In this document: in pieces, positions 1-64,000 of the stretch | Numbering within the stretch: the stretch's first letter is position 1 | How the letters are laid out: every line of letters starts with the position of its first letter | Origin: Flaccisagitta enflata | Lineage: Eukaryota | Direction: 5' to 3' | Length of the DNA: 64,000 nucleotides | Assembly (NCBI GenBank): GCA_965153355.1 | Contig: OZ231126.1 | Location: forward strand, 30,690,001-30,754,000 | Notes under the pieces: generated by a model | Told to the model about the DNA's origin: nothing | Database searches by the model: none | What the model saw: only the letters and a program-made list of their open reading frames with translations | Position numbers and translations under genes: made by a program

Positions 1-39
1 AATTTGCACTTTGACCAAAATTCCCAAATAGCCTAGGGT

Positions 40-960
40 TAACATACATAAATCACTGTGTTCTGGGTTGTGTGACATACATCGGAGAAAACTGTGTAGT
101 GTGACGTACATTGGAGAATTCTTGGCTGTGTGACATACATTGAATAAAACTGGGTTGTGTGACATACATCGGAGAATTCTGGGTTGTGTGACATACATCA
201 GTGAACACTGGATGGTGTGACATACATCTGAGAATTCTGGGCTGTGTGACATACATTGGAGAAAACTGGGTGGTGTAACATACATTGGAGAATTCTGGGC
301 TGTGTGACATACATCAGGGAAAACTGGGTGGTGTGACATGCATAGGAGAATTCTGGGCTGTGTGACATACATTGGAGAAAACTGGGTGGTGTGACATACA
401 TTGAAGAATTATAGGCTGTGGGACATACATCGGAGAAAACTGGGTGGTGTGACATACATCGGAGAATTCTGGGCTGTGTGACATACATTGGAGAAAACTG
501 GGTGGTGTGACATACATTGGAGAATTCTGGGCTGTGTGACATACATCGGAGAAAACTGGGTGGTGTGACATACATCGGAGAATTCTGGGTTGTGTGACAT
601 ACATCGGAGAAAACTGGATGGTAAGACATACACTGGAGAATTTTGGGCTGTGTGACATACATCGGAGAAAACTGGGTGGTGTGACATACATCGGAGAAAA
701 CTGGGTGGTGTGACATACATCGGAGACATCTAGGCTGTGTGACATACATCGGAGAAAACTGGATAGTGTGACATACATCTGAGAATTCTGGGCTCTGTGA
801 CACACATCGGAGAAAACTGGGTGGTGTGACATACATTGGAGAAAACTGGATAGTGTGACATACATCTGAGAATTCTGGGCTCTGTGACACACATCGGAGA
901 AAACTGGGTGGTGTGACATACATCGGAGAAAACTGGGTGGTGTGACATACATCAGAGAAT
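40..960. repeat. 29-bp tandem satellite with alternating variants (58-bp dimer)
   Basis: Units ATCGGAGAAAACTGGGTGGTGTGACATAC and ATYGGAGAATTCTGGGCTGTGTGACATAC mostly alternate, ~31 copies; stray units at ~1095-1165. Explains the spurious minus-strand ORFs. Confidence 0.95.
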
Positions 961-1228
961 TCTGCGTTGTGGTATTATACAGAAATGAGTAGCTTTTGAA
1001 TGTTTTATTTTGTTAATAAATAAAAAATATGTTAAGTCTTTTTTAAATGATATTTTTCTAAAGTTTTTTGTAAGATACTTTTTGTTGCACATTTCATACA
1101 TTGGAGAAAACTGGATGGTGTGACATACATACAGGAGAAAACTGTTCTGCAAGTGTGACATACACAGACGAACGAACGAACGAGCGGAGAAATCTGTGGA
1201 ACTTAGGTGTTCCACTATCGTGGAACAC

Positions 1229-1448
1229 AACAAGGCCGGAAACATGCTACCTTAATTGCGTGCGACTGGACAGGGGGCATATTTGAGGTCAGTGGAGCAT
1301 TTGGGCAGGAGCAGTTTGGTAAAAAACCTCATAAATGCCGAGAAAGTAAATTGTGACAGATGGACAGACTGACCAATGGATGGAGTGACAGACCAACAGA
1401 CATATGGACCAACATTTCAGGGTGTAGATTCACGTAGCACCCAGCTAA
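1229..1448 (-). mobile_element. HINE/DINE-1-like non-autonomous element, family A (diverged)
   Basis: Reverse-oriented copy of the AGTCGCGTGCACGCGACT...GCCGTGTATCCGGCCTTGTT family with a GACR microsatellite. Confidence 0.6.
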
Positions 1449-1648
1449 AAATGAAAGCAATACCAGATTTGCGCCAAATGGAAATAGTATCCAAGTCAAA
1501 GATTACAATGATTTGCGATTTTAATGATTCATGGGTAAAAGTATCCAAGACAAAGTGCGTCTTTTTTCATCTGCGTGGTACCAATTGTCCCAGTATCATG
1601 AACAACATTGAAATAACATTAATTCAAAATGGTGGAATTGGTTTTCAG

Positions 1649-1711
1649 GTGTTCCTGGACAGCATGGAGCCAGAGGAGATCCAGGAGAGAAAGGACAAAG
1701 AGGAGAAAAAG
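1649..1711 (+). CDS. Collagen triple-helix exon (63 nt, 7 Gly-X-Y triplets)
   Basis: tttcag acceptor and gtgagt donor; translates GVPGQHGARGDPGEKGQRGEK with phase-1 split Gly codons. Confidence 0.9.
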
Positions 1712-1815
1712 GTGAGTATCTAACTGGTTGTGTTGTTGAAATGATAAGAATAATCTAAAATTGCTGTTAGACTAATAACATAAACAACATTGGATAAAAT
1801 ATAAACTCAATTCAG

Positions 1816-1914
1816 GTCCGCAAGGAGGAGAAGGCAATCCTGGACCAATTGGAGCCAGGGGGGAGCAAGGACCAAGAGGATTAAGAGGAGAAAGAGGAGA
1901 AGATGGAGGAAGAG
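1816..1914 (+). CDS. Collagen triple-helix exon (99 nt, 11 Gly-X-Y triplets)
   Basis: ttcag acceptor and gtgagt donor; GPQGGEGNPGPIGARGEQGPRGLRGERGEDGGR; in phase with the previous exon across a 104-nt intron. Confidence 0.9.
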
Positions 1915-2823
1915 GTGAGTACTGTTGTGGCTGGTATATTGTCAGGAATTTTGGTACTGATAATTTACTGCTGTTTAACGCCATTTATCAAGCCTTTATA
2001 GGCACCATAAATTAACTAAAAAGAAGTAAAAATAGGTGAAAAAGGTGGTTGTTTATCAATGGTTACCTGTATGCTGTTAATTGACAGGCATTTTTAGTGC
2101 TAATTAACAAGGAATTTCACCCGTTAATTAACGGGTGTTTTTCATTGTTAATTAAAACTTGAAACATGTCAATCCAGAATGATTTCAGGGGTCCGTTCCT
2201 ATGGGTTAACCATGGTTTTTTTGGGTGATCTTAGGCTCAAATAATGTAGAACTTTATCGTTTACGACGAGATAGCAATATGGCTGACATAAAGACAATTT
2301 GGATCATGTTAAATTTGTAAAAAAAAAAATATTTAGAATTTATACAAAAAGCGATGAAGGTAAGGGGAAAAGTAGACTCAAGGTGTGCAGAAAGGATGAG
2401 CATTATGTTTGTTTATTCATAATTCCAACCCAAAAACATCTGAAGAATACCTTTTATTGCTGCAAAACCATAAATAATTGCCAGTAGCACAATATTGTAT
2501 GTTTTTTTTTCAGTGGAAATATCAGCATAGTTACACCACAAAATAAGAAAGTTTTCTGAGGACTGTTGTCCCTAAATTCTTGAGAGGCGGGGATTTGCTT
2601 GCTGTCAGCCTTATGCACCGTGACGTGAGGTTTTCAAATCTGTTTCCAGATCTTTTCTAATGTAATGCGCGGCAAGGCGGCGTGTCATTGAGTGGGAGGT
2701 GGTAGAGCAGTTGGAACGATGATTTGATACAATGCGTCCTTTGTGTTTTACTCCTGCGACTAAATTTCTTAATGCACACGAAAGAGGTGAAGACACAGAA
2801 ATATATATATGTATATATATACA

Positions 2824-2871
<48 letters not shown>

Positions 2872-2873
<2 letters not shown>

Positions 2874-3412
2874 GGGTGGACATAAAAAAGGTGGCTCTTC
2901 ATCTCAATAATATAAAAACTATTCTTGATTGCCAATTTTGTGATCACTCAAAGGAGGGGAGTCTTTGAAGTGGTGTATATGATTATAATATTCAAATTCA
3001 AATCGAGTTTGGTCAACCAAAATTTTTCTCCTGAGCGTTATTCCCTATCTATAATAAAAAATGATGATTGATTATTACTGGTGTTTTGGTTATGCATTTG
3101 GGTTTTTTTCTTAAAGATGTTAGTGTTTTTACTTTCCTAAGACCTACTTTTACTCAACTATAGCAATTTGAAAGTAAACTTTTGTAAAAACACTGTTTTT
3201 CAGTCAAATTAATGCAAAATTTCTCAAGTGGTCCCTAATTCAATTCAGTTTTTTTAAGATAACTTGAAAAATATTGCTCTTCATAAAAAAATGTCCATTA
3301 TAGAATATGAAGGCCACAATCATATCTAGATAACTAAAAAGATTTATCTACCTAAAAGATATTTTAAAGGTGATATCAAAAAATCAAAAGCTACCTTTTA
3401 AAAGTCCACCCA
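2872..3412. mobile_element. TA-flanked MITE (Tc1/mariner-like); partial inverted second copy at ~7694-8050
   Basis: Imperfect TIRs CGGGTGGACATAAAAAAGGTGGCT / AGCTACCTTTTAAAAGTCCACCCA between (TA)n tracts; the interior is repeated in reverse at 7694 onward. Confidence 0.65.
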
Positions 3413-5249
3413 TTATATATATATATATATATGTATATACATATATCAATGGCCAAAAAAAAAACCGGACACTGCTAATTTCTATCATAACTTGGTGCTG
3501 CTTTTGAAAAACTACATAAAGTCTATGACCATTCTAAAGAGCTTCAAAAATTCTTCGATTTGAGTTGTTGAACGAAATTCTAACTTAAAAACTCTAGAAG
3601 TTATGTTAATTTCAAAAAAGAGTATCAAATTGAAATCTGCCAGATATGACGTTTTTTTCTAACTTGAATTCATGGACTGAATGTCTTTATCTGATTACCA
3701 TTTCTAAACGGATTGACTCAAAAATGTCTGCTTGGCGCCGTTTTGTAGACAATGAGTTGTATTTTCATTTTCTCTTAAATTTTTCTTAGTTTCCTTTTGT
3801 CAGATATGTTTTATATGCTTTTAAAGTCAGAATCACAAGTACAGAATTCCTTCTATTGACAGATTATGGTGATACTCACTTCAAACTGTTGCCATTTCTA
3901 AACGATTTGAGCTAAAACTTTCTGCTTGGTCTAGATTTGAAGAACTTTCGAAGATCTTTCAAACGATCACTGATTTTTTGTATTTTCATTGAGAGTGAGC
4001 CGGTCAAAAGGCATCATGCTAAGCCAACTGAGGACGGGTGGATTTCGTCAATTTTACATGTTGGAAAATTGAAGAAAATCATACATCATTATGTAGCCCA
4101 GCTATTATTACATATGGATCCATACTTAGATTTTCTTAAGTACGCTCATTTTTCATGCAAATAAGGCTTAAAAAGGTATTATAGGCAGTTTTATTACTAA
4201 AGAATTTAGCTAAATACAATAAAGAAATCAATATGACAGTAAATTTCTTATTGATAACGTTCAAGTAATCATGTGTGATCATATGTTGCAAAGAAATTTT
4301 TGAATTTTTTAGTTTTTTTTTAAAACTCTATAAGTACCATTTCTGGCTGGGTGGGCTGTTGGAGAAAAATTTCTTTACCCAAGTGCCTATTCAAGCCAGT
4401 GATGAGGAACCTTCAAGGAAGCTTCATGCAAAATTTCAACCAGATCGGACAATTATTATATGGAAGTTATGCCTTTTTTTAATTTTTTCATCTGGTAGGC
4501 TGGTTGGTCTGGTTGGACTGCATAAAAATTTTTAGGTCGCATCCATGCCAAATTTCAATGGGCTAGCTCGAACAGTTCCTGAGATATGCCAATTTTAATT
4601 TTAAGAAATTTTACCAAATTAAAACACAAAAGCATCGCGCATTTTTGTGAGAAGCGCTGTGTGGAAACAAAGAATTAATTGATGAGCCGTCCATGAGCAT
4701 ATCAATTCTGTTCACACTTCAGGACCAACAAAATGTAAAATTTCATAATGACGAAATGCCTGAGAGTTAAGGTTTCAATCAGGGGAGAATCAAAATTTCA
4801 CGTCCTTTCACATGGTGTGGTCAGATTTTATGTGAATTGTTTCATTTTCACACCATAGTGGCATATTTAAAGCGTTAGGTATGCGTTAGGATCAAGTTTG
4901 GGGGTGTGCGCGAATTGATACGCTCCAAGAAAAGAACCATTTCTCTGCATAGGATCAACCCAATAACATGAAAATGGAGGGAAATGTCCTTCAAGTTGTT
5001 GTCCATCAAATTGCAAGAAAAAAAAGGCCGGATACACGGCAATCCAGTCGTGAACGGTTGGGCAGGAGCGGTAATGCAAAAGAAACCGCTCGAATTCAAA
5101 AAGAAATATGACGGACCGGACAGCAGACGGACCAACCTGACGGACAACATATAACCTACCCGACCGACACGGCAAGGTGTAGAATTGCGTGTCCGACACC
5201 ATTGACTCCCAGTGGTCTGTCTCAAATTTGACTCAAAAATAACAGTGGA

Positions 5250-6490
5250 CCACCGCTACCTCTGCCTCCACTGTTATAGCCCCCCTCCTGCCACCGCCAC
5301 CCTCACCAGCTTTGTTGCCCCCTCCCATGCTCACAATGTGAGTACACATCTTCCTCACCATTAAAGTGAAAAAAAAATTCTCTCTACCTCCATCCCCCTC
5401 CTCCTCCTCAACCACCACTGCCTCCTCATTCCTCCTTGCCCACCACCTCCTCTCTCAACCTCCTCCTCCTCCTCCACCGCCGCCGCCACCTCCTCCCCCA
5501 CAACCCACCTCGCCTCCTCCTCCCTGCCGCCGCCTCCTCCTTTTCCGCCACCGCCTCTCTCTCTCCATTTCTGCTGCCTGCCTCCTCTTCCTCTCCTCTT
5601 CCCTCCTCCCACCACCATGCCGCTGCCGCCACCGCCGCCGCCACCGCCTCCGCCTCCTCTCCTTGAATTTTTTTTTAATTATTCTTTTAATTCATTTCAA
5701 ATACTTTTTTTAGATTTTCTTTTTCTTTTTTTTTTCATTTCTTTTATTTGATTTCTTTTAAATTTGATTCTTTTTTTGATATTTTATAAAATGTTCTTTA
5801 AATTTTTTTAAATTTGATTTTTTTTTTTTTTTGTAAAGGAGGCGGCGGCGGCGGCGGTTGGGGAGGAGGGAGGACATGACAGCGGCAGAAAAGCAGAGCG
5901 GCAGCAGCAGCAGCCGGCAGCGACGACTGTAGAGTGGGAGGAGGATGAGAGGAAGGCGCGGTGTGGAGGTAGAGGCAGCGGCAGCGGCGGCAGCAGCAGC
6001 GGTGGCGGAGGGCGAGGAGGAGAGGAGAGCAGCGGCGGCAGCGGAGGACCGAGGAGTGGAGGCGCGGCGCGGCAGCGGAGAAGAGCGGGGAGGAGAGGAG
6101 CGGCAGCGGCAGCGAGAAGGACGAGGAGGAGAGGAGGCGGCGGCGGCACGGCGGAGGGCGAGGAGGACAGGCGGCAGCGGCGGAAAGATGAGGAGGAGTG
6201 CGGGCGGCGCCAGCGGGAAGGACGAGGAGGATGGGAGGGCGGCGGTGGCAGCGGCGGCGGGAAGGACGAGGAGGAGTGGACGGCGGCGGCGGCGGCGGCG
6301 GCAGCGGAGGAGGAGGAGCAGCAGCCGCTTGGGAGGGAGACGGCAGCAGCGTTGAGATAGAAACGCTGAAAGTAATCTCTACAATGAAAATACCATGATA
6401 CAAAGAAGCAAATGGGGAGAGGCAGCAGCAGAAGGTGAGATCATGTAGACATGTTTGTTGTGCATGGAGGCAGAGGCGGCGCGCCGGCAG
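5250..6490. repeat. Decayed GC-rich low-complexity inverted repeat around an AT-rich core
   Basis: (CCG/CCT)-rich arm 5250-5660, T-rich core 5665-5835, (GGC/GGA)-rich arm 5837-6490; non-repetitive parts of the arms are also roughly complementary. Confidence 0.55.
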
Positions 6491-7259
6491 AGGCAGTGCT
6501 TAGCCTTTTGGCAACCTATCTAAGTAGGAGTCAATATATTGTGAAGAGAAAGAGAGAGGGCTGGTATAGTAGCCATTAGGAGAAAAGAGGGTGGTGGGTG
6601 GTCCCAGAGTCATGTTAGCAGTTGGATACAGGCAGAGAGAGCAGAGTGGCAATAGCCCTAATAAGATGGCGCTCAGCCAGGCAGGGGCTATGACAGAGAT
6701 CATTTCAATACTGGTGTCACTACCTCCATGTCCCATAACTAAAACGCTAAATGTTTAAGATAAATGAGGTTTAAAAAAATAAATATCATGCCATTCAATC
6801 TTGAGAGAAAAAAAAGTAAAAAAATCGAGAAGGAGTAAGTGTGATTTTCCTACCATTTTTTGACAACCTATTGATAAAGTAGTGAGTTGAATTCTTTTGT
6901 ATATCCTGTGGGATTGATACTAGTTGATAAACACTCATAATATCATAAGATCTGAGCCGGATCTTGCATTAGGTTTATAAGGCTTGAGCCTATTACACAC
7001 AGGAGACAGAATGGAGACGCGCCAAAAAGAGCTCTTTGAACCAATTTTTAGACCCTCTAGCAGTAGGGAGGGTTACAAAAAATGGTTTGAAAGGGTACAC
7101 TGGGTAGTTATGAATGTCTTTGGACCATTTGATTCATTTATAATGCTGTATGAAGCTTAGGCCAATAGATTGGCAGAAGTCAAGAACCTCAAACATGCTG
7201 TGGAACAATGACATTTATATATATGTATATATATATATATGTATATATATGTGTACTTA

Positions 7260-7653
7260 CTACTCGACTCAATAAAAAAGCCGCACTTTTAAAAAGCAAA
7301 TTGATATATTGAATTTTAAAAAGTTTAATTGAAATTTCAGACTATTAGAAAGCTCTTGAAAAAGATCTTTCATTTGGCTCCAATCTGGTAATTCTAGCTT
7401 TATTTGTTAAGAAATGGCATGTCCTATTTCAGTTTCGCAAATCCCTAACAAAAAAATACATTTGCAAAATGAGTACCTCTCTCTGCTGACTCTAAACTCT
7501 AAACCGTTTGAGATACAGATCTGGGATTGGTCAAGAATGAAAGAAAATTCAAAAATCTTTCAAATCATTTTAACAGAAAAATTTTTTAAATATTTTTTTT
7601 CTTCTTATTTATCAACTCAAAATAGGGTGCGGCTTTTTTTTTGAGTCGAGTAG
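7260..7653. mobile_element. TA-flanked MITE, copy 1
   Basis: TIR CTACTCGACTCAATAAAAAAGCCGCAC / GTGCGGCTTTTTTTTTGAGTCGAGTAG, TA on both sides; colinear homolog at 62940-63349. Confidence 0.85.
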
Positions 7654-9315
7654 TATATATATATATATATATAGATAAATAGATATATATATAACGGGTG
7701 GTCTTTAAAAAAGTAGCTTTTAATCTTTTTGATAACACTTAAAAAAATTTTCCGAGGTAAAAATTTTTTTAGCAACCTAAAGATGATTGTAGCCTACATG
7801 TTCTGTTATAAACATTTTTCATGAGGATAAACATTTTCCGTTTTATCTAAAAAAAACTGAATTGAATTAGGGACTTCTTAAAGAATTTTGCTTAAATTTG
7901 ACTAAAAATCAATGATTTTAACAAAATTTACTTTTGAATGAAGGTAGTTCAATAAAAGTCGGTCCACACCCGAAACACTAATTATAATCAATTATCACTT
8001 TTGATTATAAACAGGCAGTAATGCTCAGAAAAAGTTATTTTGGTCTATCACACAGGGCGAACAACCTCAAGAGGGGGGAAAGCAAAAGCTGATTCCTCTC
8101 AAACTACTCATGATATTCAAAATCTGAAAGTTTTTCCTAGTAGGGAACTGCCTGACGTTTGTTTCTTTTGCTTTGGTTTGTAAGAAATCGGAAATCAAAG
8201 TAGTTGAGAGGATGTGGCCAAAATTGCGAAGTTTTCTCTCCATGCACAGAAAAAGTTCTTTTTTTGATTCTCAATCAAATGATTGTTTCAGACATGGAAA
8301 TGCCATGGCAACATGAAATTGGATGTAGAAACTAAAAAACAATTATGGTGCTTCATTTTGAAACCAAGATCACAATTTTGGGCCCATTTATTAAGAATTT
8401 GAAAATAGAAAAGTGAAAAAACAGGTTTTAAAGAAATCAGGTCCAAATGCCGTTTCTAACATATGTGCAAAAATCAGGCGGAAATGTGTTACTGATTAAG
8501 TGTAACAACTGCTGTCAATACCCATAGAACTCCCCCAAAATAGCTTGATGAGCCTTAATTCATGAGTACGGAATATTACATCCCATGGTTATGGCTTTGA
8601 TGTCCAGCAGACCTTGTTTTATGGTAATCTGTCAAAAAATCCTCGAGGGCAACAATGACTAAATTCAATTTTTCTTTATTTCATTTAACTGCATGTAGTC
8701 CAGGTCAGACCTTCTTACGGGGCAAAAACTGCGCAGTTTCTGTGTCAGTTTACTTTTGGATACTCTACCCTACAAGTATCTGTCAAATTTGCTACTTTAT
8801 TCCCTCTCAAAGTGCTTAAAATGCCTTGTTATTAGGGGAAATTTTTAGAAACGTAAACATGGGGGCAAATCGCCCCCGTTGACCATCAAGGCCTCAGATT
8901 AGCCCTCCCATACCTTAATTCAGCCCTCCAGGCCTCAAATCAGTCCTCTTGGCTTCAAATCAGCCCCCCCATGCCTCAAATCTACCCTCCAGACCTCAAA
9001 TCTGCCTCAGACCTTCCAATCCAGTAGCCCTCCGGGCACCAAAACCAGCCCTCCAAACTTTTCAAATGTGCTCTCCCTGCCGTAATGCCTCCAGCCCTAA
9101 AATATACTGTATCAGCCCATCTAGAAGATGAAGCGGAAAGGCAGTTGATCTCGAAATTCCACCTGTGTTCTACAGGACCCCTTCAGCCACACTTGGGGCA
9201 CCGCACTCTCTCACTCCACTTTTCTGGATCATGGCAGCAGGAAATCGGGTACCGCTGACCATGTGCGATCCTTGGATGACTGGATACTTTTTTGTTTCAT
9301 TTCTATCTCCTTTTT

Positions 9316-9775
9316 GGGCAGCGGCCCCGAAGGGGTCGATGACCTATCCTTTCACACATAATTTGCTCCTCCTTCTTCTACTTCTCCCTTCTCCTTTGTG
9401 CCTCCCTCCCCAACCTCCGGGCCCATATCTCAGCCTGGAGGCCTTTGTCCCATCCTGCAGGCCCCAGTCCAGTCACAGACCCAAATCCCACCCTCAAGGC
9501 CCCAGTCCCAACCCAAAGGCCCCAGATTCCACTCTCTAGGGATTTGGGCCTCCAGACTAGGATTTGGGCCTGGAGAATGGGATATGGGCCTCCAGACTGA
9601 ATGGGCCTGGAGAGCTGAGGAGTGAGGATGGGGAGGGGAGAGGAGGAAAGAAGAAACTCCCCATGTGGCATAGTGTCTGACCCTTTAAGACACCTCTCTC
9701 CCCCCTCAACTGTCCCCAAACCCTGCTTAAGCAGGGCACAGATACCGCTGTCCATCTAACTCTTTTGCGACTTTT
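9316..9775 (+). mobile_element. HINE-like element, family B
   Basis: Starts GGGCAGCGGCCCCGAAGGGG after a T-run and ends ACCGCTGTCCAT...GCGACT in a T-run; same ends as 11397-12030 and 34588-35364. Confidence 0.6.
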
Positions 9776-9873
9776 TTCAATCTTTCTTTTTTCCTTTCTG
9801 CCGTTCTTTTTCTCTTTGTTTCTTTCTTTGTTTCTTACTTCCTAATTTCATTCTTTTCTTTTCATTCTTTATT

Positions 9874-11313
9874 TAGTCGCGTGCATGGGACTCTATGACT
9901 CACTCTGTCCGTCGGTCCCTCCGTCTGTCTGTCCGTCCCTCTGTCCGTCGGTAACGCTTAGCTTTTTTTCGTGGTTTGACATTATTTTATGTCTTTTCAA
10001 GTTATTTTAAGTCATTTTAAGTCATCTTAAGTCATTTTGAGTCATTCTGAGTCATTCTAAGTCAGTTTAAGTCATTCAAAATCATTATCACAAGTCATTA
10101 CAAGTTATTCTAAGTCACTAAGTTATTTTTTGGCTCTTGTAGTTTTTGTCATCTTACGTCATCTTAAGTCATTGTAAGTAATCTCAAGTAATTCTAAGCC
10201 ATTTCAAGTCATCTCAAGTCATTTCAAGTCATTCTTAGTCATTCTAAGCCAGTTTAGGTCATTTTTTTTCTGCAAGGTTTGGTTTATATCTGGTTTATGT
10301 CTGGTTTAAGTCTGGTTTAGATCTGGTTTAAGTCTGGTTTAAGTCTGGTTTGAGTCTGGTTAAGGCCTGGTTTAGGCCTGGTTTGAGTTTGGTTTAAGTC
10401 TGGTTTAAGTTTGGTTTAAGTCTGGTTTAAGTCTGATTTAAGTCTGATTTAAGTCTGGTTTAAGTCTTGTTTAAGTCTGGTTTAAGTCTGGTTTAAGTCT
10501 GGTTAAAGTCTGGATTAAGTCTGGTTTAAGTCTGGATTAAGTCTGGTTTAAGTCTGGTTTAGGTCTGGATTAAGTCTGGATTAAGTCTAGTCTAGTTTAG
10601 GTCTGGTTTAGGTCTGGTTTAGGTCAGATTTAAGTCTAGTTTATGTCTGGTTTAAGTCTGGTTCAAATTTGGTTTAAGTCTGGTTTAAATCTGGTTTAAG
10701 TCTGGTTTAAGTCTGGTTTAAGTCTGGTTTAAGTCTGGTTTAAGTCTGGTCTAAGTCTGGTTAAAGTCTGGTCTAAGTCTGGTTAAAGTCTGGTTTAAGT
10801 TGGTTTAAGTCTGGATTAAGTCAGGTTTAGGTCTGGTTAAAGTTTGGTTAAGGTCTGCTAAAAGTCTAGTTTAAGTCTGGTTTAAGTCTCGTTTAGTTCT
10901 GGATTAAGTCTGGTTCAAGTCTGGTTTAAGTTTGGTTAAGGTCTGGTTTAAGTTTATTTAAGGTCTGGTTTAAGTATGGTTTAGGTCTGGAATAAGTCTG
11001 GTTTAGGTCTGGTTCAGGTCAGGTTTAAGTCTGGTTTAAGTCTGGTTTATGTCTGGTTTAAGTCTGGATTGAATCTGGTTTAAGTTTGGTTAAAGTCTGG
11101 TTGTGTGGTCTAGGTCTGGTTTAAGTCTGGTTCAAGTCCGGTTAAAGTCTGGTTTTAAGTCTAGCTAAGTTGGTTGAAGTCTGGTTTATGTCTGGTTTAA
11201 GTCCAATTTATGTCTGGTTAAAGTCAGGTTTAAGTCAATAAAGAGATACAATAAGGAGTCAGGTGAATTCAGTTATCAATCTCTCGCACGCGACTTATAG
11301 GTGTTGGCCTCGT
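9874..11313 (+). mobile_element. HINE/DINE-1-like element, family A, with internal 10-bp and 11-bp tandem arrays
   Basis: 5' TAGTCGCGTGCA subTIR plus GTCY microsatellite; AAGTCATTYT repeats then ~85 AAGTCTGGTTT units; 3' CACGCGACTTATAGGTGTTGGCC; T-run flanks, no TSD. Confidence 0.85.
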
Positions 11314-11396
11314 TTTTCTTTCTTTTGTTTCTTCCTTTTATTCTATCTATCTTTCTTTCGTTCTTTCTTTCTTTCTTTCTTTTTTTCATCCTTTTT

Positions 11397-12030
11397 GGGC
11401 AGCGGCCCCAAAGGGCCGATGTCCTGTAGGACACAGGGGTGAATTTCCAGACGTCCGTAGGTACGTCCGTACGTACGTCCCCCCACCCCCAGGCCCCTCT
11501 CAGACCCCAAATCAGCCCTCTCAAGCCCAAAATCAGCCCTCTCAAGCCCAAAATCAGCCCTCTCAGGCCCAAAATCAGCCCTCTCAAGCCCAAAATCAGC
11601 CCTCTCAAGCCCAAAATCAGCCCTCTCAGGCCCAAAATCAGCCCTCTCAGACTCAAAATCAGCCTCTCAGGCCCAAAATCAGCTCTTTCAGCTCCAAAAT
11701 TGGCTCCAAATTAGCCCCAAATCAGCCCTCTCAAGCCCAAAATCAGCCCTCTAGCCCAAAATCAGCTCTCTCAGGCCCAAAATCAGTCCTCTCAGGCCCA
11801 AAATCAGCCCTTTCAGCTCCAAAATTAGCTCTCTAATACCCTAAATCAGCCTTGTCAGGCTCAAAATCAAACCTTATCAACCATACAATGTGCCTTCTAA
11901 GATATTCTGTATGCCTACCACAGGACACTTCAGCCTTACAGGGCATGCCCTACTCTCCTCTCTTCTTCAGCTAGTCACTCTGTGCCTTTTTTAAGACACA
12001 CTGACCATGTGCGATCCTTGGATGACTAGT
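11397..12030 (+). mobile_element. HINE-like element, family B, with 21-bp internal tandem array
   Basis: GGGCAGCGGCCCC start, GTCC/GTAC microsatellite, CTCAAGCCCAAAATCAGCCCT repeats, CTGACCATGTGCGATCCTTGGATGACT end. Confidence 0.75.
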
Positions 12031-12279
12031 TTTCTTTTCTTCTTTCCTTCTTCTTTTCTTTCTTTACTAAAACCATCTTTTTTGGCAGCAGCCCCAAGAG
12101 GGACGAACTCCCGTGATATCAGGAGAACTTTGTTTTATCTGTCATTTTGTTAGTTTGTCCCCCTCCCCCCATCAGACCTCTCAGTCCTCTCAGACATAAA
12201 ATCCGACCACTCAGGTTTCAATACAAGCCTCTTAAGCCAGATATGGCTGACCACATTTTGGCGACTGGTTTTCCTTCCT

Positions 12280-12315
<36 letters not shown>

Positions 12316-12409
12316 TTTTTCTGTCTTTCTTTCATCTTCTTATTCCCTCTGTATTGTGTTTTTTTCTTTTCCTTTCTTAATAACACCATCTGTTTTCTTT
12401 CCTTCTATT

Positions 12410-12950
<541 letters not shown>

Positions 12951-13617
12951 AGTTGCTCAATTTTGCCCTATTTGGCTCGAATCTACTTCAAAGACTTGAT
13001 GCATCATAAACATCATTTCTGAACAGGTTGCCCAAGGGTAATATGTAATAGGCGAAACTGGTTGCCCTGGTTTTCATGATTGTGAATTGGAGAGAGGGGA
13101 CAAAGTCCTGTAGAACACAGGGAGACTGTGTCCATCTGTCTGTCCATCGTCCATCTGTCCATCCATCCATCCGTCCATCTGTCTGTCCATCCATCCATCA
13201 TCCATCTGTCCATCCGTCCGTTAGTCCATCCATCCGTCCATGCGTACGTCCCACCCAGGCCCTCTCAGGCCAAAAATTTGGCCTCTCAAGGCTGAAATCT
13301 AACTTCACGGGCTTGTAATCTGCCGTCTCCGGCCTTGAATCTGAGAGGGATAAGAGGCCTGCAAGCGCTTGAGAGGGCAGAATTCAGGTTTGAGAGGGCA
13401 GATTTCTGGCCTGAAAGGCAGATACAAGGCCTGAGAAGGCAGATCTCAAGCCTGAGAAGGCCGATCTTATTTGGAGAGCAATGATATGAGGCTTGAGAGG
13501 ATGGATGAGGCTTTAGAGGGCTGATTTGAGGCCTGAGAGGGCTAATGAGAACGGGTAGTGCTGTTCACCCCTTAGAAATGAAAATGTTTTGACAGCAAGT
13601 TTTTTACTCAATTACTA

Positions 13618-14367
13618 CACCGTCTTTAAATCGAAATGGCAAATACTGAACCTTTATAGCTCCAAAACTACCAAGTCAAAAGCCTTCAAATTTTTGGTGA
13701 ATGTTAGTAACAACTGACCATTTTGTCATGCCAAAACTCAGATTTTATAACTGAATAGGTAGGGGGTCATTAAAGCATTGAAAGGCTATCAATTTTATAG
13801 AAAAAAACAATTTGTCCTTACTTTATTTGAGAATACTTGTCTTTATCAATATTTTTCCTGATCATAAGCAAACTTGAACCCTGGGGTTGGTCTTAAATGA
13901 AGAGTTACAAATCATGAATATAAGATCTACCTTGGGAACCTAATATTTTATGTATTGTAAAGAAGATTTGAACGATTTTCAGTAGTTGACAATTGGTTAA
14001 CAACCGTCCTTAAAACCAAACATATTATAATCCATGCTTTTTTAATTTTTAGGAAAATGTGTAATCTCTGAAAAATTTCCTATCATTTGAGACCAACCCC
14101 GGAGTTCTAGCTAAATTTTTTTGTATTTTTCTGTATATTGATAAAGACAAGTATTCTCAAATAAAGTAAGAAAAAAAATTCAGCCCTGAAAATTGGGCAT
14201 AATTTGTTTGTTCTACTGACCCCAAACTATTCAGTACCTAAATCCGAGTTTGGACATGACATAATGGTCAGTTGTTACCAACATTCACTGAAAATTTGAA
14301 GACTTTTGGGCTAGTAGTTTGGGAGCTACAAAGGTTTACTATTTGCCATTTCGATTTAAAGACGGTG
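13618..14367. mobile_element. Foldback-type MITE with long TIRs, TA TSD
   Basis: TA|CACCGTCTTTAAATCGAAATGGCAAAT ... ATTTGCCATTTCGATTTAAAGACGGTG|TA; complementarity continues ~290 bp inward. Confidence 0.9.
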
Positions 14368-15250
14368 TAAAGAAGAAGAAACATGTGATTTTAGTTATTT
14401 TGATTTTTAGTTACTTTGACAATTTCAAACCCCTTAAAATGGCCTTTGAAGCACCCCTCGTAGGCTGTTAGCCTTTGCTTCTTTTCCCCTTATATAGGAA
14501 ATAGATAGAGAGGAGAATATGAATTCACATCCATTATTGGCTGAATTCCGCTTGAAGTTGGTCGGTTAAAGTGGGGCCAAACTGTTCAATTAAATCAAAA
14601 AGAGTTTTCACTTTCAAAACACAAGGCCAGATAAAAAACTACCCCAGATGCGTGCAACCAACAAACAGACCAACAGACTTACAGACCAACAGACCAACCA
14701 ACAGATGGAGGGTCCAAGCAGGGTGTAGAGTCGCGAAACACGCAACTGAAAATCTAATATTAGAAAATTGATTCTGAATGACAAATTTAGTTAAACAATA
14801 GTTTATTAAAACAACTTTTCCTATCTAAAAGAATATGGCACACATAATAATCATTGGAATTTTTTTTTGACTAAGAATCAATTATAAAAAAAATCATTGA
14901 AATTGAAAAGGATGTTTAGAAAAGGTTCGAATTATAAAAACTATTTTTCATTCAGTCTATCTGAAAAGAAAATGACTAGATTTTAAACTTTATCTAATAA
15001 GCCCTACAGGCTAACAGTCAAGTGCTTCTTTTACACACAACTACATACTCCTTCCTTCCTTCCTTTCCTTTCTTCTTTTTCTTCCTTCTTTCCCCTTTCA
15101 TTTCTTTCTTCCTCCTCCCCTCCCTCCATCCCTTCCTTCCTTCCTTACAACTCAATTTACCTTTAGTACCCTAAAGTATCAAATTACCCTAAAGTGCCTA
15201 AAGTACCCTGAAAAAACCAAAAATATCCTTAACTACCTGGATATACCCTA

Positions 15251-16241
15251 CAGAGTCTTCAATTGCTGCTGACTTATTCTAAATTGATGGTGTGCCTCTT
15301 ATAGTCTACATTATGTTCTTTTCTTTTTTCTCTTATAACATAATGTCTGACGTTTTTTGTATCAAAGTTTCAAGGGTTTTCGTCAAACCGTTTGTCTGTG
15401 ACAAAAATTTCAAGTAGTTAGTCAGGGTATTCATAGTTGTAACTGAAAAAATCATCTTTTTCATGATATCTTTTTCCAAACAGCCTTCATAGCAAAATGG
15501 TTCGAGCAACAAAAGTTCAATTGGTCCAAAATGAAAGATAATTTCATGTTGTTATTGGTGACATGTTAGTCTGTCAGTGACTTGGCAAGACCATCCACAT
15601 GTCCTTTTGAAGGGTCATCTGACCACTGCTTATCCAGCCATTCCATGAACTCTTTGGCAATGGAAAGACATTGCTGCCCCAATGAGTAATAAACCCCTTG
15701 TGCCACTGCTACTGCTCTCTTGCACTCATATGAGACTGGGAAGGAGTCTGGGAGTTATGTATCTATGCCTTGATCAAACTACATAAGAACTTCATAAGAA
15801 CTACATAAGAAGTTAAGATGGAACAATGTGTTGATATCTTGATTTCATATGATTATCAATTTTTGACTAAATGTTTTCCAATTTTCTTTATAGTTTGTAT
15901 GTTATAATTCTAGCAAGTTCTATTTGATTTCTTACCTCTTAAAAGTAAATTAGATTATGTTTATTTGAGACCAATGAGTTTTCTCTAGCTCTAGCTAATG
16001 AAAATGAGGACAATAGGAAAAAAATATCAAAACAAAAAACGATTTTTTCAAGTCACAACCATGGGTACCTGATGTACTTAAATTTTTCACAACAGACAAA
16101 ATATTTGATAAAACCCCTGAAATTTTGATAGAAAAAACGTCAAACAATATGCTACCAGGCGAAAAAAAGAAGAAATCATATTGTTGTCAATGAAAGGTAC
16201 ACCATCAATTCAGAATAAGTCAGTTGCAATTGAAGACCCTG
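15251..16241. mobile_element. TA-flanked MITE nested in the AAAGTACCCT array of a HINE-like element (~14996-16440)
   Basis: TIR CAGAGTCTTCAATTGCTGCTGACTTATTCTAAATTGATGGTGT / ACACCATCAATTCAGAATAAGTCAGTTGCAATTGAAGACCCTG; the same tandem repeat lies on both flanks. Confidence 0.85.
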
Positions 16242-17823
16242 TAAAATACCCTGAAATTCTTTAAAGCACCCTTAAGTAACCTAAAGTACCCTCATGTACC
16301 TTAAGTACCTAGAGTACCTTGAGTACCCTTAATAACCCTGAGATAAACTGAAGTACCCTAAACTTACTTACACTGCCCCCGCCCTGCCCATCCCACTAAA
16401 TTCACCCATGTCACCCCAATAATCAGTTGACCGGACAGACCATAAAAACAGACGATAAAACGCCAAAAAAAGACAATAAAACAATAAAAAGCCAGATGAC
16501 AAAAACAATGATAAAACACAAAAACGCTTAAATGATAAAACTTACTTTAGGCCCAATTTCCTTGGTTTCCCGCCAGCGTCGTGATTGTCATAAAGGTCAG
16601 ATGTCCGTTCATATGTCTCTGGAATAAAAGAATGAGAGACTTATGAAAAGCATGAAATTCCAAGGGCGCACATCATGAAAATCAAGCAAAATATGATACG
16701 TTCCATTAAAAAGCAATGCCATGACAATGTCTACGCAATTAAAAATCAAAGCATAAAAATATACAACAACGAAAAAAGTAGAAAGAAAAATACGTGAGAA
16801 CATGTAATTCCAATTCAATAAAAGAGCAAGGCGAGATGGTTCAGAACCAGCGCACCATATGGAGAAAAATAAAAATGGCTAAAACAAATGGCATCAAATT
16901 GGAAAGAAAGGAGAAAAAGACATTCACTCGAAGAACATCATCATTCCCATGCTTATGAAATAGCACACATTTCCACACTCTGCCCCATTTTTGGAATTTC
17001 ATGAATTTCAAAAATCCGACATCTAGTTTCGGTCAGGGGAAACCCTAAATAAAAAACCCAGACTGTCACGCTAAAAAAAATTCATGATAATTAAAATACA
17101 GCCCCTCTCCCCCGCCTCCGCCACTTACATCCCCACCCCCCCTACAGAAGGAGATCAACAAGCGACATGGCGAGGAATGTTTCCCCCCCTGTCCGGAAGG
17201 GGGGGACGAAACCACATCAAGTGATCAATCCAACAATGACGGGCGGAGAGGAGCACGGAGACAAGGAAGATGAGGCGCCCGTTCTGTTAAAAAGTTAATA
17301 AGGGAAGGGGGGGGGGGGGAAGGGGGAACGGGCCTAGGAGCACCTCTGGGATTTGGGATTTGGGATTTGACATCGAGGTGGAGGGCATTGACTAAAATGT
17401 ACAAAGATACACACCTATTCATAAACAACATGCTAAAAAGAACAATGTCAAATACAAAAAAAACATACATGTTCCTAAGAACACAAAACAAGAATAAAAT
17501 AATAAATTACTATCCAAACTACATTAAAAACCGAATCTGAAAAGAAAAGAATCTGAAAAGAAAAAATTAGGTAAGATTCATGGGAACAACCACATCACCT
17601 GCACCATTTCCCAAAGGAAATATGTGGACCATATCAGAAGCTCCAACAGCTCGTCAATTCGTGGGCAAAAGACGAGGATGAAAGGATCGAGATGGACACC
17701 GCGGAGACGGGCAGATGGCGTCGTCGTCTGTAGAGTTTTTCTCCCCTTGCGGGGAGACGAAAGAAAAGAGAAAGGGGGGGGGGGGGGGCAGATGGATTAG
17801 TACAGCCCTTATCATATGCAGAT

Positions 17824-20088
17824 TCAAACATAATAATAAGAAAATGAACACACCATCTCTTCCATGAAACTTACGCTGGCGTTTTTGCCAGGCCCCAGGG
17901 TGGATAAGAATCCCACGCCCCGGGTCACGCCCCTGACAATGCCGGCCTGTCCATCAAGGGATGAGCGTTGCGATGGAATTGACAACAACTCAGCAAAATG
18001 GTGGCGCTCTTCATGTCGCGTTACATTGACGGTAATTAAGAGTAAGAGTAACTGTGGACCTGGCACCAAGTTGAACAGCATTATTGCGGCGGCTGCTGAT
18101 GGTGTTGCTGCTGCTGCTGCTGGCAGCCCTTTGGATTCCAAGGACGCCTTTTTGACTTTGGCGGCGCCTAGGGAGCGTCTGTAGCGCTATTTGCAGCTGA
18201 TGAGACGGAAGGCCAACTTTCATTTTCTGCAGATGCTGCCGGTGTCGACGAAGCTGTGGAGGTCACTGGAGCCAGAATGGCACAAGGATCTTGCTGTATG
18301 CAGATGACGTGCTTGACAACTGCTGCCGCCGACGCCTTCTGCGCAAATCCTGTTGCCTCCTTAGCCTTTGCGTCCGCCACTTGCTTTGCCTTTTCCAACC
18401 GCTTCTCCAGTTCTGCGACTCCCATATCGCTCTTGACCTTTGCATCTGACGCAATCATCGCTTTGCGTCTCGTCTCCATGACTTCCATCTGAATCCGCAA
18501 CGCTTCCGCCATATCCCAAATCGCACGGGCACATTCAACTCGCTGGGCGGCGCTGAAAGTTTTGTAAAATGCGGCCGGGTGAAAACTTGCAAGCCTTGAC
18601 AACTGTCGTTTGGAGGGGCTCTTTCCAGTTGCCAAACACAGGCGGAGCAAATGCTCGTCGATGCAAAGTCCAGTCTTGGGGTCAAGAACCGTCGATGAAG
18701 AGTTTGGCGATTCCAACTTCTTTTGCTGATCCGCTGATGGTCCTTTGGCTTGATGTTGAGACGCCGCAGAACCACTGGCGACCGCTGGAGGCTTAAGATC
18801 ACCAATTGGATTTTTCCCTTGCGCTGCTGCTGCTTCTGGCCGCTGTTTAAGCTCCTTTGCCTTCTCCTACGCGGGCGTGAATGAAGTTGAAGTCGCTTCC
18901 CCCCCTACCTGAAGCTGTTGCTGCTGCGCTGGGATCCTCCTGCTGCTGAGGAGGCTGTTGTTGCTTCTTTTTGTTATTGTTTTTGCCTTTGCCTTTGCTT
19001 TTGGAGTTGGCCGTGGCATGAAGCTGTTGTTGTTGCTGCTGCTGCTGTTGTTGTTGCCGTTGCTGCTGCTGATGTTGTTGCTGCTGCTTCGGCTACTGGT
19101 GTTGCTGCTGCTGCTGCTAAAGTGGCGCCGGACCAAGTCCCGGGCCCTTCTTCTCTTGTCAACGCCTTTTTGGATTAGGAGTTACATCACGAGGATCCGG
19201 CGGCTGCTGATTTGGTGGATGAACCAATGCCGGACGCATTTGACAAGCTGCTGCTGCGTCGGTGGAAGTTGCCGCCGGTGGGTTTGCGGCTGCAGCAGAC
19301 GATGGAGTTGTCGTAAATTTCTTCCTCGACGCTTGGACCACACGTCGAGCCTCCTTGTAATTCTCCCTTTTTTGTTTTTTGTCTTCCTTGTCTGCGCTCT
19401 AGGGTACCGAAGCCCAACCCACACTGAGTAGCCGACGAGCGCATCTCCTTCTCTTTGTTGCAGCACAAGTTTAATTTTGAGAATGTTTTGAAGAGCAGCG
19501 ACTCACACTCATCCGCTTGGTCATTGCGATGGTAAAACCGGTGGCTTGCTTCCGCTGGATTCTGACCTCCGGGGAGTCTTCATCCACTTCCAGGTCGACA
19601 GGCGTCTCCTCCTTTTCCTCCACAATCACCTCCACATCCATCCCCTCCTCCTCCACGCGCACCTCCTCCCCATCAACCTTCGAGCCGCTGTCTCTGCCCC
19701 CGCTGCGATTTTCTGCAGCTTTCAATTTTTCCTGGAGAATGGCTCTCGCCTCCGGAGGAGCCGGTCCACCAAACCCAGGGGTGAAGATTTGGCGAGGGGG
19801 CGATGGAAGGACGGATGATCTCGATGACGGAATGGAAACATCGTCGACGGGCCGCTTCAACTTCACCCTCCGATGATCCACTCCCGCGGTGGTGTTTGTC
19901 GTGATGAGGATGGGAGGGAGAGAGGAAGAAGAAGAGGGGTCGGCCGGCTGTTGGAGATTTGCCGACTCATCATCCTTGGCAAGGTTGAGGTCGCCGCTGA
20001 AGGCGGCTTTTGTCACAGCCTCCACCTCGTCCTCTAGCAACGCTGCAGAATCCGTCTCAAAGTCTTCATCCCAATCTGGCGACGCCAT
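17824..20088 (-). pseudogene. Degenerate ~750-codon accessory ORF downstream of BEL/Pao pol
   Basis: ORF fragments 19471-20088, 19159-19341, 18168-18716 and 17824-18141 link through single stops/frameshifts; GC-rich coding-like composition matching the retroelement. Confidence 0.6.
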
Positions 20089-20531
20089 CAGTCAGGCGAT
20101 GTCAAAAGAACCGTCGCCTGTGGACGCATCCATCTCGGCTTGAAGACGCTGCTCGCGCGACATCTTGACTCTGACGAATCGACTTCAAGATGGTGACTGA
20201 CGTGAAGATGGAATTTCGATGTCTGCGGAAGCTTTGACAGTTGATTTTGACGTATGAACTGTGTTTGGACAGAAGCAATAGAGAAATAGAATGATATCTA
20301 CATATAGACAAAGCAGTGAACCAATGTTTGAATTTTTTAGCATGAAAATGAACATCACAAATTTGCCAATGTGAGGAAAGAGTTGAATGCATGGATGAAT
20401 AGAACCAAATATGAAGTCGTACATCTCTTTATGTCATTTAAAAACAAACAGAGCAACAAACATTCACATCTATAGTTACTAATAGACAGGCCCATGCGCC
20501 TATATCTCTCTCTCTCAAAACTTAGCGTTTT

Positions 20532-23395
20532 TTATGAGTCCATCTCCAGCTGCACCATCTTCGTGCGATCCCTTGTGACAATTTTTCTGTCGGCGCGGCG
20601 CACGTGCACCCTCCAGACATGGGGCGACGTCCCTTCCACGTCGACGACGATCCCTAGGCTCCAATCATGTCTGGGCACGGCCTCGTCGACGATGATTACA
20701 AGATCATCAACCGCAAAGTCTCTCTCGGATTTGGTCCATTTACTTTGCGCATGAAGGAGGCTTAAGTATTCACAATGCCACTTTTTCCAAAAAGCATCCA
20801 CTCGAGATTGCGCGTGCTTCCATTGGAAACGTGCCGACTCCGCGTCTAAGTAGACGCCGTGCTGATACAGATCCACAGGAGCGCCCTTGGATGTAGATGG
20901 CGATAGGACATGGTTTGGCGTTAGCGCAGAAGGATCGCTTGGATCATCACTCAGCGTGGTGAGAGGGCGACGGTTGAGAATTACTTCCACTTCGATGACG
21001 GCGGTGTGGAAAGTGTTGATGTGCAACGTGGCGCCAGTTGATATGGAGGCGAGGTGGCACTTAAACAGCGGGACCAACCTCTCCCAAACACCACCATAGT
21101 GCGGCGTTCGGGCGGTGATGAAATCCCATTGGAGGCCTCATCGTCGCAGATCAAGAGTTGATGAGCGATTCCACTCTTCCATTTTCTTTTTTAGGATGTT
21201 ATTGGCGCCAACCAGGTTCGTTCCACAATCAGACATGAAGCGGCGGATACCTGGGCGCCTGGCTGCGTACTATGGCATTGATCATTGGGTCAGCAGACAT
21301 GTTGTAGAGCAGTTTTACGTGGACGGCGCAGGAGACAAAGCAAGTAAAAACTGCCACCCACACCTTGTGATCCGCTCTTCCGTTCATTTTGACGTTGAAA
21401 TGTCCCATTACATCCAGCCCTGTCTCCGCGAACACAGGGGCAGGATTGACGCGATTAAATGGTAGTGGCGCCATCTGCTGATTCTCATGTTTTTAGTCGC
21501 GTGCACGCGACTCTACAACCCGCTTTGTTGGTCCGTCCGTCCGTCCGTCCGTCGGTCCGTCCGTCCGTCGGTCTGTCCGTCACACTTTACTTTTTTGTAC
21601 TATAACGTCAACTCTTAGGTCATGTTAAGTCATTTTAAGTCATTTATAGTTATTCTAAGTCATTTTGAGTCATTCTAAGTCATTTTGAGTCATTTTAAGT
21701 CATTTTAAGTTATGTTAAGTCATTTTTGGTTATTAGGGTTTTTAGTCATTTTAAGTCAATTTTGGTCATTTTAGGTCATTCTAAGTCATTGAAAGTCATT
21801 CTAAGTCATTCTAAGTCATTCTTTGTTTGTAAGTCTCGCACGCGACTTATAGGTGTTGGCCTTGTTTAAAGTTCCTCTGGCATCCAAAGCAGGAGTGAAC
21901 GACGCTCTTGACGGCCTGAAGACCTTTCATGGTCCATGCAAATTGACGCAGTTGGCATAATGTATGCTTTGCGCCAGCATGGAAGTCCTTATGATGAACA
22001 TGGCAGATTAATGACTTCACATTATCGTCTTTTGGTGGAAGAATGAAGGGAAACTTTTTGTCATTGGAGATGTCGGCATTGACCAAACGGCTGCCGACTC
22101 GAAGTATGCCGTCGTCGTCGACAAAAGAATTGAGCTTCCACATCTCCTTGTTCTTGACGATGAATACATGACGGCTATTTGGTTTATCAACCTTTCCCAC
22201 CTCCAACTGGACCATCACCTCTCCATAATGTTGCCGCTGCACAGCCTTGACAAGTCGCTTCTGTGCTTCCTCCAGATGGACTTGCAACACTTCGGGTTTT
22301 GGGAGGAGATCCTGTGCCGCTCTTGTCTTTGCCTTTGGGACCATTCGCCACTGCTGGGCTGCGATGAGAAGCATGGCAATGACGCGAAGTTTGTGCGTCC
22401 ATTTCCCCCGAGATGTGGCTGCATGCAATATCGCGTCAAATTCTTTTCTCTCCCCCTCGACAGCTGCATAGAGCGCAGCCACGTGGACGGAGATAGGGCA
22501 CGTTGCAATGTTTGTCTTTGGCCATTGATCCTCAGGTAGACGCAAAAATTCGGGTCCGTTGTGGAATTGACTCCACTTTTTCGCCTCATGCAATTCGATT
22601 CCACAAGAGCAATGATCAGCGGGGTTATTGGCAGAAATAACCCACCTCCACTGCTCTGGACTTGATCCTGCATGGATTTTTGAGAGACGATTGGCGAAGA
22701 AGACATGATGGGTGATGGGTTGTATATCATCTTCAAAGCGACCTCTGAATCTGACCACAGTCTGACATTTTTCTCCTGCAGCTTCAGAGTTTTGTTGACG
22801 AACCGCTTGAGCTGAATCACCTTTTCAGCAGAGACGATCTCCACGCAAGGTACGCTGTTGTGATGAGATGCTCTTTTTGGATTGAGAGGAACCACGTGGG
22901 ATTTGGATCCCAAGATGGCCACGTACACCGAGCCATCAACGTTGACTTGACGACGATATGCGACAGCACCAAATCCACCTTTCGGCGCCGCTTTGCAAAA
23001 TATCTCGATGCTGATGGAAACGGCGCTCGCGGTGTCTGTATTGCCGTTCTACCATCTCTTGACCCATTATTGTTGTAGAAGCGGCCAAGAAGACGTGTAT
23101 TTGAAGAATGATTCCTCCAACCCCTTGTGAAGTGGAGAATCCCATCCTGTCTGTTGTGGACGACACAGTTGAAGATGTCGCCTTCCAATGTATTGGCTTG
23201 GGCTCCAAAAGCCAAGTGGATCGTATAGTTTGGCTTGCATGGAGACCAATTGACGTGGTGTTTTCGCCCTCATTGTTTTGAATTCTTTGTCGCAGATGAA
23301 GACGAAGGCGTCTTCAGCCGGAAGCCACGAGACTCCCAACACTTATCTGCGATTGGAATGGCGACATTAGGATCTCCTTCCATGAGCTGATGCGC
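20532..23395 (-). pseudogene. pol: BEL/Pao pol 3' part: RNase H region and integrase (frameshifted, HINE-interrupted)
   Basis: VLGVSW, LYDPLG, WSDSEVAL, FFANRLSKI, HHCC zinc motif (H..DFHAG...CFGC), TGLDVMG, SDCGTNLVG, VEVILNRRPL, ALTPNH. Confidence 0.9.
21494..21865 (+). mobile_element. HINE family A inserted in the BEL integrase
   Basis: AGTCGCGTGCACGCGACT palindrome, GTCC microsatellite, AAGTCATTYT repeats, 3' GGTGTTGGCCTTGTT; removing it restores NFKKHENQQMAPLP. Confidence 0.9.
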
Positions 23396-23400
23396 ATGAA

Positions 23401-24051
23401 AAAGTTGGGTATGGAATTGAAACAAGAGTATAGACTGAATCTCTCCATGAGATCTCTTATGAGACGAGTGTAAGGATGAGTGTACTCATACACATTACAG
23501 TTGAGATCTGCAAGGATGATGAATTGGCATTCGGGATTTTGATTCATGATGTTTTCGATAAAACTGATGGTATCTTTGTACATGGACAAATAATTGGGCA
23601 AGTCACCAGTATTGTAGTATGGAAAGTACACATTGATTAGTAATATGTTGCCTGAATCCGTTTCTAGGTGCAAAACTGTTACTCTCTCATGCGAGAAATT
23701 CAAGAGTGGTTTCAAACAACTTGCAAATCTTTTATGGTATAGGAAACCAGTTCCACCAAAAGGCCTTCCTGTTATGATTTGAGATTGAAAAGATTTTTTC
23801 ATTGCGGAGGTGCCGTATCCGTCAAAGTCAGGATGCAAAGCGCGAAGTTGATTTACACCTTTTTGTTTCTTATAAGGCAGCCTAAGCCAATGCTCTTGTA
23901 TTGCTCTTATTGAGTTAGAATTATTATCACAGAGTTCATGAAGGAAATCTCTATTCCTGCAAAACCCATTAACATTATGGGAACTAATGGTTATAGCTGA
24001 ATTATTGAGTTGATCCATCGTTGGAGTGAGGAGCTTCGGAGGTGCCGTCAC
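23401..24051 (-). pseudogene. LINE ORF2 N-terminal apurinic-like endonuclease (inverted part)
   Basis: ISSHNVNG, AIQEHW, GRPFGGTG, INVYFP, ILADLN motifs. Confidence 0.9.
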
Positions 24052-24560
24052 GATTCGTTTTTTGGAAAAATTTCCTCAACACAACTCTTTCAGGCCAAAA
24101 ATCACTTTCTTTCACACGCTCCATGTCTTTCTTTCTGATAGTTAGTCGAAAACTTTTAAAGCGATTGTGTTGCCTTTTGAGCTCTTCCAGATCTACTACA
24201 TTGACTCCCTGGGACTCAATGCCACTTTTAACATCATCGAGAGAGGCATTGATATCAACATATCCAAGATAAAGATTGAGGGTGAGGTCTGCGCCTCTCC
24301 ATGACCTTAAGCCCTCGGACACTTTTTTGCCGATCACAATGTCATTTGATTTACGCGCTCTAGTTTGCCCGGCCGAGTTGAATCGAGCATTGTGCTTTTG
24401 TGACCTTCCCGCCCGCGTGCTAATCCGACCTGAGTTATTTTGGCCACCGCGGCCAACGTTGTTGTGACCACCGCGTCCGTGATTGTTACAACCTCTTTGA
24501 GAGAAATGTCCATTGTAAGGAAAACCAGAAAAGGTAGCGATCCCTGTCGATGATGCGAGG

Positions 24561-24622
<62 letters not shown>

Positions 24623-24666
24623 GGCAGAGCCCCCTTGGCCACATAATGGAATCAAGTGAGATGCCG

Positions 24667-24757
<91 letters not shown>

Positions 24758-24801
24758 GGCAGAGCCCCCTTGGCCACATAATGGAATCAAGTGAGATGCC
24801 G

Positions 24802-24862
<61 letters not shown>

Positions 24863-25738
24863 GCTGTTGTTGTTGTTGCTGTTGTTGTTGTTGTTGTTGT
24901 TGTTGCCGGTAGAGCCCCCTTGGCCACATAATGGAATCAAGGGAGATGCCGGATTGTCGTTGTTGACTGCTGAGATGGAAACGCCGTCGCCGTCGCTGCC
25001 ACAGACGACTTCATTGCCGCTATTGGCACTGTTTTTGTTGCCACTTGCGTCTGATACGTCACTGTCGCCCCCAGCATTGGCGTTGTTTTTGTCAGCATCA
25101 GTTCTTTCATCGTTAACGTCGTCTTCGTCGGCGGTATCACTGCCAACGCCTCTTTCACCAGCCATCACCTCGCCGAAACTGAGACGCGGTGGTAAAGCCA
25201 TTGATTGAGACAAAGGTTGAGGCATTACACGACGATGTGGTGACATAAATGGAGATGCAGGAACTGCGGGTCTCACGATTAAGTTAGACATCATTTTAAG
25301 AGCTGACATGATTTCCGATTTGAAAGAATTTAGCGAATCTTTCGTCACATAGTCTTTTCTCATGTTCAATAGCGTGCCATGAATTTGTGAGTTAGGAATC
25401 GTTCCATCCTCAGAATAAGGAAAGTTACTGTATTCAACAGCGACGCACATTGGCTGCCAGTCACCACTTGCATCGCGCGATTTCATTTCCTGAAGTATGT
25501 CGTCCAGGTCTTTGAGTTTTTTATCTGCATTGCGACTTTTTATAGCTCTTTTTCCTATTGCCGTGAAAAAACGTTCTTTTTCCCGCCAAACGTAATCTTC
25601 ATCGTGGTAAAAGTTATCACATATTTTTATGATGTCGTCGTGTGGAATGGATTGGAGCTTGTTTTGTAGATAGAAGAGTAAGTCAGAGCTCATAATCTTT
25701 TCATCTTCATTGATGAAAATTGACGTTAAAGCGGCCAT
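24002..25738 (-). CDS. LINE ORF1 protein with poly-Asn expansions and C-terminal RRM-like domain
   Basis: 578-aa open frame directly upstream of ORF2; C-terminal LYLG...FKSFRLTI...FWPERV typical of CR1/L2-group ORF1. Confidence 0.85.
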
Positions 25739-25889
25739 TAGTCCGTTTATGTTTAAAACATTAGTTAAAACTTTAGTTAAAACATGTCCAAGTCCCTCTA
25801 CTCGAAGCTAGGTAAAGCAAACAAGTGCAAAGAAACAAGGCAGAAAGAGTTGGATTCTTTCTCTCCGTATGTTTCAAAGGCCGAAAACT

Positions 25890-28140
25890 TTTCATCCCAA
25901 AAATGCCTACACACGCAGTGATGTAAAAACTAATTCATATACCTTGATTGATTGTGTGCTCATCAGCGAATCTCTAAGAGAAAAAGTGAAAGATGTCCGG
26001 ATATCGACATATGGCCACAATCTTTCAGACCATTGTCCTATTGAATTTGAGCTTCATGTCAAAATCACTGAGTCGCACGTAATTAAACCAAAGCTTCCGT
26101 GTTTTATCAATTGGAAGAAATTATCAGATTCTCACCTGAACAGCTTTCGCGAAGAGATGAAAACCAACTTAGAGTCTATCAATGTGCCATTTCATGACCT
26201 ACTACATGGGGATAAATGTTGTTTTGATGATTGCCATAAAATGTCTTTGGAGCAATATTATTGTGATATTGTAAATGCAATAATCAGTGCCGAGAGTGTG
26301 TTGCCGAAATCCAACCCAAACTTTCAACGTGATTTTTGGGATGATGATTTAACGGAATTAAAGAGTAGATCCATCAAATGCAACGCTATTTGGAAAAGCC
26401 TTGGCTGTCCTAAATCGGGTCCCGCATTTGAGTGTTGTAAGAACTGCCATTATTCTTATAAATCATCTCTTCGTAAAAAAAAGGCAGCCTCTGAAAAAGC
26501 GCATACAGATTCCATGCACAACGATCTTATAAATAAGGACGGAATTTCATTCTGGAAAACTTGGAATAAGATAAATGGTTTGCGAGAGTCGCCCATAACG
26601 AGAGTAAATGGTGAAACCAATTCCAAAAAGATTGCAGAAACATTTGCGAGCTATTTTGAGTCTGTGTACAGTGGCCATGAGACGCCAGTACATATGAATT
26701 TAAAAACTCATTTTGAAAAATCGTATTCTTCCTACATCACCGACCATATCAATGATATAATCACACCATATCTCCTGACTTGGTCCGATATGATAGATTT
26801 GGTCTCAAAAGTGAAACCTGGTAAAGCAGCATCTGGCAGTATAAAATCAGAACATCTACTCCATGGAAGTCCCGAGCTTTTGTGCCATTTTCATCTACTT
26901 TTCAATGGACTAATACAACATGGTTATGTTCGCGCTGAGTTTTTAAAAGGGACGATCACGCCCATAGTAAAAGACACAGAGGGTGACCTTTCTGACCCTT
27001 CAAATTATAGAGGGATTACTCTGAGTTGTTTGCCTGCTAAATTGTTTGAATTAGCCATTCAGTTGAAAACTTGCCATCTGCTTGGGACCAAACGAGCTTC
27101 AATTCGGCTTCAAGCATAAAACCAGCACAAACCACGCATTGTACACAATGAAGTCCACAATTGACCATTTCTTAGAAAAAGGATCTGATGTCTATGTGGC
27201 TTATTTAGATTGCACAAAAGCATTTGATCGAATATCGCATTATGGATTATTCTCTAAATTGATGACTCGCAACATTCCACTTTGCATACTGTTATGCCTC
27301 ATTTATTGGTACATTAATATGTCCTCATGTGTCAAATGGGGCGATGAGCTCAGTCGAAATTTCAAAGTCCCTCTTGGAATAAAACAAGGGGGGATTAATT
27401 CTCCCGACCTATTTGGCTGCTATATTGATGATCTGACTAACTTACTACGTGGATTGAACATTGGCTGCCACTTATTTGGAATTTTCTTGGCTATGATCCT
27501 TTTTGCGGATGATTTATGTCTGTTGGCACCAACCAGGGCTGCCTTGAACAAGCTCATTCAGAAATGCGCTTCTTACTGCAACAAACATGGACTTACATTC
27601 AATGCCAAAAAGTCTAAAATTCTTGTTTTCTCAAAGAAAAATGTTGATCACGAACGACTCCTTCCCATCTCTCTAAATGGCGATACAATTGAATACTGCC
27701 ATTCAGTCAAATATCTTGGCACACAAGTCGTCTCTGATAAAGGACTATCCTTTTCCGCCTCTAAAGATCTCTCTTCTTTTTATCGTGCATCAAATGCAAT
27801 TCTAAGAGCAGTGACAAAACCTAGTGACGAAATTATGCTGCACATTCTGTATACAAACTGTATTCCTATCCTAACATATGCCTGCGCAGTAAAGGAGTAT
27901 ACATCGAGGCAAATGCAAGAGTTCAACACTGCTCTTAACAACGCATTCAGATTAATCTTTGGCTACAACCGTTGGGAAAGTATCAGATCACTTCGTGAAT
28001 CTTTTGGATATAGCTCACTCACTGAACTTTTTGCCAAAGCAAGAAAACGATTTGATAATCAATTGCCTCATCATCGTAACAAGGTGTTAACTAATCTTGC
28101 TCGAAATATTGTCATTGAACGTGAATTGAATAGGGAATAG
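25890..28140 (+). pseudogene. LINE ORF2 remainder: endonuclease C-terminus and reverse transcriptase, one frameshift near 27090
   Basis: LIDCVL, LSDHCPI, NYRGITL, QFGFK, LDCTKAFD, GIKQGGINSP, FADD, YLG; one extra A in ACCAAACGAG breaks the frame. Confidence 0.92.
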
Positions 28141-28290
28141 CTTTATTTTTTTTTTCTCCTCATACTCAATGTTACTCATTGTCTCGTTTTGGTTATGAAC
28201 TTGCTAGTATTAGTCTTTCTATTTTCTTTCTCTTTTTGTCATTCTGTCGCTTTACTGCTGATGAAATAAAAGAGCATATAAGAGGATGAA

Positions 28291-29769
28291 TCATTTGACT
28301 ACTTGGCTAACTGGTATGAAACCAAAGTGACATCGTCCCATTGATGACTTCACTCCCGTTTTCAACTCCAACGCCTCGTCGACCGTATCGCCGCCTCCAC
28401 TTCCGTCTTTGACGTAAAAGCCATAACAAATAGAATTGTAGACGTTGGAAGGATAATATGGCTTGATCACTTCGGCGCGGTGTCTGTCGGTGAAACCCGT
28501 CACGCATGAGCTTGAGAGACTTCCAAACACGTGGGAGAGAAATAGATTCAATGTTGCAAGGCGGAGGCTTCTGTCCTTGAACCAAAGAAATTTGAATAAA
28601 TCAGCGTCATCAGGGTGGACTCGAACTTGATGGAAGAAAGCCTTTATGTCACACATATAGGCTATCTTCCATTGACGGAAGCGCATGAGGATGTCCATCA
28701 AACTGTTCATCAGATTTGGTCCGCCTACCAATAGATCATTCAATCAGATGCCGTCAGTGGCGGCGCGGGCGTGGTGACAAACCCTCAACTTCCCCCTCAC
28801 TTCAACTATATGAAGGGGAAGGTACCAGCGCGGCTTGATGATGTCCTCATTGTCGTCAATGCTGTCAATCTCAACCGCCATGCCCGTCTCGTAGAATTTT
28901 TCAACTTCTTGGAAAACTCGGTCCTTGAAGGCCGGATTGCGATTAAAGCAGAAGCGTTGGTTGACGAGCCGCTTCATAACTGTAGGCCGAGACTTCACTT
29001 TGCGCAAGATCTCCATGATTTTCTCGAAGTCAAATTTCCATGTGACAGGCGCATAATACTTTTTTGTCACTTTGCAGAAACGGATCTTCTTTTTCAGTGT
29101 TCCACAGGCGCGTATATTTTCAAGCGAATCGCCCATTTCTTCAGAGGAAACAATTGATCCAGAAACATGGTAGAAAATTTGGTCAATTTTTTCGTGGAGA
29201 TCGTTGTTATCAACCAAAATAGCGTTAGTTGAAATAGCGTTAGTTGATGCGACGTCCAAACCTTTTTCCCATTTTTTCCACTAATTGTCCAACCAAAACT
29301 GCATCTGAAGCATGTTAATGATCCTGGAGGACCTCGACGACGCTCTTGAGCGATGGCAGCGTCCAAATGAGCGGCGCCAACAATCATTTTGATGCCTCCC
29401 ATCGCCTCTGGGAATTTTATGCCTCTGACGTGAGGTTGATTGGATAGATCACGGAGAAATGGAGGAATGTCTTTTTCACTTGTCGTTGACATCGATGATG
29501 TACTTGGAGTTGGTGGAGCAAAGAGTGAATGACGCTAAAAGACGGTTTTCAGTCACACAATTGTCTACTGTCACTACCTTTATTTGGACCATATTTGTCA
29601 AAATGCGCAAATCGTTGATGATGTCGTGGCTGATGACATCTCTGTCCGCACCACTATCTATCATCGCAAAGATTTTTTTTTCTTCACCAGACACACAATT
29701 TACAATCACTACAGGGACAATGGGACGAACGATGTTGTCGAAAGATGACACGGATCGCGACGCGGCCAT
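28291..29769 (-). pseudogene. pol: BEL/Pao pol 5' part: aspartic protease and reverse transcriptase
   Basis: AMIDSGAD, FGWTISG, WYLPLH, KLRVC, NDLLVGGPNL, DIKAFFHQV, HVFG, FYVKDG (mutated YVDD); several stops/frameshifts. Confidence 0.9.
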
Positions 29770-29778
29770 TGCCGCCAG

Positions 29779-31520
29779 TCATGCCTCGACATTTGGAGTA
29801 ATGACGTTCGAGTCTGTGGTGGTTGTTGTTGTATACGTTGATGATGTGGTGGAAGCGTCGGAGAATTTTTCGAAATTGGCTAATGGAATGCCATTATTGG
29901 ACTTTTCTCCTCCCTTCTTCACCTCCTTACCATCACCTTTCTTCACCCATGTGCGTCCGTGGAGAATAGTGGTGTGTTGTTTCTTGCAAGTTTGGCACGT
30001 TGGTCTGTTGGTACAACCTTTTGCCAAGTGTCCACTTGTGAAGCAATGGAAGCAGAGTGATGCCAGTTTTTGGACTCTTGCGTCGACGTCAATAGAAAGA
30101 AGTTGGTTACATTCTTCCGTCGGATGCATGCCGCTGCAGACATTGCAGCGGCACGTCTACTGCACCTTTTGCTTCCCATTGGTCAAAACATCATTGTAGG
30201 ATGGCGGATTTTCGCCCGTTGCCACTGTTGCCACCGCCGCGGGCTTACTCTCCACCCCTTTGTTGCATTGAATGAGAGCCCAAGTTTCAATCATATTGAC
30301 AAGATTGTCGAATGAAAAGGGGATGCCTTGCAAGTCATATTCGTGATGCTTTTCCCAAAATTTGTCGGCTAAATGTGGAACTCTTTATTGATGATCTCTT
30401 GCAATAACTCTTTCCGATAACACTGTGGCAATTCTCCACACGTTTGCGCAATTCTCTTCATCTTCTGCAGCTTTGACCCAAGATGAAAATGTCTCTTATG
30501 GTCGGCAGATGAGATTCTTGATTTGGCGGTGATCTTGTGGAAAAGCGCCGGGATGTTGGCGCGGCTCGCCATGAGGAGGATGTCCATCTTTTTGAAGGCG
30601 GCGGTCACCTCCTCCTCTGCGACTTCTTCCGTTGTGCCAATTGGCGCCGTTTCAATAATCTCCTTAGCCGGTCCCGAGAACCATTTTGGTAATTCCAACA
30701 AGATATCCATCTCCGTCAAACCCTCATGTTTCGCAGCATCTTTAAACTTGCGCTTCCGCATCATATAGTCCGTTGACAAGAGCTCCTGAACCGGCTTCTC
30801 CGGCCTTCCTTTCTCCAATGCTTTGAGGCCGATCTCTCTAGCGCGCATTCGATTGTCATCAGAAGCCCTCTTTAGAAACACCTCCAGTGCCTTGCTCTGA
30901 GGAAGCTGATTCACCACTTCCGGTTGACGAGCAGTTGGAATGATGTGATGATCCTGATATGTGGGAGGAGGATTGATGTTGAAGTATTGTCCTCCAGCCT
31001 TCGCTGGAGACTTTCTTTTTGTGGTTTTTGTGTACCACACGTCGTTGTTATCTTGCTGTTGATGCTGTTGATGTTGTTGTTGTTGGTGTTGATGGAATTT
31101 TGGCGCATCAAAGTCTTGACGAACATATTGATGTTTCTGCAAATGGTCTATTTGAGCCTTTGCTGCGCGCAAGTCGAATCGATTTTGTTGAATTCTACGC
31201 TGTTGTGCCGCATTTACCTTCATCAAGTTTGCAGCATCTTTTTTGAGACAACGCATCTGACGGTCTACTTCGGGAAGTTGATTAGCCAAAGCTGCTTCTG
31301 ACGCCTGCGACTTCTTTCTCTCTTCCTCCTGCATCCGTCGCGCAAACGCCTCGTCAGCTGCTTCTTGCAACTTCTTCCTTCTTATTGCATCATTTGCATC
31401 GCCCACCAGCATCTGGTCAAGTTTCAACAAATCCGCCGCCGTCGACGAGAGATTCGGCGCCGTATTCATGACTTCTTTCTCTTTAGAAACCGGCGCTGTA
31501 GGAGGAATGACGGCGATCAA
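29779..31520 (-). pseudogene. gag: BEL/Pao gag (5'-truncated)
   Basis: Coiled-coil-rich ORF followed by Cys motifs CNVCSGMHPTEEC, CFHCFTSGHLAKGC and CQTCKKQHTTILH, immediately upstream of the protease. Confidence 0.85.
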
Positions 31521-31661
31521 TGGCAGTTGCTATTAGCAGTAAGCAGTTTGCACTGAGAAGTTTCCTGAAGATGTTATTTGTAATGCGGCTGTTTGCCATT
31601 CTAATCAATCGTACCTTTGTTAATTGCAATATTTGGAAGAGAATCTCTCTTTTGGTTCTTA

Positions 31662-32268
31662 CAGGGTCATCCACCTGAGTTGTCAGATTCTGTTAAGCTT
31701 TTACCCCCTGATGCCAAGAAACATGGACTTGAAATTAATCAAGTTTTGAAGAGTATAGATTGACATTTTTTGTATCAAAATTTCAGCCATTTTGGTCGAG
31801 TAGTTTGTCTTTTATATAAACTTGAAGTGACATGAGTATTTCTCCATTGGACAGATTTTCCATCAAAAATCAGGAATTCTGCTTGCTTTCATTTTCATTC
31901 TTTTTTAAATATTCATGCTATAGAGACAAAATTGATCTCAAATGAAAGATCAGCCAACAAACGTTTTTAACTACTTCAAAAACATCACTGATTTAAGCCT
32001 TTTTTGGATTGATGATTCAAAAATTATTGTGATGTTAACCTGCACAATTCATGAAATTTATTGGAAGATCTGCCTGGTCCTGAGATAAAAGCTTCAAGTT
32101 CAAATCCATGTTGAAGACAAACTACTTGACTAAGATGGATGAAATTTTGACACAAAAACCGTCAATATATACTCTTTAACTTTAAGAATAGATCAATTTC
32201 AAATACATGACTCTTAGCATCTGTGAGTAAAAGCTTAATGGAATCGACAACTCAGCTGGATGACCCGG
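31662..32268. mobile_element. TA-flanked MITE with long TIRs
   Basis: CAGGGTCATCCACCTGAGTTGTC / GACAACTCAGCTGGATGACCCGG; complementarity extends ~150 bp. Confidence 0.85.
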
Positions 32269-32556
32269 TAAGAACTACTGACTGGTTAGTTTTCTTTGCC
32301 ACGTAAATTGTAACTGTTTTGGAACAGAGCTCTATCATCTCGATGGGCAACTCGTAAAAAAGTTGTCTCCTTTGGTAGCTATACTTTTATAGTATATAAT
32401 ATATATTATACTAATGTTCAGATCTCCTTGGACATGTGCATGTGTGCACGCGCACGGGACTGTGTATCTGTCCGGTTTCCCGTCTCAGGCGGGCCGTCTG
32501 TTGGCTGTTTCTATTCCAAGGGCTGTCATATGAAGCAAAAGGTTAACACATATTCG

Positions 32557-33794
32557 CACTGCCCAGTAGGTTGGACGAAAAACCACGATCTCGGAAATTT
32601 GTCCTGCTCATATAAGTAAGGCGTTCAGGGACATGTGCAATGATATTCTATCAAGTTTTAGGGGCACAGGGTAAAAAGAACTGTGGTCGTGCCACTCCCC
32701 CCCTTTCCAAGCCCATTTTTTTCTTGGTGCATTTTCTTTAGTTCCAATTAAGTAATCGCCGGCAAAAGAACCAAATTGACTTTTCCATGTGACTGACTGA
32801 CTGACACACACACAAAAAGCCAGTATCTTCACATCTGAGGCTTGCATTACATTTTGTTAACTTTCCTACTCAATTTCGGAATCAGTTATGTCAACAGTTA
32901 TACGGTAAAATTTTGCAGTGAATTGAATTAATAACATGAAGTGACCAATGAGAGTCTATGATGTAATTGTTTGGACGAACCATATAAGTCACTTATTAAT
33001 CCGGTCCTCAACCGGATAATCAATACATTCCAACAATTTTTTAACTCCTGTTTCAGCTACCTAGCTTTCCTTTTTAGTCGCATGCCACGTGACTCTACAC
33101 TCTGCTTTCTTGGTCCATCAGTCAGTCTGTCAGTCAGTCAGTCAGTCTGTCAATCAGTCAGTCAGTCTATCCATCACACTTTACTTTTTTTTTGTTTCTG
33201 CGGTTTTTGGCCTCACTGCTCCTGCCCAAATGATCAAGTGACCTCAAATACAGCCCCTGCCCACCCACCGTGTATCTGGCCTTGTTTTTAGTCGCGTGCT
33301 ACGCGACTCCACACCCCGCTTTGTCTGTTTGTCCATCCATCCATCCGTCTGTCCGTCCGTCAGTCCGTCCGTCCGTCCATCTTTCCATCCCCATTTTACT
33401 TTGCCCACCCGTCCGCAACAATATTGTGACCTCGCGTCTCTTGTTCTCATTCTTACTTGTTCTTACCCATGACAAACAAGATTTGAGCAAGCTTGCAAAA
33501 AAAAAAAAAACTCCGTATCCCTGCCCTGGCACCCCTGAGTTTGTCTCGTAAGGAAAAGGCGAGAAAAAGTGTGTTGGACCCTTTTTCGGGAGATCATTCA
33601 ATTAGAAATGGAGAAAATTCACATGGTAGAAGATGGGCCTAAGAGGAAAGGGGGGGTGGCACGACCACAATTTTTTTCACTTCATGGTCCTAATACTTGA
33701 TAGGAGGTCTCAGTAAGTGACCCTGAACTCATCACTGATATAAGCAAGAAAGATTTCCGAAATCGTGGATCTTCGTCCAGCCTACTGCCCAGTG
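32557..33794. mobile_element. Non-autonomous TIR element with 5'-CAC ends, containing two nested HINEs (~33074-33443)
   Basis: ~150-bp imperfect TIRs CACTGCCCAGTAGGTTGGACGAA / TTCGTCCAGCCTACTGCCCAGTG; no TSD seen, superfamily uncertain. Confidence 0.7.
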
Positions 33795-33997
33795 CCCCTG
33801 CCCAACCTGACACGTGATCATCCCGTGATCATCCCGCATCCCATGCACCGGGTACCGCAGACCATAGAATTGGCGCCAAACTATTTGCGACTGTTGTCAG
33901 TATTTCTTTGTCATATTGAAATGGCGCTGAAAACGACGATAGAGCAATGTGCGACAACGACGTGCGACGTGCGACAACGGCGACGACGACGACAAAA

Positions 33998-34324
33998 CAG
34001 GGGTGTATATAGTTGAGCGGCTTTTGATTTTATTCCCCCCCCCCTGCCTTTGATTTTCTTCCCCGCGACGCATCGCGTCGCGTTACAAAATCTTTGATTT
34101 TTTTCCCCTCAAAGCTATAAAACAGTACATTTTAGGTTTAGATAGTGTTAAATAGTGTTGTTGTAATTGTATTTTACCTTTTGGCACTACCAAAAGTGTT
34201 AGATCTTAAAAAATTTTCTTTTTTCTTTTTTTTATACTTTTAATTTTCTTCCCCATCTCCAAACCTTTTGATTTTATTCCCCCCCCCCACCGGGGGGGGA
34301 AATACTCAACTTTATACACCCCTG
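33998..34324. mobile_element. Non-autonomous hAT element
   Basis: TIR CAGGGGTGTATATAGTTGAG / CTCAACTTTATACACCCCTG with a perfect 8-bp TSD CGACAAAA; the empty site is present in the adjacent duplicate near 34552. Confidence 0.9.
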
Positions 34325-34397
34325 CGACAAAAACAACAGCAACAACAACAACCTCAACAACAACAAAAACTACAACAACAACAACAACAACAACAAT

Positions 34398-34428
<31 letters not shown>

Positions 34429-34587
34429 GCAACAACAACAACATGCGATCTAATTCGTCAATCATTGAAATGGCGCTGAAAACGATGATAGAGAAATGTG
34501 CGACAACGACGTGCGACAAAGTGCGACAACGTGCGACAACGGCGACGACGACGACAAAAACAACAACAACAACCTCAACAACAACAA

Positions 34588-35364
34588 TAGCAGCCCAAAG
34601 GCAGTAAGTGGTCAGCGGTACCCGTGCCCTGCTTGAGTAGTATGTGATTTAGGTTGAGGGGGAGCAGGGCAGCGGCCCCGAAGGGGACGAAGTCCTGTAG
34701 AACACAGGGGGAATCTGTCCGTCCGTCCATCCGTCCGTCCGTCCTTCTCTCAGCCTTCCTTCTGTCTAGGAAGCCCTGTTATTCAAACTCTCATTGAATT
34801 ACATGGAGAAATGACAAAAGGCAGTATATGGACAAGGGTACCCCTGCTCTTCTTGAGAAGTTTGTAGGTTAAGTAGAGGGGGGGAGCAGGCCAGGATCTA
34901 GGTCTCTGAGGCCAGAATCTGGGTCTCAGAGGCCAGGGTTGGAGTCTCTGAGGCCAGGATTTGGGTCTCTGAGGCCAGGATTTAGGGCCTTGAGGCCAGG
35001 TCCTGGGTCCTGGAGGCCAGAATCTGGGTCACAGAGAGCAAGATCTAGATCTCTGAGGCTAGGATTAGGGTTTTAGAGGCCAGAATCTGGGTATTAGAAA
35101 CCAGGATCTAGATCTTAGGGGCCAAAATGATTGAATTTTGACCAAAATTCAGGTTTTCTAGCCAGAATTTAGCCATTTTGCTTGGATTTTGCCATTTTGC
35201 TTGGATTTGGGCCATTTTGCTTGGATTTGCACTCCAAAGAAGACAAAGCCCTGAGAATGGGGCGGGGGGGGGACGGACGTACGGACGTACGGACGTACGG
35301 ACGGACGGACGGACAGATTCCCCCTGTGTTCTACAGGACTTCGTCCCCTTCGGGGCCGCTGCCC
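34588..35364 (-). mobile_element. HINE-like element, family B
   Basis: ~75-bp subterminal inverted repeat (34667 vs 35290-35364), 21-bp repeats, inserted in an A-run without TSD relative to the duplicate empty site near 34365. Confidence 0.85.
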
Positions 35365-35385
35365 AAAAACTACAACAACCACAAT

Positions 35386-35473
<88 letters not shown>

Positions 35474-36107
35474 TGCGATCTAATTCGTCAATCATTTGTC
35501 TATTCAACTACTTTAAGACTTAGTCCCCAGGTGGAGATAGCTAATCATTAAATGAAAACAGAAGAACAAATCTTGTTTTCAGCTTTTGATCACGACTTTC
35601 TATACATCACAGTATTTTGTTTATCTACTCAATTTTCAACATCCATCCATCTGTCCATCTATCCATCCATCCATCCATCAGTCCATTCAGTAATGGTTCC
35701 CATGATGTGGCAACTGGTTGAGCAGGGCCCCGCGTCACCCTCGCCATTCATATCTCAACCCTTAATTTTCATCCCCTTCCCTTAGTTTAGTTTTTTCGCC
35801 TATACATGATAATTCTTTCGCCTCTTTGTCATCAGCATATGAGTGCAATATAGGAAAAGGAGTTGTCTCATTATGGGTCACTTTATTTCTTTTTTTCTCC
35901 CAGACCACCTAATTCTTTATTTGCTAAGAGGGCCCCTTCCAGGCGCCTATGACAGCGTGCCCACGAAGCCAACATGTAGGGTATCAGAATGGGTCAAAAT
36001 AGAAAACACACATGAGTGAAAATAGAAAAACAAGTGAATAAAAAAGATTGAGATACAGTGGGGTTCATGGAATAACAGCCTAAACTGGAGGAACGTATTT
36101 AAGTGTC

Positions 36108-36429
36108 TTAATTTCATTTGACAAACTTGATATTTGAAATATAAGTTGTTCAATTTGTGCTTGTGTCCCTGAGTTTTTTAGTTGCTATGGAAACCAGAAT
36201 CATTTTTTCAACGAGCAATATTCTTACAGAACATTCTGTGGGAAAGTTGTAGCAAATTCAATTCTGAGCAATGTTCCCTGATTATATTTGTCAAAATTTT
36301 GATATTCTAGCAGTTATAAATGTCTGAAAAAATGATTTTGGTTTCCATAGCAACCAAAAAACTCAGGGACACAAGCACCAAATGAACAACTTATATTTCA
36401 AATATCAAGTTTGTCATATGAAATTAAGA
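36108..36429. repeat. ~100-bp inverted repeat pair, each arm carrying an X-box-like motif
   Basis: Arms ~36108-36210 and ~36325-36429 are near-perfect reverse complements; GTTGCTATGGAAAC / GTTTCCATAGCAAC. Confidence 0.85.
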
Positions 36430-36598
36430 TATTTGAAAGCAAAATTTGCATACATTCAGCAAGAGACTTACATCTATCTTATGTTATTAAAGTAGATCTA
36501 CTGAAAATTTCTAGAAATTTCTTTTCGTCACTGACAAGGGGATGGTCGAAATTATAAGTCTGCATAGAAAATGAAAAAATGAAAAAACAAAGAACATA

Positions 36599-37706
36599 CA
36601 GTTAAATCCCGCTATAGCGGATCTCAAGGGACCAATAATATTTATGCGTTATTGCCGGATTGCGTTATTGCCAAAACGACTAACCTTGACTATCTTCTTT
36701 GCTATCCTCTGTGGTGACTACTGGATTTTTAAAAAGAAATGAAAACAGCCTTTTGCATTGCAGTCAAATGAAAGGCGTTTTGAAAATGCAAAGATTTTGT
36801 GAACAACTAATGCAGATGGATAGGCAGGGGCGCACAGCCCCCCTCCCTCTTCCCTCAACACATATCATTTAATATGCATCTTTTCACGCTTGTCAACTTG
36901 AGGGATAAACGGTATGAACAGACTTTGGAACAATCTCAGCGTCATGTCCCCAGTTTAAGACTTTAAATCAAACAAGCGTGCCTTGAAAAATATTTTTCCC
37001 TTTTTTTTGTTGCGGACACACAATCTTATGAAAGGCTGTGTCCGTCCGTCCATTTGATCCATTGGTCGTGGTCATAATATTGATGCGGACGGGTGGGCAG
37101 GGGCATCCAACTCCCATCCACACACCATGCCCCCCACCAACACAACCAAAAAAAAAACACATCTAAAACACCTTTTTTTACTTTTCAACTCGTGCATTAC
37201 GGACCAACGGACGGACCAACTAATGGATGGACAAAGCGTGTCCGCAACCAAAAACGCGAAAAATGCGCATTTCTGATAGTGTAAATATAATTGTGTGGGT
37301 TAGTGTGTGTGACACACTGTGTGTGGGTGATGGGAGTGTGGTGAGGCTGTGGGTTAGATGCTTCTGCGCACTCGTCTGCAACAATATTGTGTTCCGCGTC
37401 ATTTGTTCTAAATTTATCGAGCCAACTGTCAGATGTTGCAAAATCATGGAGTCCGCGTATTTCAGGGTTTTTTCTTGAACCATGGATAGAGCCTTGCGAC
37501 AGAGCATTTCCGCCACGATTTCGACGCGATTTTGACGCGCCTTCTAATCGCCATGCGACTACCGTTTCCGGTTGGCGCTGAAACCGCGGTTTCCGGTTAC
37601 TTTTTTCCTTTTTTTTCAGGGCACTTATCGCTTGTTGGCGATGTTGCTTCTCATTCCCTTAAATGCGTTATCATTGCAGTTGTTGAGGGAGATAGAAAGG
37701 AAGAAG

Positions 37707-37804
<98 letters not shown>

Positions 37805-38286
37805 CAAACAGAGACTAAATGGCAGATTGGCAAGTGGGTTGGTAGAGACAGGCAGATAACCGATTGCTGGCGGTTTCTATGATGCAAAATCGTTCATCGA
37901 TTGGTAAGACAAAATTGTCATCCAATTGTACTTTTCGATTAACTCGCGAGACTCTAACCATGGAACCACTGATTGCAACTTTTTGTTCACGCATAATGTT
38001 TTACCATTTAATCATAGCTTTTTCAAGTCAATGAAATGAGATTGTCCTCATGACTAGACATGTGGGGAATGTGGGAATGTCCTTATGACCAGTCCCTGTT
38101 TGACTCGAATTCTGCGCGAATATTTTTTCATCTTTAAGGGTTGAGGTTGCTGGAGACAACCCACGAGTTTCTTTTTTGCACCATATCCCGAATTTTAAAC
38201 CTTCTTGGCGATGAAAATAGGAATCAAAATGAGTAAAGAATAAGGTAATGATTGTAGTGCCCATGAGATGGCTAAATATAAGGATC

Positions 38287-38372
<86 letters not shown>

Positions 38373-38647
38373 CAATTCAATTTAACTAATAACCTCTCGC
38401 CCCTGCCCATTGATGATTTTGCGCTTCTTTTGTCTTTTGTCAGCCACCGTCTGTTATTGGCGGAGGAATAGAGGTCTGCGGACTGGCTAGTCCATGCGGT
38501 ATTCTTGGATTCCTCGTTATAGTTGGATCCGGTTATATTGGAATTTTTTAACAAAGAAAGTAAAGAGAAATGGTAGGGACTTTCTCTTAGCACTCACAAT
38601 AGGCGGATTTTCGTTATTCTTGGATCCGGTATAGCGAGGTTTAACTG
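36599..38647 (-). mobile_element. Tigger/pogo-like DNA transposon relic
   Basis: TA|CAGTTAAATCCCGCTATAGCGGATC ... GATCCGGTATAGCGAGGTTTAACTG|TA; minus-strand fragment SMVQEKTLKYA/LHDFATSDSWLDKFR at ~37400-37490 resembles the CENP-B-type HTH of pogo transposases. Confidence 0.7.
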
Positions 38648-38689
38648 TAGTTCTCTTCCATAATCGTTTTTTGAGAGAACTTTGTTTTT

Positions 38690-39157
38690 AACAAGCCCAA
38701 CAGGCCAACAGTCGCGTGCTACGTTACACACAATTTCACAACTTCATACGACAGAACTTCATACTACATAATGTCAGTCCCAAAAAAAGTTACACTCTGA
38801 ACCAATAACGTCTGTCCAATAAAAAGTTGACAAAAAAACCAAAATACCCAAAAATACCCAATAACACCCAAAAATATCAAATATCAAATAACACCTAAAA
38901 ATACCCAAAAATACCCAAAAACACCTAAAAATACTCAAAAATGCCTGAAAAAAACCAAAAGTATCTGTAAGTACCCTAAAATAACTTAAGTACCCCAAAG
39001 TACCCCAAAGTACCCTAAAGTACCCTGAAATACCCTCGAGTACCTTAAAATGCCTTATAAACCTTAAAAAGTCATAATTTCAAAAATGTGACGGACGGAC
39101 CTACCGACCTACCGACCAACCAACAGACTGACCGACACGACAAGGTGCACGCGACTA
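38690..39157 (-). mobile_element. HINE family A variant with AAAATACCC/AAAGTACCC array
   Basis: AACAAGCCCAACAGGCCAACAGTCGCGTG ... GTGCACGCGACTA ends, GACC microsatellite. Confidence 0.75.
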
Positions 39158-39548
39158 AAAATGCAAAATTTTTCTGTTTGTGGCTTTCTTATAATTTTGA
39201 CCTAAAAAAAAATGTCAACAAAATTTCACTAAAAATCTTCATTTTCTTGCCATTTTCTGTGAGAATTGCTTATCAAAAGGCTTGAGGCGTAAAATATGAA
39301 ACAGACATATATAACAAGTGTATCCAGTGACAACTTGAGTAATGAAAACATTTGTGGATGGATAATTAGTCCATTATTGATGCAAAAGTGGGGTGAAGCG
39401 CTTTATTTTTCCCTGGCAGATTTGACGTTCTATGAGTGAGAAAACTCTTGCCAAGACCTCTCCAGAGCCCAACCTGAAGAGTAGTACAGTATTTGGTCCC
39501 GCCGTTTTCACCAAAGTATAACAAGTAGTCACACAATCACAGACAGAC

Positions 39549-39840
<292 letters not shown>

Positions 39841-39997
39841 CTGATCCTGACTCCCGCACGTTTAACGAAACACATTTACACTGAGTGTCAATGAAATGAT
39901 AAGATAACTGGTGAAAATAAACAACAGGCGTGATTCGAACTCAAGTACAAGAGAAACGACGGCTATATCTGCCAAACGAACATAACTGAAGTGGCTT

Positions 39998-40075
<78 letters not shown>

Positions 40076-40094
<19 letters not shown>

Positions 40095-40682
40095 TAACAA
40101 AGAGCAAAGAACTGACTAGCAAATTGAACTCCAAGTTCTCCAGCAGAAAGATATTTTTTTTTCCAAAAAAATTTTAGTCCTCATCTGTTTTCAGTCGCGT
40201 GCACGCGACTCTACAACCCGCTTTGTCCGTAGGTCGGTTGGTTGGTCCGTCGGTTGGTCCGTCGGTCACACTTTACTTTTTTTATGATTTTATTACTTTG
40301 ACCTCCCTGCTCCTGCCCAAATGGTCTGGTGACCTCAAATATGGCCCCTGCCCACCCGCACGCGAGAGAGAGAGAGAGAAAGATAACAAAGAGCAAAGAA
40401 CTGACTAGCAAATTGAACTCCAAGTTCTCCAGCAGAAAGATATTTTTTTTTCCAAAAAAATTTTAGTCCTCATCTGTTTTCAGTCGCGTGCACGCGACTC
40501 TACAACCCGCTTTGTCCGTAGGTCGGTTGGTTGGTCCGTCGGTTGGTCCGTCGGTCACACTTTACTTTTTTTATGATTTTATTACTTTGACCTCCCTGCT
40601 CCTGCCCAAATGGTCTGGTGACCTCAAATATGGCCCCTGCCCACCCGCACGCGACTTCGGTAGCCGTGTATCCGGCCTTGTT
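40076..40682 (+). repeat. 289-bp tandem duplication containing a HINE family A element
   Basis: Identical sequence at offset 289 (40199 vs 40488); the first HINE copy stops at CACGCGA, the second is complete to 40682. Confidence 0.92.
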
Positions 40683-41070
40683 AAAACCAAAATAACAAAA
40701 CCAGTTCAAATACCACGACTAGTGTTGCACAATGCACAATGAGAGAATAATGGAATCTAAAAAATTGGTTGAACCCCGCAATAACAAATGTCAAAAGCTT
40801 ATACATTGTTTCATACGGTGTGAATAATCAACATCTTAAGTCGCTGTGTCCGTCTGTCCGTCCATCCGCCATACTTTAATCTAAAACTTTGAAAATGCAC
40901 CATATTGCTCCGACCTTCTTCTTTTTTTTTCTTTTTTTTTTCTTTTTTTGCGATCATTACATATTCACAATCTTTTCTTTTTTCCTGGTTGCCAAAACAG
41001 CATCACAAGAAATCCGATAGACTTTCTTTCATAACTTACAATTGTGGTAGCGGTGGTGAAAATCTTTCTA

Positions 41071-41957
41071 CAGGGTCTTTAAATCGGATTGACTTTTTGT
41101 AAACCTTTGTAACTTGAAAACTAATTGAAGGAAAGTCTTCAAATTTTCAGTGTATGTTGGAAGTAAGCTGCGGTTTTGTTATGCCAAATCTCAATTGGCT
41201 GTCAGCTTAACATTGATTAAACTACCATTTCTTATGCCATATCATTTTCCCTGGTCTTTTTTAAAGAGGCTGTCTTAGACAACTTTCAAAGGAATTTACC
41301 TAAAACCCTGGGATCGGGATTAGTCTCAAACGACAGACAATATCTTATAGATTGCACATCTCTTGCATGAGTATCAAAAACTTGGATATTTCAAATGGTT
41401 GTAAATGGTTTTATTGGAAATTATCACATTTTTGGTTTGAAAACATAGAAAAATCACCCTCTAATGTTTTCACCCCCCAATAGAATATCAAAGTTTCAAG
41501 CAAAACTAAGATGAGTAAAACTGAGAAACAATTATTTATCATCTCACATTTTAGGGACAATTTTGTATAGACGTAGCAAGCAAATAGTAACAATATCTTT
41601 CACAAAATTGAAGTTTTTTAGTCGCGTGCAAGCGACTCTACAACCTGCTTTGTCCGTCGGTTGGTAGGTTGGTCGGTTGGTCGGTTGGTCCGTCACACTT
41701 TACTTTTTTTTATGATTTTATTTCTTTGGCCTCACTGCTCCTGCCCAAATGGTCTGGTGACCTCAAACATGGCCCCTGCCCACCCGCACGCGACTTCGGT
41801 AGCCGTGTATCCGGCCTTGTTCTTTGATATGCTGACTTCCAACGCTTATGAACTCACTATTGAGATTTGGCATGCCAAAACCGTAGCATATTACCTACAC
41901 CCAATAGTTTTCAAGTTATAAAGGTTTACTAAAAGTCAAACCGATTTAAAGACGGTG
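41071..41957. mobile_element. TA-flanked MITE related to 13618-14367, with nested HINE (41619-41821)
   Basis: CAGGGTCTTTAAATCGGATTGACTTTT / AAAAGTCAAACCGATTTAAAGACGGTG. Confidence 0.8.
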
Positions 41958-42033
41958 TAACTGCACTATAGCAAAATTAGCGACTCTAAACAATGGGTAA
42001 AGACAATTTGTCGATGAACGCCGTGTTGATGTA

Positions 42034-42602
42034 CAGTACGATGGGAAGCAAAGACCTAGACTGGAGGATAGATTTTAAGATAATATTGAAATGCGTTATG
42101 CTATCAGCTTCAATGCTAATTCAAGGCGCTTTATTGCTTGAATATATTGCTGACTTGACTCATCAGGACTTCATTTTTCAATGTTTTAATCTAGCTCATC
42201 AGATCGGGAAGAAAATTCTATATAATTTAGAAGAAAAAATCAGCTCAATCGGATCATTTTTACAGGTTTTATGCCTGTTTTAAACTTTGCCCAGATATTA
42301 ATTTACATAATTATTCTTTATGAAAAACAGCTGTAAAACCTGTAAAAACAGTCCGATTGAGCTGATTTTTTTTTCAAAATCATATAAAATTTTTAGCCCA
42401 ATCTGATGGGCTAGGTCAAAACGTTGAAAAATGAAGTCCTGATGAAGTCAAGTTACAAGTTGAAGAATGAAAAAAGCTGACATATTCAAGCAATAAAGCA
42501 ACCTTTAATTAGCATAAATATCAATTTTTTCATAAATCAAATCAAATTGAAATACCTAAAATCTATCCTCCAGTCTAGGTTGTCTTTGCTCCCATCGTAC
42601 TG
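42034..42602. mobile_element. Foldback MITE (near-complete palindrome), TA TSD
   Basis: TA|CAGTACGATGGGAAGCAAAGAC ... GTCTTTGCTCCCATCGTACTG|TA; arms complementary to within ~40 bp of the centre. Confidence 0.9.
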
Positions 42603-43066
42603 TAGTCTACGACACATCTCAAAACCTGTGAGTGGACGACGGATGCAACGGATGTGCCGTGTTGGCTGAAGATGGGACAGATGATTCCACAGATGAATAT
42701 GTGACGAATGCGTGATGAACACAGATGCATCCTCAGCTTCACGGAAGGATGCCACAATGACAACAGGCGCTTATCTTCTTTAGTATAGAAATAAAGCGTA
42801 TATGGCTGGCTGATTTGAAATTATAATACACTTGGTTTTGATGATTGGTCCCAGGCGACGTTTCAGATTTCTTTTTTTGTGGAACGGGATTCGACCCTTG
42901 TGGCCTGCTGCCCTGCTCTCACACAATAATTTCAACTGATCCATCCGAGCAGGGCAACTGTTACCGCTTACCAAGTAGCATGTGCGATTCCTGGATGACT
43001 GGTGGGCCTTGCATACGGCCTTGTTCTGACAAATGCGAGTGACGCCGGCCTTCTTTTCTTCTTTAG

Positions 43067-44110
43067 ATTCAAAACGCGTCGGAATGACTGAGATGGATGG
43101 AATCGTCAATGAGACTATAGATGATGTTTTAAACACGATCAGCGAGGATCCCAATCGGCATTTTATTCAGTCTGAGTCAACGCAAGGAAATGATGCTTTT
43201 GAAAAACCTCTCCAGTCGCCTCATCAGACTCTCTTAGGCCCGTCTCTTCATTCACCGTTTCAGTCGCCTCAACAGACTTTACCCGACCCATCTCTTCATC
43301 CGCCTCATCAGTCCCCACATAAGACTCTATTAGACCCACCTCTTCACTCGCCTCATCAGTCCCAACATGAGACTCCATCAGATCTACCTCTTCACTCGCC
43401 TCTTCAGTCCCAACATGAGACTCCATTAGACCCACCTCTTCACTCGCCTCATCAGTCCCAACATGAAACTCCATTAGACCCACCTCTTCACTTGCCTCAT
43501 CAGTTCCAACATGAGACTTCATTAGACCCACCACTTCACTCGCCTCATCAGTCCCAACATGAGACTCCATTAGATCCACCTCTTCATTCGCCTCATCAGT
43601 CCCAATATGAGACTCCATTTGACCCACCTCTTCACTCGCCTCATCAATCCCAACATAAGACTCTATTAGACCCACCTCTTCACTCGCCTCATCAGTCCCA
43701 ACATGAGACTTCATTAGACCCACCTCTTCACTCGCCTCATCAGTCCCAATATGAGACTCCATTTGACCCACCTCTTCACTCGCCTCATCAATCCCAACAT
43801 AAGACTCTATTAGACCCACCTCTTCACTCGCCTCTTCAGTCCCAACATGAGACTCTATTAGACCCACCTCTTCACTTGCCTCATCAGTTGCCTGATCGTA
43901 CCCCACCAGACCCATCTTTTCATTCAGTTCACCAATCGCTGATTCTTCCTACAGAGAATTTCCTTGCTCCAAACTTTGTCAATTCACAAGATGCGCATAT
44001 TGCTGATGAACCGAGGATAACATCGGGCATCATTGTGAATTTATCAAAAGGCCCCCTAAAAAATGCAATGGAATCTGATCAACAACAACAAAAACCAAAA
44101 CAACAACAAC

Positions 44111-44206
<96 letters not shown>

Positions 44207-44252
44207 CTGTCAAGATTCGCCCCATGATTCGTCAACCAACCGTGAGGAACAG
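43067..44252 (+). CDS. Probable upstream exon of the zinc-finger gene (His/Pro/Ser/Gln 16-aa repeats; frameshift in CAA tract)
   Basis: ttcttttcttctttag acceptor; ~15 copies of a 48-bp repeat (DPPLHSPHQSQHETPL); in the poly-Q frame the exon ends EEQ|gtgcat in phase 0, matching the acceptor at 45291. Confidence 0.6.
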
Positions 44253-44841
44253 GTGCATATGCATGTAACTAGATATACCCTGGGCCCTACCACGACACGT
44301 CTCTTTGTCTTACTGAAAACTGTTCATTTGTGTGTTCGATTGTGACTCATGAGGCTGTGAAACAAGACAAGGGTTGAGCCCTTCATGATCTGTTGCTGCT
44401 ACTCTTCAGTTCTCGTTTCTTCAGGCTGAAATCCATCCGTAGGTCGGTTGGTTGGTTAGCCCGTCGGTCCGTTGGATGGTTGGTCTGTCAATCAGATTTA
44501 GTCATTGTCATGGTTTTTTTTAATTGTGTATATGTAACAATGTGACAAAATATTTAGTAATTGAGAAATGGTATGAATAGGCATGACTTATACATCACTA
44601 TCGTTACCACTGGTAACTTACCAGAGAACCTTTTTTTTTATTTTTTCCCATTGGGAATTACAAAACGCATAAAAAAGGCAGGCAGAGGCCATGATTTTTT
44701 TTTTTTTTCTTGGGGGGGGGCATGGTTAGTTGGTTAGACATAGCTAGATATATAGGCACAGTTGTATTTTAACTATCCATAAGTTTGATTGAACCCAAAT
44801 GTATTACTGAGGGCTGTAAAAAAGTTGCCAATGGCAACTTA

Positions 44842-45238
44842 CCACGCGAATAAAAAAAAGACGCACCTCCTTACTCATTAATAAAACAGATCAAAAAAAT
44901 AATTTTAATTATTTTCAGTTAAGTTTTTTACAAAGATTTTCATTCTAGACCAACCCCAGGTATGTATCTCAAACGGTTCAGGAGCTAGATCCCTGCAAAG
45001 AGAAGCACTATTTTGGTAAATTGCTCATTTTACATAGGGATTGCAAAACTGAAACAGGCAATATTTTTACTCAAACTAATGCCATCTCTAAACAAAAAAA
45101 GATAGAAATACCAGATTGGCGCCAAATGAAAGTACTTTCAAAAGGCTTTAAAATGGTTTAAGATTTTAAGTAGTTTCTCTGAATTTTTATGGCTAAATAA
45201 GCCATTAAAAAGTGCGTCTTTTTTTTTTATTTCCGTGG
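44842..45238. mobile_element. TA-flanked MITE in intron
   Basis: CCACGCGAATAAAAAAAAGACGCAC / GTGCGTCTTTTTTTTTTATTTCCGTGG. Confidence 0.8.
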
Positions 45239-45291
45239 TACAGAGCCCTATGGACACATAAACTCTATTGGATATCATCTTGTCATCTTAG

Positions 45292-47456
45292 GAATGGCGA
45301 CCATCGTTGAAGAGATCCTGTCTCTATGGGACCACTTGGGAACCACAGTCAAAGTGGACGAGACTGGATTCATCTCTGGACCAAAGTCATGAAATTGAAA
45401 CCTCGACCGCACACTCCCCTCAAAAAGTTGGGTCAGACCAAAATGCAAAAGTTGTCAGGAAACTTTTCCAAGTCAGGCCGCTTGTAATTCACACATGGAA
45501 GATGTCCACAAAGGACGTCACTTTCTCTGCCACTTGTGTGGAGTCATGCTTCGAGGCAATTCGCAAAGTCTACAGCATAGAAAAGAACATGAGAAGCCAT
45601 ATGCTTGTAGATTCTCTATTTTCTATGTAAAAGCAAAAGACAGAATGTCTTGGAGGTCGTGGCATAATAACTCATGCGACTTTTGCGAAGCCCAACTTCC
45701 AAATAGGCACATGAAGCGGCATCATGTGGATGAAAAGCACCGCGGAAGGAGCTTTGTCTGTAATATTTGTCACCAAACAATCGATTCTTATTTGTTCTTG
45801 CCAGGCCATGAAAGGAAACACTCGGAAACACCCACCTTCAATGCAGAGTTTAAAATATCCATCGCGAACTTGGGCTCTTTGATCCCGCTTCTAAAATCAC
45901 AGGAGGCATTGGAACCGTTAACGCCAAAGCATATTTTGTCGAAGAAATGTCCCCATTGCATTGAATCGTTTATAAATGAAGGCGACACTCGACAACACAT
46001 AGCAACAGATCATGAGGGACAAAGATTTCTTTGCGACACCTGCGGAACCTCCACTAAAGACATCACACTCCATCAAAAACTGAATGAATCTTGCAAGAAT
46101 GGCGAGTTCACTCCATTCTACGACAGAGCAAATTTGTACTGGGATTTCATCATCAAACCTGGAAGGTGCCCATTATGTAAAGAATATTTTTCTCACTTGA
46201 ACCTCCACTTTGAAGAACATCATAGATTTCGCAAGTTTCAGTGCAGTTTATGCGATGAAATGATATCCTCACACAAAGAGGTGCCCAAACACAAGATCTC
46301 GCATGCCACAGAGCCAACCTTCATCGTCCATTTTGGTCAGCCCGACCACAGTGTTTGTCCCTTGGTAAAACGTGACCAACGAAAAAAAATCCATCATATT
46401 TGCCACAAGAAATTTAAAAACAAGAAACAAAGAAAAATTCATGTTGAATCAAATCACAAGGGTCAGCGGATTCTCTGCCATTGCTGCGGGTCCGTTGTCA
46501 ATGACATCAAGTTGCACAGAGGGGAGTATGACTCTTGCAAAACTGCTTCCACCACTATCTTTTTCGATGTGAAGAATGAATGCACTATTCTTTCTTTGAG
46601 CGAGACGCATTGCAAGATTTGTAAGCAGGATTTCCCTAATTTGATGCACCACATCGATGAGGTCCACAGGTCACGGAAGTTCCGATGTAATCTATGCAAG
46701 GACGAAATTTTATCACATAAGGATCTAACAGAACACAAAGCTCTTCATATTGAAACTGCTACATTTACAGTTTTATTCAATCCTGTTGATAAGGAGACAT
46801 TCAGTAACGAGACTGACACAGCATGGCGTTGTCATTCCATGTGTTGCACTTGTTTTTTGATCCTCCCCAATTATGGCGATATGCAGAACCATCAACGTAG
46901 ACACGTCCCTAGTTCTTCTTTCATCATATACAAGCAGAAAGTTGAGGACTTCTTGCCTAGCCGAGGGTTAAAGAGTAAGTGTGAAATATGCAACGAGGTA
47001 TTTGTGGAAAACCATTTGAAGTTGCATCACTTTGATGAAATTCATAGAAATCGACGATTTAAATGCTTCGCTTGTGCATCTGAGATAAAAAGTCATAAGA
47101 ATTTGCTCGCGCATTTCCAGCAACACCTGGTTGAAGAACCGGTTATCTTTCAGACTGTCTACGACATCTCTGATCCAAAAGTAGCGGAGTTGATTAAGTC
47201 GCTGAAAAAGCCAACCTACGACTGTCATCACTGCTCAGAGTCATTCTCAAGAAGTGTCGCTTTGGCCACTCATTTAGAAACGGTTCACGCAGAAACTTAT
47301 GCCAATGGACTCCAATTCCTCTGTGATTATTGTGCAGAAGTTGGGAAAGACTTTAGAAACCACAAACGATCCAATGTTGCGTGTACAAATAGTTCTTTCA
47401 CCATCTTTTATGATATGAAACATGAAAGTCTGCCATACAATTCCATTGACAGGAAA
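45292..47456 (+). CDS. Multi-zinc-finger protein, large exon part 1 (~17 C2H2/C2HC fingers); gene probably disrupted
   Basis: Repeated CxxC-x12-H-x3/4-H; apparent 1-nt frameshift near 45440; cut by a HINE at 47457. Confidence 0.8.
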
Positions 47457-49349
47457 CAAGGCCAACACCTATAAGTCGCGTGTGAGACAAAGATAACTGA
47501 ATTGACCTGACTCCTTATTGTATCACTTTATTGGCTTAATCCAGACTTAAACCAGACTTAAACCAGACTAAAACCAGACTTAAACCAGAGTTAAATTAGA
47601 CTAAAACCAGACTAAAACCAGACTAAAACCAGACTAAAACCAGACTAAAACCAGACTTAAACCAGACTTAAACCAGACTTAAACCAGACTTAAACCAGAC
47701 TTAGACCAGACTTAGACCAGACTTAGACCAGACTTAGACCAGACTTAGACCAGACTTAGACCAGACTTAGACCAGACTTAAACCAGACTAAGACCAGACT
47801 AAGACCAGACTTAGACCAGACTTAGACCAGACTTAGACCAGACTTAGACCAGACTTAGACCAGACTTAGACCAGACTTAGACCAGACTTAGACCAGACTT
47901 AGACCAGACTTAGACCAGACTTAGACCAGACTTAGACCAGACTTAGACCAGACTTAGACCAGACTTAGACCAGACTTAGACCAGACTTAGACCAGACTTA
48001 GACCAGACTTAGACCAGACTTAGACCAGACTTAGACCAGACTTAGACCAGACTTAGACCAGACTTAGACCAGACTTAGACCAGACTTAGACCAGAGTAAG
48101 ACCAGACTAAGACCTGACTTAGACCAGACTTAGACCAGACTTAGACCAGACTTAGACCAGACTTAGACCAGACTTAGACCAGACTTAGACCAGACTAAGA
48201 CCAGACTTAGACCAGACTTAGACCAGACTTAGACCGGACTTAGACCAGACTTAGACCAGACTTAGACCAGACTTAGACCAGACTTAGACCAGACTTAGAC
48301 AGACCAGACTTAGACCAGACTTAGACCAGACTTAGACCAGACTTAGACCAGACTTAGACCAGACTTAGACCAGACTTAGACCAGACTTAGACCAGACTTA
48401 GACCAGACTTAGACCAGACTAAGACCAGACTTAGACCAGACTTAGACCAGACTTAGACCAGACTTAGACCAGACTTAGACCAGACTTAGACCAGACTTAG
48501 ACCAGACTTAGACCAGACTAAGACCAGACTAAGACCAGACTTAGACCAGACTTAGACCAGACTTAGACCAGACTAAGACCAGACTAAGACCAGACTTAGA
48601 CCAGACTTAGACCAGACTTAGACCAGACTTAGACCAGACTTAGACCAGACTTAGACCAGACTTAGACCAGACTTAGACCAGACTTAGACCAGACTAAGAC
48701 CAGACTTAGACCAGACTTAGACCAGACTTAGACCAGACTTAGACCAGACTTAGACCAGACTTAGACCAGACTAAGACCAGACTAAGACCAGACTTAGACC
48801 AGACTAAGACCAGACTAAGACCAGACTTAAACCAGACTTAGACCAGACTTAGACCAGACTTAGACCAGACTTAGACCAGACTCAGACCAGACTCAGACCA
48901 GACTTAGACCAGACTTAGACCAGACTTAGACCAGACAAGACCAGACTTAGACCAGACTTAGACCAGACTTAGACCAGACTTAGACCAGACTTAGACCAGA
49001 CTTAGACCAGACTTAGACCAGACTTAGACCAGACTAAGACCAGACTTAGACCAGACTTAGACCAGACTTAGACCAGACTTAGACCAGACTTAGACCAGAC
49101 TTAGACCAGACTTAGACCAGACTTAGACCAGACTTAGACCAGACTTAGACCAGACTTAGACCAGACTTAGACCAGACTTAGACCAGACTTAGACCAGACT
49201 TTTAAAAATGACTCAAAATAACTCCAGATAACCCAAAATGACCAAAAACGACGCAAAAAAGCTAAGTGTTACGGACCGACCGACCGACCGACCGACCGAC
49301 CGACCGACCGACGGAGCGGGTTGTAGAGTCGCGTGCACGCGACTAAAAA
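47457..49349 (-). mobile_element. HINE family A with ~150-copy 11-bp satellite (AGACCAGACTT) inserted in the zinc-finger exon
   Basis: Ends CAAGGCCAACACCTATAAGTCGCGTG and AGTCGCGTGCACGCGACTA; 3' block shared with 9874-11313; flanks rejoin as IDRK|RCDVCKK. Confidence 0.93.
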
Positions 49350-53942
<4,593 letters not shown>

Positions 53943-54088
53943 GAAATGCGCATTGACTGTTGGCGATATTTGTTATTGAAAATCCTTGTACTTTTTTGTC
54001 AGTCAAAGAGCTATTTCTTGACCCGTCCAATAATCTTTTCCAGGATAGTAGTATTGTCATTTTCAAAGTGTAATTTTATGTTTAACTA

Positions 54089-55074
54089 CAATATGTTTTT
54101 TTGGAATGCACCAAAAGAAACCTTTATAACTCTGCTCCCGAGCATCATAGCAAGATGCGGATTGCACCATTGGAAAGAGCGCAAAAAAACTATTCTTTTT
54201 ATGTCTTTTTCTGATATTTTGCTGCAATTTGAAATTTTTCTACCACACCTAGAGCAAAAACATTGAAATCTCCAACAACTATGGCAAAGAAAAAAAGCGA
54301 ACACTTTGTTTTCCTGTTTTCTGCTTAACTATGGGCCTCAGCTAAAGAAAATCCATGACCGTTAGAAAGCTCTGCAAAATATCTTCCAATTGCGATGTTG
54401 CTGGTCATTGTAGCTTTATACATTTAGAAATGGCAAAGGTTTGAAGAAAAATATCACTGATTTAAAAAAGCGCTGATTTCAATTTTTTTCCAATGAGCAA
54501 TTTTAAAGTTGCCGTTTTTGTCAATGATGTAGCTCAGGATTGTCTTAGCTACTTGTTATCCATGAGCAAATTAAAGAGCTTCAAATTTTCTTTAAAATGG
54601 CGCCAAAAACAAATTTCTAACTCAATACGTTTAATTTTTATGTAAGAATAAACATTACCCATGAAAATCACATAGTGAATTTCTAAATTTTTGACCACCT
54701 GTCTTCACCCTAATGCCATTTCTAAACGGATAGAACTAGGACATCCAGCAACGTCTCATTTGAAAGATCTTTTGCAGAGCTTCAAAATGGCCATGGATTT
54801 TGCTATGTTTATCTTATTGCTTGGGTGTGAAACTGAACAAAATACTATTTTCTTTTAGAAGGAGAATCTGATAGCCAATTTCTGGGTCTTGAAGATTTCA
54901 ATGTTTTTGCTCTAGGTGTGGTAGAAAAATTTCAAATTCCAGCAAAATATCAGAAAAAGACATGAAAAAATAGTTTTTTGTGCTCTTTCCAATGGTGCAA
55001 TCCGCATCTTGCTACGATGCTCAAGAGCAGAGTTATATACGTTTCTTTTGGTGCATTCCAAAAAAAACATACTG
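54089..55074. mobile_element. TA-flanked MITE with ~190-bp TIRs
   Basis: CAATATGTTTTTTGGAATGCACCAAAAGAAAC / GTTTCTTTTGGTGCATTCCAAAAAAAACATACTG. Confidence 0.9.
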
Positions 55075-55976
55075 TACCACTGAATGTGTGCAATCAATTT
55101 TAGAAGGACCTAGTATAGTTAACATTCCGACAATTGCGGTCTTGTTTACCCAGACCAAAAATGTTAGTCGCTGGCTCAGCGACTCTATAAGAGGGTGCGT
55201 TCCTTAGTAGGAAGGTAGGAATGTCAGTACCACGTTACGCAGAATTTTAGATGATGCAAATTGGCTGAAATGATAATTTCTGAGCATTACGGCCCCTGCC
55301 CATCCAAATAACAGCCCCTGCACTGCCCCTGCCCTCCCGTCGGCCTAAAATCAGCTCGTAACAATAATCAATTAGATGGTTCTGTGATAAGTGAGGTAGT
55401 ACAATGGATTAGGCTGTACTGACCAACAATTATGGCTAGTTTTCCATTAAATCTATGTGAAGTGAAAACCACAATTTGATGTTTTTCTTCTTTCAATGAT
55501 CATTATTAAAACGTAAAACCAAGCACGTCTGAAGTTTCACTGACTGTACTTAAGCCATTGAAGTGCACAAATCTATTTAGATTTATTTCTATGAGAGATT
55601 CACTAATATCTCTTATTCCTCTCAAATAAAACCTTTGATTTTCAATCCTCAATATATATATAAAAGCCTTTGATCAAAATCTTAAAAGGACTGACTCTTC
55701 CCCAAATGATATCGCTTGTACTGTACTGATAACTTAATGACGCAACACAAACATCAATTGCAACTGTTTGATCTTTCCGTAAACAATGCCGGATACACGG
55801 TCAATACTAATCGCGTTCAGCAACGGGAAGGGGTGAGTATCATAGGCGGATGGACAAATGGAAACAGGCTAGCTTGTCTGCGACTTCAAATTTCTCTGAA
55901 ATCAGAAAACCTAGATCCAAGGATTTCACGACAGGTGCGATGGTTAACCATGGCATTCTTTAGGATAAGACATTTC

Positions 55977-56187
55977 TAGTCGCGTGCTACGCGACTCTAC
56001 ACCCCGCTTTGTCGGTCCGTCGGTCCGTCGGTCGGACCGTCTGTCTGTCCGTCGGTCCGTCACACTTTACTTTTTCGACGTTTACGGGGTTTTTGACTAT
56101 ACCGCTCCTGCCCAAATGCTCCACTGACCTCAAATATAGCCCCTGCCCACCCGCACGCGACTTGGGTAGCCGTGTATCCGGCCTTGT
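55977..56187 (+). mobile_element. HINE family A (short form)
   Basis: TAGTCGCGTGCTACGCGACT ... CACGCGACTTGGGTAGCCGTGTATCCGGCCTTGTT. Confidence 0.88.
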
Positions 56188-57137
56188 TTGTTGTGAAAGT
56201 GAAGGCTTAGGTTCTCAAACCCTTTTGGCTGCTGCCCTTTCTAGCTCGCGCTTTTATATTCTCTGTCGGTGTGTTGTCTCTTTTCTCAAAAAAATGAGAT
56301 AATGATGAAGAATGATCAGTTACGAAACAGAAGACTTTCCCCACCAACCAGTTGCTTCCACGCCACGGTCGACTTCCTAGTTCTTTTAACGGTGAATTAC
56401 CATTTTGTTTTCATTGATTCACCATTTTTTCCTGAATGTAGGTCATTCACACCAGAGGTATCAAAAATGAGAAAAGTTCGAAGCGAAACAAAATTTCCCA
56501 AGTATGACTAGAACTTTTGTCGCTCAACCGGTCTATGCTGTACAATCTGAAGAGCAGACCGCTGGGGGCTGATAGGAAACCTTTTCCTACCAAATGGACG
56601 ACGCGGTACTATTAACCCAAAGACCGCTTTTCATTAAAACATGCCAAACGGCCAAACGGCCAAACGGCCAGAGACCGGAGGTCAGTCAATCTTTTATGGT
56701 CGATTGGTAATTGGGTACTATTGCAAGTAATTCTCTATGATTTCTCTCGACTAGCCCGGCCTCATTTGTTGGTCTTTCTGTCCAATTTTCCAATAGTCTT
56801 CCTCTTACATGGTGTCTCTTCCAATGTTTATGTCGATCTCTCTCTCTCACTGTCTCTTCTCCCTGTCTCTGTCCGTCTGTTTGCTTTTCCACACCCCTGG
56901 TTTCAAGAATGCCAGTCATATGATTAAACGAACAAACGCAGTTGGAAAGTGGCAGTGTTGCAACCCAAAATAAAACACATGTGTCCAACACGACTAATCA
57001 ACTAATCAACCAACTGATCAACCAACCAACATATCAACCCCCCAATGTCAATGCCAATCAACGACCAGAAAGTCACATAAAGGTTTTCTTCACGCGACAA
57101 AAAGTTGTTTCAATTTTACTGCAGGAACTGCGCGATC

Positions 57138-64000: not shown

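Follow-up and report, generated by a model that had tools for sequence, protein, structure and literature searches.

A balanced 5' inversion in a nested LINE, probably of the CR1/L2 group, in Flaccisagitta enflata

The stretch of Flaccisagitta enflata DNA analysed here (the window, 64,000 nucleotides, C1:30690001-30754000 of the 794-Mb, 9-contig assembly that we searched) carries a two-ORF LINE nested inside the pol gene of a BEL/Pao-type element, with the 5' 2.5 kb of the LINE lying inverted with respect to its 3' part. This inversion is a real and rare structure. The best reading is that it originated in the course of insertion.

The inverted LINE and its relatives

Two comparators recur below: L064, an uninverted, 5'-truncated relative at C1:108.24 Mb with 97.5% identity, and the duplicated version of the window insertion that lies on contig C2 (L061, C2:84.513-84.521 Mb), which corresponds to window positions 23758-31515. 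The parts of the locus, in window coordinates, are as follows.

20532..23397, minus strand: 3' part of pol of the BEL/Pao-type LTR retrotransposon that hosts the LINE (left flank), with Pfam matches to Integrase_H2C2 and DUF5641, collinear with uninterrupted copies to 23397
23396..23397, plus strand: AT, the sole target bases that flanked the original insertion at either end, as a 2-nt TSD or as microhomology with the tail, from the flank overlap on natural BEL copies
23398..23400, plus strand: GAA, extra bases that are neither BEL target nor element sequence here, mirrored as TTC at the middle junction
23401..24018, minus strand: inverted segment, start of ORF2 and N-terminal part of the AP endonuclease; in L064 and in 46 further relatives it continues into the 3' part
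24002..25738, minus strand: inverted segment, ORF1 of ~580 aa, with AAC/Asn tracts and no Pfam match
25739..25890, minus strand: inverted segment, 5' UTR, ~130 nt short of that of the closest full-length relatives
25886..25895, plus strand: middle (inversion) junction AACTTTTCAT, made of the element 5' end, TC replacing the family G, then AT common with the 3' part; identical in the C2 duplicate
25894..28140, plus strand: non-inverted ORF2, with the remaining endonuclease, the linker and the RT (Pfam RVT_1, E 8.9e-25)
28141..28280, plus strand: 3' UTR and short (AT)n tail, common to the LINE family
28281..28336, plus strand: 56-nt patch equal to the 3' flank of L064 (high-copy tandem repeat), which displaces ~37 nt of BEL and contains a false TSD, ATGAA
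28337..31515, minus strand: right flank, BEL/Pao-type element, RT region towards gag

The host was identified as a BEL/Pao LTR retrotransposon by its pol, which ends in integrase and DUF5641, and related copies of it are dispersed. The LINE copy is dead; its ORF2 has a +1 frameshift near 27087-27092 that is absent from L064 and from the C2 duplicate.

The endonuclease is cut in two, as an earlier note on this DNA had observed: the minus strand reads ...SCFNSIPNF down to 23401, the plus strand resumes at 25890, and the inverted part runs through ORF1. Both comparators confirm this arrangement. L064 goes from 23936-23401 (minus) straight into 25890 (plus), with a 3-nt overlap, so that no more than one base is lost at the inversion point. 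The alignment to other family copies proposed in that note found 47 relatives, L064 among them, uninterrupted at the breakpoint, all uninverted and reading through the site. The C2 duplicate has an identical middle junction. Compared with the window, it has 3 substitutions among 3150 LINE bases, one divergent tract being left aside, and 2 among 3016 BEL bases. These comparisons show that the locus was duplicated to C2 after the inversion, the divergence being 0.1%.

Because the C2 duplicate carries the same middle junction, the inversion is older than a recent duplication, and a misjoin in the assembly becomes very improbable. The public-run contigs listed (contigs only, no raw reads; span 24960-28800) are neutral with regard to the junctions: none of them bridges the middle one, which a misjoin would fit, and none shows an uninverted allele at this BEL site, which carries no weight. 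In one of these runs (X1), a contig starts 1 base past the C/G site, which weakly suggests that a branch exists at this position. The patches derived from paralogs at both loci, described below, could be polishing chimeras, which would also fit a misjoin. Against this, the same middle junction was assembled at two loci that differ elsewhere, and the left junction of the window fits the right junction of the C2 duplicate to the base on natural BEL copies, which is not expected of a misjoin.

As for the clade of the LINE, its ORF2 of ~950 aa, present in pieces of 209+399+349 aa, comprises an AP endonuclease and an RT, without RNase H, and a C-terminal CCHC knuckle pattern was not found in it. 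Its 87 homologues are mostly 920-960 aa long and some have endonuclease Pfam matches; none is a named clade reference. The window's own endonuclease pieces gave no Pfam match, and a PDB search with the endonuclease-linker protein gave none either. Human L1 ORF2p matches the element at an E value of only 0.0015. The family has a conserved 3' tail that ends in (AT)n, not poly(A). LINEs of the CR1/L2 group likewise end in short tandem repeats with a conserved tail, not in poly(A). L1 is excluded by architecture, given the ~950-aa ORF2 without a CCHC end, the (AT)n tail and the weak match to L1 ORF2p. The element likely belongs to the CR1/L2 group, as the earlier note had it, a label drawn from architecture only: the two ORFs, the ORF2 architecture and the tail fit. 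The group comprises the CR1, L2, Crack, Daphne and Kiri clades (clade list in an excerpt of PMC4120745).

Target site and junction bases

The earlier note had described a left flank ending in ATGAA, repeated after the 3' end as a target site duplication. BEL sequence stops instead at GCGCAT (23397), and 0/36 motif matches in uninterrupted BEL loci, some of them counted twice, go on as ATGAA. Placed on natural BEL copies, the left flank of the window and the right flank of the C2 duplicate overlap by 2 nt (directly in 3/5, by extrapolation in 2/5). In the C2 duplicate, the (AT)n tail runs directly into BEL, which represents the original 3' junction. The target overlap is 2 nt, and the 10-20 nt TSD that would supply a second primer in L1-type twin priming is absent. 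Thus the comparison with uninterrupted BEL copies that was meant to fix the TSD leaves AT as the only contribution of the target. Inverted BEL flank, which the earlier note had considered the mark of a later genomic inversion, was not found beyond the ambiguous AT.

ATGAA does recur after the 3' end, at 28287-28291, but only inside the 56-nt patch (28281-28336). The window is identical to L064 over 28173-28336, including 56 nt of L064 flank, and upstream of 28173 its private alleles match those of the C2 duplicate, not L064. The L064 flank consists of a high-copy tandem repeat whose copies cluster at C1:100-112 Mb, and the junction between LINE and repeat exists at only two places genome-wide, the window and L064. 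By these identities, the 3' junction of the window is shown to have been overwritten later with L064 sequence. The second ATGAA is therefore foreign, since it sits in the L064-derived patch while the C2 duplicate keeps the original junction. We rejected ATGAA as a TSD, as uninterrupted BEL copies supply only AT and the 3' ATGAA lies in the foreign patch. Two other origins of the patch, as degenerate BEL or as a 3' transduction arriving with the insertion, were rejected on the same grounds, namely the tandem-repeat flank of L064 and the C2 junction. The C2 duplicate, too, has a patch, which holds the tail of a LINE inserted in a C6 copy, and a palindrome of 14 kb makes up the C2 region. Either ectopic conversion or chimeras introduced by assembly polishing could account for the patches.

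The left junction reads target AT, GAA, then the inverted segment from AAAGTT, and the middle junction reads the element 5' end AACTT, TTC, then ATCCC. At the breakpoint base, the 47 uninverted relatives have G (46) or A (1) and never C, and the window has TC in place of the G; L064 reads NFDPK where the window reads FHPK. The claim that the reading frame resumes as FHPK with no apparent loss was thus wrong by one base. The H and the TTCAT are probably junction-derived and would have been absent from the RNA, unless the source element had a rare change at a conserved Asp. The pairing of ATGAA with TTCAT proposed as the priming event falls with it, as the RNA would have had TTGAT and TTCAT would be a product of the junction.

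The GAA is not BEL, not endonuclease and not the sequence that relatives have at the 5' truncation point (CCT), and the extra bases GAA/TTC stand at both junctions in mirror image. This mirroring suggests that the target end and the element 5' end copied each other at some stage. AT could pair the target end with the RNA at the 5' junction, but GAA comes where C is predicted. Classical twin priming on an ATGAA TSD, from which identical extra bases at the two junctions are not expected, hardly deserves consideration any longer.

Between the element 5' end and the breakpoint there is an inverted match of 6 nt, AAAGTT/AACTTT. The inversion junction thus has microhomology (AACTTT), but it is followed by TC instead of G. 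In duplex energy calculations with three snap-back primer ends, none of them placed the breakpoint among its 6 best sites, and with the target end as primer the breakpoint ranked 14th of 43 possible priming sites. The idea that the breakpoint is the unique best inverted match, formed post hoc from 1 site in L064, was abandoned, as the duplex energies gave it no support.

Contrary to the view that the entire 5' end was kept, the closest full-length relatives (L065, L070 and L173) carry 129-146 nt more 5' UTR; measured against them, the copy is near-full-length and 5'-truncated, a truncation being usual in inverted L1s too.

Rarity and possible origins of the inversion

We searched the family for other inverted copies. 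With five separate protein pieces, opposite-strand matches within one region were found in 0/93 regions, and the positive controls were flagged. A DNA-level strand test on 89 of those regions revealed no further balanced inversion: 35 loci had opposite-strand matches, 30 of them only to flank sequence inside two reference pieces, and the remaining 5, once inspected, corresponded to other repeats or lay far from the 5' junction. The tail motif is present at 198 genomic places, and the 100 matches listed yielded 80 new regions, 18 others being already in the first set. None of these 80 among the matches listed is balanced-inverted, and 50 of them have less than 200 nt of detected body. Altogether, the 173 related regions (93 + 80, the latter among the matches listed) contained no further balanced inversion. 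The flip seems to be a rare accident, not something that copies of this LINE family do habitually.

In 48 tailed copies, flanking repeats of at least 12 nt were not found and 3 were of 10-11 nt (some 5' ends may lie outside the searched span); repeats of at least 8 nt flank 8 of these copies, versus 5% in controls. In one relative, L205, the 5' junction coincides with a fold-back palindrome of 105 nt. Short inverted matches showed no excess over control at 28 delimited 5' junctions.

Two observations favour an insertion-coupled event: one of the breakpoints coincides with the 5' junction, and apart from AT the inverted piece includes no BEL sequence. Our tentative preference, held with reserve, is that the 5' 2.5 kb were inverted during insertion by the 3' end of the cDNA folding back onto its own strand. 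Joining of the 5' end would have started normally, leaving the end of the target and that of the cDNA with the extra bases GAA/TTC, and AT, in common. The cDNA end AACTTT-TC-AT might then have re-paired with AT-C-AAAGTT, which lies on its own strand within the endonuclease region, and from there have started second-strand synthesis of the 3' half. Finally, opening of the 2.5-kb loop at the mismatch would have allowed it to be joined with the end of the target. The duplication of the locus to C2 and the replacement of the window's 3' junction, both shown above, came later.

Several observations fit this snap-back. The 6-nt inverted match has a probability of ~0.6% of occurring by chance within 2 nt (6 sites in 4880 nt), the same extra bases appear at both junctions with the family G replaced (0/47 relatives with C), and no long overhang is needed, in keeping with the 2-nt TSD here and with the 0/48 relatives that have repeats of at least 12 nt. 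Self-priming by the cDNA end is plausible in this LINE group given the palindrome of L205. Snap-back junctions have been described for R2 proteins (PMC11371274, excerpt), and fold-back inversion inside single-stranded DNA in yeast (PMC11724301, excerpt). The pairing itself, 6+2 nt around a bulge, fits the sequence at a site that is not energetically favoured.

Other features sit less well with it. The breakpoint is not the favoured pairing site by duplex energy, the left junction has one A more than the model predicts, and the 28 delimited 5' junctions lack a fold-back excess. Published snap-backs and L205 are inverted duplications, not a balanced 2.5-kb inversion, and we found no precedent for the loop-opening step. 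In sequence, the product would be the same as that of the twin-priming variant considered next.

In that variant, which we regard as unlikely, the upstream target end would have gained GAA, primed on UUU of the RNA and been extended by reverse transcription of the 5' half; the second cDNA end would have copied its own start (TTC-AT) and annealed to the first cDNA by AT. The 5'-inversion geometry of L1, the near-zero loss, the microhomology at the inversion junction and the 5'-truncated inverted piece are all twin-priming features (10.1101/2024.08.27.596794 and PMC2912911, excerpts), and cell culture has yielded one 5'-inverted insert of the Nimb clade (PMC4245944, excerpt). It would nevertheless require two separate irregular steps, with a target end that ranks the breakpoint only 14th, and the TSD is 2 nt versus 10-20 nt in inverted L1 (PMC4245944, excerpt), of which only 3.9% have 5' extra bases in the published excerpts. 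The absence of balanced inversion from the 173 other regions also contrasts with the 18-31% of human L1 copies that are 5'-inverted (PMC12016303 and PMC2912911, excerpts), and ZfL2-1 gave no inversions in the accessible text of PMC4245944. The proposal of twin priming in a non-L1 clade thus retains its geometry and an insertion-coupled reading, but it has lost the ATGAA TSD, the ATGAA/TTCAT pairing and the full-length 5' end.

Alternatively, an ordinary insertion of the LINE, which left extra bases at the 5' junction, may have been followed by a flip, a course of events that we find rather improbable. Template switching or end joining would then have acted on two short inverted repeats, one at the 5' junction and the other in the endonuclease gene. 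The middle junction is the exact reverse complement of a normal 5' junction (AT + GAA + 5' end), and the duplicated GAA with the lost G could be the trace of a non-reciprocal switch. Rearrangement is common here, as both paralogs were patched from other loci and the C2 region is palindromic, and the rewriting of the locus at least twice after insertion raises the prior of a later inversion. On the other hand, nothing would direct such an event precisely to the 5' junction, since many inverted matches just as short presumably lie nearby, and internal inversions at other breakpoints were seen in 0/173 related regions among those examined.

Returning to the snap-back, it is tempting to speculate that LINEs without a long target overhang can make balanced kilobase-scale 5' inversions by cDNA snap-back and loop opening, not by twin priming, a generalisation that we offer with more doubt than the snap-back itself. 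Under it, and just as doubtfully, mirrored extra bases would be diagnostic, and L205 might represent the same first step resolved as a fold-back.

Comparison with known systems

Twin-primed, 5'-inverted human L1 insertions were reportedly described by Ostertag and Kazazian in 2001. In the accessible text of PMC4245944, 5' inversions are regarded as all but confined to L1 twin priming, and the long target overhang of L1 is the explanation given. The accessible parts of PMC5389967, PMC6007223 and PMC2718515 have twin priming in their reference lists only, and in the open-access literature searched we found no naturally occurring 5'-inverted copy of the CR1/L2 group reported from an invertebrate. 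The present insertion occurred naturally, in a family whose copies have almost no TSD, and indicates that 5'-inversion geometry alone is not diagnostic of twin priming. It also provides a checkable signature of a second route, extra bases of the 5' junction mirrored at the inversion junction. Furthermore, an apparent TSD can arise by later conversion or assembly patching, and a check against an empty site or a paralog is needed. As a single event, it does not settle the mechanism of non-L1 5' inversions.

Like twin-primed human L1 inserts, the window element has an inverted 5' piece that abuts the upstream target and meets the colinear 3' piece head to head; microhomology at the inversion point and a 5' truncation are further shared features (PMC4245944, PMC2912911, PMC12016303 and 10.1101/2024.08.27.596794, excerpts). 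It differs in being a non-L1 element with an (AT)n tail and a far shorter TSD, in having extra bases that are mirrored at the inversion junction where, in the excerpts, L1 has clean target/RNA microhomology, and in being one case in its family, as opposed to nearly a fifth to a third of L1 copies.

The inserts ZfL2-1/ZfL2-2 (L2 clade) and Nimb-2_DR resemble it in their short TSDs and the extra bases at their 5' junctions (PMC4245944, excerpt). ZfL2-1, with 5-nt overhangs, shows no twin-primed inversions, having no 5' inversion in either cell type, and Nimb-2_DR has one, as far as the accessible text of PMC4245944 goes; the comparison is to be read with the clade of the window LINE assigned by its architecture. 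As for the snap-back of R2 proteins, the likeness lies in a cDNA 3' end that primes on its own strand and leaves antisense element sequence at the upstream junction, the pattern that L205 shows. Those are engineered insertions in human cells with inverted extra synthesis, whereas the window holds a natural, balanced 2.5-kb inversion in a LINE with an AP endonuclease (PMC11371274, excerpt).

The C2 duplicate and its surroundings

The duplicate of the LINE insertion on contig C2 (L061) carries a divergent tract of 934 nt, with 32 substitutions relative to window 26717-27651 (L061:5890-5995). This tract contains the 3' tail of a LINE nested in L071. Located at G000:C6:8.077-8.084 Mb, L071 is a close member of the window LINE's family and is split by this nested element, a distant relative that is nearly full-length and points the same way. 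The divergent tract reflects either ectopic conversion or a polishing chimera. The C2 region of the duplicate holds a 14-kb palindrome (G000:C2:84518193-84532537, L061-L063), the 6-kb arms of which are ~99% identical. The host BEL/Pao-type element is present twice in it over 28544-31515 (window numbering), the second time in inverted orientation, and beyond 31515 the palindrome departs from the window sequence.

Features within the window

24540-24910, ORF1 of the LINE: three AAC (poly-Asn) tracts with a repeated PLCGQG motif between them
10150-11100 and 47400-49150: an 11-bp satellite, with one array at each place and the two running in opposite directions
~51200: a further array, of 9/12 bp
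17800-20100, minus strand: open frames with low-complexity tracts, adjoining the BEL 3' end

The AAC tracts of ORF1 vary in length among paralogs, and the frame remains open in the window. The minus-strand frames are possibly another retroelement ORF.

Junctions of related copies

The uninverted copy L064 has unrelated sequence as its 5' flank and is joined through a TATA microhomology to a high-copy tandem repeat of ~0.6-0.7 kb (L064:8400-8800, at G000:C1:108.24 Mb), which is clustered at C1:100-112 Mb. At the 5' junction of L205, a 5'-truncated related LINE of 1.9 kb, an imperfect palindrome of 105 nt (L205:2527-2631, G000:C2:10241659-10241763) is a fold-back, or snap-back, inverted duplication. 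Short local tandem duplications are found at the 5' junctions of four other related copies (L078, L105, L107 and L162) and likewise in the BEL flank, at window 29219-29250; they resemble the scars of templated end-joining.
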